This document shows, in pieces, positions 1 to 64,000 of a DNA stretch of 64,000 nucleotides (its first letter is position 1; every line of letters begins with the position of its first letter). The notes under the pieces were generated by a model. That model was not told the DNA's origin. It searched no databases and was given only the letters and a program-made list of their open reading frames with translations. The position numbers were made by a program, and so were the translations under genes. The stretch spans positions 224,001 to 288,000 of the forward strand of contig CAWAWS010000033.1 of NCBI GenBank assembly GCA_963785725.1. Reading direction: 5' to 3'. Source of the DNA: an uncultured delta proteobacterium (GTDB lineage: Bacteria > Myxococcota_A > Polyangia > Palsa-1104).

Positions 1-220
1 GAGGCGATGCGTCAGGCGCACGAAATGAGCGAGTTTCGCGGCCGGCGAAATGGGTTTTCCGTGCTTCACCGAACCCATCCAACGGGGCGGCCGCAAGCGG
101 TGGACGGGCGCGGAGCTCGACCGCGCCCAGCGGCCCGCATACTGAACGAATCAACAGCAGATAGAACGCGAGGCAAGTCGACTCGCCGGATAGTGACTCA
201 GCCTACGAATCTCGAGTGCT

Positions 221-256
221 CCTGAGACAGCCTGAGACGCTGTCTCATGGGACAGC
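221..256. promoter_or_regulatory. Clustered TGAGAC/GTCTCA direct and inverted repeats, putative transcription-factor operator
   Basis: CCTGAGAC at 221 and 231 (10-bp period), palindrome TGAGAC-gct-GTCTCA at 233-247, overlapping imperfect palindrome GCTGTCTCA/TGGGACAGC at 239-256; about 200 bp upstream of the kinase-WD40 start. Confidence 0.45.
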
Positions 257-458
257 GGGGAATGCGAAAATCCGCCGGCGCGACACGCGAAATCAATCAT
301 TTGCCGCTCGCGGGATCGACGCCTAGCGGATTGACGGGTCGCGGAATTCGCCTCAGTTTTGGCGGCTGTCCCAGGGACTGGCTTGGCTCGCGGGCTGCAT
401 TAGGCGTCGGCCAGGATACGACTTGAAGCCGCGCACTGGCCATTGTACGGACGTTGCG

Positions 459-3400
459 ATGCCCGACGCCAAAGGCGACGCTGGCCGCCACGACGACGCG
501 CGGAACGCGACCATCACCACGACCGGCGACGACGGCCCGCGCGACGCGACGATCACCACGACCGGCGACGAGGGCGCGCCCAATACGCCGCGCCAGTTGA
601 CCTCGACGACGCGCGCGTTCGACCACTACGAAGTCGAGAGCGAGCATGCGCGCGGCGGCATCGGCCGGGTGTTGCGCGCCTGGGACAATCGGCTGCAGCG
701 TCCCGTCGCGATCAAAGAGCTGCTCGCGGCCAATGATCAACATGCGCGCCGCTTCCTGCGCGAAATCGGGATCACCGCGCGCTTACAACATCCCAGTATC
801 GTTCCCGTCTATGAAGCGGGACAGGCGCCGAATGGCTCGCCCTTTTATGCCATGCGTTTCGTCAGCGGCCGCACTCTGCGACAGCTCATCGACGCCGCCG
901 GCAGCCTCGACGCGCGCATGGCGTTGTTACCCAACGTCCTCGCCGTCGCCGACGCGATCGCTTATGCGCATTCGGAGGGCATTCTTCATCGCGACTTGAA
1001 GCCGAGTAACGTCATTATCGGCGGCTTCGGCGAGACCATCGTCATCGATTGGGGCCTGGCCAAGCTGCTCGACGAAGCGCCCGAGGCCGCGGAAATGGAC
1101 AGCGGTCCTTATCGCGCGCCGGCGCCTGCCGATGACCGCACGATCGCCGGTACCGTCTTAGGCACGCCGTTCTATATGCCGCCCGAGCAGGCGGCCGGCG
1201 ACGACGTCGACGCGCGCGCCGACGTCTATGCGTTGGGCGCGATGCTCTATCACGTGCTCGTCGGCCAGCCGCCTTATGCCGGTGATTCGGCGTCGACGCA
1301 GGCCAAGTCGGTGCTCGCCGGCGCGCCCATTCCATTGCCGAGCGCCCAGCCGGACGTGCCGTCCGATTTGGTGGCGCTCGTCGATAAGGCGATGGCGCGC
1401 GCGGCCAGTGATCGCTATCCGTCCGCCAAAGAGTTCGCCGACGACTTGCGCCGCTATCAAACCGGACAGCTCGTGGGCGCGCACCGTTATTCGCGCGCGG
1501 CGCTGCTGGCGCGTTGGCTGCGACGTCATCGCACGCCGGTCGGTTTGGCGGCGCTGTTTACCGCGCTTTTGGCCGCGGGCGGCGTCGCCAGCTTTCGGCA
1601 GATCATCCGCGAGCGAAACACCGCGATCGCGCAGCGGCGAATCGCGCAATCGCGCACGAATCAAATGACGCTGACGCAAGCGGCGAGCGCGCTCGAGACC
1701 GATCCGACCGCGACGCTGGCGTGGCTGAAGACCTATCCGCTCGACGGCGACAATTGGGCGGAAGCGCAGCGACTGGCGGCTGCGGCCGATTCCCGCGGCG
1801 TGGCGCGACTGGAGCTGCAAGGCAAAATGCGCCGCGTAAACAGCCTCGTCGTCGGTCCGGGCGCGCGCGAGGTCACGTCGGTCTCCGATGACGGCACGGT
1901 GCGCGTTTGGGACTTCGATCGCGGTATCGAGAAGGCCCGCGGCGAAACGACATTCAGCATCGGTTGGAATAAATACTCGCCCGATCACCAATCGCTCATT
2001 ACATATGGTGATGGCACGGCGCGGCTCTTCAAGCTGCGCAACGGCGCGCTCGCCGGCAGCACCGAGCTCTCGCCGTCGCTCACGTATTCGGTGGCGTTTT
2101 CGGCGGACAGTGCGCGCGCGCTATTGGGCACCGAGCACGGCGTTCTGCAGGTCGACCTCGACAAAGCCGTGGCGCGTCCTTTCGAGCACACGGGCATTCC
2201 GGCCGGCAATGTCATCTATCGCACCGACGGCCGCATCGTCGCCTTGGGGTTCGACTCCAAGCTGCGCGTGTGGGCGCCGGACGGCAAGCTCGAAGCCACT
2301 TGGGATATCCCCGGTCACAAGACGTGGCGCCTCTTCTTCGACGGCAGCGGACGCTTCGCGGCATTGACGGCGGTCGACAAATCATTCGGCATCCTCGACA
2401 CGACCACCGGCGCGTTTCAATCGCTGCCGGGAATCAGCACGCTGGGTATGGGCAGCTTCTTGCCGGACGCCTCATCCGTCGTCGCGGTCACTTCGGTCAA
2501 TGGCGTCGTCATGTGGACGCCCAAGACCAATAAGACCATTTCGTTGCAGTCGCATATCAGTAAGGTCAACGCCGTCACGGTCTCGCAAGACGGCAACTAT
2601 GTCGCTTCGGGTGACAGCAAAGGCGAAATAGTCGTCTCGTCATTGAGCGACCAAACCTCGGTGACGCTCTCGGCGCGCAAAGAGGTGACGAGCCTCGAGT
2701 TCGTCGGCGCCGACCTCATCGCCGGATATCAAGACGGGACGATTCGCATTTGGGACGCGCCGTTCCATCTCGCCGGCCGTGAGCGCTTTGGCCATTACGG
2801 CAACGTCTTTCAGATCCTGTTTTCGCCCGACAGTCAGCGGCTGGCGACTGGCTCGGGCGATCAAGCGGTGCAGCTCTATTCGGTCGCCGCCGATCAGTCG
2901 CGGCGACTGCCGCTGCCGAAAGCGCTCGTCGAAGGCTTGGCCTTCTCGGATGACGGAAGATATTTGGCCGCCGCCGCCGATGAGGAGGTTCGCATCTGGG
3001 ACACGACGGCCACGCCGGAGAGCGTACGGGTTCTACGCATTCCGACGGGCGTGCGCCGCGTTCGCTTCCGCGACGCGCGACACCTTGTCACCAGCGGCGA
3101 CGACGGCATCGTGCGCGCGTGGGACCTCGATACCGAGCAATTCAAAGAGCTGTCACGTCACAAAGGGCAGATCTTCCCGCTCATGCTCGACAAGTCGCGC
3201 GAGCACGTCTATTCGGGCGCCAAAGACGGCGCCATTCACGCTTGGAATTTCGCGACCGCTAAAGAGGACAATTGGACGCTCGGCTTGGGGCCGATCAATC
3301 AAATGGACCTCACGCTCGATCAGACGAGCTTGGCGACCGGAACGGAGACGGGAAACATCGCCGTCTTGAATCTGCAGACGGGCGCGGTTCGCTGGACGGC

Positions 3401-3830
3401 GAAGCATAAGCGGTTGATCTCGTCGCTGGCGTTGTCGCCGAATGGCAAGTGGGTCGCCAGCGGCAGCGAGGATGGCTTGGTGCAATTGCGCGACGTCCTG
3501 ACGGGCGCGCCGGGCTTGAGCTTTCATCACGAGTCGGTGGCGCGGGCGCTGGCCTTCTCGCGCGACGGCAAGTGGCTCGCCAGCGGCGGCTATGACGGCG
3601 TCCTGCGCGTCTTCGACATGCATACGGGCGCCACCTGCTCGATTCACGCGCTCGACAGCCACATCACGCGGGTCTCGTTCTCGCCCGACAGCGCGACGCT
3701 GGCGCTCGGCGCTTATAACGGCAGCATTCACTTGTGGCGCAGCGGCGACTTCGCAGCCTGCGCGCCGAGCGCGCCGCAAGCGCTGCGCGATTGGATCGAG
3801 CGCCATACCAACGTCACGATTTCCGAGTAA
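459..3830 (+). CDS. Ser/Thr protein kinase with TM segment and C-terminal WD40 beta-propellers
   Basis: ARGGIGRV, VAIK, HRDLKPSN, DWG, GTPFYMPPEQ, DVYALG; hydrophobic VGLAALFTALLAAGGV; many repeats such as SVSDDGTVRVWD and ASGGYDGVLRVFD. ATG 459 preferred over TTG 423. Confidence 0.93.
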   Translation: MPDAKGDAGRHDDARNATITTTGDDGPRDATITTTGDEGAPNTPRQLTSTTRAFDHYEVESEHARGGIGRVLRAWDNRLQRPVAIKELLAANDQHARRFLREIGITARLQHPSIVPVYEAGQAPNGSPFYAMRFVSGRTLRQLIDAAGSLDARMALLPNVLAVADAIAYAHSEGILHRDLKPSNVIIGGFGETIVIDWGLAKLLDEAPEAAEMDSGPYRAPAPADDRTIAGTVLGTPFYMPPEQAAGDDVDARADVYALGAMLYHVLVGQPPYAGDSASTQAKSVLAGAPIPLPSAQPDVPSDLVALVDKAMARAASDRYPSAKEFADDLRRYQTGQLVGAHRYSRAALLARWLRRHRTPVGLAALFTALLAAGGVASFRQIIRERNTAIAQRRIAQSRTNQMTLTQAASALETDPTATLAWLKTYPLDGDNWAEAQRLAAAADSRGVARLELQGKMRRVNSLVVGPGAREVTSVSDDGTVRVWDFDRGIEKARGETTFSIGWNKYSPDHQSLITYGDGTARLFKLRNGALAGSTELSPSLTYSVAFSADSARALLGTEHGVLQVDLDKAVARPFEHTGIPAGNVIYRTDGRIVALGFDSKLRVWAPDGKLEATWDIPGHKTWRLFFDGSGRFAALTAVDKSFGILDTTTGAFQSLPGISTLGMGSFLPDASSVVAVTSVNGVVMWTPKTNKTISLQSHISKVNAVTVSQDGNYVASGDSKGEIVVSSLSDQTSVTLSARKEVTSLEFVGADLIAGYQDGTIRIWDAPFHLAGRERFGHYGNVFQILFSPDSQRLATGSGDQAVQLYSVAADQSRRLPLPKALVEGLAFSDDGRYLAAAADEEVRIWDTTATPESVRVLRIPTGVRRVRFRDARHLVTSGDDGIVRAWDLDTEQFKELSRHKGQIFPLMLDKSREHVYSGAKDGAIHAWNFATAKEDNWTLGLGPINQMDLTLDQTSLATGTETGNIAVLNLQTGAVRWTAKHKRLISSLALSPNGKWVASGSEDGLVQLRDVLTGAPGLSFHHESVARALAFSRDGKWLASGGYDGVLRVFDMHTGATCSIHALDSHITRVSFSPDSATLALGAYNGSIHLWRSGDFAACAPSAPQALRDWIERHTNVTISE
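505..575 (+). repeat. Tandem 39-nt coding duplication (ATITTTGD x2) in the kinase N-terminus
   Basis: NATITTTGDDGPR followed by DATITTTGDEGAP; DNA gcgacCatcaccacgaccggcgacga and gcgacGatcaccacgaccggcgacga. Confidence 0.8.
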
Positions 3831-3887
3831 TCGAAGCATTGTCCGACGATTTTGATTGTGCTAACGGGTCACACACTGGAGAGAGAA

Positions 3888-4079
3888 ATGAAGTCCGATA
3901 AGAAGCCGAAGAAGAAGCTCACGCTCAGCAAGGAAACCCTGCGCCATCTTTCCAGCGACCAGCTGCGGTCCGTCCTGGGTGGAAACGAGACGGCGGGGTG
4001 CCAGTCAGTCGACACCGGCGGGCAGGTCACGACGAGCGGCATGAAGATCTGCAGCAACGTCAGTGACGTCACGCTGTAG
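3888..4079 (+). CDS. Putative RiPP precursor peptide (63 aa; lanthipeptide-like leader with Gly-Gly cleavage site)
   Basis: Purine-rich RBS GGAGAGAG before ATG 3888; leader MKSDKKPKKKLTLSKETLRHLSSDQLRSVLGG; core NETAGCQSVDTGGQVTTSGMKICSNVSDVTL with 2 Cys and 9 Ser/Thr. Confidence 0.75.
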   Translation: MKSDKKPKKKLTLSKETLRHLSSDQLRSVLGGNETAGCQSVDTGGQVTTSGMKICSNVSDVTL

Positions 4080-4109
4080 ACGGCGACGAATCGCCGCGTC
4101 GTTGCACCT

Positions 4110-5264
4110 TCAAGCCGCCGCGTCGGGCGACACGCGCCTCTCGGTCGTGGGCTCGACGCGGCGGCGCAGCGCCGGTCGCGCGCCGGCGCCGTTCATTTGG
4201 CGCTCGAGCCAGCGCTGCGCCGGCTGCTCGACGGTCAGGTGGAACGTCAAGCCGACGCCGTAAACCAACAGTCCGAAGACGACGACGAAGTGTAAGCCGC
4301 CGAGCGGCAGCGCCGCCGCGAGCACGAGGTACATGAGCGGCATCTGCAAGATGTAGATGTCGTAGCTGGCGCGCCCGAGGCCGCGCAGCGGTCGCGAGCC
4401 GAGGACGCGACCGACCAGCCCGCGCGCGCCGGCCGCCGACCAGACGATGGCGCCGAAGCAGGGCATCAAGAGCGCGTTGTGGACGAGCGCGAACGGCAAG
4501 CGATCAGACAGCGACAGCGTCGCGGCGGCGACCGCCAGCGCCAGCGCGCCCAGCCAAGGCCGCGAACGGCGCGCCGGGTCGAACGAGAGGCCGAGCGTGA
4601 CGCCGAAGGCGAGCTCGGGCAGCCGCGCCGGCGGCCAGAACTTCAGGAAACCGAGGTAGAAGGCGTTGCTGTCGGGGCCGACGACGCCGTCGGGCGCGAT
4701 CGCGCTGTAGCCGCCGGCGATGACGAGCGCCGACGCCCAAATCGCCGCTAAAAGCCAGCGTCGCCGCGCCGCCGACAAGCCGGCGATGGCGCGGATCAGC
4801 GACGGCAAGACGAGGTAGAACGCGACCTCGATGGAGATGCTCCACGCCGGCAGATTCCACGTCAGCGCCACCGGCGGCCACCACGCCTGCAGAAACAGCA
4901 GCTGCAACACGCCGCCGAGCGGGTTGGCGACCACGTTCGCGTCGTGCCGCCACGCCAGCGGCACGAGCACGACGAGCGCGGCCAGATACGCCGGCAACAG
5001 CCGCGAGATTCGGCGGACGAGAAAGCGGCGATGGTCGAACGCGCGGCCGTCGCTGTCGAGGATGCGCGGACCGTAGCTGAGCGCGAGCACGAAGCCCGAG
5101 AGCACGTAAAAGAACGAGACGCCGACGAAGCCGCTGCCGCCGAGCGCGCGCAGCCAACGCGGCGCCGTCGTCAAGAGCGGGCGGCCGAAGTGAAAGAAGA
5201 AGACGTAGAGCGACACGAAGGGCCGCAGCCCCGTCAGCGCGTCGATGCGGCGCTCGGGATTCAT
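4110..5264 (-). CDS. Acyltransferase family 3 (OafA/YrhL-like) membrane O-acyltransferase
   Basis: IDALTGLR, FFH, GVSFFYVLSGFVL, RRISRLLP, WSISIEVAFY, LGRASYDIYILQ; multiple TM helices. Confidence 0.9.
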   Translation of the reverse strand: MNPERRIDALTGLRPFVSLYVFFFHFGRPLLTTAPRWLRALGGSGFVGVSFFYVLSGFVLALSYGPRILDSDGRAFDHRRFLVRRISRLLPAYLAALVVLVPLAWRHDANVVANPLGGVLQLLFLQAWWPPVALTWNLPAWSISIEVAFYLVLPSLIRAIAGLSAARRRWLLAAIWASALVIAGGYSAIAPDGVVGPDSNAFYLGFLKFWPPARLPELAFGVTLGLSFDPARRSRPWLGALALAVAAATLSLSDRLPFALVHNALLMPCFGAIVWSAAGARGLVGRVLGSRPLRGLGRASYDIYILQMPLMYLVLAAALPLGGLHFVVVFGLLVYGVGLTFHLTVEQPAQRWLERQMNGAGARPALRRRVEPTTERRVSPDAAA

Positions 5265-5835
5265 GCGGCGACGGTGTCACGCGCGCGCTGAACGCCGCGC
5301 GGCAGCTCGGCGACGTCGCCATTGCAGCTCTGCGCCGTTTCGGCCACGAGCGGCTGTCGCGCGGCCGAAAGCGTGCGACCTCGAGCCATCGCACAGGACG
5401 CATCGCCGCCGAATGTGACGCGGCCGATTCGGCGCATCGACGGGATCGCGAATCATGACCGCGCATACGTGCATTTGCCGTCGCGTAGCGATCGGCGTCT
5501 CGCGTTCGGTGTAGGTTCGGATCGAGCGCGAACCTAGAAGGACGCGCAGTCGTGCACATCAGATCTGCCCGCGCACAATCATTAAACACTAGCTGCTCTC
5601 AAACGTTAGATAACCCGCAAATATTTGGGATCACGTGGTCTTTTGCTACGGTCGACGTTGCCAATCGCTACGCCGCGCGCGCGCTCGAGTGCATTTGAAT
5701 CGCGCGGTAAGCGGCTAACTTTCGACCGCAATTTTACGCTTCGGTGATCGCTCGCTCACGCTGGCGTGTCGATTGCTCAGTCGCGCCGCCGCACAGCACT
5801 TCCTGTCTACATCCATTGGAATTCGGGAGGACGGC

Positions 5836-7041
5836 ATGACGCGCAAGAGAATCAATACGGCATTGTTCGTATCCATCGTATGCGTCGCGGGCTGCAGCGG
5901 TGAGCCGGCGGAGGAGAGCAACAGCGTCGAGGCGGAGATCGCGGCCATCGTCCCGCATTCGTTCGCGCGCGTCTGCGATGCGCCGACCGAAGAGGGCCAC
6001 GCCAGCTGCCACGCGCTCGTGCGCACCGACGAGAGCGGCATCGTGCCGTTCGCCACGACAGTCAGCGGATTCGGCCCGACGGATCTGGCCAGCGCTTACA
6101 AGCTCAACACGGCCGGCGGCAGCGGCGCCACCATCGCCATCGTCGACGCGTATGACGATCCGAACGCCGAGAGCGACCTGGCGTTCTATCGTTCGCACTT
6201 TGGTTTGCCCGCTTGCACCACCGCCAATGGCTGCTTCAAGAAGGTCAATGAGAAGGGCCAGACGACTTCATTGCCGGCGGCCAACAGCGGTTGGGCCAGC
6301 GAGATCGCCCTCGACATCGAAATGGCGTCGGCCGTCTGCCCGAAGTGCAAGATCATCCTCGTCGAGGCCTCGTCGACGAGCTTCGCCGACCTGGGCGCGG
6401 GCGTGAACGCGGCCGTCAGCCTCGGCGCCACCGTCGTCAGCAATAGCTACGGCGGCAGCGAGAGCTCGGGCGAAACCAGCTCCGACACCTATTACAATCA
6501 TCCCGGCGTCGGCATCTTCGTGTCGTCGGGCGATGGCGGTTACGGCGTCGAATATCCGGCCGCGTCGAAGTACGTGACCGCGGTCGGCGGCACGTCGCTG
6601 GCGAAGTCGTCGGCGTCGCGCGGCTGGGTCGAGTCGGTGTGGGGCTCGGCCAAGAACACGAACGGCGGCGCCGGCTCGGGCTGCTCGAAGTACGAGACGA
6701 AGCCGTCGTATCAAAAAGACAGCGGCTGCACGAAGCGCACGGTCGCCGACGTCTCGGCGGTCGCCGATCCGAACACCGGCGTCGCCGTTTACGACACGTA
6801 CGGTGGCAAGGGCTGGGCCGTCTACGGCGGCACGTCGGTGGCGTCGCCGATCGTCGCCAGCATCCACGCGCTCGCCGGCCACGGCGCAGACTCGCTCGGC
6901 CTCTCTTACGCGCATCCGAGCTGGTTCTTCGACGTCACCTCGGGCACCAACGGCAACTGCAGCGGCTCCTATTTGTGCACGGGCGAAGTCGGCTACGACG
7001 GCCCGACTGGCAACGGCACGCCCGACGTCGCCGCCTGGTAA
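5836..7041 (+). CDS. Secreted/lipoprotein S53 (sedolisin-like) serine peptidase
   Basis: RBS GGGAGG; signal ending VAGC; EIALDIE (E-x3-D), SSGDGG oxyanion, GGTSVASP catalytic Ser, GYDGPTGNGTP C-terminus. Confidence 0.88.
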   Translation: MTRKRINTALFVSIVCVAGCSGEPAEESNSVEAEIAAIVPHSFARVCDAPTEEGHASCHALVRTDESGIVPFATTVSGFGPTDLASAYKLNTAGGSGATIAIVDAYDDPNAESDLAFYRSHFGLPACTTANGCFKKVNEKGQTTSLPAANSGWASEIALDIEMASAVCPKCKIILVEASSTSFADLGAGVNAAVSLGATVVSNSYGGSESSGETSSDTYYNHPGVGIFVSSGDGGYGVEYPAASKYVTAVGGTSLAKSSASRGWVESVWGSAKNTNGGAGSGCSKYETKPSYQKDSGCTKRTVADVSAVADPNTGVAVYDTYGGKGWAVYGGTSVASPIVASIHALAGHGADSLGLSYAHPSWFFDVTSGTNGNCSGSYLCTGEVGYDGPTGNGTPDVAAW

Positions 7042-7157
7042 ACCGCTAGTCGCCGCAGCGTTTCGACCGCCGTAACCGCTTCCGCTCGTCTTCCATTCAG
7101 CGCAGCTTCCCGCCGACCGTCGATTCCGGCGCGAGAAATCGTGGCCTCGGTGCGACT

Positions 7158-7850
7158 TTGGCGGGACAGCGTCCTCCTGATCACATGAGGCCGGCGCGCC
7201 GCCGTTCGGGCAGGCTCGACACGCACAGGCTGCCGTGGCTGCGGCACCTCGTCGTCGTCGTGGTCGCCGCGAGCGCGCTGGCCGGGTCCGCCGACGAAGC
7301 GAGCGATCGCCAGGCGCGCGCGTTGTCGACCGAGGGGCTGACGCAGTTCAAGCGCGGCCACTATGCGGAGGCGATCGCGGCGTTTCAGGCGTCCTACGCG
7401 CTGTCGCCGCTGCCGCCGCTCCTCTTCGACGCCGCGCAGGCGTATCGTCTATTGGGTCGGTGCGACGACGCGCTGACGCTCTATCGCCGCTATCTGGACG
7501 ACGCGCCGGACGCGCCCAATCGCGCCGCAGCCGCGGCGCGCGCCGTCGAGATGGAGCGCTGTGCGCGCGCCGAGCGGTCGGCCGCATCGGCGCTCGCGCC
7601 CAGCGTCGCCGCGGCCGAGCCGGCGGCGCCACTGTCGATCGCGCCCGTCGTCGCGCTGACGCCGCCGCCGACACCGATCGAGCGGCGTCGCCGGCCGGCT
7701 TACCGGGCGTGGTGGCTGTGGACGACCGTCGGCGGCGTCGTCGCCGCCGCGGTCGTGGCCGGCGCGGTCGTCGCCAGCGAGCGCCCGACGTTTCACGCGA
7801 CGCTGCCCGGCCCGACGCCGACGAACGCGGCGCTGCGCGTGCGCTTCTGA
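7158..7850 (+). CDS. Tetratricopeptide-repeat protein with C-terminal hydrophobic segment
   Basis: GLTQFKRGHYAEAIAAFQASY, LLFDAAQAYRLLG, ALTLYRRYL; Pro-rich linker; PAYRAWWLWTTVGGVV; start codon uncertain. Confidence 0.8.
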   Translation: MAGQRPPDHMRPARRRSGRLDTHRLPWLRHLVVVVVAASALAGSADEASDRQARALSTEGLTQFKRGHYAEAIAAFQASYALSPLPPLLFDAAQAYRLLGRCDDALTLYRRYLDDAPDAPNRAAAAARAVEMERCARAERSAASALAPSVAAAEPAAPLSIAPVVALTPPPTPIERRRRPAYRAWWLWTTVGGVVAAAVVAGAVVASERPTFHATLPGPTPTNAALRVRF

Positions 7851-8731
7851 TGCGCGGCCTCACCCTCCTCGCCTTCGCCTTCATGCTCGCCGGCTGCAAG
7901 CTGCTGCCGCAAAATGGCTACGCCGTCGACGTCACGATCGTGCGCGCTCCGTCGCTGCCGGCGACGACGTGGAGCCAGATCGCGTCGCTGGCGCTGCACG
8001 TCGGCGGCGCCGAGCAGGACGCTTGGCCGGCCAACGACGTCCACTTGGCAGACGCCGCCACGTTCATCTATCCCGTCCACGCCGCCGGCGGCATGCTGAC
8101 GTTCACCATCGATGGCAGCGACGGCAACGGCGCCCTCGTCGCGCGCGGCGCGGGCGTCGTCACGCTGCGGCCGGGGCGCACGATGTTCCTGACCGTCCCG
8201 CTCGCGCCCGCTACGGCATCGACGGACCTCGGCACCGTCGATTCAGCCGCACCCGATCCGAATGTCGTCGATCTGCTGCCGGCCGATCCCGTCGACTGCA
8301 GCGCGGCTTGCGGCCACCTGACCAGCTGCGGCTCGCATCAAGCCGCCGGCGACTGCCTGGCGATGTGCGACAAAGCGCCGGCCATGCTCGCGTGCGCCGC
8401 CCAGGCCACCACGTGCAACGACTACGCGCTCTGCGCTTTTACGCAGCTCGCCGCCTTGACGTGCAAAGGCAACGGCGGCATTCCCAGCGGCGACGCCGGC
8501 TGCCGCGACACGACGATGTGCGAAGGCGTGTGCAACGAGACCGCGCCCGGCCCCGCCTGCACGTGCAAATGCAACAGCCAGCTAGATCCCGCGCAAGCGA
8601 TCGACAGCTGGGTGCACATCACCTGCGCCGGCGCCGAGTGCTACCAGTGCATGCCCGACATGTTCAACGGCGCTCAATGCGACGCCTGCGCGCGCAACGT
8701 CTGCGGCAGCGACGCCTGCTTGGCCCACTAA
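7850..8731 (+). CDS. Cys-rich lipoprotein
   Basis: ATG overlaps the TPR stop (TGATG); lipobox MLAGC; beta-rich N-domain followed by a very Cys-rich C-terminal half. Confidence 0.75.
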   Translation: MRGLTLLAFAFMLAGCKLLPQNGYAVDVTIVRAPSLPATTWSQIASLALHVGGAEQDAWPANDVHLADAATFIYPVHAAGGMLTFTIDGSDGNGALVARGAGVVTLRPGRTMFLTVPLAPATASTDLGTVDSAAPDPNVVDLLPADPVDCSAACGHLTSCGSHQAAGDCLAMCDKAPAMLACAAQATTCNDYALCAFTQLAALTCKGNGGIPSGDAGCRDTTMCEGVCNETAPGPACTCKCNSQLDPAQAIDSWVHITCAGAECYQCMPDMFNGAQCDACARNVCGSDACLAH

Positions 8732-8761
8732 GTCAACATGTTGAGATGCATCTTCAGCCGC

Positions 8762-10357
<1,596 letters not shown>

Positions 10358-10427
10358 GGAGGCCAGACTATAACAACCCGATAGCGCTCGAAACCGCCAA
10401 GCAGGGCCATTTGCCGCGTGTGTTATC

Positions 10428-11315
10428 GTGCGCGCAATGTTGGCGGAGGCGGCGGTAGCGGCTTTTTGGGATGCGCTCGATGAACCGGCGCGCCTGCGCC
10501 TCCGCGCCGCGACGGCCGCGACGACCCTGGCGGTGACGGCCGCGTGGACGCGCGCGCAGGCCGCGTGGCCCGACGTGCGCGTGCCGGCCGAGCGCTTTTG
10601 TGCCTATTTTGCCGCGCATATTGGCGACAGCGTCGCGCTCGAGCCGCTGCGCGCCGAGGATCTCTATCTCGCCTGCGGCTGCATCGACGGCGACGCGGCC
10701 GCGCTGCAAGCCTTCGAGGATGCGCTCGCCGAAGTGGCCAACAAGCTGCGCAGCACCGCCCGCAACGACGACGTCCTCGGCGAGGCCAAGCAGCTGACGC
10801 GCCAGCTGCTCGTCGCGCGCGGCGATTGCCCGCCGGCGCTGGCCGATTACGCCGGACGCGGCGACCTGCGCGGCTGGCTGCGCGTCGCGCTCGGTCGCGA
10901 GCTCGTGCGCCTCATGCGCGCGGCCGAGAAGTCGCCGCGGCTGGCGACGGGCGAGCAAGCGCTCGTCGTCGATCGCGCCGACGATCCGGAGACGGCGTAT
11001 CTGAAGACGCACTATCGCGAGGCGTTCAAGGCCGCCTTCGCCGACGCGCTGGCGCAGCTCGATCCCGACGATCGTCGCCTCTTGCGCTACGCCATCATCG
11101 AGCGGCTGAGCATCGACGACATCGCGCGGCTCGATCGCGTGCACCGCGCGACGGCGGCGCGGCAGGTCGTGCGCGCGCGCGAGCGGCTCGTCGCAGAGAC
11201 GCGGCGCGTGCTCGGCGAGCGGCTGCGCCTCGACGGCGATCGGCTACAGAGCATCTTCGGCCTCATCGAAAGCCAAGTGGACGTCAGCGTGCAGCGCCTG
11301 CTCGTCGGCGCCTGA
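10428..11315 (+). CDS. Myxococcales-type sigma-70/ECF-like RNA polymerase sigma factor
   Basis: DLYLACGC..GD..AL..FE, YAGRGDLRGWLRV, DPETAYLK, LSIDDIARL..VHRATAAR; start uncertain (10428 or 10437). Confidence 0.85.
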   Translation: MRAMLAEAAVAAFWDALDEPARLRLRAATAATTLAVTAAWTRAQAAWPDVRVPAERFCAYFAAHIGDSVALEPLRAEDLYLACGCIDGDAAALQAFEDALAEVANKLRSTARNDDVLGEAKQLTRQLLVARGDCPPALADYAGRGDLRGWLRVALGRELVRLMRAAEKSPRLATGEQALVVDRADDPETAYLKTHYREAFKAAFADALAQLDPDDRRLLRYAIIERLSIDDIARLDRVHRATAARQVVRARERLVAETRRVLGERLRLDGDRLQSIFGLIESQVDVSVQRLLVGA

Positions 11316-11346
11316 CGCCGCCGACCTCCAGGCGCGGCCGCCGGCG

Positions 11347-11940
11347 TCAGCGCTTGGCAGCGGCCTCCCATTCGACCAGCGGCTCCGTCGGATCGACGAT
11401 GACGACGACCGGCGAGGCCACCGCTTCGACGTCGATGACGATCTCGACTTTGTCGCCGAGCGCCAAGCCGCCGCTGTCGAGGATCTGGTTGAAGGTCATG
11501 CCGAACGCCTTACGACTGATGCTCGTGCGCGCCGCGAAGCCGACGCGATCGCCGGCCGCCGGATCGCGCAAGCGGCCGCCGAACTCCACGTCGAGCACGA
11601 CGGCGCGCGTGACGCCGCGCAACGTCAGGTCGCCGTGCAGCTGGCAGCGGCGGTCGTCGGCGGCCTCGACGGCGGTCGAGCGAAACGTCAGCGTGGGAAA
11701 GCGATCGGCGTCGAAGAAGTCGCGGCCGCATAGGTGGCCGTCACGACGCGCGTCGCCGGTGTCGATGCTGGCGACGTCGATCTGCGCCTCCGCCGCGCCG
11801 CCGGCGAGGCCGGCGTCGTCGACGAGCAGCGTGCCCGACCAGCTGCGAAAGGCGCCCCGCACGCGCGACACCAGCATGTGGCGGACGTAGAAGCTGATGT
11901 CGGAGTGGATCGTGTCGACGATGAACTTCTTGAGCGCCAT
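11347..11940 (-). CDS. YceI family lipid/polyisoprenoid-binding protein
   Basis: HSDISFYVRHMLVSRVRGAF, IDVASIDTG..RRDGHL...DFFDA..FP, GDLTLRGVTR. Confidence 0.92.
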   Translation of the reverse strand: MALKKFIVDTIHSDISFYVRHMLVSRVRGAFRSWSGTLLVDDAGLAGGAAEAQIDVASIDTGDARRDGHLCGRDFFDADRFPTLTFRSTAVEAADDRRCQLHGDLTLRGVTRAVVLDVEFGGRLRDPAAGDRVGFAARTSISRKAFGMTFNQILDSGGLALGDKVEIVIDVEAVASPVVVIVDPTEPLVEWEAAAKR

Positions 11941-12098
11941 GCGGATCGCCCAACATTGCAGCCGCCGCGCCAACGACGAACGCCCGCGATCGCCCGGCCA
12001 TCTACGCGTAAATTGGCGCTGACTGTCGCGAGCCGCAGGGTTTGGGCGCAGCGGTGCCGCGAGAGCCGACAGCGGCTGTCGCTATTTCCGACAGCGGC

Positions 12099-12584
12099 TC
12101 AGCGGGGCACGCTCGTCCGCGGGATGTCGTTGGCGCAGTAAAGACTGCGATGATCGAGCGTCAAGTCGCTGCAGAGCGCGGCCGGCGAATGGTCTCGCGG
12201 CGTCGTCGTCGCGCAGCCGCCGACCGCCGCCAGCGAGGCCAACCCCGCCAGCACCACCGCCGTGCGCATCGTGTTCTTGCCGATCCGCGACAGCCGCGAG
12301 GGCGCCGGCGTCGTCGGCCGCATCGCCCGCTGCGTCGCGAGGTCGCGGTCTTCGGCGCGGGCGCGCATGCGGCGCCAGGTCATCGTCACCGCCAGCGTCA
12401 CCAGGCTGATCGCGCTCAACACGAGGCCCAGCATCGACACCTCCGGCACCGCCGTCCAGATCGCGCGTCCGACGCGCACCGTGCGGCCGAGGCCGATGCG
12501 AATGGCGACGAGGTCGAGGCTCATGACGCCGAGAATCAAGATGCCGCTGACATTCGCGAAGCCGCCGTCTCGTCTCATGTTCAT
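12099..12584 (-). CDS. Hypothetical membrane protein (may be two small genes)
   Basis: GGAG upstream; two hydrophobic segments; internal lipoprotein-like signal MRTAVVLAGLASLAAVGGC. Confidence 0.4.
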   Translation of the reverse strand: MNMRRDGGFANVSGILILGVMSLDLVAIRIGLGRTVRVGRAIWTAVPEVSMLGLVLSAISLVTLAVTMTWRRMRARAEDRDLATQRAMRPTTPAPSRLSRIGKNTMRTAVVLAGLASLAAVGGCATTTPRDHSPAALCSDLTLDHRSLYCANDIPRTSVPR

Positions 12585-12807
12585 TCTCCGCGCTGCCGTT
12601 GACTTCGGCTTAAGCAGGCTCCGTGCCGTTTCGCAAACCCGCGGCCGCTGCGGGTTTGAGCGCCCGGCTGTCGTGTTTGCCTGCGTCCGGCGCCTGTCGA
12701 GAAGCGAACAGCGCGCCGATTCGTCGACACCGCCAATGATTCGTGTGTGCGCAAGGTCGCGCGCGCAATGGCGCGCACCTGAGACGAGCGTCGACTCGGT
12801 CGGAGGG

Positions 12808-13296
12808 TTACTCGGCGGCGCGCTTCAAGGCGGCGATGTCGAGCTTGACCATCTTCATCATCGCCTGCATGACGCGGTTGGCGCGCGCCGGATCGGCGTT
12901 GCCGATGAGCTCGCCCATCTCGCGCGGCACGATCTGCCAGCTGACGCCGAAGCGATCGTGGAGCCAGCCACAGGCGACGGGCGAGCCGCCATCGGCGATG
13001 AGCTTGTCCCACAATTCGTCGATCTCGGCTTGCGTCTCACAGTCGACCGACAACGACATGGCGTCGCTGAATTTGCCCTGGAACTGCGCGCCGGCGTTCA
13101 AGGCGACGAAGCGCTGTCCGTCGAGCTCGAAGGCGACCGTCAACACCGTGCCTTTGGGCAGCGGCTGATTGTCGCCGTAATGCGAGACGCTGACGATCTT
13201 CGAATGTTTGAAGAGCGAGACATAAAACCTGGCGGCCTCTTCGGCGCGCGATTCGTAAGTGAGAAAGGTGGTGATCTTTTGCGTCGTCGTGGGCAT
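12808..13296 (-). CDS. VOC family protein (PhnB / 3-demethylubiquinone-9 3-methyltransferase-like)
   Basis: QKITTFL, AEEAARFYVSLF, F.ALNAG, CETQAEIDELWDKL, CGWLHDRFGVSWQIVP; RBS AGGAG. Confidence 0.92.
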   Translation of the reverse strand: MPTTTQKITTFLTYESRAEEAARFYVSLFKHSKIVSVSHYGDNQPLPKGTVLTVAFELDGQRFVALNAGAQFQGKFSDAMSLSVDCETQAEIDELWDKLIADGGSPVACGWLHDRFGVSWQIVPREMGELIGNADPARANRVMQAMMKMVKLDIAALKRAAE

Positions 13297-13358
13297 TGGT
13301 CACTCCTGTTGACGGAATATAGACCAGCCCGCGAACGGACCGCGGCGGCGAAGCGACG

Positions 13359-15791
13359 TCAATGCGCGAAGTGCGGCTTGGCCGGATTGGCCCAGTTGCC
13401 GTGCCATTTGACGTAGAGATCGTCGAGCATCGCTTCCCATTCGGTGCGCGTGCGCAGATCGGGAAAAGGCTCGGGCGCGATCAGCGACTTCGAATCGGCG
13501 ATGACGACGAAGCGATTGCCGGGAACGATGCGGCCGACGCGAAACGGCTTCCACGTATGATTGTTACTGGGATCGATGCGGATATCGGCGCCGGGCGCGT
13601 CGAAATGCTGCCCTTTGATGGCCTGGCGAATCGCGCGCACGTCGGTCGAGCCGGCGGCGCGCACGGCCTGCGCCCACAAATAGACGCCGTCATAAGCCGC
13701 CTCCATCGGATCGTTGATGCTGCGCTGCGCGCCATAAAGGGCGTGAAAACGCGCCTCGAAGGCGCGGTTCTGCGGCCGATCGACGCTCTCGAAGTAGTTC
13801 CAGGCCGCATAATCGCCGACCAGCTCGATGCCGTGCATCTCCGAGAGCTCGCCTTCGCCGATGCTGAACGACATCGTCGGCAGCTTCTTGGGCGTGAACC
13901 CGGCGGCGCGCAACGCGCGAAAGAACGCGATATTCGAGTCACCGTTGATGGTATTCAAAATGATATCGGGTGACGCGGCGGCGATCTTCTTGATGATGGC
14001 GGCGACGTCGGTATCGCCGAGCAATAGATATTCCTCGCCGACGATGGTCGCGCCCAGTCGGCGCGCTTCATCGCGAATGATGGCGTTGGCGGCGCGCGGA
14101 AACACATAGTCGGAGCCGACGAGAAACAGCTTGTTGCGCTTGAGCTTCTGCACGACCCAATCGGTCGCGGGGATGACCTGCTGATTGGGCGCGGCGCCGA
14201 GATAAATGATATTGAGCGAATCTTCCAAGCCTTCGTATTGCACGGGATACATCAACAAATGATCGTAGCGCTCGACGATGGGGCGCATGGATTTGCGGCT
14301 CGCCGACGTCCAGCCGCCGAACAGCGTCGCCACTTTTTCGACGGTGATGAGGCGCTCGGCCTCTTTGGCGAACGTCGGCCAGTCGGAGCGGCCGTCGGCG
14401 ATGATGGGCGCGATGCGGCGGCCGAGCACGCCGCCGTTGTCGTTGATCTCGCGGATGGCGAGCAGCGTGGCGTCGACGACGGGGCGCTCGCTGAACGCCA
14501 TCGTGCCCGACATCGAGTGCAAGATGCCGATGGGAATCGGCGGGCCGGCGACGACGGCCGCGCTGGTCGCCGCGTTCGGCGTCGGCGCGCGATGGCGCCA
14601 GGCGTATAGGCTGCAGAGCGCGAAGAGCACGATGACCGCGCCCAACAGCACACCGTGGCCGCGCGACGACGCCGGCGCCTGCGGCGCGCGCGCGGTGTGG
14701 CGGTTCGTCGTCGGCCTTCCCGTGCGGCGCGGCGTGGCCGTCGCCAGGTTTTCGCCGGCCCACGTCACCGAGCTGTCGGCGCTCAAGAAGCGCCATTCGA
14801 TGTCGGTGTCGGCCGCCGGCGCGTCGGCGAGCAGCTGCTCGAGGTCGGCGCGCATGGCGGCCGCGCTCGGGTAGCGATCGGCCGGCTCTTTCGCCGTCGC
14901 GCGCTTCAGAATGTCGACGCAGCCATCCGGCATCGCGGCTTTCTTGCGTGGATCGGGCAGCTGCTCGTGCACGTGCGCGTACATGATCTGCGTCGCGCCG
15001 CCGAGCGTAAAAGGCGGCTCGCCGGCGAGCAGCGCGTAGTAGGTGGCGCCGAGCGAATAGACGTCGCTGCGGGCGTCGATGGTGCCGACGCGAACTTGCT
15101 CGGGGCTCATGAAATCGGGCGTGCCCAATTGCATGCCGGGCTGGGTCGTGCCGCTGTCGTGCAAGACCTCCTTGGCGAGCCCGAAGTCGACCAGCTTGGC
15201 CGCGCCGCTCGACGAGCACAGAATATTGTCGGGCTTGACGTCGCGATGCACGAGGCCCGCCTGATGCGCGGCTTCGAGCGCGCTGGCGCAGTCGGCGACG
15301 ATGCGCGTGGCCTCCGCCCAATGCAGCGCGCCGTGCTGCGCGATGAAGCTGGCGGCGCTGCCTTGGCGCAAGAGCTCCATGACGATGAACGGCGAATCGC
15401 CCTCCAGCATCGTGTCGTAGATGGCGACGACGTGCGGATGATTGAGCCGCCCCGCCGCCTGCGCCTCGCCGACGAAGCGCTTGAGCGCCGACGGTGCCTT
15501 CAACAGCTCGAGCGGCAGGAACTTGATGGCGACGCGACGGCCGATGACCGAATCCTCGGCTTCGTAGACCGAGCCCATGCCGCCGCGACCGAGCACGCGC
15601 AGGATGCGATAGCGACCGAACTTGGCGTCGATGCGCGCGTCGTCGGCGCTGCGATCGCGCTCGGCTTCACTTGTGCCGTCGGACGGGATGCGACCGGGCG
15701 TCAAGACGGATGGCCGGGCGCCGATCGTCTTGCCCGAAGCGCCGGCGCCGGGTGGATCGTCGGAGTCTCCGCGATCCTTTGCACCCGACAT
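13359..15791 (-). CDS. Ser/Thr kinase fused through a TM helix to an UrtA/AmiC-type substrate-binding domain
   Basis: GRGGMGSVY, HRDVKPDN, DFG, GTPDFMSPEQ; then IGILHSMSGTMAFSE, GGWTSASRKS, YPVQYEGLE, GAAPNQQ, GSDYVFPR, NTINGDSN, SFSIGE; start could be 15791, 15818 or 15845. Confidence 0.92.
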   Translation of the reverse strand: MSGAKDRGDSDDPPGAGASGKTIGARPSVLTPGRIPSDGTSEAERDRSADDARIDAKFGRYRILRVLGRGGMGSVYEAEDSVIGRRVAIKFLPLELLKAPSALKRFVGEAQAAGRLNHPHVVAIYDTMLEGDSPFIVMELLRQGSAASFIAQHGALHWAEATRIVADCASALEAAHQAGLVHRDVKPDNILCSSSGAAKLVDFGLAKEVLHDSGTTQPGMQLGTPDFMSPEQVRVGTIDARSDVYSLGATYYALLAGEPPFTLGGATQIMYAHVHEQLPDPRKKAAMPDGCVDILKRATAKEPADRYPSAAAMRADLEQLLADAPAADTDIEWRFLSADSSVTWAGENLATATPRRTGRPTTNRHTARAPQAPASSRGHGVLLGAVIVLFALCSLYAWRHRAPTPNAATSAAVVAGPPIPIGILHSMSGTMAFSERPVVDATLLAIREINDNGGVLGRRIAPIIADGRSDWPTFAKEAERLITVEKVATLFGGWTSASRKSMRPIVERYDHLLMYPVQYEGLEDSLNIIYLGAAPNQQVIPATDWVVQKLKRNKLFLVGSDYVFPRAANAIIRDEARRLGATIVGEEYLLLGDTDVAAIIKKIAAASPDIILNTINGDSNIAFFRALRAAGFTPKKLPTMSFSIGEGELSEMHGIELVGDYAAWNYFESVDRPQNRAFEARFHALYGAQRSINDPMEAAYDGVYLWAQAVRAAGSTDVRAIRQAIKGQHFDAPGADIRIDPSNNHTWKPFRVGRIVPGNRFVVIADSKSLIAPEPFPDLRTRTEWEAMLDDLYVKWHGNWANPAKPHFAH

Positions 15792-16043
15792 GTTATTACG
15801 ATTCCCGAGGTCAGACATCGAGTCAAGCAGGGAGCCAACTTCCACGGCCGTCGATCGTCATTTCTGAAGTAACCAGCAGGTAAACTGCGCAAATTCTGCG
15901 TCGCGCTCATCCATTCGGGTGCTGCTCGTCGCTGCGAAATCGGCGGTCGTGCTCGTCGACGATCGGCGCACGCGCAGTCGCGAACGCCTAGAAAATTCCA
16001 CACGCACCGCGCAGCTCTCACGCGCTATCGGTATCGAGAACGG

Positions 16044-16577
16044 CTATAGCGTCAGGCGAATTTTCTGACCGCCGACGGAGGCATTGACCATGGCGCCGTG
16101 GATGGGCATGACGAAGACCGCCGTCCCTTTGTCGAACGTCGCCTGCGCCGCCGTGCCCGTGCGCACAATGGTGGCGGAGGCCTTGGCGCCGAAGTCATAA
16201 CGGCCATCGCGCAGATCATCGAGCGCCTTCTGATCGTTCACCACCACGACCTCGGCGTAGCGCTGCCCGCCGGCCAACGCGCCGGCCTCGAGCTGCTTCA
16301 GCTCGGCGAAGTGCGTGGCGCCGCTCTTCTCGAAGAGCACGCCGGCCCCCGAGCCGCCGCCGATCAAGAAGCCGCCTTGACCGATCTTGGGGAAGACGAT
16401 GTAGCCGACCGCGTTCTCGATCAGCGGCTGCAGCGTCGGATCGCGCCGCTGCATCTCTTGCAGCGTCTGGTGCGCCTCGCGGCGCAGATCGGCGCGCGCA
16501 CCGGGTTGCGTCGGCGAGTGAGCGCAACCGAGCGCTCCCAAGCCGAGCAAAGCAAACAGACCAATCACGAGTTTCAT
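16044..16577 (-). CDS. Ysc84/SYLF lipid-binding domain lipoprotein
   Basis: Lipobox ALGC; GYIVFPKIGQGGFLIGGGSGAGVL; GAMVNASVGGQK; RBS AAGGAGAG. Confidence 0.85.
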   Translation of the reverse strand: MKLVIGLFALLGLGALGCAHSPTQPGARADLRREAHQTLQEMQRRDPTLQPLIENAVGYIVFPKIGQGGFLIGGGSGAGVLFEKSGATHFAELKQLEAGALAGGQRYAEVVVVNDQKALDDLRDGRYDFGAKASATIVRTGTAAQATFDKGTAVFVMPIHGAMVNASVGGQKIRLTL

Positions 16578-16699
16578 GGCTCTCTCCTTTTCTGTGCTCG
16601 AGCTTTGGGCAATGCAGCCGGTGGGCCACCCGGCGCGCCCGCAGTCGGCGCGCTAGACGAGCGGCTGGCCACGCGGTCGCTCGCTCGACGGCCGGTCGG

Positions 16700-17461
16700 T
16701 CACGGAGCGACCGGCGCCGGACCCGGCATCGGGCTGCCCGGAATCTCACCACGCGCACGCAGCGCCTGCTTCTCTTCGGCATGGAGCGGCCGCGCCAGCC
16801 AGCCGGCGATGGCGGCGCCGCTCAGCGGCGCCAGCCAGAACAGCCACAGCTGCGCCAGCGCCCAGCCGCCGACGAACAGCGCCGGCGCCGTCGAGCGTGC
16901 CGGATTCACCGACGTGTTCGTAATCGGGATGCCGATGAGATGGACCAACGTCAGCGTGAGGCCGACCGCGATGCCCGCTTGCGTCGTCGAGGCCGAGCGC
17001 GACGTCGCGCCCAGGATGACCGTCAGAAACACGAAGGTCAGGATCACTTCGGCCAACAGCGCCGCCGGCATTGAATAGCCGCCCGGTGAATGCGCGCCAT
17101 ATCCGTTGGCCGCCAATCCGGCGACATGCACGTCATAGCCGCCCGGTGCGCCATGCGCGAGGATGAGCACCGCCGCCGAGCCGAGCACGGCGCCGAAGAG
17201 CTGCACCGCGATGTAAGACGGCACGTCGCGCCACGCGAAACGACGGGCGCAGGCGAGCCCTATCGTGACCGCCGGGTTGAAGTGCGCGCCCGAAATCGGA
17301 CCCAGCGCGTAAACGCCCGCCAAAACCGTCAGTCCGAAGGCCAACGCGACGCCGGCAAAGCCGATGCCCGTCGCCGGAAACTTCGCGGCGAACACGGCGG
17401 CGCCGGTGCCGCCGAAGACGAGAATGAACGTGCCCAGCGCTTCTGCGGTCAGCTTTCGCAT
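16700..17461 (-). CDS. aqpZ: Aquaporin Z
   Basis: AEALGTFILVFGGTG, ISGAHFNPAVT, ANGYGAHSPGGYS, HLIGIPITNTSVNPARS; RBS AGGAGG. Confidence 0.96.
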   Translation of the reverse strand: MRKLTAEALGTFILVFGGTGAAVFAAKFPATGIGFAGVALAFGLTVLAGVYALGPISGAHFNPAVTIGLACARRFAWRDVPSYIAVQLFGAVLGSAAVLILAHGAPGGYDVHVAGLAANGYGAHSPGGYSMPAALLAEVILTFVFLTVILGATSRSASTTQAGIAVGLTLTLVHLIGIPITNTSVNPARSTAPALFVGGWALAQLWLFWLAPLSGAAIAGWLARPLHAEEKQALRARGEIPGSPMPGPAPVAP

Positions 17462-17807
17462 GGCCTCCTCCTTTTCGGGCGCAGCACGACAGCTCGCCGC
17501 ACCGTGGTCGCATTCCTCGTCAAAAGTACGTCGCTAAGGGGAATGGCTATCGGCTGGCCAGCTGATTCCGGCGAAATCGCCGACCGCTCGGACAGCGATC
17601 GAGCACGCACCCGCGCTTCCGCGTCGACGCGCGAGACAAGCCGGTTTGCGCGTGCGAATTACGTGGCGCTCGATACGCAAATCACACGCGCACGCGCGAC
17701 GAGAGCGTGAATTCCCGCATGATTCACCGGGTCGCGACGGCTGCGCCTCAGTATTTGCCGAGCCGTTGCTTGATTCCTCACCGGCGCGCACGCATCCTGC
17801 CGGCGCC

Positions 17808-19313
17808 ATGACAGAGCCGCAAGCCTTCGGTCGCTACGAGCTCGTGCGACGCTTGGCGGCGGGCGGCATGGCGGAGCTGTTCATCGCGCGCCAGCGCTCG
17901 GTGTCGGGCTTCGAGAAGCAGCTCGTCATCAAGCGCATCCTCGCCAATCGCGCGCGCGACGCGGACTTCGTGCGCATGTTCCTCGACGAAGCGCGCGTCG
18001 CGGCCACGCTCGATCATCCCAACATCGTGCAGATCTACGACGTCGGTCATGTCGACGACGAGTACTTCATCGCGATGGAGCACATCCCGGGCAAGAACCT
18101 GGTCGAGATCTTGCGCGCCGGCTATCGCACGGGAACGGCGGCGCTGCCGCTGGCGCAGGCGGTCGGCATCGCCGGCGCGGTCTGCTCGGGCCTGCATTTC
18201 GCGCACGACAAGCGCGACTTCGACGGCCGGCCGCTCGGCATCGTGCATCGCGACGTCACGCCGCAGAACATCATGGTCACGTTCGACGGCGGCGTGAAGC
18301 TGGTCGACTTCGGCATCGCCAAAGCGGCGTCGCGCGAAGTGGAGACGATGTCGGGCACGCTCAAAGGCAAGATGGGCTACATGTCGCCCGAGCAGTGCCG
18401 CGGCCTCGCGGTCGATCGACGCAGCGACATCTTCGCGCTCGGCGTCGTCCTGTACGAGCTGACGACCGGCAAGCGGCTCTACCGCGAGAAGTCCGAGTTC
18501 GAGACGCTCAAGAAGATCGTCGACGGGCCAGTGCCGTCGCTGCGCGAGGTCGATCCGCAGCTGCCCGAGGAGCTCGACGCGATCATCGCGCGCTGCCTGC
18601 AAAAGGATCCCAACGATCGCTTTCCCGACGCCCGCTCGCTGCACGAGGCGCTGGAGACGCTGGCGCAGTGGCGCGCGCTGGCGACGGGCACGATGGCGCT
18701 GGCGCAGTGGATGGAGCGGCTCTTTCCCGACGAGCAGACGCCGCAGCCGGCGCCGCCCGTCGACGGCACGAGCAGCGTCACGCGGCCGAGCTACGGCTAC
18801 GTCGGCGAAGCCTCGCGGCGGCGCCAAGTTCCGCCCATCGACGAAGCGCGGCGCAAGCGCGGCTGGCGGCGGCTGTTCGCGGTCGCCGGCGTCGCCGTCG
18901 TCGCGGGCGCGGGCTTGTGGGCCTATCGCACGTGGCCGCTGCGCGCGCAGCCGGCGACCATGACCGCGCCGGCGACCGTCGGTCTGGCGACGGCGCCGGA
19001 CTCGTCCGGCCCGCAGCCGCTGGAAGCGGCGACGCTCGATCAGCCGGGCGACGCGCCGCCGCAGCTGGCCGAAGGCACGCCGCCGTCGCCGCCCGCGCAG
19101 GCGCTGCCGCTGTCGCCGACCATCGTCTGCCGCCTGCTCGTCGGCAGCGACGGCGCCGTGCGCAAGGCGCAGATTTTCCGCTCGCGCCTCGAGCTGGCGC
19201 AATACGAAGACGCGGCGCTGGCGGCCGTGCAGCGTTATCGCTTCACGCCCGCGCGTCACGCCGGTCAGCCGGTCGCGGTGTGGCTCGATTGGCCCGTGCA
19301 GTTCGCGCGCTGA
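17808..19313 (+). CDS. Ser/Thr kinase with TM and C-terminal TonB-C domain
   Basis: AAGGMAELF, LVIKRIL, HRDVTPQN, DFG, KGKMGYMSPEQ; C-terminus LLVGSDGAV...AALAAVQRYRFTPARHAGQPVAVW..WPVQF. Confidence 0.9.
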   Translation: MTEPQAFGRYELVRRLAAGGMAELFIARQRSVSGFEKQLVIKRILANRARDADFVRMFLDEARVAATLDHPNIVQIYDVGHVDDEYFIAMEHIPGKNLVEILRAGYRTGTAALPLAQAVGIAGAVCSGLHFAHDKRDFDGRPLGIVHRDVTPQNIMVTFDGGVKLVDFGIAKAASREVETMSGTLKGKMGYMSPEQCRGLAVDRRSDIFALGVVLYELTTGKRLYREKSEFETLKKIVDGPVPSLREVDPQLPEELDAIIARCLQKDPNDRFPDARSLHEALETLAQWRALATGTMALAQWMERLFPDEQTPQPAPPVDGTSSVTRPSYGYVGEASRRRQVPPIDEARRKRGWRRLFAVAGVAVVAGAGLWAYRTWPLRAQPATMTAPATVGLATAPDSSGPQPLEAATLDQPGDAPPQLAEGTPPSPPAQALPLSPTIVCRLLVGSDGAVRKAQIFRSRLELAQYEDAALAAVQRYRFTPARHAGQPVAVWLDWPVQFAR

Positions 19314-19358
19314 ATCGATCGCCAAATAGTTCGCGCTACGAACCAAATGGGAGGACAC

Positions 19359-20601
19359 ATGCGCGCGTTGATTTTGGCGCTGTCCGTGATCGCGACGTCG
19401 GCGAGCGCGGAGGAGATCGTCGTCAAAGGCTCCGACACCGTCGGTGGCGAGCTGGGGCCGGCGCTGGCCAAAGGCTTCGAGGCGCTGCATCCGGGCGCGC
19501 ACGTGCGCTGGGAAGCGCTGGGCTCGAAGACGGCGTTCGGCGGCCTCTTCGACGGCTCGGCGGCGCTGGGCGCGTCGTCGCGGCCGGTCTCGCCCGCCGA
19601 GCTGGCGGAGGCGACGCGGCTCGGCGTGAAGCTGCAGGAGCTCATCATCGGCTACGACGGGCTGTCGATCATCGTGCATCCGTCGAATCCGCTGCCGAGC
19701 TTGACGATGGCGCAGCTGGCCGACCTCTACAGCGGCAAAATTCAAAACTGGAAGGAGCTCGGCGGCGCGGATGTGCCGGTGCTGCTCTTGGCGCGGCCGC
19801 CCTACTCGGGCACGCGCACGTTCTTCGAAGAGAAGGCGCTTTCCATCGGCGTCGTTGGCGGCGGCAAGCGGGCGTTGGCGAGCTCGGCGAAGCTGTACGA
19901 GCACAATCAGGAGATCGTGGCCGAGGTCGCGCGCACGCCGGGCGCGGTCGGCTTCGTCGGCGTCGCGTCGGTCAATCCGACCGTGCGCGCGCTGCCGCTG
20001 GCGGCGACGGCGGGCGCGCCGCCGCGCAAGCCGGACGCGGCCGCCGTGCGCGACGGCACCTATCCGCTCTATCGGCCGCTCTATCTCTACGTTCGCGCGG
20101 GAATTCGCGGGCTGCCGGCCGAGTCTGGCGCGCTTCGTCCTGTCGCCGGCGGGGCAAGACATCGTGACGGCGATCGGCTTCGTGCGGCTCGAACGCTCGG
20201 CGCCGGTGCCGCAGCTGGGCGAGGCCGAGGTGGCGGCGGCGCCGGCGCGGCCGCCGGTGCGCGTCTTCTTCGTCAGCGGCGGCGCGGCGCTGACGCGCGC
20301 GAGCAAGCTGGCGCTGGAGCGGCTGGTGCCGTCGCTGCAGGCCGACGAGCGGCTGCTCGTCGTCGGCAACGCCGACGGTCGCGGCGTCTCGGCGCACAAC
20401 GACACGCTGTCGAAGCAGCGCGCCGAGCTCGTCGCCGACTACTTGCGGACGATCGGCCTCGACGGCGCGCGGCTCGACGTCGAAGGCGCGGGCGCGGCGG
20501 CGCCGATCGCGACCAACGAGACGCGCGCCGGCCGCGAGCGCAACCGCCGCGTCGACGTCTACGTCGTGCACGGCGCCGCCCACGACGTCGCCGGCCGATG
20601 A
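19359..20601 (+). CDS. PstS-like phosphate-binding domain fused to an OmpA-like peptidoglycan-binding domain (frameshifted near 20124)
   Basis: RBS GGAGG; KGSDTVG, GSKTAFGGL, DGLSIIVHPSNP, SGTRTFF, YPLYRPLYLY; after one extra T at about 20124 the +1 frame gives LARFVLSPAGQ...VGNAD...NDTLSKQRAELV...NRRVDV. Confidence 0.85.
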
Positions 20602-20627
20602 CCGCAGCGCGGTGATATGTTGGCGGC

Positions 20628-21302
20628 GTGGATTCGCGTCGCGTCATCATCGTGCTCAGCGTCTCGCTGGCGGTGAGCTTGGTCGCCGTCGGCTTCTTGA
20701 TCGGCCGCGAATCGAATCTTCCGTCGCCGCTGATGAATGTACCCGTCATCGCGCCGGCGCTGCCGACCATCACCGCGCCGGCCGAGCCGGCGCCGCCACC
20801 GTCGATTGCGGCGGCGGCTTCGCCGGCGCGCCCGGCGCCGCCGAAGCCGCCGACGGGCCCGCATCGGCTGACGGCGCCGTCGCCGCTGCCGGCCGACGGC
20901 GACACGAGCGAGAAGGCCGCGGTCGAGCGCTACTTCGCCGCCACCGATCCGCTGCAGAACGCCGACGTCGACAATCCGGAAGCGGCGGGAAATTCGCTGA
21001 TGGAGGCGGCCAGCTCCGGCGATCTGTCGGGGCTGCGCGCGCTCACCGCCAAAGCGCGCGCCGCCGAGGCCAAGGCGCGCGCGCTGACGCCGCCGCCGGC
21101 GTGTGCGGCTTATCACCAGCAGCTGCTGCGCTTGCTCGGGCAGAATCGCGGGCTGTTCCAACGGCTCGAGAGCGGCATCGGCGGCGGCGACGTGGGCGAG
21201 CTGCCGGCGCTGCTCGAGCAGGCCAACGGCGCCAAGGCGCACGCCGATGCCTTGGCGCGCGAGGAGCACGCGGTCAAAAAGCGCTTCGGCATCAGCCGCT
21301 GA
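20628..21302 (+). CDS. Hypothetical membrane-anchored protein with Pro-rich linker
   Basis: N-terminal TM, Pro-rich spacer, helical domain with PPPACAAYHQ; host-like codon usage. Confidence 0.65.
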   Translation: MDSRRVIIVLSVSLAVSLVAVGFLIGRESNLPSPLMNVPVIAPALPTITAPAEPAPPPSIAAAASPARPAPPKPPTGPHRLTAPSPLPADGDTSEKAAVERYFAATDPLQNADVDNPEAAGNSLMEAASSGDLSGLRALTAKARAAEAKARALTPPPACAAYHQQLLRLLGQNRGLFQRLESGIGGGDVGELPALLEQANGAKAHADALAREEHAVKKRFGISR

Positions 21303-21474
21303 GACCAACGTAAAGGTCGCGTAAAGCGCGGCTGCGATCGCGCGCACACGTCGACTCGCGGCGTCGTTCGGAAGCGGTACAGCTGTCGCCGGCGCGGACG
21401 GTCGCGGGCGCGCCATCGGCCGGCGCGAGCGCGTTTGCGGCGACGGTCCGAGATTCGCAATGGCGCCCTAGCGC

Positions 21475-22261
21475 ATGCGTCGCTCGCTCGCCGTCGCTTC
21501 CGTGTTGCTGCTGTCGTCGTGCGCCGGCGTCGTGACCACGACCGTCGCGCCCGGCCACGCGGCCGTCATGACGACCGCCGACGGCGAGCACCTCATCCTG
21601 CGCGAGGGCATGACCGACGTGCCCGACTCGGCGCATGTCGACGACTTCGATCTGACGCAACAAGCGGCCGGCGGCACGTTCACGGCGACGACGGCCGATG
21701 GCGCGCGCGTCGTCGTGCACGATCCGACGGTCAGCTACACCCTCGTCGCCGATGAGCTCGTCGCTGCCGACGGCGAGCTCGGGCCCGATCGCTGGCGCGC
21801 GATCGTCGCGCCCATCGTGCAGGCGACGATCGCCGGCGTGCTCGCGACCTATCGCTTCGACGAGCTGACGCCGAGGAATCTGCGGGCGGCGCAGGCGCAG
21901 ATCACGGCGCTGGCGTTCGATCGGCTGCGGCCGTACCACTTGGCGCTGTCCGCGGTCGAGCTCAAAGGCGTGACCGCGCAGCTGCCGGAGCTGGCGCGCG
22001 CCGTGACGGCGACGTCGGTGTGGCAGGAGCGCAGCGCGGCGGCGCGGCTGGCGCTCGACGTCGCGCGCCAACAGGCCGACGGCCTGCGCGCGCAAGCCGC
22101 CGGGCTCGCCTCCGGCTACGCCAGCGTCGCGCCGACGCTGACGCCGGCCGTGCTCGCAGGACCAAGCCGCCCGCGCCTGGCAAGCGCTGCATCACCGTCG
22201 CCGGCGACCGCCGTGCTCATGACGAACGACCGTTCACCACAACTGGAGGTCGTCGCCATGA
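21475..22261 (+). CDS. SPFH/prohibitin-like lipoprotein 1 (3' end disrupted by indels)
   Basis: Lipobox LSSC; ATTADGARVVV, IVAPIVQATI..VLATY, coiled-coil tail; likely ends at an ATGA overlap with the next gene. Confidence 0.65.
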
Positions 22262-23074
22262 AGAATTCTCTGCTGCTTTTGGGCGTCACGCTGCTCGGCG
22301 GCTGCGCCAGCACCACCGTCGGGCCGGGACAGATCGGCGTGCTTGTGGACCGCCGCCGGCGGCACGCAGCTCGCAGACGTTCGGCGAGGGCGCGCACAAC
22401 CTGGCCGGCGACGACGTCATGTCGATCTTCGACCTGCGCACGACCAGCCACGACGAGGCGCTGGCCGTCATCGCGTCCAACGGCCTCGGCATCAAGCTCG
22501 ACGCGTCGATCTCTGTATCACCTCGACCCGCGCGAGGTCGTGCAGCTGCAAAAGGAGATCGGGCCCGAGTATTACGCCAAGATCTTGGCGCCGGTGTTGC
22601 GCTCGGAGGCGCGGCGGGTCATCGGGCAGTACACGCCGGAAGAGATCTATTCGACCAAGCGCGATCTCATCGAGCGGCAGATCTTCGACGGGCTGAGCAA
22701 GAAGATCGCGGGGCGTCACATCGTGCTCGAGGCGGTGCTGATTCGCGGCGTCGAGCTGCCGGATGCCATCGAGCGGGCCATCGATCAGAAGCTGCAAGCG
22801 GAGCAGGAGGTGCTTGAAGATGAAGTACGTGCTCGAGGTGGCCAAGGCGAAGGCCGACGAGCAGCGCATCGAGGCGCAAGGTGTCGCCGACTACAACAAG
22901 ACCGTCGCCAACAGCTTGAGCCCGGCGATCCTCGAGTTCCAGCGCACGCAGCAGCTCGGGCAGCTGGCGACGTCGGCGAACGCCAAGACGGTCGTCATGG
23001 GAGCGGGCACGACGCCGACTGTGACTTTGGCTGCAAATCCGTCGTCGTCGTCGTCGGGCTCGCGGCCGCAGTAG
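22258..23074 (+). CDS. SPFH/prohibitin family protein 2 (four +1 frameshifts)
   Basis: RBS GGAGGT; lipobox LGGC; reassembled across frames: VLWT, IASNGLGIKLDAS, IGPEYYAKILAPVLRSEARRVIGQYTPEEIYSTKR, KLQAEQE, IEAQGVADYNKTVANSLSPAIL. Confidence 0.82.
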
Positions 23075-23209
23075 CGCCGATTCTCGGTTGTCGCCGCTCA
23101 GCCACGGGCGTAAAGTGCACAGCTGGCAACGGATTCGCCGGGCGGGAGGCGCGAGCGTGGTCGACGACGGCGGCAAGAGCGCGTGCCCGGCGCGGCCGGA
23201 GACGGCCAC

Positions 23210-24145
23210 ATGAGCGCGCCCCGACGGCGCCTGTTGGCGATCGTCAACCCGATCGCCGGTCGCGGCGCGCACGCGCGCACCCGCCGGCAGCTCGACGAGC
23301 TGGCTAGGCGCGCCGGCGTCACCATCGAGACGCGCGCCACCGAGCGCGCCGGTCACGCCGCCGAGCTCGCCGGCCACGCGCGCGGCCAAGGCTTCGACGC
23401 CGTCATCTGCTGCGGCGGCGACGGCACCGTCAACGAGACCATCAACGGCCTCGGCGCCGGCGGCCTGCCGCTCGTCGTCGTCCCAGCCGGCACCGGCAAC
23501 GCGCTCGCCCGCGAGATTGGCGCGCCCGGCGACGCGCGCGGCTGGGCGCCGGCCTTGCGCGCCTGGCAGCTGCGCACCCGCGACCTCGGCCGCTTGCAGG
23601 ACGAACGGCTGTTCGCCTGCTTCGTCGGCGCCGGCTTCGACGCCGAGTGCGTGCGCGTCTATCGCGAGCTGCGCACGGGCGCCATTCACCCGCTGCGCTA
23701 TATGCTGATGATGCGCGGGATCATGAACCGCTCGCTCGCGCGCGCCGACTTCTCGACCTTGCAGCTGACCGTCGACGGCGCGCCGGCGGTCGATCACGGC
23801 AGCTACGCGCTCGTCGCCATCTCGCCCGTGTTCGGCGGGCCCATCCGCTTCATCCGCGACGCCGCGCCCGCCGACGGCCGCTTCGACGGCCTGGCGCTGA
23901 CGGCGCGGGTCAGCCAAGCGATCGTCTTCCGCATGCTGGCGCTCGGCCTCTTCGACTGGCGCTCTGCGCGCGGCGACCTGCACCGCGTCCAAGGCGCGCG
24001 CATCGACATCGCCACGTCCGAGCGCGTGCCCTATCAGGTCGACGGCGACTTCGCCGGCTACTTGCCGATCGCGATGCAGATCGTGCCGGGCGGCCTGACG
24101 CTCATCGATCCGGCGGCCCACGCCACGGCCCGAGCAGCCGCATGA
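23210..24145 (+). CDS. Diacylglycerol/sphingosine kinase family lipid kinase (YegS/BmrU-like)
   Basis: IVNPIAG, GGDGTVNE, PAGTGNALAR, GAGFDA, YQVDGD. Confidence 0.92.
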   Translation: MSAPRRRLLAIVNPIAGRGAHARTRRQLDELARRAGVTIETRATERAGHAAELAGHARGQGFDAVICCGGDGTVNETINGLGAGGLPLVVVPAGTGNALAREIGAPGDARGWAPALRAWQLRTRDLGRLQDERLFACFVGAGFDAECVRVYRELRTGAIHPLRYMLMMRGIMNRSLARADFSTLQLTVDGAPAVDHGSYALVAISPVFGGPIRFIRDAAPADGRFDGLALTARVSQAIVFRMLALGLFDWRSARGDLHRVQGARIDIATSERVPYQVDGDFAGYLPIAMQIVPGGLTLIDPAAHATARAAA

Positions 24146-27100
24146 ACGGCGCCACCGCCGAGTTCGATCGCGACCGCTTCCAGACGATCCGTCGGCTCGG
24201 CGTCGGGGGCATGGGCGTCGTCTACGAGGTGCTCGACGCCAGCGCAGCGTGCGCGTGGCGTTGAAGACGCTGCTCAAGGTGGACGCCGCCGGGCTCTACC
24301 GCTTCAAGCGCGAGTTCCGCGCGCTCGCCGACATCGCGCACCCGAACCTCGTCTCGCTCTACGAGCTGTGTCGAGCCGACGCGTGGTTCTTCACGATGGA
24401 GCTCGTCGACGGCGACGACTTCGTTCGCCACGTGCTGCAAGTCGCGGCGACGCGCGCGGCCGAGCCACGCGCCCGTCGACTACCTGGCGTGCACCGTCGC
24501 GCGACGACCTGGCGAGGCGGGCGTGGCGACGAGGGCGAGCTGTCGGCGGGGCGCGCGGCGTCGCCCGCCGACTTCGAGCAGCGTGCGCGCCGGCGCTGCG
24601 CCAGCTCGCCGAGGGCATGCCGCGCGCTGCACGCCGCCGGCAAGGTGCACCGCGACATCAAGCCGTCGAACGTGCTCGTCGCGCCGCGACGGGCGCGTCG
24701 TGCTCCTCGACTTCGGCGCTCGTCGAGCGAAGCGGCGCCCGGCCGGCGGCGCAAGGCGGGACGACGGACATCGTCGGGCACGATCGCGTACATGTCGCCC
24801 GAGCAGGCGTCGGCGCGAGGCGACCGGTCGGGCCGCGTCCGATTGGTAAGCGTCGGGCGCTGCTCTTTCGAGCGTCGATCGGGATGCTGCCGTTCGCCGG
24901 GACGGCGCTGAGAGCGTCCTCGAGCTCCGGCATGCACATGAGCGGCCGTCGCGCCGTCCGCGTGCGTGGACGGCTTGCCCGAGGACCTGAACGCGCTGTG
25001 CATGGCCCTCCTGCGCCCGACCCGGCGAGCCGGCCCGGGGCGAGCGACGTCCTGCGGCGGCTGGGCGGCGCGGCGCCCAGCGCGCCGTCCCCGCGCCGCC
25101 GCTCTCGCGCGGCGCGCGCGCGGCCGGCAGCTTCGTCGGCCGCGACCGCAGCTCGGGACGCTCGGCGGCGGTGCAAGCTCGAGGCGGCCGCGGACGGCGG
25201 TCGCGCACGGTGCGGCGCGGCCGAATCGGGCATCGGCAAGGCGCGCGTGCTCGATCATTTCCTGCAGGAGCAGGCGGCGGCGCACCCGACGACGACGTCG
25301 TCCTGCGCGGCCGCGCTACGAGCGCGAGTCGGTGCCCTACAAAGCGCTCGATCCGCTCGTCGATTCCTTGTGTCACCACCTCGGTCGGCTCGGGCCGCAC
25401 GAGTCGGCGGCGCTCTTGCCGCGGCATTTGTGGGCGCTGGCGCAGCTGTTTCCCGTGCTCGGCCGCGTCGAGGCCATGGCGCCGGTGCCGCACGACGACG
25501 CCGCGCAGCCGGAGCCGCGCGAAGTGCGCCGCCTGGCGCTGTTGGCGCTGCGCGAGCTGCTGGCGCGCATCGCCGATTGCCGCCTCGTCATCCTGGCCAT
25601 CGACGATCTGCAATGGGGCGACGCCGACTCGGGCGCGCTCTTGGCCGAGGCGCTGTCCGGTGACTCGGAGCCGATGTCGATCCTGCTCGTGCTCGCGTGT
25701 CGCGGCGAAGAGCGGGCGCGCAGCCCGTTCTTGGGCGCCTTTCGCGTCTCGCGGAACGTCGACGTGCGCGAGGTCGAGCTCGGTCCCTTGCCGCCGGCCG
25801 AGACGCGCGAGCTGGCGCGACGTCTCCTGCACGCCAGCGACAGCATCGTCGGCCCGACGGCGCAGCTGGCGCATACCGTGGCGCGCGAATCGGGCGGCAT
25901 TCCGCTGTTCGTCGGCGAGCTCATGCATTATCTGCCGAGCCTGCAAGCCAGCCGCGCCGAGAGCGGCGAGCGCGCCATCAAGTTCGAGGAGATGCTGGCG
26001 CAGCGACTGCAACCGCTGTCGGCGCACGAGCGGCGGCTGCTCGAGGTCGTGGCCGCGGCCAGCCGGCCCATCAGCGAAGATATCGCGGCCAAAGCCGCCG
26101 AGCTGCCGCCCGAGTCGCGCCAGCTGTCGTTCGATCGGCTGCGCGCCGCCAAGCTCGTCCGTCGCAGCGCCGACGGCGGCACGGTCGAGACGTTTCACGA
26201 TCGCATCCGCGAGGCGCTCTTGCAGATCATCGACGCCGGCGTCCTGCGCGAGCATCACCTGCGCCTCGCGCAGACGCTGGAAGAGGCGGACGAGGTCGAT
26301 CCCGAGCTGCTCGCCGCCCACTATGTCGCCGCCCATCAAGCCGACAACGCCGGCGTGTATGCGCTGCGCGCGGCCGATCAGGCGATGCAGGCGCTGGCGT
26401 TCGATCGCGCGGTGCGGCTCTATCGGCTGGCGCTCGAGCTCTTGCCCGACGATGACCGGGAGCGGCCGCGGCTGCACGCCGGCCTGGCCGACGCGCTCAG
26501 CTACATCGGCCGCTGCTCCGAAGCCGCCGTCTCGTACCTGAAAGCGGCGGAGATGGATCCGACCGATCGCAACCGCACCTGGCGACGATTGGCGGCCGAG
26601 CAGCTGCTCAAGAGCGGTCACCTCGACGAAGGCTTCGACGTCCTGCGCTCGCTCTTGACGAGCCTGGGCGTGACCTTGCCGCCGACGCGCCGCCGCGCCA
26701 TCGTCGGCGTCATCGGCAAGCGGACCTGGCTGCGCACGGTCGGCATCGGCTTTCGCCGCCGCGCCTCGTCGACGCTGACGCCGCTGGAAGCCGAGCGCAT
26801 CGACACCTGCTGGGGCCTCGGCACCTACTTGAGCTCGATCGATCCCATCTTGGGCGCCTATTTTCAGGCGAGCAGCTTGCATTTGTCGCTGCGCGCCGGC
26901 GATCCCTTCCGCATCACGCGCGCCCTGTCGAGCGAAGCCGCTTATTACTCGTTGCGCGGCGAGCGCGGCCGCCGGCACGTCGACAAGCTGCTCGGCGCCG
27001 CCCGCGAGCTGGCCAAAGAGATCGATCGGCCCTACACCTTCGCCTTCGTCGACTTGGTCGAGGGCATCATCGCCTTCATGTCCGAGGAGCGCTGGCACAA

Positions 27101-28007
27101 ATCGTTCGAGCTGTGCCAGCGCGCCGAAGCGGTGTTTCGCGAGCGCTGCCGCGGCGCCAGCTGGGAGATCACCAACGGCCAGTTCTTCTCGCTCAACGCG
27201 CTCATGCAGCAGGGCAAGCTGGCGGCGCTGGCGTCACGGCTGCCGACGGCGTTGGCGGCGGCGCGCGACTTGGGCGACCTCTTCGCCGACAGCTTCTTGC
27301 GCTTTCGCTTCTCGTCGATGGTGTGGCTGGCCAACGATCAAACGGCGCACGCGCACGAAGAGAACGAGCAGCTGCGGGCGCGCTTCTCGGCGCGCGACTT
27401 CTTCATCCAGCATTATTGGGATCGCCACGCCGACGTGCAGCTGATGATGTACACCGGCGACGGCGCCCGCGCCTGGCAGCTGACGCAGGAGCTGTGGCAG
27501 ACGCTGCGCAAGTCGCTCCTCCTGAAGACGCAGTTTCACCGCATCGACGCGCTGTTCCTGCATGCGCGGGCGGCGTTGGCGGCGGCCGAGCAGCTGCCGG
27601 CGGGCAGCGAGCGAACGCAGCTCTTGCGCGTGGCCGAGCACGACGCCGCCTGGCTCGGACGCCATCAGCCGGTGCGCGCGCGGGCGATGGCGCTGCTCGT
27701 CGGCGCCGGCAGTCGCGCGCTGCGCGGCGACGCCGAGGGCGCCATGACCGCGCTCTACGCCGCCGCCGACGGCTTCGACGCCGCCGCGATGTCGCTGCAC
27801 GCCGCCATCTGCCGCCGTCGCTACGGCGAGATCGTGGGCGGCGAGCGCGGCCGCTCGCTCGTCGTCGCCGCCGACGACTGGATGGCCGGCGAGCAAATCA
27901 AGAGCCCGACGCGCTTCGCACGCCTGTTCGCGCCTGGGACTGCGGCTGCGGAAGTGACGGCGCGTACGTCTTCCACAGCCGATCCCAGCTATGGTCGAGC
28001 ACCATGA
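24142..28007 (+). CDS. Ser/Thr kinase - AAA/STAND-type ATPase - TPR-like protein (many frameshifts in 24240-25320)
   Basis: ATGA overlap with the lipid kinase; LGVGGMGVVYE, VALK, HPNLVSLYEL, HRDIKPSN, GTIAYMSPEQ in shifting frames; ESGIGK Walker A, YERESVPYKALD, LAIDDLQWGD Walker B, SGGIPLFV, HDRIRE. Confidence 0.85.
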
Positions 28008-28434
28008 AATTGACCGCTTCGTCGTGGTGCGCGAAATGGACGCGCCGCCCCGCTCGAAACCACCCGAACCGTTCGTAGGACGAGCCCGTGCGATGAAACT
28101 GTTCGTGCACGTAGTTGATGGCGATGAGCAGCAGCACCGTCTCCAAGAACGACAGCAGCCCCAACGCCCACGGCAAGACGACGAACGCCAGCGCCGTCTG
28201 CAGGAGCAGCCACGGCAAGAGCGCAAACGCGCTGTTGGTGCCGCCGACGCCGCCGCGATAGTGACCGTCGCTCGAGCAGCGGTCGCTGTCGGGATAGATG
28301 GCGTGATGGCCGAGCAGGTGAAAGCGGCTCAGCCACCCGCCCGGTCGATGCGCGAAGCGATGGCCGAACCACACGCTGAAGGTGGTGGCGGCGTACGTGG
28401 CGACGCTGACGACGACCACCGCGCTCGCGGTCAC
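27898..28434 (-). CDS. Sterol desaturase / fatty acid hydroxylase family di-iron enzyme
   Basis: His boxes HRFAH, HLLGHH, HEQFH, HFAHH; NF..LD..WDRL..TY; TM segments. Confidence 0.82.
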   Translation of the reverse strand: MTASAVVVVSVATYAATTFSVWFGHRFAHRPGGWLSRFHLLGHHAIYPDSDRCSSDGHYRGGVGGTNSAFALLPWLLLQTALAFVVLPWALGLLSFLETVLLLIAINYVHEQFHRTGSSYERFGWFRAGRRVHFAHHDEAVNFMVLDHSWDRLWKTYAPSLPQPQSQARTGVRSASGS

Positions 28435-28521
28435 GCGCCGCTCGCGGAGGTCATTTCACTGCGCGCGCCGATCGATTCGATCGATCCCATCAGGGAAGCC
28501 GATCGAACCGGGCGCGACAAC

Positions 28522-29334
28522 ATGCCGCGCGGCCTCCTCGATCGCGTCGGGCCATACGTGACGCACGGCTGCCTCGTCGCGACCACGATCCTGTTGTACG
28601 GCTTGGTGCTGCGCTTTTCGTGGTCGCCGATGATCATCGTGTGCGCCATCCTGCAGCATCGAATCGGGATACTTTTGCACGAGTATATCCACGGCATTCC
28701 CTTTCGAATGCAAAAACATAATCAGTGGGTATTGTCACTTTATGACCCGTTGATGTGCGCGTTCGGCCTGTTGCAGCTGTTTCGCGGCTCGCATCTGGCG
28801 CATCATCGCTGGCTCAACACCGAGCGCGATCCGGCGCACCAGAGCGCGCAGCGGACGGCGGAGCGCGGCGCGCTCGGCCTGTTGGCGGCGCTGGAGCTGC
28901 CGCAGCATCTGCAGTATCTGCGCGACGCCGTCGCCGGGCGGCAGGCGTTCGCGCGCCGGTCACGCCTCGCGTTCGGCTTCGTCGCGACGGTGGTCTGGGT
29001 CGGCGGCTGGTGCGCGCTCGGCCTGTGGCGCGTGCCGCTGACGATCGCCGCGCTCAGCGTCTACAACGCCGTCGTGTCGAGCTCGCTGCGCGGCGCGGTC
29101 GAGCATCAGAGCGAGCGAGCGAACCCGATGTTCGCCAACGAATATCGAAGCTTCGTGCCGCTCTTCAATATCAATCGGCATGTTCATCATCATTTGGATC
29201 CGCGCTGCCCGTGGTATCGCCTGCGGTTCTTGGCGCGGCCGCTGCCGGCGCACGCGTTCGTCACGCACTGGTGGAAGACGTACGTGACGAAGCGCTACGT
29301 CCTCATGCGGCCGCCGTCGTCGGCGACCGACTAA
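28522..29334 (+). CDS. Membrane fatty acid desaturase family protein
   Basis: His boxes HEYIH, HLAHH..LNTERDP, EH, HVHHH.DP..PWYRL. Confidence 0.87.
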   Translation: MPRGLLDRVGPYVTHGCLVATTILLYGLVLRFSWSPMIIVCAILQHRIGILLHEYIHGIPFRMQKHNQWVLSLYDPLMCAFGLLQLFRGSHLAHHRWLNTERDPAHQSAQRTAERGALGLLAALELPQHLQYLRDAVAGRQAFARRSRLAFGFVATVVWVGGWCALGLWRVPLTIAALSVYNAVVSSSLRGAVEHQSERANPMFANEYRSFVPLFNINRHVHHHLDPRCPWYRLRFLARPLPAHAFVTHWWKTYVTKRYVLMRPPSSATD

Positions 29335-29336
29335 CC

Positions 29337-29759
29337 TCAAGGCGACAGAACGGTAAAGTCGGCGGACGCGAGCCGCTCGCCGTCGCGCACGAAGACGACG
29401 CGAAAACGGCCGCGGGCCGCGCCGACGAGCTGCGTGACGTCGGGCATGGCGAAGACGACCTCGTCATCGCGCTCGCCGGCGCGCAGCGGGATCACGTGCA
29501 GGACGCGATCGCCGTCGGCGAGGTGGTGCAGCTCGAGCTCGACGAAGCCGCCCGCGCCAAAGCGCCGCGGCGACGACAAGAGCACGCGAATCGGCTGCCC
29601 GCGGCGCAGCGCGACGTCGCCTTCCGCCGCATGCGCGAAGCTCGCGCCGATGAAGACGCGCGCACGCGGCACGAAGAGGCGCCACGCCGTCAAGCCGCCC
29701 GCCGCCAGCGTCGCCAGCAGCGCGGCCGCCAACCAGCGCGCGCGACGCGACCGGGCCAC
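29337..29759 (-). CDS. Hypothetical membrane-anchored protein
   Basis: N-terminal TM followed by a beta-rich domain ending ASADFTV; fills the gap exactly. Confidence 0.55.
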   Translation of the reverse strand: MARSRRARWLAAALLATLAAGGLTAWRLFVPRARVFIGASFAHAAEGDVALRRGQPIRVLLSSPRRFGAGGFVELELHHLADGDRVLHVIPLRAGERDDEVVFAMPDVTQLVGAARGRFRVVFVRDGERLASADFTVLSP

Positions 29760-29913
29760 GTCCCGAGCTTAGCGTCGGCGCGCCGCTATCGTCGAAGAAT
29801 AAGCGCCACCGTCGCGAAATTGACGTTTGGCGACGTAGCGTTACAGACCACGACGCAACTATTTCGGCGCCTGGCCGATAACTGACGACAACGATCGGAG
29901 GGAAGCGCGGACG

Positions 29914-30627
29914 ATGCCCATCGGCGGATATATCGTCGTCATCGGGAGCGGCAGCGAGGTCATCGAGCACGAGCTCATCGCCGACGCCGGCCATCCGAAC
30001 GTCGGCGAGCGGATCGTGCTCGACGGCGCCACCTACGTCGTCGTCGCCGTGCAGCACGAGGAGGAGCGCGACAGCCACGCGTCGGCGCGACACACGTATG
30101 CGCGCGTGTTCTTGCGGCCGCTCGACAGCAGGCGCGCGCCGCGACCGCGGCCCGACGGCGACGCGCCGTCGGCGATCTTGCCGTTCGTCGCGCCGCCGGG
30201 CGTGGACGGCTGCGCCATCCTGCCGCCGGCGCTGGTCGCGGTGCTCGTCGTGGCCGGTTACAGCGAGCAGAAGATGGTCTATCGCACGGGACGGCGGCGG
30301 GTGGCGCAGCTGTTGCGCGCCGGCGATCGCTGGATGGCGCTGAACGGCGCCGACGCCTGGCGTTTGTCGCGACTGGCCAAGCGGCAGCTGCACGGCGCCA
30401 TTCGCTTCGCCTTGACGCTCGCCGGCGGGCACGGCCCCGCCGTCGACGATGACGGCGCGACTACTTTGCCTTGCGCCGCGCCGGCGCGCGCGGCGGCGCC
30501 GCCGCGGTCGCCGACGGCAGGCCCAGAAACTGCTCCACCAGCTCGGTCAGCGCGGCCAGCTTTGCGTTTGGTACCTGGCGGACAAGATCGCGAAGACGGT
30601 GGCGAAGATGCGACTCGGGAAACGTAA
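29914..30627 (+). CDS. Hypothetical protein
   Basis: RBS GGAGGG; globular N-terminus with host-like codons; 3' end overlaps the XRE gene on the opposite strand. Confidence 0.55.
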   Translation: MPIGGYIVVIGSGSEVIEHELIADAGHPNVGERIVLDGATYVVVAVQHEEERDSHASARHTYARVFLRPLDSRRAPRPRPDGDAPSAILPFVAPPGVDGCAILPPALVAVLVVAGYSEQKMVYRTGRRRVAQLLRAGDRWMALNGADAWRLSRLAKRQLHGAIRFALTLAGGHGPAVDDDGATTLPCAAPARAAAPPRSPTAGPETAPPARSARPALRLVPGGQDREDGGEDATRET

Positions 30628-30826
30628 ATAGGTCGGCCGTATCGACGCGATAGACGGTCGCCAAGTTGATGGCGAGGTCGATGCTCGGCCACACGTCGCC
30701 GCGCTCGAGCCCGTAAATGTGGGTGCGATCGACGCCCACCCACTGCGCGACATCGTCGACGCGCAGCGCCTGCTCTTCGCGCAGCTGCTTCAGTCGCGCG
30801 CCGAACTGCTTCTTCACCGAGGCCAT
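30461..30826 (-). CDS. XRE/Cro-C1 helix-turn-helix transcriptional regulator
   Basis: FGARLKQLREEQAL..DDVAQWVGVDRTHIYGLERG..WPSIDLAINLA. Confidence 0.88.
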   Translation of the reverse strand: MASVKKQFGARLKQLREEQALRVDDVAQWVGVDRTHIYGLERGDVWPSIDLAINLATVYRVDTADLFTFPESHLRHRLRDLVRQVPNAKLAALTELVEQFLGLPSATAAAPPRAPARRKAK

Positions 30827-30898
30827 CTCGACGCGCAACGTAGCACGCCGATGTGGTGTAAGAAACAACACAGCCGGAAGCGTTCGGAGCGGCGTCGT

Positions 30899-31570
30899 CT
30901 AAGGTAGCGGCTCGGCGGCGACGATCGCGAGCTCGGCGCGCAGGCGGCGCAGCGCCAGCCAGCTCGTGCGGTCGTATTCACCGCGCAGATGGCCTTGGCG
31001 ATCGACGAGCAGCAGGCGATCGTCGGCGAAGAGCGGCGCGCCAAATTTCGCGCGCTCGGACTGCAGGCGGCGCCAGTCGACGTCGAGCGCGTCGAGCAGG
31101 CTGGTGACGTCGGGCGGCGTGCCGCTGGCGATCGACCACGGCGGCGTCGCATCGACGGCGGCGGCGACGGCCGGCAAATGCGCGGGCGTGTCTTCGTCGG
31201 GCGCCGCGGTCAACGTCACCACAGCGACGTCGCCACGGCCGCGCACGTCGGCGGCCAGCGCGCGCATGTCGGCGAGCGCGCGCGGCACGTGCATGACGTC
31301 GTGGAAGAAGGCGAACCCGATGACGACGACGCGGCCGGCCCAGCTCGCGCGCGTCAGCGGCCGCCCCGCTTGGTCGACGAGCGTGAACGGTGGCAGCGGC
31401 GCGCCGATCGGAATCACGGCCCGCGCCGCGCTCAGCCGCCACAGCCATGCCGTGCCGGCGACGAGCACGAGCGCGACCCCGACCGCGAACGCGCGCCGCC
31501 ACCGCCGCGCGCGCCGCCGGCGGTCGCGCGTGGCCGCCTCCGCCGCGCGCACGGCTGCCCGAGAGCCCAT
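30899..31570 (-). CDS. SCO1/SenC-fold protein lacking the canonical CxxxC and His copper ligands
   Basis: TM anchor; PPFTLVDQAGRP, GRVVVIGF, PDEDTP, W...SG, LLLVDRQGHLRGEY; no Cys anywhere in the ORF. Confidence 0.8.
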   Translation of the reverse strand: MGSRAAVRAAEAATRDRRRRARRWRRAFAVGVALVLVAGTAWLWRLSAARAVIPIGAPLPPFTLVDQAGRPLTRASWAGRVVVIGFAFFHDVMHVPRALADMRALAADVRGRGDVAVVTLTAAPDEDTPAHLPAVAAAVDATPPWSIASGTPPDVTSLLDALDVDWRRLQSERAKFGAPLFADDRLLLVDRQGHLRGEYDRTSWLALRRLRAELAIVAAEPLP

Positions 31571-31609
31571 GTCGCTTCATACCAGATCCGTGTAGGCTCG
31601 GTAGTTAGC

Positions 31610-32113
31610 ATGCGTCAGCGGTGGCACGGGCTCTGCGCGCTCGCCGTGTACGTCACGGCGGCGGTCGTATGCCCGGCGCTGCACTTGTCGCATCACGCCG
31701 TCGCCGGCGCCGATCACACACACGGCGGCGCCGCGCCCGTCGCCGCCGCGCCCGGCGCCGCCGCCGTCGACCTGGCGGCGCTCGGGCTGGCCGACGTCAG
31801 CGCACCCGCCGTCGTCGACTGCACGCTGGCCGCGCTCACGCTCGCCGACTGCGACACGCCGGCGGACGGGCCGCGCCACTTCGGCGACGACACCGGCCGC
31901 GACCAGCCGCCGCCGCCCGCGCCCATCGACGTCCGCCACGGCGCCGGCAGCCTGGAGCACCTCGGCGCCCTTGCCCTCGCGTCGAGCCCGGTCACGCTGC
32001 CGCCGCCGCTGCTGCGGGAGACGCGCCTCGCCATCTTCGCCCGCCCGCCGCTCCGCTCGCTCGAATTCGCGCTCGCGCAGCACTCGCGCGGCCCTCCGTC
32101 GCTCGTCGTCTGA
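31610..32113 (+). CDS. His-rich DUF2946/CruR-like leader protein with C-terminal RGPP arrest motif
   Basis: Hydrophobic N-terminus, HLSHH..DHTH, C-x9-C, RHGAGSLEH, Pro-rich spacer, SRGPP near the stop; 53 nt upstream of the TonB-dependent receptor. Confidence 0.75.
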   Translation: MRQRWHGLCALAVYVTAAVVCPALHLSHHAVAGADHTHGGAAPVAAAPGAAAVDLAALGLADVSAPAVVDCTLAALTLADCDTPADGPRHFGDDTGRDQPPPPAPIDVRHGAGSLEHLGALALASSPVTLPPPLLRETRLAIFARPPLRSLEFALAQHSRGPPSLVV

Positions 32114-32166
32114 CGCCTTTTTTCGTCATTCGATGATCGCGCGCCGTTTACGGCGCTGGAGGATTC

Positions 32167-34916
32167 ATGCGTATTCATGCATGGCGGTGCGCCGCCGTGT
32201 CGGCCGCGTTGTGGGCCATGCCCGCGCTCGCGGAAGAGCACGCAACACCCACGGCGGCGCCGATTTCACCGGCGGCGCCGCGAACGGCCGCGCCGGTGCT
32301 CGTCGAACGCGTCGAGCCCGTCTATCCCGAAGCGGCGCGGCTCGCCGGAATCGGCGGCGTCGTCAGCTTGCAGCTCGAAGTCGGCGTCGACGGCAGCGTC
32401 GGCGACGTCAAGGTCGTGCGCTCGGCCGGCCTCGGGCTCGACGCCGCCGCCATCACCGCCGCGCGGCAGCTCAAGTTCAAGCCGGCGCTGCAGGACGGTC
32501 AGCCCATCGCCGCGACGGTGCTGTTCGACCAGCGCTTCATCGTGCGCACGCATTTGGCGAGCGAGACGACCGTCGACGCGCCCGAAGCCACCTCGCCGGT
32601 GCCGGCCGAGCCCGCGCCCGCGCCCGAAAAGCCAACGACGACGACCGCCAACGGCAAGCCGACGCGCAGCTACGCGTCGACGGTCGTCGGCCGCGGCCCG
32701 TCGAGCGCCGCGTCGGCCGAGACCATCCGTAACCTCGACTTCGACCTGCGCCCGAAGACCGCGCCCAACGACATCTTGCGCATCGTGCCCGGCCTTCTGA
32801 CGGTGCAACACCAAGGCGGCGGCAAAGCGGACCAGCTCTTCTTACGCGGCTTCGACGCCGACCACGGCACCGACGTCGGCATCTTCGTCGACGGCATCCC
32901 CGTCAACATGCCCTCGCACGCGCACGGCCAAGGCTACGCCGACTTGCACTGGATGATCCCCGAAGCGCTCGATTCGATCGAGGTCGTCAAGCATCCTTAC
33001 GATGTTCGCTTCGGCGACTTCTCGACCGCCGGCGCCGTCAACCTCATTACGCGCAAGGATTTCCCCGAATCATTCGCGCAGCTCATGGTCGGCGGCTTTC
33101 CCACGCTCGGCTGCTCGGGCGGCGCCGCGCAATGCAAGCTCGTCGCGCAAGAGCGCGTGCTCATCGTCGTCGCGCCCAAGCTCAAAGGGTTGGGCCTCGC
33201 GACTGCATCCGTGGATCGCGGCCGACCTCGCGCGCGATCAAGGTCCTTTCGTCGCCGCCGAGAACCTCGATCGCTACAATATCTTCGCCAAGCTCACTTA
33301 CGATTTATCGTCGAACGACGAAATCGGCACGTTCTTTCAGGCTTATGGATCGCAATGGATCGGCTCCGGGCAGATCCCCGAGCGCGCCGTCGCCGCCGGA
33401 CAGATCTCGCAGTTCGGCTCCGAAGATCCGTCGGAAGGCGGGATGACGCAGCGGCAAATGTTCACACTGTTCTTCAAACACCGCACGGCCGACAGTGAAT
33501 TCAAGATCAGCGCTTATGTCACTCGCTATAGCTTGGCGCTCTTCAACGACTTCACGTTCTTCTTGCAGCATCCGCTCACCGGCGACGAAATGGAGCAGGA
33601 CGACAGCCGCACGTTTACCGGCGTGATTGCTTCGTGGAAGAAATATTCGCGCTGGCATGGCATCAGCTTCCGCCATCAAGTCGGCGTCTCCATGCGTTAC
33701 GACGGCATTCACCTCAACTTATGGGACGTCGAATCGAGCGCCGTCAACGACGGCGGCAAGAGCTCGGGCGGCGGCGACTTCCGCCAGCGGCTCGGCTTGC
33801 GCGCCTCCGCCGACGAGCTGTTGAACATGATCGGTCCGGGCGGCGCCGTCGAGGTCTTGAACCTCGGCAGCAATGACGACATCAGCGAGGTCAACTTGGC
33901 CGCCTTCGTCGAAGAGGACGTCGTGTGGACCAAATGGCTGCGCACGATCGTCGGCATGCGCATGGACTATTTCGGCTTCAATGTCTCCGACGGCGCGCAA
34001 GTCTACGAACCGGGAACGATCAATACGTCGGGGACGCGGCAAGAATCGGTGCCGAGCCCGAAAGCGAGCGTCATCATCACGCCGCTACCGGCCTTCGACA
34101 TCTATCTCAATTACGGCTCCGGCTTTCACTCCAATGACGCACGCATCTCGGTTATTCCGCAGACGTTACGCACGAGCGACGGCTCGCGCGTGCAAGTGTT
34201 GCCGCGCTTTTATGCGGGCGAAATCGGCTTTCGTTACACTTACGGCCAATATTTCACGGCGGCGACGGCTTTATGGGCGAGCTATCTGCAAAATGAAGTG
34301 ACGATAGACGCCGATAACGGCCAGTTCTCGATCGGCGATCCGACGCGAGCGACTGGGCATCGACGTCGAACTGCGCGCGCATCCGTGGCGTTGGCTCTAT
34401 TTCGATTACGACATCGCCTATGCGCATTCGCAGTCGCTGCCCGATCACGGCAATGGCGGCGAAATCGCGCTCGCACCCAAGCTGTATATGACGGGCGGCC
34501 TGTCCTATTTCGGCACGGGCCGAATGACGGGGCTGCGCGCGCGCTTCGGCATGCGCTATTTGAGCGGCAATCCCATGTTCGACACCAACTCGCCCGAATA
34601 TCAGGCGCTGGCGAGGAGCAATCCGCAGCAGGTCATCGGCCAGGACTATACGATCTTCGACTTGTCGGCCACCTATCGTTATCGCTGGATGGAAGTGGGA
34701 TTCAATATTCAAAACCTATTCAACGCCACCTGGCGCGAGGCGCAGTTCGGAAACGAGAGCTGCACCTATCAAGAGGTCTATAACCCGAAGAATCCGAATT
34801 ATAACGTCTGCGGAATTACGCAGCCGGCGGCGCAACGCACGGGTGTGCCCGATGTCCATTATACGCCGGGCGTTCCATTCAATCTGCAGGTCATGTTGAA
34901 GGCGTATTTCCTATGA
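32167..34916 (+). CDS. TonB-dependent receptor with N-terminal fused TonB-C domain (two +1 frameshifts near 33190 and 34350)
   Basis: RBS GGAGG; signal peptide; EPVYPEAAR..GIGGVVSLQLEVGVDGSV..FKPA; plug QHQGGGKADQLFLRGFDADHGTD, NMPSHAHGQGYADL; barrel YGSGFHSNDAR, NIQNLFN, terminal LKAYFL. Confidence 0.9.
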
Positions 34917-35986
34917 AGCCGAATATGCGATTCGTCGTGCTCGCGAGCGGCTTGTTATGCGGCGCTTGCGGCGTCGATGGCTCGGGCAGCCCGACGACCG
35001 GAAATGCCAACTTATATCAAGGCGCGGGCTCCCAATGGACGGCCAAGCTGGCGAATGATTCGACGTTCATGCTGCTGCATTTCTCGCAATTGGGGCAGAC
35101 GACGGCCGATCAGCTCATCAACGGGACCGACACGATCGATGCCAATGGCTTTACCGCATTGACGGTCACGTCGTCGGCCGGCAGCGGCGAGCCGGCGGAG
35201 GGCGCGACCTCATCGGCTGTGCAGATCGCCGATTCCTTATTCGTGCTCGCGCCATTTACGGCCGGCAATTTGATACCGATGATTCCCGCTGACAGCTGCC
35301 CGGGCGGAGTCGTGAACGCCAATCTCGTGAAAGTGAAAGTCGCCGCCGACTGGTCGCCGATGACGAACGACGCGACGGCGACCTTCACTTATGATTCGAC
35401 GACCGGGCTGGCGACTTTGCCGGCGCGTTATAGCGCGAATGATCCGGCGACGGCGATCGCCGGCGGCGAATCGTCATTGGGCGCCGGCGCCTGCAGCGAC
35501 GGCGCGTTGACGGCAGACAGCGGCGCCGAGCTGTTCTTGAGCGCGGGCGGCGTCGTCGTGCATACGCAGCCGGCGAGCGAGGCGCAAGCGCTCGACGAGA
35601 TCTATGTCGGGCTGCCGCAGACCGACGCGGCCGTGGCGCCGCTGAGCTTGGCCGGCAGTTATTACGGCTATTTATTCGTCGACGAAGCGACGCCCATCGT
35701 TAGCCCGGTCATCGTGACATTGGCGGCCAATGGCGCGACGTTGGCCGGCGGCGCAACGGCGACGAGCGGCACCGGCGGTGCGCACATGACGCTGACGAGC
35801 GCCGGCGCGGCCAACGGACTAATCATCGGCACGATCGATACGACGAGCGCGAACGGAGGCGGCGCCGCGCAACCGCTGAGCTGCGCCGCCCAAATCGGCG
35901 TCGGCGCCGCGATGCAAACCGTGCTCGCCTGCGCCGGCACGAGCCAAGACCTGCGCTTCGTCAGCCTCATCCTCTTTAGTCACTGA
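34913..35986 (+). CDS. Hypothetical lipoprotein translationally coupled to the receptor
   Basis: ATGA overlap with the receptor stop; signal ending LCGAC; beta-rich Ser/Thr/Gly sequence with paired Cys. Confidence 0.75.
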   Translation: MKPNMRFVVLASGLLCGACGVDGSGSPTTGNANLYQGAGSQWTAKLANDSTFMLLHFSQLGQTTADQLINGTDTIDANGFTALTVTSSAGSGEPAEGATSSAVQIADSLFVLAPFTAGNLIPMIPADSCPGGVVNANLVKVKVAADWSPMTNDATATFTYDSTTGLATLPARYSANDPATAIAGGESSLGAGACSDGALTADSGAELFLSAGGVVVHTQPASEAQALDEIYVGLPQTDAAVAPLSLAGSYYGYLFVDEATPIVSPVIVTLAANGATLAGGATATSGTGGAHMTLTSAGAANGLIIGTIDTTSANGGGAAQPLSCAAQIGVGAAMQTVLACAGTSQDLRFVSLILFSH

Positions 35987-36217
35987 TATCGCAGCACTTC
36001 GAAGTGCCATTGCGCGAAGCAGCGCGTCTCATTTCCGATCGCGCAGACTTTGGAGCGCGTCCTCGACCGTCCGGCAACGTCCTCTAAATCGACAGTAAAA
36101 TCATGGCCGATCACAGCGGCAGAAGCTTCTCGTGGCGGCCGTGCGAGTTTTCGTCGGCAAATACTGGACGGTAAGGCGGGTCGGGCGATCTGCGCGGATC
36201 CCTTCCGGTCTTAGCGG

Positions 36218-36245
36218 TTGATCTATCTTCGAGTGACGATATACT
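36218..36245 (+). promoter_or_regulatory. Sigma-70-type promoter of the riboswitch-nrdAB transcript
   Basis: TTGATC (36218-23), 16-nt spacer, TATACT (36240-45); predicted start about 36252, directly at the P1 stem. Confidence 0.6.
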
Positions 36246-36252
36246 ACCGTAC

Positions 36253-36413
36253 GTTGTCAGGCAGGGAACCTGGTGAAAATCCAGGATTGCCCCGCAGCGG
36301 TGAGCAGGAACGACCGCCGTCACACGCACTGGCTTCGGCTGGGAAGCGACGGCTAGTAGAAGGCGAATCGCCGCGATTCGTCATGCCTGCGAGTCCGAAA
36401 ACCTCCTGACGAC
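36253..36413 (+). promoter_or_regulatory. Cobalamin (AdoCbl) riboswitch
   Basis: P1 GTTGTCAGG/CCTGACGAC; AGGGAA-cctGGTGaaAATCCagg-aTTGCCCCGCAGCGGTG; GCACTGgcttcggctGGGAAG; B12-box AGTCCGAAAACCT; upstream of a B12-independent RNR. Confidence 0.93.
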
Positions 36414-36542
36414 CTGCGCCGAAAGGGCGCGGATTTGACCTGAATCTCCGAGGGGAGATGGCAGGCCCGCCGAAACGCCGCGCCTGTGCGGCTGTCGTCG
36501 TGGCCTCCCGTTGTCCGCGGAAACTCGACGGAGGGATCGGCG

Positions 36543-38936
36543 ATGTTGAACGCGTCCATTACACCCATCATTTCCCCGCCCACCGGACAGCGCGAGACGG
36601 ACGCTTATTCGTCGAGCATGCGCGTGCGTAAGCGCAATGGCACGTTCGAGTCGGTCGATCTCAATAAGATCGTGCGCGCCGTCGGCCGCTCGTGCGCCGG
36701 ATTGAGCAACGTCGATCCCATGCGCGTCGCGACCAAGACCATTAGCGGCCTCTATGACGGCGCCACTACGCGTGAATTGGATCAGCAGTCGATTCAGACC
36801 GCCGCGTCGTTGACCGCCGAAGAGCCCGATTATGCGCGTTTGGCCGCGCGGCTATTGGCGACCTATATCGATAAGGAAGTCGCCGGGCAAGAGATTCAGT
36901 CGTTCTCGCAGTCGATTGCCGCCGGTCAGCGGCACGGGCTCATCGGCGACCGCGTAGCGCAATTCGTGGCGCTCAACAGCCGCAAGCTCAATGACACGAT
37001 CTCGCCGACGCGCAATCAGCTGTTCGAATACTTCGGCCTTCGTACACTGTACGATCGTTATCTGCTGAAGAATCCGCAGACGCGTCAGGTCATCGAGACG
37101 CCGCAGCACTTCTTCTTGCGTGTGGCCTGCGCGCTCTCGGAGACGATGGCCGACGTGCTCGAGATGTATCGACTGTTCTCGTCGCTGGAGTACCTGCCCA
37201 GCTCGCCGACGCTGTTCAACGCCGGCACGCGCCACGAGCAGCTGTCGTCGTGCTTTCTGCTCGACTCGCCCGCCGATCACTTGGAAGACATCTATCGCAA
37301 ATACACCGATGTCGCGCTGCTGTCGAAGTTCGCCGGCGGGATCGGGCTCGCTTATCACCGCGTGCGCTCGCGTGGCTCGTTGATTGAATCGACCAACGGT
37401 CATTCGAACGGCATCGTGCCTTGGCTGAAGACGCTCGACGCGTCGGTGGCCGCCGTCAATCAAGGCGGTAAGCGCAAGGGCGCCTGCTGTGTCTATTTGG
37501 AGACGTGGCACGCCGACATCGAAGAGTTCCTCGAGCTGCGCGACAACACCGGCGACGAGGCGCGGCGCGCGCACAACCTCAATCTCGCCAATTGGGTCTC
37601 CGATCTATTCATGCAGCGCGTCGAAGCGGACGGCACGTGGTCGCTCTTCGATCCCAAAGAGACGCCGCACTTGGTCGACCTTTATGGCGAGGATTTCGCG
37701 ACCGCCTATGTGGTCGCCGAAGCCGCGGGACTGGCGAAGAAACAGGTCAAAGCGCGCGAGCTCTATGCGCGCATGATGCGGGTGCTGGCACAAACGGGAA
37801 ATGGTTGGATGACGTTCAAAGACGCGTCCAATCGTAAGTGCAATCAGACGGCGGAAGCCGGACGCGTCGTGCACTTGTCGAATCTGTGTACGGAAATTCT
37901 CGAAGTCACCAACGACTCCGAGACCGCCGTTTGCAATCTGGGCTCGATCAATCTGTCGCGGCATCTCGAGAACGGGAAGCTGTCGTACGAGAAGCTGCGC
38001 GCGACGGTGCGCGTGGCCGTGCGTCAGCTCGATCGCGTCATCGATTTGAACTACTACCCGATTGCGACGGCGGCGGCGTCGAATGGCCGCTGGCGGCCGG
38101 TCGGTCTCGGCATCATGGGCTTGCAGGATCTGTTCTTTCAGCTGCGTTTGCCCTTCGATTCCGTCGAGTCGCGCGCGCTGTCCCGCTCGATTCAAGAGGA
38201 GATCTATTATGCGGCGCTCGATGCGTCGTGCGAATTGGCGGCGGCGCGCGGCGCGCATCCGGCGTTCGCCGAGACACGCGCCGCGCGTGGCGAGCTGCAG
38301 TTCGACGCTTGGAACGTCGTGCCCGACGACAATGCGCGTTGGCAGGCGCTGCGCGAGCGCATTGCCAAGCATGGACTGCGCAACTCGCTGTTGATCGCCA
38401 TTGCGCCGACGGCGACGATCGCGTCGATCGCCGGCTGCTACGAATGCATCGAGCCGCAGACGTCGAACCTCTTCAAGCGCGAGACGTTGTCGGGCGACTT
38501 CCTGCAAATCAATCGTTACTTGGTCGAAGAGCTGCGTGCGCTCGGCTTATGGAACGAGCACGTGCGCAATCGCATCAAGATCGCCGAAGGCTCGGTGCAG
38601 ACCCTCGGCGAGCTGCCGGCGGACGTGAAGCAGATTTATCGCACGGTCTGGGAAGTGCCGATGCGCTCGCTCATCGATATGGCGGCCGATCGTGGCGCCT
38701 TCATCGATCAAAGCCAGTCGCTCAATCTCTTTGCCGAGAGCCCCAATATCGGCGCGCTGTCGTCGATGTATTTCTATGCGTGGAAGCGCGGGCTCAAGAC
38801 GACCTATTACCTCCGCTCGCGGCCGGCGACGCGCATTGCCAAGACGACGGTCGACGATTCGAGCCCGAAGGTCAGTGAAACGGCGGCGGTCGCCTGCTCG
38901 CTCGAGAACCCCGAAAGCTGCGAAGCCTGCCAATAG
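36543..38936 (+). CDS. nrdA: Class Ia ribonucleoside-diphosphate reductase alpha subunit
   Basis: RBS GGAGGG; ATP cone VRKRNG; PSSPTLFNAG, QLSSCF, SNLCTEI, AVCNLGSINL, APTAT, KTTYYLR, C-terminal CEAC. Confidence 0.97.
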   Translation: MLNASITPIISPPTGQRETDAYSSSMRVRKRNGTFESVDLNKIVRAVGRSCAGLSNVDPMRVATKTISGLYDGATTRELDQQSIQTAASLTAEEPDYARLAARLLATYIDKEVAGQEIQSFSQSIAAGQRHGLIGDRVAQFVALNSRKLNDTISPTRNQLFEYFGLRTLYDRYLLKNPQTRQVIETPQHFFLRVACALSETMADVLEMYRLFSSLEYLPSSPTLFNAGTRHEQLSSCFLLDSPADHLEDIYRKYTDVALLSKFAGGIGLAYHRVRSRGSLIESTNGHSNGIVPWLKTLDASVAAVNQGGKRKGACCVYLETWHADIEEFLELRDNTGDEARRAHNLNLANWVSDLFMQRVEADGTWSLFDPKETPHLVDLYGEDFATAYVVAEAAGLAKKQVKARELYARMMRVLAQTGNGWMTFKDASNRKCNQTAEAGRVVHLSNLCTEILEVTNDSETAVCNLGSINLSRHLENGKLSYEKLRATVRVAVRQLDRVIDLNYYPIATAAASNGRWRPVGLGIMGLQDLFFQLRLPFDSVESRALSRSIQEEIYYAALDASCELAAARGAHPAFAETRAARGELQFDAWNVVPDDNARWQALRERIAKHGLRNSLLIAIAPTATIASIAGCYECIEPQTSNLFKRETLSGDFLQINRYLVEELRALGLWNEHVRNRIKIAEGSVQTLGELPADVKQIYRTVWEVPMRSLIDMAADRGAFIDQSQSLNLFAESPNIGALSSMYFYAWKRGLKTTYYLRSRPATRIAKTTVDDSSPKVSETAAVACSLENPESCEACQ

Positions 38937-38944
38937 GAGCCGCC

Positions 38945-39943
38945 ATGTTGCTCGATCCCGGCATGAACTTGACGTTGCGGCCCATGGCCTATCCGAAGTT
39001 TTACGAGATGTACAAAGACGCGATCCGTAACACTTGGACCGTCGACGAGGTCGACTTCTCGACCGACACCGGTGATTTGCGTTATCGCATGACCGACGCC
39101 GATCGCCACTTGATTCAGCGCTTGGTGGCGTTCTTTGCCACCGGCGATTCGATTGTCGCCAACAACTTGGTGCTCAATCTCTACAAGCACATCAATGCGC
39201 CGGAAGCGCGGCTCTATTTGTCGCGTCAATTGTACGAAGAGGCGCTGCACGTGCAGTTCTATTTGACGCTGCTCGACACGTACGTTCCCGAGCCGAGCCA
39301 GCGCGCCAAAGCGTTCGCGGCGGTGGAGAAGATTCCGTCGATTCGTCAGAAGGCCGAGTTCTGCCTGAAATGGACGGACTCGATTCAGAATCTGCAGCGG
39401 CTGGAATCGCGCGCCGATCGCAAGCAGTTCCTGCTCAACTTGATTACGTTCGCCGGCGCGATCGAGGGCTTATTCTTCTTTGCCGCGTTCGCCTATGTCT
39501 ACTTCCTGCGTTCGCGCGGTCTCTTGCATGGTTTGGCGGGCGGCACCAATTGGGTCTTTCGTGACGAGAGCGCGCATATGGCGTTCGCGTTCGAAGTGGT
39601 CAATACCGTGCGTCACGAAGAGCCCGACCTCTTCGACGACGAGCTGAAAGCGGCCGTGGCCAAGATGATGGCCGAAGCGGTCGACTGCGAGATGCAGTTC
39701 GCCGAGGATCTGCTGAGCGGCGGCGTGCCTGGGTTGTCGGTGCGCGATATGCGTCAGTATCTCGAATATGTCGCCGATCAGCGCATGGTGACGCTGGAAT
39801 TGCCGCGGCTCTATCACGCGAAGAATCCGTTCTCGTTCATGGAGCTGCAGGACGTGCAGGAGCTGGCGAACTTCTTCGAGCGGCGCGTCTCGGCCTATCA
39901 AGTCGGCGTCGAAGGCAGCGTCGAGCTCGACGCCGCGTTTTAA
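38945..39943 (+). CDS. nrdB: Class Ia ribonucleoside-diphosphate reductase beta subunit
   Basis: FFATGD, EEALHVQFY (radical Tyr present), EGLFF, RDESAH, NFFERRVSAY. Confidence 0.97.
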   Translation: MLLDPGMNLTLRPMAYPKFYEMYKDAIRNTWTVDEVDFSTDTGDLRYRMTDADRHLIQRLVAFFATGDSIVANNLVLNLYKHINAPEARLYLSRQLYEEALHVQFYLTLLDTYVPEPSQRAKAFAAVEKIPSIRQKAEFCLKWTDSIQNLQRLESRADRKQFLLNLITFAGAIEGLFFFAAFAYVYFLRSRGLLHGLAGGTNWVFRDESAHMAFAFEVVNTVRHEEPDLFDDELKAAVAKMMAEAVDCEMQFAEDLLSGGVPGLSVRDMRQYLEYVADQRMVTLELPRLYHAKNPFSFMELQDVQELANFFERRVSAYQVGVEGSVELDAAF

Positions 39944-39949
39944 CAACTG

Positions 39950-40366
39950 CTAAGCAATCGGCGCTCTTACGCGCCGTCCCCAGGCGACGAACAGCGCCAG
40001 CGCCACCAATGAGAAATTGAACGGTGTATGCGATCCTTCGCCGCGCGATATATGAAAGACGATCGCGGACGCTTGTAATGCCGCGCAGCCCAGCGCCGCC
40101 AGCACCGTCAGTTGCGGCTTGATGCGCGTGGCCGCGGGCAATACGAGGCCGATTCCGCCGCACAGATCGAAGAAGGCGGTCATGTAGAGGAATGCGGGCG
40201 AGACTTGGCCCGCCCACGGAATCATCGCCGCCAGCTTGGGAATCGGCGTCAATAGCTTCCAGAACGCCGTGCCGATGAAGATGACGGCCAAGAGCGATTG
40301 CACGATCCATAAGCCGCGGTGAAGCGCGCCCGCAGGCTTGACGCCGCCAGCCGTTCCGCTCGTCAT
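39950..40366 (-). CDS. DoxX-like family membrane protein
   Basis: LWIVQSLLAVIFIG...KL, DLCGGIGLVLP..TRIKP.LT.LAALG, FHISRGE. Confidence 0.87.
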   Translation of the reverse strand: MTSGTAGGVKPAGALHRGLWIVQSLLAVIFIGTAFWKLLTPIPKLAAMIPWAGQVSPAFLYMTAFFDLCGGIGLVLPAATRIKPQLTVLAALGCAALQASAIVFHISRGEGSHTPFNFSLVALALFVAWGRRVRAPIA

Positions 40367-40467
40367 GCGAATTCCTCGTCGTATTCGTGGTTACTTCGAT
40401 GCGCCTGGTTACGTCTAGTGACTGACGCTATCTTGAGGACTGCGGCGGCGGCTGGCAAGGAGGCACA

Positions 40468-40872
40468 TTGAAGTCACTAGGGAACAACAAGCTCACCAAG
40501 AGCTTCGCCGAGGATTGCGCGGCGATGCGCGATGTCTTGAACCGCGTCGGCGACAAGTGGAGCGTGCTCGTCATCGTCAACCTCGGCGAAGGCGACAAGC
40601 GCTTCAGCGAGCTCAGGCGCAGCATCGACGGCATCTCGCAGCGCATGTTGACGCTGACGCTGCGCGGGCTCGAGCGCGACGGCCTGGTCGGGCGCACGGT
40701 GACGGCGACGACGATTCCGGCGCGCGTCGACTACGCGCTGACGCGACTCGGGCGGACGCTGATCGAGCCGGTGACGGCGCTGGCGCTGTGGGCGTGGCGG
40801 CATCGACCCGACGTGGAGCGCGCGCGCGCGGGGTTCGACCGCGCGGCGACGGCGCGGCCGCGGCGCGTCTGA
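40468..40872 (+). CDS. HxlR family winged-helix transcriptional regulator
   Basis: RBS GGAGG; C...DVLNRVGDKWSVLV, RFSELRRSIDGISQRMLTLTLRGLERDGLV, RVDYALT.LGRTL; divergent from DoxX. Confidence 0.93.
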   Translation: MKSLGNNKLTKSFAEDCAAMRDVLNRVGDKWSVLVIVNLGEGDKRFSELRRSIDGISQRMLTLTLRGLERDGLVGRTVTATTIPARVDYALTRLGRTLIEPVTALALWAWRHRPDVERARAGFDRAATARPRRV

Positions 40873-40881
40873 CCGTTCGAG

Positions 40882-41090
40882 GTGGCCACGCGCCACGCGC
40901 CGTCGCGGCTGGAAGACGCGCTCGGCGCGCTCTCGCCCGAGCAGCGCGAAGTGTTCGTGCTCCGCGAGCTGAGCCAGCTATCTTACGAGCAAATCGCCGA
41001 CGCCGTCGGTATCGACGCCGGCACCGTGCGCTCGCGGCTGCATCGCGCCCGCGCCGCGCTACAGTCGGCGCTCGCCGACCTTTGGGCGCG
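40882..41090 (+). pseudogene. ECF sigma factor region-4 remnant
   Basis: LEDALGALSPEQREVFVLRELSQLSYEQIADAVGIDAGTVRSRLHRAR; no region 2 upstream because hxlR ends 10 nt before. Confidence 0.75.
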
Positions 41091-41380
41091 ATCGTCAGCA
41101 CGCGATCGTACGCCGCCTCGTCGTAGCGCTGCAGCATATAGAGCAGCTCGCCGTCGAAGAAGCTCAGCTGGCCATCATTGATATTGGGATATTTCGCCAG
41201 GTACTTTTGATAGAGCGCGTGCGCTTCGTCGTACTTCTTCGGGCTCTTCTCTTGTTGCGCCTGTTTGTGCAGGACCGTCGCCTGCTCGGCCCAGCGATGG
41301 GCCTCGTCGTTCGCCCAATGCGGCTCCTCGGCGAGCGCCTGAGCGGACCACAGCATCGCAACCACGAGAGCGCTTCGCAT
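41080..41380 (-). pseudogene. Truncated secreted TPR protein
   Basis: RBS AGGAGG; signal peptide; YDEAHALYQKYLAKYP, FFDGELLYMLQRYDEAA; after about 100 aa the frame becomes the antisense of the sigma remnant and hxlR. Confidence 0.6.
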
Positions 41381-41513
41381 GACGGCCTCCTACATGCTTA
41401 CTCCGAGGCACGCCGGAAAAAGTTCCCAGTATTCGAATCGGCTGAGCTGCACGTGAGAAACGGGATGGCGCGTCACGTGCATAGCCGCGCACGGCCAGCG
41501 CTGCGCCGGCGGG

Positions 41514-41801
41514 CTACGGATTGCCGGCGGCCAATGCGGGCGCGGCGAGCTGCTCGATCGTCGCCAGCCGATGGCTCGTGACCGCTTTGACGCGACCGAG
41601 CTTGGGCAGCTCATCCAAGATCGCAGGCCACGCCGGTGTCAGCCGCAGGACGCGATCGATCGACGCGGACGGCGCCGGCCGGCCGCAGTCGCGCGCCAAG
41701 AGCTCGACCTCGGTCGTGCCCAGCGCGTCGGCGACATCGCGCAAATGCACGTGCGGATGGCGCCGCCGATCGTCGCGCCAGGAAGGCCGCAGCATGTTCA
41801 T
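41514..41801 (-). pseudogene. N-terminal fragment of a HemS/HmuS/ChuS-like heme utilisation protein
   Basis: RBS GAGGAGG; HLRDVADALGTTEVELLARDCG, RLTPAWPAILDELPKLGRVKAVT matches my recollection of the HemS N-terminus; only 95 aa. Confidence 0.6.
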
Positions 41802-42094
41802 AGCGTCACCTCCTCGCCGTCGCTACGCGGGCTCATAGCGCGGCCACCTTGACGAAGCAAAGGCCGCCGTCGCCCGAGCCGACCGTGCCCGTGGGCGTCG
41901 CGTCATACGTGACGATCTGCCGCTCGCAGACCTTACCGCCGCCGCCGCGAACGAGCCAGCGAGCGGCGGCCGGCGTCAGGGTGTGCCTCATCTAAATTGG
42001 ACTTTATCGATTTTGCGAATCAGTCGCAGCAAGAATCATAACACGCACGGGTCGCGGCGCATCGCGCCGTCTCGCCGCTCGGTTCGGCTCGACA

Positions 42095-42649
42095 ATGGGG
42101 CGGCGCCGCTTGACGCTGCCCGGACCGGCGGGCAGGCTACAGCGCGTGCGAGCCCAACGAAAAACACGCGCGACGAGCCCCGAGACGCTCGACCGCGCGC
42201 TGGAGCGGTTTCGGCTGGTCTTGCACGAGCGGACGCTGCGCTTCTCCAAGGTGCGCGAGGCCATCGCGCGCGCGGCGCTGACCTACGACGGCCACTTCAG
42301 CGTCGAAGATCTGCTGCACGTGCTGCAGGCGGGCGGCGTGCGCGACGCGCATTTGGCGACGATTTATCGCGCGGTGCCGCTGATGGTCGAAGCCGGGCTG
42401 ATTCAGCCGGCGCTGGTGTCGAAGAGCGACGGGCAGCGCTACGAGGCGTCGTTCGAGCGGGAGCATCACGACCACTTGGTGTGCACGCAGTGTGGGCGCA
42501 TCGTCGAGTATCAGTCGGAGGCGCTGGAGGCGCTGCAGCGCGAGATCGCCGCCCGCTACGGCTACGAGCTCGACGATCACGTGCACGAGCTGCGCGGGCG
42601 CTGTAAGGAGTGCCGGCGGGTCGCGCACGAGAGTGCCGGCCGCAACTGA
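42095..42649 (+). CDS. Fur family metal-responsive transcriptional repressor
   Basis: HFSVEDL, ATIYRAVPLMVEAGLI, HHDHLVCTQCGRIVE, G.CKEC; start uncertain. Confidence 0.93.
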   Translation: MGRRRLTLPGPAGRLQRVRAQRKTRATSPETLDRALERFRLVLHERTLRFSKVREAIARAALTYDGHFSVEDLLHVLQAGGVRDAHLATIYRAVPLMVEAGLIQPALVSKSDGQRYEASFEREHHDHLVCTQCGRIVEYQSEALEALQREIAARYGYELDDHVHELRGRCKECRRVAHESAGRN

Positions 42650-42903
42650 CGGCGCCGGCCGTCGCCGCCGCGACGGCGCGTGGCGGCAACGAAGGGCCGG
42701 CGGCGCCGGCGTCGTCAGCTCGTCACGGCGCGCCCGGAATGGAAGATCGTGCCGGCGCGGTCAGCGGTGCCGCGCGACGACCGCTTCATTTCGCGACTGA
42801 TTCGCGACTTCAGTGCGCCGCCTTGGCAAGACGAGGGCGCGACGTCGACTGCAGTGTCCGGCGGAGCCATGCGCCTTCCGAGCGCGAAACCGGCGTCGGC
42901 GGT

Positions 42904-43548
42904 TCACGTTCGGCGCTTCCGCGGCTTCGTCGCCGGCTTCTCGGTCGTCGCTTCGCGGCTGGCGAACAGCGACGCTGCCAGCATGTCGCTCAAGCTGCCG
43001 ATCATTTGCGCGCGCGTGATCGGCGGATCCTCCAGGCTCATGAAATGCGCGACGGTATAAAGCATCGAGTGAATGCTGACGAAGAGCGCCGCCGGAAGAT
43101 CGTCGATTCGATAGACGCGGTGATGACGCAGAATATAGCGGCGCGAGATCTCGGTGAGCCGCTGCTCCAGCGCCACGAAGGCCGCGTGGCTGCGTAAGCT
43201 CTGCCAATTGCGCGCCAGCTCGCGCTGCGTCGGATTGGCCTCGATGGCGTCGCAGGCGATCTCGAGCAGCGTTCGCGTCAGCTTGCGCGGATCGGCGTCG
43301 ATGAGATCGCCGACATGCAGATCGACCACGGCCAAGAGCCGCGCCGTATCGCGCCGCAGCAGCTCCTCGATGATCGCGTCTTTGTCGTCGAAGTATTGAT
43401 AGAGCGAGCCGATGCTGACGCCGGCGCGAGCGGCGACGTGGTTGGTCGTCGTCTCGGCCAGACCGCGCGTGGCGATCTCTTGCGCGGCCGCTTCGAGCAG
43501 CGCAGCCACCATGTCGCGCGAACGATGCTGACGCGGCTGCTTCTTCAC
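42904..43548 (-). CDS. TetR/AcrR family transcriptional regulator
   Basis: PRQHRSRDMVAALLEAA, TTNHVAARAGVSIGSLYQYFDDK; RBS GAAGGAG. Confidence 0.93.
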   Translation of the reverse strand: MKKQPRQHRSRDMVAALLEAAAQEIATRGLAETTTNHVAARAGVSIGSLYQYFDDKDAIIEELLRRDTARLLAVVDLHVGDLIDADPRKLTRTLLEIACDAIEANPTQRELARNWQSLRSHAAFVALEQRLTEISRRYILRHHRVYRIDDLPAALFVSIHSMLYTVAHFMSLEDPPITRAQMIGSLSDMLAASLFASREATTEKPATKPRKRRT

Positions 43549-43578
43549 GGTCGCTCCTTCCCAATGACGATGACGCGT

Positions 43579-43619
43579 GCGAGCCGGACGCGAGTTGAAT
43601 GCGAGCCGATACTCGCATT
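43579..43619. promoter_or_regulatory. Putative TetR operator
   Basis: Perfect inverted repeat AATGCGAG-N6-CTCGCATT (43598-43619) plus GCGAG half-sites at 43579, 43590 and 43601 in the divergent tetR/oxygenase gap. Confidence 0.7.
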
Positions 43620-43630
43620 AGTTTTCCCGC

Positions 43631-44870
43631 ATGAGCAATCGCAATCGGCTCGTGCACGGCGAGGGTATTCCAGCGACGCCGCCGACCGCGCTGACGCGAC
43701 GGTTGCGTCGGCGCATCGCCGATCGCGACCACGCCGAGCCGAGCGCGAGCCAATGGCGGGCCATGGGCGAGTCGTTCTTCGCCGGCGATCCGCTGATGGA
43801 CCGCGTCGTCGATTGGATGGCCGCGCATGGCGTTCACGCGACGAAGCCGCTGTTCGATGCCGCCGTCGAGCGCGGCATCGCCGGCGTGCCCGACGCGCCC
43901 GACGCGTTGCGCGCGCTCTTCGCCCACGTCGAGCGGCGACCGCCGTGGGTCGATCCGGCGCGGCTCGAGGCGGGCGCGCGCTGCTACCGGCATCGCGGGA
44001 ACGGTCGGGCTCGACGTGCTGCGCGACGGCGGCTTACTGCCGGGCTACTTGGCCTCGGCGGTGAATCAAACGCTCGTGCTCACCAAGGCGTTGGAAAAGG
44101 GCGCGCAGAAGCGCGTCGCCGAGACGACCAAATGGTGGGTCGATTGCACGCGTCCGGGTGGCATGGAGCGCTTCGCCGCCGGCTTCAAGACGACGCTGCA
44201 GGTGCGCCTGATTCACGCCTTCGTGCGCCGGCATGTCGGACGACTCCCCGAATGGCAAGAGGCGACCTATGGCGTCCCCGTCAATCAAGGCGATATGAAT
44301 GCGACCAATCTAGTCTTCTCGGCGCAGTTCTTATTGGGACAGCGGGCATTGGGCGTCATCCTGACGAAGTCCGAAGGCGCCGAGGTCATGCATCTGTGGC
44401 GCTATATCGGTTGGCTCATGGGGATCGACGAGCAGTGGCTATGCGAGTCCGAAGACGCGGCCCGCATCGCGCTCTATCAAAACCTATTGACGCAGCCGCC
44501 GCCCGACGAATCGAGCCGTCAGCTCGGCGCCGCCCTGGCCGACGAGCCGCTGCAGCGCCACTATGCTCGCTTTCCTAAGCTGCAAGGACATTGGAATCGC
44601 GCCCGCCACCTCAGCATCGCGCGGCTCTTCTTGGCCGCGAACGAGATGCGCGCGCTCGGCTTGTCGCGCTGGATCTTGCCTTGGTATCCGCTGCTCACGA
44701 TAGTGCCGCGGCTCGTTTGGCACGGGCTGCATCGGCTCATTCCCGGCGGAAGAGAGCGACTGATACGCAGAGGACTGGCGCAGCAGCGCGCTTATCTCGA
44801 CGTGCTCTTCGGCAAAGACGCGCAGCGAGTCAAAGCGGTACACGAAATGAAACAGCTGCCTGCCGGATAA
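43631..44870 (+). CDS. Oxygenase MpaB / Lcp-like catalytic domain protein (+1 frameshift near 43988)
   Basis: GDPLMD, PPWVDPARLEAGA; next frame L..GY, RVAET..W, VRLIHAFVR, G.PVNQ.DM, HLWRYIGWLMGI. Confidence 0.85.
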
Positions 44871-44921
44871 CGGAAGATCGCGCGTCGTGTGATCGGCGTC
44901 GAAGCGGTCTGGCGGCGCTCT

Positions 44922-46346
44922 ATGTTACAAAGTCGCGTGAAGCTCGGCGCCGCTGCCTGGATTTCGCTGTTGACGACGGTTTTCGCGACCGCCTGCGCGC
45001 CAAAGGAGCTGCCGGTATCGACGGTGGTGACCGCCAGCGACGCGCATTTTCACCGCGTGCTCGACTACCTCCAACAGGACATGATCGCGCACGACGTCAA
45101 TGGCGCGGCCATCGCCGTCGTCGACTCCGGCCGCATCGCGACCGCGGGCGTCGGCTACGTCGACACGCTGGGCTCGGCCACGGTGCAGCCGACGACGCTG
45201 TTTCGCGTCGCGTCGCTGAGCAAGATGGTGCTCGCGGCCACGACGCTGAGCCTCGACGCGCTCGATCCGAGCCAGCCCATCACGTCGTATGTGCCGCTGA
45301 CGCTCGCCGCGCCCTTCGATCCGTCGAGCGTCACGCTGCAGACGCTGTTGTCGCATACGTCGGGGCTTCCCGACGTCGAGCCCGCCGTCGCGTGTCCCGT
45401 CGGCGCAGGCCAGCTGGCGGCGTGGTTCACGGCCCACGGCAGCGAGCCGTTATGGAGCCCGCCCGGCCAGATTTGGAACTACTCGAATCGCGGCTATGGC
45501 GTCATCGGCTGGGCGATCGAAGCGGTCACCGGCCAGGCGTTCGAGGACGTCGTCGCCGCCAAAGTCTTCGTTCCGGTCGGCATGACGAGCGCGACTTATG
45601 ACGTCGCCGCCGCCATGAATCGCGATCACGCCGTCGGCCACGCCGGCACGCGCGCGTTCGATCTCGACGCCTTCGACTGCGAGGCGACGCGTCCGGAAGC
45701 GGGCGTCATCGCCTCGGTCGTCGACTATGCCCAGCTGGCGCTGGCGCTGTTCGGCAACGCCGGCGGTCCGCTGCCGCCGACGCTGGTGAACGCGATGGAG
45801 CAGCCGCTGGCGGACACCGACACCTTGGCCAACCACGCGCAGAGCTACGGCGACGGGGTCATGGTCTTCCGCGGCATCGAGGCGACGCTGATCCACCACA
45901 ATGGCCATCTACCCGGCTATGGCAGCCAGCTGTGGGCCTTTCCCGCGCAGCAGCTGGCGATCGTCGTCTTCTACAACGACGATGGACGCGATCCAGGATC
46001 AGTCGCCGAATTCGCCGCGCACGAGTACCTCGGGCAGGAGATCACGGCGGGAGCGCCGCTCGACGTCGCCACGTCGCCGCTGGCCACCTACGCCGGGAGC
46101 TACGTCGATCCGTTCATGCTCGGGCAGGTGAGCGTCCAGGTCGTCGACGGTGCGCTCCACGCCAGCAACGCGCAGTCGCCGGCGGGGCTGTCGTTCGACG
46201 CGAACGTGCCGCTACAGCCGATCGGTGGCGACGCCTTCAACGGCGCGTTGACCGACGGCGACTCGATCACGGTGACGTTCTTCCCCGGATCGAATGGACA
46301 GTCCCAATGGTTCGCGACCCGCAGCGGCGTCGGCGTTCGCCAATGA
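44922..46346 (+). CDS. Serine hydrolase (beta-lactamase family), probable lipoprotein
   Basis: FRVASLSK (SxxK), LLSHTSGL, YSNRGY, HNG; signal ending ATAC. Confidence 0.9.
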   Translation: MLQSRVKLGAAAWISLLTTVFATACAPKELPVSTVVTASDAHFHRVLDYLQQDMIAHDVNGAAIAVVDSGRIATAGVGYVDTLGSATVQPTTLFRVASLSKMVLAATTLSLDALDPSQPITSYVPLTLAAPFDPSSVTLQTLLSHTSGLPDVEPAVACPVGAGQLAAWFTAHGSEPLWSPPGQIWNYSNRGYGVIGWAIEAVTGQAFEDVVAAKVFVPVGMTSATYDVAAAMNRDHAVGHAGTRAFDLDAFDCEATRPEAGVIASVVDYAQLALALFGNAGGPLPPTLVNAMEQPLADTDTLANHAQSYGDGVMVFRGIEATLIHHNGHLPGYGSQLWAFPAQQLAIVVFYNDDGRDPGSVAEFAAHEYLGQEITAGAPLDVATSPLATYAGSYVDPFMLGQVSVQVVDGALHASNAQSPAGLSFDANVPLQPIGGDAFNGALTDGDSITVTFFPGSNGQSQWFATRSGVGVRQ

Positions 46347-46484
46347 TGTGCCGCGTGCCGCTTCATTATCGCGGTTCTCGCAAGAGTGAAGTGCGATTTA
46401 GCCCGATTGTTTCATCATCCGCGAGGCTCTAGCTTCGGCGCATCGGCACGCTGTCCCGCCGAGAGCCTGAACGAGGAGCCGCCC

Positions 46485-47033
46485 ATGTCACGTCTCGCCA
46501 CGCCCGCTTCGATCGATGCCGCCCCCGCCGCCGCCCACGCTTCGTTGCGAGCCGTCGAAAAGCAGCTCGGCGTCGCGCCCAATCTCTTTCGCGTCGTCGC
46601 CAACAGCCCGGCGGCGCTGCAAGGCTACCTCGGGCTCAACGCCGCGCTCGGCCACGGCGAGCTCGACGCGCCGACGCGCGAGCGAATCGCGCTGACCGTC
46701 GCCGAGATCAACGGCTGCGACTATTGCCTCTCGGCGCACACCTATCTCGGCAGGCACGTCGCCAAGCTCAGCGACGCCGAGCTCGAGCGCAATCGCGACG
46801 CGACGTCGGAGGACGGCAAGGCGCTGGCGGCGCTGCGCTTCGCGGCCGCCGTGACGCGGCAGCGCGGGCACGTCAGCGACGCCGAGCTGCAGGCGGTCAA
46901 GAGCGCCGGCTACAGCGACGGGCAGATCGTCGAGATCGTGCTGCACGTCGCGCTCAATACGCTGACGAACTACGTGAACGAAGTGGCGCAGACGGCGATC
47001 GACTTCCCGCGCGTCACGCAGCGCGCCCGCTGA
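46485..47033 (+). CDS. Carboxymuconolactone decarboxylase / AhpD-like peroxidase-related protein
   Basis: RBS GAGGAG; PNLFR..ANSP, RERIAL.VAEINGCDYCLSAH. Confidence 0.92.
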   Translation: MSRLATPASIDAAPAAAHASLRAVEKQLGVAPNLFRVVANSPAALQGYLGLNAALGHGELDAPTRERIALTVAEINGCDYCLSAHTYLGRHVAKLSDAELERNRDATSEDGKALAALRFAAAVTRQRGHVSDAELQAVKSAGYSDGQIVEIVLHVALNTLTNYVNEVAQTAIDFPRVTQRAR

Positions 47034-47110
47034 AGCTCGCGGCCGCGCGCGCTGGCGCGCCAATCGAGAGGAACGCCGCCAAGCCTCGCTAATGAGGTCG
47101 GCCGTCCGCG

Positions 47111-48151
47111 TTAGGCCCGGTTGACCGGCGCATAAGGCGTCCCGAAATAGGGAAAGTCGCGACGGGTGCGCGTCGGGTCGGGCGCCACGCCGTCGCCGAG
47201 CGCTCGATTCGCGGCCAAGGTGAGCATCACATCCATGGCGTCGGCGGTCAGTGGACGGCCATTGAAGCGCTCGACCGTAAATGCAGCGGTCGAGCCGAGC
47301 TCGTAAGGCAACAGCGCCGGGCATAGGCGCGCGACGAGCGATTGCGCATGCGCCGCAGCATCCGCCGTCCCGGCATAACCGGCCATTTGCCGTACGAATT
47401 CAGCGAGCGGCCCACGAAATGCCTCGACGTCGGCAGCGGGTATCGACGTATTGAACGCCTCGCGGGCAGCCGGCTGACTCGGATCATTTAGGAATAGATG
47501 CGTCAGTAGCGGAATGCCCCAGCGCGAGACCTGCGTTTCGGGCGCGTGACCCGCTAACGAAATGGTGGCCCACGCGCGGACCGTGCCCGCGCCGATGAGC
47601 TCATTGGGCGCTTCGACGACAATCGCCGTGACATTGTGATTGGCAAAAAAGTTCTGCCGATGATTGAACGCCTCGGCATTGAAGCGCCGCTCTTGGTAGA
47701 ACGCCGCCAGGAAGGCGTGCAGCGCGGCGGCGTCGCCGGCAAAGAGATCGGGCGCCGAGCCGGCGAACACGCGCACGCGCGACCGCTGCGTCGTCGTGGC
47801 GGTCGCGCCTTCGAGCAGCAGCTCACCGCCGAGGCCGCTGCGGGCGTCGTCGCCGGTCGCGCGGCGCAAGGTCAGCGGCTGGACATGTCGATGCGCGTCG
47901 CCGGGCGCGTGCGCGACCGCGCCGAAGCGCAGCTTGAAGGTCACCTCCTCGCGCGCGTCGCCGTTCAGATCGAAGCGAAACGCGTACAGCCCTTCCGGAT
48001 GCAGCGTCCCCGGCCCCGCCAACGTGGCATCGGGATTGACCGTCATCGCCATCACCGTCGTGCCGGGATCCGCGCCCTCGAACAGGTAAACATCGCAGAT
48101 ATTGAGACTCGGATCTTCTTTGGCGAGCTTGGTATCGAAGTGATGCGACAT
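47111..48151 (-). CDS. DUF4331 family protein
   Basis: MSHHFD, DVYLF, YAFRFDLNGD, NVTAIVVE, QVSRWGIP, NGRPLT.D..D, FPYFG.P; RBS AGGAGG. Confidence 0.8.
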   Translation of the reverse strand: MSHHFDTKLAKEDPSLNICDVYLFEGADPGTTVMAMTVNPDATLAGPGTLHPEGLYAFRFDLNGDAREEVTFKLRFGAVAHAPGDAHRHVQPLTLRRATGDDARSGLGGELLLEGATATTTQRSRVRVFAGSAPDLFAGDAAALHAFLAAFYQERRFNAEAFNHRQNFFANHNVTAIVVEAPNELIGAGTVRAWATISLAGHAPETQVSRWGIPLLTHLFLNDPSQPAAREAFNTSIPAADVEAFRGPLAEFVRQMAGYAGTADAAAHAQSLVARLCPALLPYELGSTAAFTVERFNGRPLTADAMDVMLTLAANRALGDGVAPDPTRTRRDFPYFGTPYAPVNRA

Positions 48152-48486
48152 CGGCGGCCTCCTTTGGATGATTCAACCGAGCGACGATCAACGAGCATTT
48201 CTGAACCCGCGAACAGTGGCGATTGGGCCCAACTCGCGCCCTTTCCCGAACAGCCTCAGGCGCCCGGCAATTCGCCGTGCACCGAGAGCCCCGGCGTTCC
48301 CGAGGTCACGAGCCAGCGCTGCCCGGCGCCCACTTCGACGGCGTCGCCGTACTTGCCGATCTGACGCGCCACTGCGATATCGATCGTCGTGTGACTCATG
48401 GTCGCCCCTTTTCGCCGTCGTACGGTCCCTGCTCGGACGGTGATTGTACTGAAGCTCCAACGGAATTGGACGCGCGGATGGCCGGC

Positions 48487-50247
48487 TCACACGACGAGGT
48501 CGCGGCAGTCGCAGCGATGGTCGAGCTGCGCGGCGCGCGCGTCGAGCTGCGCCGCCACCGCCGCCCGCGCCGCGTCGGCGTCGGCGTCGGCGTCGAGCGC
48601 GCCGCCGGCGAGCGCGCGCCGCGCCGCCTCGACGCGCGCCACCACCAGCCGCTGCGTCGTCGTCGCGACCCGCAGCGCCTCCTCCTCGGGCGCGTACTGC
48701 GGCGTGCCCGGCAGCGGCGCTTTTTCGCCGCGCAGCTGCACCAGCGTGACCAGATGCCGATGAATGCGCCAGCGATGCGCCTCGTTGGCCGCCAACACGA
48801 GGCGCGGATCGCGCTCGCGATAGAGCGCGGCCGTGTCCACCATCATGAGCGCGCCCCGCCGCAGCATGCCGAAGCGCGGATCGACGGGCCAGATGACGTA
48901 ATCGACGAGCCCCACCGTGAGCACGCTGATCGAGATCGACAGCGTCAAGATCGCCGGCATCTCGAGGTCGATGTCGGGCCGGAAGCTCTGGAACAGCTTG
49001 ACGGCGATGACGAGCGTTCCGAAGAAGCCGGCGTTGCGCACGCGCGGGCCGCCGACGGTGAGCCAGCTGGTCGGCGCGAAGGCCAGCGCCGCCATGATGA
49101 GGAAGCTGCCCGGATCTTCGAGGTTCGGCATCAGCGGCACGACGACGAGCAGCACGACGACGAGCGCCAACACCGTGCCGCCGGCCGACAGCAGCGACTT
49201 CGAGATCGCCGTCCCGCTCGTCGCTTCCATGGAGACCGCGAGCACCGCGAAGGCGCCGGTCGACGGGCTGTAGCCGAGGAGCCGCAGGACGACGATGACG
49301 ATGAGCGCGCTCAGCGCCGTCTTCAGCGCGGCGCGACGAACCGGCCGCATCGTCTCGGCCATCGGATTGAGCCAGGCCGCGCGCGGCGGCGCCGGCGGCG
49401 GCTCGGGCGCGGCCGGCGCTTCGAAGCGGCGCATCGCCGCGCGCGCCTCGTCGAGCACCGGCGGCGGCGCGCCGCCGCCGTGGAGGCGCTCGTAGCGCAG
49501 CGTCTCGTCGACGGCGCTGGCGACCTCGAGGATGAGCGCGGCCAGCTCGACGCGGCGCCGAACCAACTCGGGATGGCGCACCTCGGCGTTCTGCTGCAGC
49601 TCGACGTGACGGCGCAGCCGCGCGGCGTCGAGCGGCACGCGCTGGCCGCGCTGCCGCGCCTCGACCTGCGCGATCTGCTGCGCCAGCGATGCCTTCAGCA
49701 CCACCAGCGGATCGTCGGGCCAGAACGTCAGCTGCGCCAGCGCGCCGATGCCGCCGCCGAGCGCGGCCTGCAGGACGCGATAGAACGCCAGCGTGATCAG
49801 CGCGCCGGGCACGAGGTGCAGGTCGCCGCCGGTGATGGCGGCGAAGGTGGCGCCGCCCGTCAGCGCCGTCGGACCCACCGGCGTGTCGCGCGCGATGTAG
49901 AGCGTGATGCCGAGGATGAGCGCCTGCAGCGCCGTATACAGCCACGGCTCGTCGAAGCCGACGATGATGAGCAGCACCGCCACCGCGCAGCCAATGACCG
50001 AGGCGCGGAAGCGCTCGACCGCGTTCTGCGCCGAGTTGCCCACCGTCGGCAGCGAGACGAGCACGACGTAGGCGACGGTCCAAAAAGGATCGCGCGGTTT
50101 GAACGTGACGACGATGAAGCAGGCCAAGAGCAGCGACGCCTCGACGCGTAAGAAGGCGCGCACACGCGGCGGATTGGGCCGGATCTCGGGCATGATGAAG
50201 GCGGCGATGCGCTCGTGCAGCGTCAGTGACGGCGCCGCCGCGTTCAT
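48487..50247 (-). CDS. FUSC family (MdtO/AaeB-like) inner-membrane efflux protein
   Basis: Two hydrophobic blocks each ending in FWP/IWP; AALKTAL; ATGA-coupled to the HlyD gene. Confidence 0.8.
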   Translation of the reverse strand: MNAAAPSLTLHERIAAFIMPEIRPNPPRVRAFLRVEASLLLACFIVVTFKPRDPFWTVAYVVLVSLPTVGNSAQNAVERFRASVIGCAVAVLLIIVGFDEPWLYTALQALILGITLYIARDTPVGPTALTGGATFAAITGGDLHLVPGALITLAFYRVLQAALGGGIGALAQLTFWPDDPLVVLKASLAQQIAQVEARQRGQRVPLDAARLRRHVELQQNAEVRHPELVRRRVELAALILEVASAVDETLRYERLHGGGAPPPVLDEARAAMRRFEAPAAPEPPPAPPRAAWLNPMAETMRPVRRAALKTALSALIVIVVLRLLGYSPSTGAFAVLAVSMEATSGTAISKSLLSAGGTVLALVVVLLVVVPLMPNLEDPGSFLIMAALAFAPTSWLTVGGPRVRNAGFFGTLVIAVKLFQSFRPDIDLEMPAILTLSISISVLTVGLVDYVIWPVDPRFGMLRRGALMMVDTAALYRERDPRLVLAANEAHRWRIHRHLVTLVQLRGEKAPLPGTPQYAPEEEALRVATTTQRLVVARVEAARRALAGGALDADADADAARAAVAAQLDARAAQLDHRCDCRDLVV

Positions 50248-51245
50248 CGGTCGCCGAGCACGGTCACCGAAGCCGTTTGGCCGACGCGCAACGGCAAGTC
50301 GGGCGGCGGATCGACGAGCCGGATGCGCACCGGAAAGCGCTGCGCCAGCCGTACCCAGTTGAGCGTCGGCTCGACCGGCGGCAACAGCCCCGTGCCCGGC
50401 CCGTCGACTTGCTGCACGGCCCAGCCGATGCCCTGCACCTCGCCGCGCAAGCGCCGTCCCGGATAGTCGAGCACGTAGACCTCGGCCGCCATTCCCGGGC
50501 GCACGTGGTGGAGAAAGGTCTCGCGGAAGTTTCCGATCACGTACCAGACGCGGCCGTCGACGAGCGCGAAGATCGGGCGGCCCTCGAGCGCGTAGTCGCC
50601 GACGGCGATGTTGAGGTTGGTGACGTAGCCGTCGAAGGGCGCGCTGACACGGCAGTAGTCGACGTCGAGGCGAGCGGCGTCGACGCGCGCCTCGGCCACC
50701 TGCAGCCGCGCGTTCAGGCTGCCATATTGCGTCAAGAGGTTGCGCGCGCGCTCCAGCTCTTGGTGCGAGCCCTCGAGCGCGGCGGACGCGGTGCGCTGGC
50801 GGCTGCGCGCCTCGGCCACTTTGTCCTCGGTGACGAAGTCACGCTTCAGGAGCGGCTCGAGCCGGCGCAAGTAGTCGTCGGCGTATTCGGACTCGGCGCT
50901 GCGCTGGCGGATGACCTGGCGCGCGGCGCCGATGGCGTTGCGCTGGGCCTCGATCTCGCTCTCGACCTGCTTCAGCTCGGCCTCGGCCTGGCGCAGCCGC
51001 GACGCGTAGGGCCGCACGTCGACGACGAACAGGAGGTCGCCGCGATGCACCGGCTGGTTGTCGACGACGTGGAGCTCGGTGAGCGGGCCCGAGACGTGCG
51101 GCGCGACGCCGATGACGTTGGCGCGCACCGTCGCGTCGTCGGTGAGCGGGCGGCGCCGGCTGACGACGACGGCGCTGCCGACGGCGACGAGGGTGGAGAC
51201 GACGATCGCGGCGGTGACGAGCCGGCCGGCCAGCACGCGCGTCAT
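50244..51245 (-). CDS. HlyD family membrane fusion protein (MdtN/AaeA-like)
   Basis: P.TDDATVRANVIGVAPHVSG, DNQPVHRGDLLF, APFDGYVTNL, GNFRET, WVRLAQRFPVRI. Confidence 0.92.
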   Translation of the reverse strand: MTRVLAGRLVTAAIVVSTLVAVGSAVVVSRRRPLTDDATVRANVIGVAPHVSGPLTELHVVDNQPVHRGDLLFVVDVRPYASRLRQAEAELKQVESEIEAQRNAIGAARQVIRQRSAESEYADDYLRRLEPLLKRDFVTEDKVAEARSRQRTASAALEGSHQELERARNLLTQYGSLNARLQVAEARVDAARLDVDYCRVSAPFDGYVTNLNIAVGDYALEGRPIFALVDGRVWYVIGNFRETFLHHVRPGMAAEVYVLDYPGRRLRGEVQGIGWAVQQVDGPGTGLLPPVEPTLNWVRLAQRFPVRIRLVDPPPDLPLRVGQTASVTVLGDR

Positions 51246-51246
51246 G

Positions 51247-51663
51247 TCAGCGCCGGTAGAACAGAACCCAGCAGGCGAACGCGATCGCCGTCGCCAGGCT
51301 CGGGTAGATGAGGATGAGAGGACCGAGGTGGCGCTCGATTCCGGTGCGCGCAAAGACGACGCGCAGCGCGGCCGACGCGACGACGGCGACGACGATGCAC
51401 AACATCCAAGCGGGGAAGAATGCGCCAGCGACGTCGATGAGCGGATCGCACGACGTGCACGCCAGCGACCCGGCCAACGCCAGCGTTCGCCACGCCGGCG
51501 CGCGCCGGCCCGCTAAGGCGGATGGCGGAGCCGTCTGCAGCGAACGACCGGCAGCCGCGCGCCGATGCCGCGGAGAAACGAGCGCCGACGTGCGCCGCGC
51601 GCGCCGCGGATCGGGGCCGATTGCGGCGATCTCAGCGATGGACCTACGACGCCGACTCCACAT
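51247..51663 (-). CDS. YtcA family lipoprotein
   Basis: CDPLIDVAGAFFPAWMLC and YPSLA...A...W.LF; the true start may lie nearer 51500. Confidence 0.8.
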   Translation of the reverse strand: MWSRRRRSIAEIAAIGPDPRRARRTSALVSPRHRRAAAGRSLQTAPPSALAGRRAPAWRTLALAGSLACTSCDPLIDVAGAFFPAWMLCIVVAVVASAALRVVFARTGIERHLGPLILIYPSLATAIAFACWVLFYRR

Positions 51664-51701
51664 GTTGTCAGCTCCCGAATGAGCCCTACACCCTTGTACG
51701 C

Positions 51702-53120
51702 GTGGACGTCGCTGCCGCAAGTGGATGCTTCGTCGCAACGCTGGCGGCGCTGGCGGGCTGCGCCGAGCTACCGTGGCGCTCGTATCAGGCGGCGCCGCCG
51801 ACCTCCGCGCGCATCTTTCGCGCGGCCGCTGCCGGCGCGCGCGCGGTCGCGCCGGCGCCGCCGCCGACGCTCGACGAGGCGCACGAGTATTCGCTCATCG
51901 AGCTCATCGACGTGGCGCAGCGCGCGAACCCCGAGACGCGACAGGCGTGGGAAGAGGCGCGCGCCGCCGCCGCGCGGCTCGGCCACGCCGAGTCCGTCTA
52001 CCTGCCGGCGCTGACGCTGGTCGTCACCGGCGGCGCGCAGCGGCTCGCCTTCCCATCGCCGGCGGGGGCGTTCACCGCCGGCGGGCCCTACGTCGATCCC
52101 AAGCTGGAGCTGGCCTGGACGCTGCTCGATCTCACCCGCTTCGCCGCCATCGACGAGGCGCACGCGCTCGTCACGCAGGCCAACTTCTCCTTCTCGCGCC
52201 GCCATCAGGAGGTCCTGTTCGCGGTGACGCGCTCGTTCTACGCGCTCGACGCCAGCCGCGCGCGCTTCGAGGCGGCGGAGGCGACGCTGCGCAGCGCGAC
52301 GGTCGTGGAAGAGGCGGCGCAGGCGCGGCTGCAGGTGGGGCTGGCGACGCGGCCCGAGCTGCTCTTGGCGCGCGAGGCGCGGGCGCGGGCGGCGTTCGAC
52401 GTCGAGTCGGCGGCGGGCGCGGTGCGCACCAACCAGGGCCAGCTGGCCGAGAGCGTCGGCGTGGCGCCGTTTCCGCCGCCGCGCACGACGCCGCTGGCGC
52501 AGCAGCCGACGCCCGAGCGGCTGGCCGACCCCATCGAGCAGATCATGGATACGACGCTACGGCAGCGGCCCGACCTGGAAGCGCTCGCCGCCGCCGTGCG
52601 CGCGCGCGAGGCGGCGCTGCGCGGCGCGCGGCGCAGCTATGCCCCGCGGCTGTCCTTGACGGGCAACCTCGGGTATCAGCTGTGGCACTTCGACACGACG
52701 CCGGGGAGCGGGGCGTTCACGCTCGCCGAGACCGAGCTCGACGCGCAGCTGCGGCTCGATTGGGAGCTCTTCGACGGCTTTACGCGGCTCAACGACGTGC
52801 GCGTCGCCAACGCCGAACGCGCGGCGAGCGAGGCGGCGCTGACCGCGGGCGCGTTGCGCGCGCTGCGCGAGGCGTGGACCGCCTACTTCGACGTGCAGAC
52901 GGCCGAGCGGCAGGTCGAGTTCGCGGGCGCGCTGTTGGTCTCGGCCGAGGAAGCGTACGCGGCCACGCTCGAGACCTATCGACAGGGCCTCGGCACGCTG
53001 ATCGACCTCTTGACGGCGGAGCGCGATCTGGCCGACGCCCGCGGCACCGCGATCGAGAGCCGCGCCAAGCTGTTGACGGCGGCGGCCGCGCTCGCCTTCG
53101 CGGTCGGGACGATCCCGTAA
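51702..53120 (+). CDS. TolC family outer-membrane efflux lipoprotein
   Basis: Lipobox LAGC; SLIELIDVAQRANPETR, YLPAL, RPDL, W.LFDGF, YRQGLGTLIDLLTAE; start uncertain (GTG 51702 or ATG 51522). Confidence 0.9.
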   Translation: MDVAAASGCFVATLAALAGCAELPWRSYQAAPPTSARIFRAAAAGARAVAPAPPPTLDEAHEYSLIELIDVAQRANPETRQAWEEARAAAARLGHAESVYLPALTLVVTGGAQRLAFPSPAGAFTAGGPYVDPKLELAWTLLDLTRFAAIDEAHALVTQANFSFSRRHQEVLFAVTRSFYALDASRARFEAAEATLRSATVVEEAAQARLQVGLATRPELLLAREARARAAFDVESAAGAVRTNQGQLAESVGVAPFPPPRTTPLAQQPTPERLADPIEQIMDTTLRQRPDLEALAAAVRAREAALRGARRSYAPRLSLTGNLGYQLWHFDTTPGSGAFTLAETELDAQLRLDWELFDGFTRLNDVRVANAERAASEAALTAGALRALREAWTAYFDVQTAERQVEFAGALLVSAEEAYAATLETYRQGLGTLIDLLTAERDLADARGTAIESRAKLLTAAAALAFAVGTIP

Positions 53121-53165
53121 GCGCGCGCGCTGGCGGCCGGAACTAGAACATGTTTCACTCGGGGC

Positions 53166-54038
53166 ATGAAATTCAGCATCTCGATCGCGATGAGCGAACC
53201 GTCGGAGTACGTCCCCTTGGCGCGCGCCGCCGAAGCGGCCGGCTATCACGCCGTGGTGCTCCCCGACTCGATCTTCTACTCCGAGCAGGTGTCGGCCGCG
53301 TATCCCTACACGCCCGACGGCTCGCGCATGTGGGACGGCACGACGCCGTGGATCGATCCGCTCGTCGGCGCGGCGGCGATGGCGGCCGCGACCGAACGGC
53401 TCTTCTTCTACACCAGCGTCGTCAAGCTGCCGGTGCGCAACGCGCTGCTCATGGCGCGCCAGATCATGTCGGTGGCGTCGCTCTCGGGCGATCGCTTCGG
53501 CTTCGGCGCCGGCCTCGGCTGGCTGCCCGAGGAGGCGCAGTGGTGCGGCGCGCCGTTCCAAGGCCGCGGTCAGCGCATGGACGAGGCGCTCGCCGTCCTC
53601 CAGCTCCTGTTCACGGGCGAGCTGGTCGAGTATCACGGGGCCCATTTCGACTTCGGCAAGATCCAGATGAGCCCGCGGCCCGCCAAGCCCATCCCGATCT
53701 ACATCGGCGGGCACACCGAGCCGGCGCTGCGCCGGGCCGCGCGCTACGACGGCTGGTCGTCGGCGATGCTGCGGCGCGATCAGCTGATCGAGATCGCGGG
53801 CAAGCTGCGCGCGCTGCGCCGGGAGATTGGCCGCGACGACGCGCCGTTCGAAGTGCAAGCCGTGGCGATGGACGCGTATCGAGCGGACCACTTCCAGAAG
53901 CTCGAGGCGGGCGGCATCACCGACATGATCCTCTTGCCGTGGATGTTCTACGGCACGCCGCTCCGCGGCGGCTCGCTCGCGAGCAAGCTGGACGGCATTC
54001 GCAAATTCGCCGACGAGGTCATGGCCAAGCTGAAGTAG
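53166..54038 (+). CDS. LLM-class (luciferase-like) oxidoreductase, probably F420-dependent Rv2161c-like
   Basis: ARAAEAAGY....PDS, YPYTPDG, DP...AAMAAATERL, G.GLGWLPEE, RGQRMDE, PIYIGG. Confidence 0.88.
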   Translation: MKFSISIAMSEPSEYVPLARAAEAAGYHAVVLPDSIFYSEQVSAAYPYTPDGSRMWDGTTPWIDPLVGAAAMAAATERLFFYTSVVKLPVRNALLMARQIMSVASLSGDRFGFGAGLGWLPEEAQWCGAPFQGRGQRMDEALAVLQLLFTGELVEYHGAHFDFGKIQMSPRPAKPIPIYIGGHTEPALRRAARYDGWSSAMLRRDQLIEIAGKLRALRREIGRDDAPFEVQAVAMDAYRADHFQKLEAGGITDMILLPWMFYGTPLRGGSLASKLDGIRKFADEVMAKLK

Positions 54039-54106
54039 CCACGACGTCGCAGCGTTCGGCCGCGGCCGCTCGGTGCGGAACGACTACCGCCGTCGACGCC
54101 GGGCGC

Positions 54107-54502
54107 TCACGGCCGGGCGCCCGCTTCGGCCTTCTCGGTCCAACGGGAGCGCCAGTCGGGCGCGGGGAACGGCGCACCGAAGTACTGCGTCTCGTGCGCG
54201 ACCTTGCCGTCGCTGAACTCCATGATGCTGATCGTATAGTAGGGACTGTCGTCGTAGGCGATCACGTACTCCGTCACCCACAGGTCGCCGCGGCCGGAGA
54301 TGCGGTGAATGTCGAAGCGGCGCCGGGCCGGATGCTCGGCGCGCGAGGCTCTGATGTTGGCGCGGCCGTGAATGCGCTCGCCCGATTGCGGATAGTCGAG
54401 CACCACGTCGTCGCGATAGATGTCGTGCTCGGTCTCGTAGTCGCCCGCTTGCGACGCGGCCCAATGCCGATTCAGCGCCGCCCGAATCTCCTGCTCGCCC
54501 AT
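54107..54502 (-). CDS. SnoaL-like / NTF2 family protein
   Basis: EHDIYRDDVVLDYPQSGERIHGR, G.LWVTE, SIMEF.DGKVAHETQYF. Confidence 0.87.
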   Translation of the reverse strand: MGEQEIRAALNRHWAASQAGDYETEHDIYRDDVVLDYPQSGERIHGRANIRASRAEHPARRRFDIHRISGRGDLWVTEYVIAYDDSPYYTISIMEFSDGKVAHETQYFGAPFPAPDWRSRWTEKAEAGARP

Positions 54503-54595
54503 CCGTCGCCTCCCGAGTTGCAGCCCAAGGTGTCCGTCGAACAATGATGCGTCGCGGAGCGCCGTCGCCAAGATCGGCTACCGTGACGGCTGGAA

Positions 54596-55552
54596 TCAAC
54601 GCGCGTCGAGCGGGCGCTCTGCCACTGTGCGGTCGAGACCGCCGACGCGCCATCCCTTAGACGTCTTCTGGAGCAGCAGAATCAGCTCTTTGCCCGCGAC
54701 GTGGCCAATCGCATAGCGCCGCACCGACCGGGCGCTTCTGGACGGAAGCACGCCGCGCGCCTCGTCCATCGCGTCCGGCGTCAGCACGCGTAGCTCGGTG
54801 ACCGCGCGCGCACCGGTCGTCCCGGCGATCATGTCCTGATAGAGCTTCTTGAGCGCCGCGGCGTCGCGCGCGACGACCTCGCCGTCGGCGACGAACGGGA
54901 CGCCGCTCCAGCCGGCGAGCCACGGCACATCGCCGCGCGCGTAGGCCGCGAACCAGCCCTCGGCCGCCAGCTGGGCCCCGCCGGTGTCGTCGAGCTGCGC
55001 GGGCGGCTTCGCCGGCGCACCGCTGGCGTCGTGCGCGCTCGTGTCGGCGACGATGGTGTAGATGTGCGGCTCGGCGCCGAGGGTTCCGCACCCGCGCGCG
55101 TCGCGATGAAACTGCCAATCGAGGTACACCTTGCCGTCGGTGCTCTCGATCGGCGGCGGCGGCGGCGGAAATGGCGCGGCCGCCTGCACGCTCGCGATCG
55201 CCGCGGCGTCGAAGGCCGGCACGCCCGACGGACGCGCGCTCGTGATCCGCGCGACGCTGCCGTCATGGTCGATGACGATCGCGAGCATGGTCCACAAAGT
55301 CTGGTCGCTGTAGCTCGGGTCCTTGCGCGCGTCGATACCCGCGAGAAACCCGAGCGTGAACAGGGGGTGAATCTTCCGGTGCATCGCCACGAGGTAATCC
55401 GCCAGAGGCCGAGCCCGCTCACCGAACGGTTGCGGCGTCGGCGCCGGGTCCTCCGCGCGGCTGACGCGCGGCCCGCTCGACAACGCGAGCGCGACGAGCG
55501 CGACCGCCGTCTTCACGATGAGCGATCGCCGGCCGTTTCTGTCACGACGCAC
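54596..55552 (-). CDS. Secreted TonB-C (TolA/TonB_2-like) domain protein
   Basis: Signal peptide; YLVAMHRKIHPLF, IVIDHDGSV, SGVPAFDAAAIASVQAAAPFPPPP, DGKVYLDWQFHRD; start uncertain. Confidence 0.75.
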   Translation of the reverse strand: MRRDRNGRRSLIVKTAVALVALALSSGPRVSRAEDPAPTPQPFGERARPLADYLVAMHRKIHPLFTLGFLAGIDARKDPSYSDQTLWTMLAIVIDHDGSVARITSARPSGVPAFDAAAIASVQAAAPFPPPPPPIESTDGKVYLDWQFHRDARGCGTLGAEPHIYTIVADTSAHDASGAPAKPPAQLDDTGGAQLAAEGWFAAYARGDVPWLAGWSGVPFVADGEVVARDAAALKKLYQDMIAGTTGARAVTELRVLTPDAMDEARGVLPSRSARSVRRYAIGHVAGKELILLLQKTSKGWRVGGLDRTVAERPLDAR

Positions 55553-55694
55553 CGGCGGACTCTACCCAAAGCGACGCCGGCTGTCGCGCCCGCATGCCGG
55601 CGCCGACGCTCGCAATCGCGCCGTGAACGACCTAAGATCGCCGCGACTTCAGCCTTCCGATTGCAGCGAGCCCGTCTTTCGAAGAGAGGAACCC

Positions 55695-56291
55695 ATGCGA
55701 GCCGACATCGTTCCCGGCGCCGTCTTTCCCGACTACGAGCTGCCCGATCAGACCGGCAAGCATCACAAGCTCTCCGAGCTGCAGCGCGGCAACCCCATGC
55801 TGTTGATCCTGTCGCGCGGCGGATTTTGCCCCAAAGATCGACGGCAGCACGAGGGGCTGCTGGCGCTGCACCGCGAGCTCGAGGTCGGCTACTGCGAGCT
55901 CGTCACCATCAGCACCGACAATCTGCTCGAGACCAATGAGTTTCGCAGCGGCGTCGCCGCGCATTGGCCCTTTCTCTCCGATCCGGCCCGCAAGATACAG
56001 AAGGATCTCGACATCGCCGAATACACGGATCCCACGCATAACCCGATGATTCCGCATACGCTGGTGCTCGAGCCGGGGCTCGTCGTCTTCAAAATCTACG
56101 TCGGCTATTGGTTCTTCGGCCGGCCGACGACCGAGGAGCTGCGGCTCGATCTGCGCGCCGTGCTGCAGCGCTGTCGGCCCGATTGGGACATCACGCGGCC
56201 CGAGCTGCGCGCCGCCTGGCAGCGCGGCGAGCGGGCGCAGTTCTATCCCTACGGCAAGAGCTTGGCGAAGGTGCTCTCGGACCAGAGCTGA
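55695..56291 (+). CDS. Redoxin (AhpC/TSA-like) domain protein
   Basis: RBS GAGGA; GAVFPDYELPDQTG, RGGFCPKD, ISTD, FLSDP.R, PHTLVL. Confidence 0.87.
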   Translation: MRADIVPGAVFPDYELPDQTGKHHKLSELQRGNPMLLILSRGGFCPKDRRQHEGLLALHRELEVGYCELVTISTDNLLETNEFRSGVAAHWPFLSDPARKIQKDLDIAEYTDPTHNPMIPHTLVLEPGLVVFKIYVGYWFFGRPTTEELRLDLRAVLQRCRPDWDITRPELRAAWQRGERAQFYPYGKSLAKVLSDQS

Positions 56292-56307
56292 GCGCGACCG
56301 TGGCCGC

Positions 56308-57792
56308 TCAGGCCGGCACCCGCTTGGGCAGCTCCACCACGAACGTAGAGCCGGCGCCGGGCTGGCTCGCGACCCGCATCGCGCCGCCGTGCGCCTGCAC
56401 GATCTGCCGCGACACCCACAGCCCGAGGCCCAAGCCGCTGTAGTGCTTGGCGTCGACGGCGCGCTCGAAGCGTCCGAAGATGCGCTCGAGATGCTCGGAC
56501 GGAATGCCGATGCCGTGATCGCGCGCTTCGATCCGCACCGACTCGCCGTCGACGAGCGTGACCTCGATGGGCTTGCCGGCGCCGTATTTGATGGCATTCG
56601 TCAACAGGTTCGTGAGCACCTGATCGATGCGACCGCGATCCCAGGTGACGACGATCGGTCCCGCCGCCGTAATCGACACGCTGCAGCCGGCGCGGTCGAG
56701 CTCGACTTGCAGCGACTTGACGACCTCGCGGGTCAGCTCGACGACGTCGACCTCGCTCAGCTCGAGACGCAGCCGCCCGGATTCGATGTTGGAGACGTCG
56801 AGCAGCATCGTCACCAGGCGCTCGAGGCGATCGACTTGGCCGTCGAGCGTGTCGAGCTTGGGCGCCAGCCGCTCAACCGTGATCGCGCCCTTGCGCAGCG
56901 CGCGCACGATGCCGTCGGCTTGCAGTCGCAGCGTGCTCAGCGGCGTGCGCAGCTCGTGCGAGGCGATGGCCAAGAACTCGTCGCGCACGCGCACCGCCTG
57001 CTCGAGCTCGCGCTCGATGCGCAGCTGGTCTTCGATGTCGGTGTTGGTGCCGAACCAGCGCGTGACCTTGCCGTCGGCGTCGACGATGGGATGCACGCGC
57101 GTCAAGTGCGCGCGAAAGGTGCCGTCGGCGCGGCGCAGCGGAAAGATCATCTCGAACGGCTGCCCGGTCCGAATCGAGGTCTCCCAGCGCTCCGTGACCT
57201 CCGGCAGCGATGCCGGATCGTGCACCGACTTCCAGCCCCAGCCGTTCATCTGCTCGGCGGTGGTGCCGGTGTATTCGAACCAGCGGCGATTGAAGAAGTC
57301 GAGCCAGCCGTCGACGCGCGCCGTCCAAGCCAGCGTGGGAATGCTATCGACGATGAGCCGCGCGTTGCGCTCGCTCGCTTCCAGATCGGCGCGACTCTTG
57401 GAGCGCTCCGCTTGGAAGAGCGCCGAGAGCTGCATGACGCGCGGCACGAGCGGAAAGAGCAAGACCGCGGTCACGACCGAAGCGAACGCGGTGATCGCGC
57501 GAATGGCGCCGTCGAGCCAATAGGTCGGCGTCCACACGGTGAGGATATCCATGAAGTGCGTAATGCCGCAGGAGACGATGAAGATACCGAACGCGATGTA
57601 GACCCATTCGAACGGCAGCGAGCTCTTCATGCGCCGCGTGAGATAGAGCAGCGTCGCCGAGATGCTGACGTAAGCGACGCCGATAAAGAGATTGGAGAGG
57701 ACCTGCAGCCAAACGAGACCTGGTTTCCACAAATAACAGTGGCCGTGCGGCATGAAGTCCGACGAGAACAGCTGATTCAGGAGCTCTCTCAT
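56308..57792 (-). CDS. Sensor histidine kinase: ethylene-receptor-like 3-TM domain, PAS, HisKA, HATPase
   Basis: FMPHGHCYLW, SNLFIGVAYVSIS, FIVSCGITH; PAS FFNRRWFEYTG..VHDP; ASHELRTPL, NLLTNAIKY, DHGIGI, GLGLGL. Confidence 0.92.
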   Translation of the reverse strand: MRELLNQLFSSDFMPHGHCYLWKPGLVWLQVLSNLFIGVAYVSISATLLYLTRRMKSSLPFEWVYIAFGIFIVSCGITHFMDILTVWTPTYWLDGAIRAITAFASVVTAVLLFPLVPRVMQLSALFQAERSKSRADLEASERNARLIVDSIPTLAWTARVDGWLDFFNRRWFEYTGTTAEQMNGWGWKSVHDPASLPEVTERWETSIRTGQPFEMIFPLRRADGTFRAHLTRVHPIVDADGKVTRWFGTNTDIEDQLRIERELEQAVRVRDEFLAIASHELRTPLSTLRLQADGIVRALRKGAITVERLAPKLDTLDGQVDRLERLVTMLLDVSNIESGRLRLELSEVDVVELTREVVKSLQVELDRAGCSVSITAAGPIVVTWDRGRIDQVLTNLLTNAIKYGAGKPIEVTLVDGESVRIEARDHGIGIPSEHLERIFGRFERAVDAKHYSGLGLGLWVSRQIVQAHGGAMRVASQPGAGSTFVVELPKRVPA

Positions 57793-58038
57793 GGCTGCAA
57801 ACCAGTGCCGGATGGCGACAGCGTGCGTTGGTTTTGGCTGCTCGCGACGAGGTCGGCGCGCCGCGGCGTTCCTCGCGATCGTGGCATCACGAGCATAGTC
57901 CGCCGTCGATGATAGTGTGCGGCCGCGAAATTTGCACCGGCTTTAGGCGGTGAGCGCGGTGTCGTCGCCGCGCAGCTTCTTTACGCGCCACCTAGGCGTC
58001 GTATCAACATGTTTACATACGAGGCGCGCCGATCACCG

Positions 58039-58281
58039 TTAGTCGCCGGCGCCCGCCTGCCGTTTGCGTTCGCGCAGCATGAACAGATAGAGCCCTTCGA
58101 CTTTGGCGCGCGCCCACGGCGTGCGGCGGAGGAACTTGAGGCTCGACGCGATGCTGGGATCGCTGTTGAAGCAGCCGATGTCGATGCGCTGCCCGAGATC
58201 GGACCAGCCGAAATAGGCGACGAGCTCGGTGAGGATGGCCTCGAGGGTGAGGCCGTGCAGTGGATCGCGGGGCGGGCCCAT
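58039..58281 (-). CDS. VF530/DUF2132 family small DNA-binding protein
   Basis: DPLHGLTLEAIL.ELV..FGW..L, CF..DPSI.SSLKFLRRTPWARAKVE.LY. Confidence 0.9.
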   Translation of the reverse strand: MGPPRDPLHGLTLEAILTELVAYFGWSDLGQRIDIGCFNSDPSIASSLKFLRRTPWARAKVEGLYLFMLRERKRQAGAGD

Positions 58282-58348
58282 GCGACATCATAGCCCGCCC
58301 GGCGTTGGCGCGTCATGGGGCCGGCCGCCGCCGCGCGAGCGCGCTCGC

Positions 58349-58807
58349 TCAGAAGCGGACGGTGAGCGACGCGCCGGCGCCGCTCGACGACGCGTTGAGG
58401 CTGAGGGCGCCGAGCGTCTGCGCCTCCTTCAAGCGGTGCCCCGCCCTGCCCCACAGCGCCAGCCCCGTCGACATGACGGCACTGCCCACGACCGTGCCGG
58501 CGATGCCGCCGTACATGAGGCCGTTGGCGAGCGGGCCGCCCGCCGCGCCGCCATCGTGAGGATCGAAGTTGACGCCGCCTTCGACGATGCCCATCGCCAG
58601 AAGCGGCTGGCTCACCAATGTCAAGACGAGGCCGCTGACGAAGAGCGCGATCCCGGTCACGCGCGCTGACTGCGCGTGCAGCACGTCGGGGCTGGGTTGC
58701 GGACGCTGCGTGAAGTCGACGGCGACCGGCAGCTCGTCGGCGTGGGCGGCGTGGGCGGCGCCGAGCAGCGTCGCGAGCACCATGAACGAGACCAAGGAGG
58801 AGCGCAT
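58349..58807 (-). CDS. Hypothetical secreted/membrane protein
   Basis: Signal peptide, two Gly-rich hydrophobic helices, C-terminal ASLTVRF. Confidence 0.65.
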   Translation of the reverse strand: MRSSLVSFMVLATLLGAAHAAHADELPVAVDFTQRPQPSPDVLHAQSARVTGIALFVSGLVLTLVSQPLLAMGIVEGGVNFDPHDGGAAGGPLANGLMYGGIAGTVVGSAVMSTGLALWGRAGHRLKEAQTLGALSLNASSSGAGASLTVRF

Positions 58808-58945
58808 GCGCGGCGAGATTGCAGGCTGCGTGCCGCCGTCGAAGTGCGCGGAAGCGTGTCGTCGTGTCCACTTTCCGACGGGCCGCGCGGCGGATTACGA
58901 CGACGCTTCATCAGCGACTTGGCGCACATGAAGACTCCGCGATCG

Positions 58946-59482
58946 CTATTTCGCCGCGCTCTTTTGATAGACGCCCGTCAACAGGCCACGCGCCAGCACG
59001 TGCCCGCTCATCGCCCGCGAGACCGCCGCCGAGCTGACCCCGTTCGGCAGCGCGATCGTCTTATCGAGCGCCAGCACTTGGAAGCGGTAGCGATGCTGGC
59101 CGCTCGGCGGGCAGATGGGCGCGAAGCCGACGCCGCCGCTGCTGTTGCGCGCCACCGTGCCCTCGGTGCCCGCCGGCGAAGCGCCCAGGCTCGGCAACGA
59201 CGGCTCCGACGGCGGCAGGTCGAACAGCGCGAGGTGCTCGAACGTGCCGCCCGGCGCATCGGGATCGTCGACGATGACGGCGATGCTCTGAGCGTCCGGC
59301 GGCACGGCCGACCAAAAGATCGGCGGTGAAACGCCGCTGCCCTGGCAGGTGTACTGGCTCGGAATCGCGGCGCCATCGGCAAACGCGGTCGACGTCACGT
59401 TGAGCGAGCCCCCGTCGGCCGCGTCGGCGCGCGCCGCCCACGACAGAACGACCGCCGCCAATGCATAGAGTAGCCATCTCAT
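58946..59482 (-). CDS. YbhB/YbcL family (PEBP, Raf kinase inhibitor-like) protein
   Basis: RBS GGAGG; signal peptide; IPSQYTC.G..VSPP, DDPDAPGGTF.H, CPPSG.HRY.F...ALD. Confidence 0.92.
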   Translation of the reverse strand: MRWLLYALAAVVLSWAARADAADGGSLNVTSTAFADGAAIPSQYTCQGSGVSPPIFWSAVPPDAQSIAVIVDDPDAPGGTFEHLALFDLPPSEPSLPSLGASPAGTEGTVARNSSGGVGFAPICPPSGQHRYRFQVLALDKTIALPNGVSSAAVSRAMSGHVLARGLLTGVYQKSAAK

Positions 59483-59733
59483 TTCCGACCTCCTTACGTC
59501 TCGTAAGGCAGTCTGCGTCGCTGGCGATGCGTGTCCATCGGCCCGTGCCGAATGTCATGTCGATCGCCTCGCTTCGGTGACGAGCGGCAGCGCCGGCGCG
59601 CGGTCAGTTACGGCGGCCAAGGCAACCTCACCTGCAGCGCCGGCAAGTGCCGCTTCATCGACATTCCGATGCCGCCCAACTTCGCAGTCGCAGTCATCGC
59701 ATGATTCGACCGCAATGAGGGCGAAGCGTGCGC

Positions 59734-61851
59734 TTACTTCAGCTGCTCGATGGTCTCGGCGATCGTCGTGCCGAAGCAGGCCACGGCCGGCGACGGATGG
59801 TGCTGCTGCGCCAAGCGCAGGCGATCGAGCTTGATCAACGCGCCGCGCGCCCGCAGATAATGCTGGCGCCGAATCGTCTCGACCGCGGCCTTCTTCTGCG
59901 CGCACGTCTTGCCGATATCGAGCATCCGCAGCGCGGCCATCGCCAGCTCCGGCCGATCGGCGCCCGACACCGCCTCGATCAGCCGCGCCGTGTTCTCGAT
60001 CCGGCCCGGCTCGGCGGCGGCGCGAATGCAAGCGAGCAGCAACGGCGGCGTTTGCTCGACGCCGAACTGGTCGCGTAGGAACTGCTGCGCGCCGGCTTGG
60101 TCGGTCGTATCGAACACTTCGCAGGCGCTCTTGCGAAACGCCGCGTCGCTCTTGAGCCCGGGCATGACCGCGAACGCGCTGTCCCACTCGCGGATGGCGT
60201 CGCGTCGATAGTGAAACGGCTCGGCGTAGAGATCGCCCAAGCGCAGGTGCGCCCAGCCGTCGCTCTTCTCGATGGCGAGGCGATCGCGCAGCTGGCTCTT
60301 GGCCGCGTTGACCTTGCCCTCGCTGATGAGCTGATCGATCTGCTGCCGCCAGTCGCGCGCATCCGACGCGATCGGCGCGCGCTTGGCGCCGCGCGCGGCC
60401 GGCGCCGCTGGTGGAACGGTCGGTGGCGGCAACGCCGGCGCGGCGCGTGCCGTCGGCGCGGCCGGCTCCGGCGGATCGGGCAGCTCGGCCGCCTTATTGT
60501 CGGCCGCCTCCGCCGCCTCAGGCTGCGGCGACGGCGCCGCCTTCGCGACCGCCGGCGCCGACGTCGTCACCGGCGCGGACGTCGCGGTAGTCGGCGCCGG
60601 CTCCGACGCGGCGCGCGCGGGCTCGGTCGCGGCGCGCGCAGGCTCGGTCGCCGCTCGCGCCGGCTCGGTCGCCGCCGGCACAGACGTCGTCGCAGCAGGC
60701 GCAGGCGCGGGCGGCGCGGGCGGCGTCGCGACCGGCCTGCGCACGGCCGGCGGACGCGCCGCGGGCAGGCTCGCGTGTGCGCCGGCCGACGGCGGCGCCG
60801 CCGGACCCGCCCACCGCTCGTACGCGCCCAGCGCCTGCGTCCGCAGCCGCAGATAATGGACGCGCGCCCACAACGCACCCGTCGCGCCCAGCGCGATGCA
60901 GGCCGCCGCCGCGATGGTCATGAGCCGCCAGCGCCAACGCCGCGACCCGCGATCGCGCACGACCGTCGGCGTCAGCGTCTCCTGCCCTTCCTGCGTATCG
61001 TCGAGCGCCGTCAGAAACTCGGTCGCGCTCTGGAAGCGATCGGCGGGCCGCTTCTCGAGCGCACGCAAGATCACGCGCTCGAGCCCCTCGCTGATGCGCT
61101 TGCCGGGCGCGGCGCGGCGCGGCGGCGGCGGCGCGTCGTCGACCTGCATGCGCAAGAGCGCCGTCGTATCGCTGGCGACGAACGGCCGCTTGCCGGTGCA
61201 CAACACATAGAGCACGACGCCCGCCGAGTAGACGTCGCTGCGCTGATCGGTCTTCTTGCCCTCGGCCTGCTCGGGCGACATGTAGCTCGGCGTGCCCGCG
61301 ACCATGCCGTCGGTCAGCGACAGCTCCTCGTTGACGCCGCTGATGCGCGCCAGCCCGAAGTCGAGCAGCTTGACCAGGTTCTCGGTGCCCGTCATTTCGA
61401 CGAGCATGATGTTGCTCAGCTTCAGGTCGCGATGGATGACGCCGCGCGAGTGCGCGTGCTGCAAGCCGAGCAGCACCTGACGCAAGAGCGCCACCGCGCG
61501 ATTCGGCATCAGCGTCGCCGGGTCGAGCTCGGTCAGCTGCCGCCCTTGCACGAACTCCATGACGATGTACGGCTGCCGTCGATAGACCCCGAAATCGAGG
61601 ATCGAGATGCAGTGGACGTGATGCAGCCGGCTGATGGCCTTCGCCTCGCGCTCGAACCGCGCCACCGCCGCCTTCGACTCCGCCACCGATTGATGCAGGA
61701 ACTTGAGCGCGACCTGCTTGCCGAGCCCGATGCGCTCGGCGCGATAGACGATGCCCATCCCGCCCGCGCCCAGCTGATCGATCACCTGCCAGCGCCGATC
61801 GATGACCGCGCCGATCAGCGGATCTCCCTTTTTGCTCGACTTCTTGGCCAT
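59734..61851 (-). CDS. Ser/Thr kinase with TM, Pro/Ala-rich linker and helical-repeat C-terminal domain
   Basis: GAGGMGIVY, VALK, HRDLKLSN, DFG, GTPSYMSPEQ, DVYSAG. Confidence 0.92.
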   Translation of the reverse strand: MAKKSSKKGDPLIGAVIDRRWQVIDQLGAGGMGIVYRAERIGLGKQVALKFLHQSVAESKAAVARFEREAKAISRLHHVHCISILDFGVYRRQPYIVMEFVQGRQLTELDPATLMPNRAVALLRQVLLGLQHAHSRGVIHRDLKLSNIMLVEMTGTENLVKLLDFGLARISGVNEELSLTDGMVAGTPSYMSPEQAEGKKTDQRSDVYSAGVVLYVLCTGKRPFVASDTTALLRMQVDDAPPPPRRAAPGKRISEGLERVILRALEKRPADRFQSATEFLTALDDTQEGQETLTPTVVRDRGSRRWRWRLMTIAAAACIALGATGALWARVHYLRLRTQALGAYERWAGPAAPPSAGAHASLPAARPPAVRRPVATPPAPPAPAPAATTSVPAATEPARAATEPARAATEPARAASEPAPTTATSAPVTTSAPAVAKAAPSPQPEAAEAADNKAAELPDPPEPAAPTARAAPALPPPTVPPAAPAARGAKRAPIASDARDWRQQIDQLISEGKVNAAKSQLRDRLAIEKSDGWAHLRLGDLYAEPFHYRRDAIREWDSAFAVMPGLKSDAAFRKSACEVFDTTDQAGAQQFLRDQFGVEQTPPLLLACIRAAAEPGRIENTARLIEAVSGADRPELAMAALRMLDIGKTCAQKKAAVETIRRQHYLRARGALIKLDRLRLAQQHHPSPAVACFGTTIAETIEQLK
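60592..60676 (-). repeat. 21-nt tandem coding repeat (AATEPAR x3 plus AASEPAP) in the kinase linker
   Basis: ggctcggtcgc core repeated at 21-nt spacing with synonymous variation. Confidence 0.8.
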
Positions 61852-62099
61852 CTTGAACGTTCGGAGTATAGCAGCGATGCTGCGGTCGCTCGGCCAATCG
61901 CATTGCCACGCTGAGACCGCCCGTCTATAGTTCTGGTACCTCGCCACAGTGATTTTGATGGGTCCCCGGCGAGGATTCGGCGTTCAGGGCGAGGCGCGAC
62001 GACGAAGGAATACTGTCTGTATTTCGAGGAGCAGCAACGAAGCCATGGACGTCGATGACCGGCGCGGACCGGTCGAAATCACGGTGGTGAGGTACTAGG

Positions 62100-63239
62100 T
62101 TGGCGAAACACCGCGCATCGCAACGGGCGGGCAGCATCCGGTCGCACTTCGCAGCGCTCGTTCGCGGGCTCGGCGTGCTGGTCTGGGACGCGCTCGTGCG
62201 CGCGGCGGAGCGGATTCGCGATGCCGCCGCGCTCGGCCCGCGCGCGTTCCTGCGCCGGACGGTCGTGCTGCTGGCGCGCATCGCCGGCTACGTGGTCGCG
62301 ACGGCGCTCGCCTTCGTGTTGGTCACGGCGGTGATCGCGGCCCACTGGCCGGGCGGCTTGGCGCGCGTGCTCTTGTGCGCGCTCGGCCTCGTGGTCGTGC
62401 CGCTGGCGCTCTGTCAGCTGCCGTTTTTGCGCGCGCGTCGCGGCGTCGCGACCGCTTGGAGCGTGCTCGCCGTCGTCGCGCTCGTCGCGACCGGCGGCCG
62501 CAGCGTCGGCGGCGCCATCCGCCGCCACGGTGACTGGTTCCTCCGGCAGCGCACCGACGACCGCGCGGTCGTGATGCGCAAGCTCATCGGCGGCACCGGC
62601 ATCCTGCTCGAGTGGTTCAATCCGCCGGCGGAGATGCAGAGCCACGAGCTGTCGCCCGAGCTGGAGGCGCGCTTCTTCGGTCCGTGGCGCGAAGGCGCAG
62701 CGCCCTACTCGCACGAGCCGGTTTGGGTGCGCTGGTATCATCCGCTGCCGGGCCTTGCGCGCGGGCTGCCGGCGTTCGAGTCGCGCCGCTTCGGCGCCAT
62801 TCGTCCGCAGCCGCGACCGTGGGAGTGCGAGCTCGGCCACTGCGGCGTCGATCTGGCCGCGCCGACGGGCGAGCTGGTCGTCGCGGTCGCCGACGGCATC
62901 GTCGAGCGCGTCGAGCGCGACGCCGCCGCCGGCGAGCGCGCCGGCCGCTACGTGCGCCTGTCCCATTGCGACGGCAGCGTCGTGACGCGCTACATCCACC
63001 TCGACACCATCCGCAAGGAGCTGCGGCCCGGGCGCCACATCGCCGCCGGCGAGCCGCTCGGCACCGTCGGGCGCACGGGCGTGGTCGAGAACTTCCCGCA
63101 TCTGCACTTCGGGCTGTCGCTGCGAGCGGCGAACGGCAGCGAGCGCTACGTCGACCCCGAGCCGTTCCTGCGTCTGTGGGAGCTCGAGTCGGAGACGCCG
63201 AAGCTGCGCTTGCCGCCGGCGATGATCGCGCAGCGCTGA
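62100..63239 (+). CDS. Membrane-anchored M23 family zinc metallopeptidase
   Basis: Three TM helices; HCGVDL (HxxxD), GRYVRLSH, Y.HL, G.VG.TG, PHLHF. Confidence 0.9.
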   Translation: MAKHRASQRAGSIRSHFAALVRGLGVLVWDALVRAAERIRDAAALGPRAFLRRTVVLLARIAGYVVATALAFVLVTAVIAAHWPGGLARVLLCALGLVVVPLALCQLPFLRARRGVATAWSVLAVVALVATGGRSVGGAIRRHGDWFLRQRTDDRAVVMRKLIGGTGILLEWFNPPAEMQSHELSPELEARFFGPWREGAAPYSHEPVWVRWYHPLPGLARGLPAFESRRFGAIRPQPRPWECELGHCGVDLAAPTGELVVAVADGIVERVERDAAAGERAGRYVRLSHCDGSVVTRYIHLDTIRKELRPGRHIAAGEPLGTVGRTGVVENFPHLHFGLSLRAANGSERYVDPEPFLRLWELESETPKLRLPPAMIAQR

Positions 63240-63397
63240 CGCATTCGTAGCGCGACGAACGGCGCTGCGACGCGACTGTCGATTCGTGGGCGGTGCGACT
63301 CGCGACTAAGAAGGAAGGAGCGTGCCGGTTATCGCTGCTGCGGCGGTCGCCGCGCGGTCATTGGCGTTGACTCAGCAATAAGCCGCGTAGCAAAATA

Positions 63398-63466
63398 AAC
63401 CGAAGGTCAGTGGCGCCGGCGCTGCGAAATCCCCCCTTCACAGCGCCGGCGTCGCTGGTCTCGGTT
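63398..63466 (+). ncRNA. Candidate small RNA or structured leader: about 30-bp hairpin with AUCCCCCC loop
   Basis: 63405-63428 pairs with 63437-63460 (one mismatch, four G-U pairs); extended by AACCGA/TCGGTT; promoter-like sequence at 63361-63396. Confidence 0.45.
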
Positions 63467-63536
63467 GCCCACATCGTAGCGATTTTCGGGTGCGATTCGC
63501 AATACGGGGAAACCCTAGGTACTAGGACAAGCGCTC

Positions 63537-64000
63537 ATGAGCGTCACTGATCGCGTCTACTGGCTCGCGGCCCAGCAAGTGCTCGTGACGGCACGGCTGG
63601 CCAACATCGACGACGGGCTCATCACCCGCGGCCTCGGCTGCGAAGCGTCGACGATGGCGGCCAAGCGCTGGATCCCCTGGGACGCCTACTGCACCATGCT
63701 CGAGCGCGTCGAAGCGGCGTGCGGCGGCCCCGAGGCGCTCGAGCAGCTCTGCGCCCAGCACGTGGCGTTCAACGAAGTCAGGGCGCTCGCCGGCGCGTTT
63801 CTCGGCCCGGCGCAGCTCTACGCGTTCATCTTTCGCGTCTTGGATCCGTTCTGCTTTCCCTGCGTTCGCTTCGGCTACGGCGAGCTCGGCGACGGGCGCT
63901 TGCAGATCGACATCGAGGTGCAGCCGACGGTGCGCGGCTCCATGCAGCTCATGCGCGGCACCGTGGGCGCGCTGCGCGCCGTGCCGACCCATCTCGGGCT
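63537..64000 (+). CDS. Partial CDS running off the window end; N-terminal domain of a probable regulator or sensor
   Basis: Open frame from ATG 63537 (MSVTDRVYWLAAQQ...RWIPWDAYCTMLERVE...GALRAVPTHLG); absent from the ORF track because it has no stop in the window. Confidence 0.65.
   Translation, partial: MSVTDRVYWLAAQQVLVTARLANIDDGLITRGLGCEASTMAAKRWIPWDAYCTMLERVEAACGGPEALEQLCAQHVAFNEVRALAGAFLGPAQLYAFIFRVLDPFCFPCVRFGYGELGDGRLQIDIEVQPTVRGSMQLMRGTVGALRAVPTHLG

Follow-up and report, generated by a model that had tools for sequence, protein, structure and literature searches.

The question raised by this locus is what a small open reading frame (ORF) directly upstream of a TonB-dependent receptor gene does. 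In the initial annotation of the window (the whole 64,000-nt stretch of DNA analyzed, to which all coordinates refer), this ORF was described as a His-rich leader of the receptor gene. Its RGPP motif was proposed to stall the ribosome until metal binding or export pulling releases it, and its Pro-Pro codons were proposed to serve as the anti-Shine-Dalgarno (anti-SD) sequence of the receptor gene.

The leader gene

The leader gene (31610..32113, plus strand) encodes a 167-aa candidate metal-sensing arrest peptide, as judged from its sequence and homologs. The N-terminal hydrophobic segment, the SRGPP ending and the distance of 53 nt from the leader stop codon to the receptor ATG at 32167 were all as initially annotated. 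The hydrophobic segment, recognized from sequence and AlphaFold, covers approximately residues 7 to 24 (31628..31681, plus strand) and ends at a conserved P22-x-L24, with P22 invariant across 21 aligned rows. AlphaFold placed a helix at residues 2 to 31 (pLDDT, 87 to 95) and the remainder of the protein at low confidence (overall pLDDT, 65.7; pTM, 0.33). Two His sites were defined from homolog columns. Site 1 (H25, H29, H36 and H38; 31682..31723, plus strand) lies where the membrane helix ends. Site 2 (H110-G-A-G-S-L-E-H117; 31937..31960, plus strand) lies at a set distance from the stall site, with H110 and H117 standing 50 and 43 residues ahead of R160. The predicted stall site is the RGPP motif (codons at 32087..32098, plus strand), 4 residues ahead of the stop codon. 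R160, P162 and P163 were invariant in alignment A1, an invariance to be read in the light of the fact that the rows of A1 were chosen by the RGPP-type motif.

The description of the leader as His-rich was partly borne out: the clusters HLSHH, DHTH and HGAGSLEH are present and six His are conserved, but the protein, 10 of whose 167 residues are His, is only modestly His-rich. Cys residues occur at positions 9, 21, 71 and 81 and form no CxxC, in agreement with the initial annotation, and neither CxxC nor CxxxC occurred in 147 of the 150 best homologs. The leader protein had no Pfam or NCBIfam match. When the 8.9-Mb genome was divided into stop-to-stop pieces in all six frames, R[AG]PP endings occurred in 355 pieces and A[AG]PP endings in 363; of the 355, the leader alone combined a hydrophobic segment with at least five His.

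A -10-like hexamer, TAGGCT (31593..31598, plus strand), precedes the leader ATG by 11 nt; this start codon has no SD sequence. Together, these features suggest a very short leader 5' untranslated region. The pattern TAnnnT was found 5 to 13 nt ahead of the candidate start in 15 of 29 leaders, a count made without a control set. A consensus scan of the locus found neither a promoter nor an intrinsic terminator pattern.

The receptor gene and its neighborhood

The downstream gene (32167..34916, plus strand) was confirmed by Pfam as a TonB-dependent receptor, with a fused TonB_C domain, a plug carrying the motif HAHGQGY, and a barrel. These domains are spread over three frames; the initial annotation had not mentioned the two frameshifts, near 33185 and 34350, which were located by tblastn with two intact orthologs. 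Contigs of related organisms were one base shorter at 33183 (one contig) and at 34345 (two contigs from two runs), and the receptor orthologs have open frames. An assembly error is therefore more likely than a pseudogene. No NCBIfam family was named for the receptor above cutoff, and its best match among solved structures was BtuB (48 bits).

A 357-aa gene with a lipoprotein-like start, as judged by eye (34913..35986, plus strand), overlaps the receptor stop codon and is probably in the same operon; it was absent from the other neighborhoods examined. On the other side, a divergent SCO1/SenC gene (30899..31570, minus strand; PF02630, E = 1.1e-11) starts 39 bp from the leader start. Neighbors of the leader loci included rhodanese, ferritin, redoxins, a copper ATPase/oxidase cluster and an RND pump. 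No nickel gene was found among the 50 neighbors scanned of the approximately 180 called in 20 leader regions.

Conservation of the leader

The receptor plug was matched in 37 of 41 related genomes. At the 30 best receptor loci, an R[AG]PP leader was directly upstream in 23, and a 24th locus (L025) had a leader with a long tail. The contig ended too early at three loci, and the leader was absent at L008, L029 and L030. The leader thus precedes the orthologous receptor in 24 of the 27 loci having upstream DNA. Of the receptor records that carry a name, the closest have Polyangia or Myxococcales bacterium as their title.

A profile built from 21 leaders retrieved 611 clusters with E <= 0.001, and 167 clusters remained at a cutoff of 1e-10. 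Among the best 150 of the 611, the ending was RGPP in 84, RAPP in 53 and another motif in 3, and 10 had none. The six His columns, within PxLHxxxH, DHxH and HGxGSLxH, were at least 0.96 His in these 150 homologs (0.99, 0.97, 0.96 and 0.98 for site 1; 0.99 for each His of site 2). The search profile itself contains these motifs, and the homolog counts therefore lean toward them. When phylum samples of 401 genomes were searched, A1 gave matches in 15 and A3 in 0, but with only 9 to 10 candidates scored per genome no range follows from these numbers. The expected conservation of RGPP held for the R[AG]PP form at the receptor loci, but among homologs the motif is replaceable by RAPP, QAPP or PQGP-stop.

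These results indicate that the leader is real and conserved and belongs to a family without a name. A literature search, mostly without subscription papers and supplements, found nothing describing a nickel arrest peptide, the leader family or its Myxococcus xanthus homolog MXAN_7330. Members of the family could appear in the lists and logos of the CutF and RAPP surveys discussed below.

Spacing of site 2 and the Pro-stop branch

The distance between the second His of site 2 and the first stall Pro was 45 to 47 residues in 134 of 147 cases and 45 in the window, values to be read with the tendency of profile searches to favor motif and spacing. The distance between site 1 and site 2 was variable (34 to 122 residues).

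In the genome collection, 73 distinct receptor loci were found, 18 of them with a leader detected by profile. Thirteen of these 18 leaders end in Pro directly before the stop codon, as QGP, GAP or QAP, and their loci are mostly in Myxococcaceae and Archangiaceae records. The Pro-stop and RGPP groups are homologous (hhalign, 95%; E = 3e-8). The Pro-stop leaders retain four His, their alignment is gap-free between site 2 and the last Pro, and the distance was 46 in all 11 Pro-stop leaders found beside receptors. A wider search yielded 146 proteins. The endings among the 120 listed included PQGP (85), PGAP (20), PCGP (7) and PQAP (4); CxxC and CxxxC were absent from all 120, and among the matches listed the distance was 46 in 112 of 117 Pro-stop homologs. 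The distance is thus unchanged despite the new ending, which argues that site 2 would need a set place outside the stalled ribosome. The exchange of RGPP for PQGP-stop at constant distance suggests that sensor geometry is separable from stall chemistry.

MXAN_7330 of M. xanthus DK1622 falls within the PQGP-stop cluster. MXAN7331 is listed as a TonB-dependent receptor in the available part of PMC3222651, and the locus numbers suggest that the two genes adjoin. The adjacency of a Pro-stop leader and a receptor was directly seen in Hyalangium versicolor.

RNA at the leader-receptor junction

In the window, CCUCC within the Pro-Pro codons (32093..32097, plus strand) pairs with GGAGG, the SD sequence of the receptor gene (32158..32162, plus strand; 4 nt ahead of the ATG), at a probability of 0.99 to 1.0 in five of five folding windows. 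In the predicted fold, this helix closes a multiloop holding two hairpins. The first lies over the last codons and the stop codon (32098..32140, plus strand) and contains the TGACG/CGTCA hairpin at 32111-32128, which was confirmed as annotated. The second lies immediately 5' of the SD sequence (32141..32156, plus strand; pair probability, 0.95 to 1.0). The fold of 32060-32200 had a z score of -3.42, and a modeled stall lowered the SD opening cost from 3.9 to 1.2 kcal/mol. The initial annotation had counted complementarity at 9 of 10 positions; the arithmetic is right, but such a helix is not the favored fold, in which only CCUCC:GGAGG forms. The 10-bp helix was rejected, as forcing it gave -30.9 versus -39.6 kcal/mol for the free fold, a cost of 8.7 kcal/mol.

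For the family, 31 junctions were folded with starts picked by hand, and 7 ambiguous junctions were excluded. The SD sequence was paired at a probability of at least 0.7 in 25 of 31 junctions. Its partner was in the Pro-Pro codons in 5, in the RxPP codons in 8 and within the modeled footprint of the stalled ribosome in 18 of the 31. The role of the Pro-Pro codons as the anti-SD sequence therefore stands for the window and not as a family rule. The same applies to the choice of CCT for the first Pro, which is unusual in the window leader (1 of 19 Pro codons); across junctions it was enriched (8 of 31, versus a background of 5.5%) yet not conserved. The anti-SD register slides from +4 to +21 nt, and with no fixed register covariation is not countable.

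A modeled stall cut the SD opening cost by at least 2 kcal/mol in 23 of 31 junctions, and the SD sequence was still more than half paired after it in 25 of 31. In the control comparison, a gain of at least 2 kcal/mol was obtained in 22 of 28 leader junctions and in 9 of 82 pairs of ordinary genes from the same genome (median gains, 3.5 and 0.1 kcal/mol). In 23 of 28 junctions, the gain was larger than the average over 20 synonymous recodings. The initial proposal that a stalled ribosome would cover the SD-sequestering bases is thus supported by the models. At Pro-stop junctions the effect was weak, with a gain in 6 of 12 and a median of 1.2 kcal/mol. Junction folding and the recoding and gene-pair controls indicate that, in these models, the 3' end of the leader tends to bury the SD sequence across the family, in a register that slides, and that the Pro-Pro anti-SD sequence is one way of doing so.

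The probable metal

The window receptor plug carries the HAHGQGY motif and was 48 to 53% identical to the plugs of plasmid receptors. Identity to the pHCG3 receptor plug was 48%, and the two share a clade in the quick tree as well as the plug motif. The pHCG3 receptor in our alignment appears to be pHCG3_081, which was placed with Bll6948 in a predicted nickel/cobalt cluster (PMC3400609). The neighbors of the plasmid relatives were nikR with hypB, a HoxN/HupN transporter with hydrogenase genes, and nikR; others lie near HupE/UreJ. Nickel-type neighbors occurred in five of six plasmid regions, the sixth being without any. At receptor loci without a previously identified leader, nikR was the upstream gene in 10 of 46 scanned and not in the other 36; no Fur or Zur match was found among these 46 upstream genes. 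Leader-linked and nikR-linked receptors fell in one starred 87-row clade of the receptor tree, a quick tree of 177 columns in which the plasmid rows sit on a long branch.

A search for NikR_C gave no match in any of 41 genomes of the order or in any of 5 additional leader genomes. The leader was found in 0 of 8 nikR genomes in a search that recovered 2 of 2 positive controls. Hydrogenase or urease was present in 20 of 27 leader genomes versus 3 of 14 genomes without the leader, a difference confounded by kinship and completeness, as the genomes compared for leader, nikR and enzymes are kin and incomplete. The seven leader genomes with neither enzyme include G010 (100% complete) and G013 (90%). 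Genome G000 had a NiFe-hydrogenase match and no urease; its Ni-SOD search gave no match, and the controls were also without a match. No riboswitch was found at 12 leaderless receptor loci. From the gene context of related receptors, nickel is probably the sensed metal, and the leader may do here what NikR does in other lineages. The initial suggestion of a metal other than copper thereby gains comparative support.

Comparison with known systems

The comparisons below draw on the available portions of the cited papers. CruR of Bordetella pertussis (Bp2923; DUF2946/PF11162; PMC9426467) is likewise a small upstream ORF product with an export signal and a C-terminal RxPP before a TonB-dependent importer. 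It has CxxC at 90-93 and RAPP at 139-142, with 45 residues between them, and the insertion of 5 residues impairs regulation; in the leader, the distances of H110 and H117 to R160 fall on either side of this spacing. CruR and the leader are alike in carrying a metal motif approximately 45 to 50 residues ahead of the arrest motif, and in both the stall is predicted to be the ON state. CruR has CxxC where the leader has HGxGSLxH and a second His site, and it acts by Rho termination over 162 nt, in contrast to the predicted SD hairpin in a 53-nt gap. Unlike the target of CruR, the leader's receptor belongs to a predicted Ni/Co subfamily. The HMM comparison with DUF2946 proposed in the initial annotation gave no match to the window protein at E <= 1; 1 of 21 members matched at E = 0.73, and one DUF2946 cluster ranked 22nd by language-model features (0.94). 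Membership in DUF2946 was rejected for want of a profile match and of CxxC.

CutF of Rhodobacter capsulatus (bioRxiv 10.1101/2022.11.11.516240, 10.1101/2025.02.05.636593) stalls so as to open an SD-shielding stem-loop, as predicted for the leader, and shares with it a spacing of 45 residues. CutF carries CxxxC, its stall is prolonged by copper and its target is detoxifying, whereas the leader carries His and precedes an importer gene. Features of the CutF-like class found in the leader are a predicted N-terminal export signal, PP among its last 15 residues, a same-strand gene within 1 kb and a predicted stem-loop shielding the downstream SD sequence; at 167 aa it exceeds the <150-aa filter of the CutF survey. 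The first CutF report (bioRxiv 10.1101/2022.11.11.516240) also describes His-only CutF-like leaders (clusters 14 and 17 of the SSN) before HupE/UreJ genes and suggests Ni or Co sensing. Neither the translational output nor the His-only leader of the initial annotation is therefore novel. As described, clusters 14 and 17 differ from the leader in the downstream gene, which here encodes a TonB receptor. In its working, the leader would thus resemble CruR and CutF, yet it is not a DUF2946 protein.

Upstream ORFs ending in RGPP or RAPP before TonB receptors have been called universal in Gram-negative bacteria (PMC12992588). The leader shares their C-terminal RGPP, localization signal and downstream receptor; that survey defines the motif class, and the His spacing and Pro-stop branch were not met in its available part. 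Among peptides with a known Pro-stop arrest are NSP-stop and NAP-stop peptides (PMC10987492). In these, the stop codon is in the A site after Pro, and a Gln-x-Pro core occurs in Myxococcales, as in the Pro-stop leaders. The known peptides precede sec genes, whereas PQGP-stop and PGAP-stop here end homologs of an RGPP metal leader. The NikR-linked receptors Bll6948 and pHCG3_081 (cluster 987; PMC3400609) share the plug motif HxHGQGY with the window receptor, whose plug is 48 to 49% identical to those of the pHCG3 and Bradyrhizobium plasmid receptors. They have a predicted substrate and repressor control, and the window receptor differs in carrying a fused TonB_C. Relative to these systems, the leader contributes a spacing that stays fixed under two arrest endings, an alternation with nikR and access through a model organism.

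Proposed mechanism and alternatives

The ORF, its motifs, its conservation before the receptor subfamily and the fixed spacing of site 2 are direct observations. With a probability of roughly 0.6, we propose that the leader acts as a nascent-chain sensor, in which the RGPP stall would free the SD sequence and the importer would be translated until metal, probably nickel, binds the His sites. By analogy with CruR, CutF and other arrest peptides, the N-terminal helix would insert in the membrane during translation, and the stall at RGPP would occur when the first Pro occupies the P site. The footprint of the stalled ribosome is predicted to cover the SD-pairing bases, leaving the SD sequence open and the importer being made. 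Site 2, at 43 to 50 residues from R160, may just clear the ribosome and translocon and meet site 1. Metal binding at both sites would then pull and end the stall, the RNA would refold and receptor translation would shut off, perhaps followed by Rho polarity. Metal is taken to release rather than prolong the stall because the target gene is an importer. In reporter tests, arrest was strongest with RGPP (PMC12992588), and most RAPP-like motifs of Escherichia coli and Bacillus subtilis gave no stall (PMC10987492). The export signal of CruR was dispensable (PMC9426467), and sensing outside the membrane is therefore not assured. A metal-responsive arrest switch, whatever its details, is very likely.

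The same switch could respond to cobalt, zinc or copper, which we consider unlikely. His-only metal sites are not selective, SCO1/SenC diverges from the leader in the window, a copper ATPase and oxidase lie beside L163 and CobQ beside L053, 7 of 27 leader genomes lack both hydrogenase and urease, and the prediction for the receptor cluster covers both nickel and cobalt (PMC3400609). Against this, NikR was the sole metal regulator found upstream of the receptor subfamily (10 of 46), the 12 leaderless loci had no riboswitch, and the Cys pair of copper sensors is missing from 147 of 150 homologs.

The output could instead be Rho-dependent termination, as demonstrated for CruR (PMC9426467), with the hairpin secondary. 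The variable anti-SD register and the weak SD opening in Pro-stop leaders would fit such an output, which nevertheless seems improbable given that SD opening in RxPP leaders exceeds both recoded and genome controls and that the gap is 53 nt versus 162 nt for cruR-bfrG. The two outputs can also coexist. Still less probable is that the leader monitors export force only, as SecM does, or that its motif is incidental and the product simply a small membrane protein that binds metal. Its N-terminal membrane segment is compatible with both, RGPP and RAPP are described as typical of Sec monitors, and the linkers of many homologs are very His-rich, like metal stores. Against these roles stand the six His columns of at least 0.96, the fixed distance of site 2 from two different arrest-type endings, and a downstream gene that encodes an importer and is not a sec gene.

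Beyond the nascent-chain sensor proposed for this locus, a bolder and more tentative possibility, which we hold to be somewhat less probable than not, is a myxobacteria-wide nickel arrest switch replacing NikR. Its two His sites would clasp nickel at the translocon mouth and, with the distance kept at 46 residues, would act through either an elongation arrest (RGPP/RAPP) or a termination arrest (PQGP-stop). In the literature available to us, nascent-chain metal sensing by stalling has so far been shown experimentally for copper only. A cysteine-free family tied to a nikR-linked receptor subfamily offers a direct test of nickel sensing by arrest peptides, and the homolog in M. xanthus DK1622 makes such testing practical.

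The genome from which the window comes (G000) carries a small ORF upstream of a paralogous receptor on contig C2 (locus L182, positions 5210-5638, minus strand). This ORF has a hydrophobic start, His and Cys residues, and the C-terminal end LAPKSSPPLAS. Its sequence makes it a candidate for a second arrest leader in G000, with a motif unlike RGPP.

Unusual endings were also found within the leader family. In the leader at locus L025, a long tail comes after RAPP; the leader at L042 ends in PRPPP. Upstream of a Bacteroidetes receptor homolog, a His-bearing small ORF on the plus strand (L124:61-459) ends in LLKPPQV; the leader profiles gave no match to this ORF.

Several receptor homologs without a leader upstream (loci L071, L080, L087, L088, L092, L100, L104, and L108) have a divergent TonB_C gene in common, and no Rfam riboswitch was found at these eight loci. 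In three distant genomes (L170, L171, and L172), the leader and receptor are followed by two unnamed genes of 250 to 290 aa with lipoprotein-like starts. In the window, a cobalamin riboswitch (RF00174, 73 bits) at positions 36263-36404 of the plus strand stands 5' of the genes for the large and small subunits of ribonucleotide reductase (36486-39943), which is a familiar arrangement.

Frame breaks seem to be frequent in assembly GCA_963785725.1: a kinase gene at window positions 24249-28007 lies in more than two frames, and at L183:8247-10020 the large subunit of a NiFe-hydrogenase is in two pieces. At L164:5009-7039, the start of the receptor plug is present twice, in tandem, which is possibly an assembly artefact.
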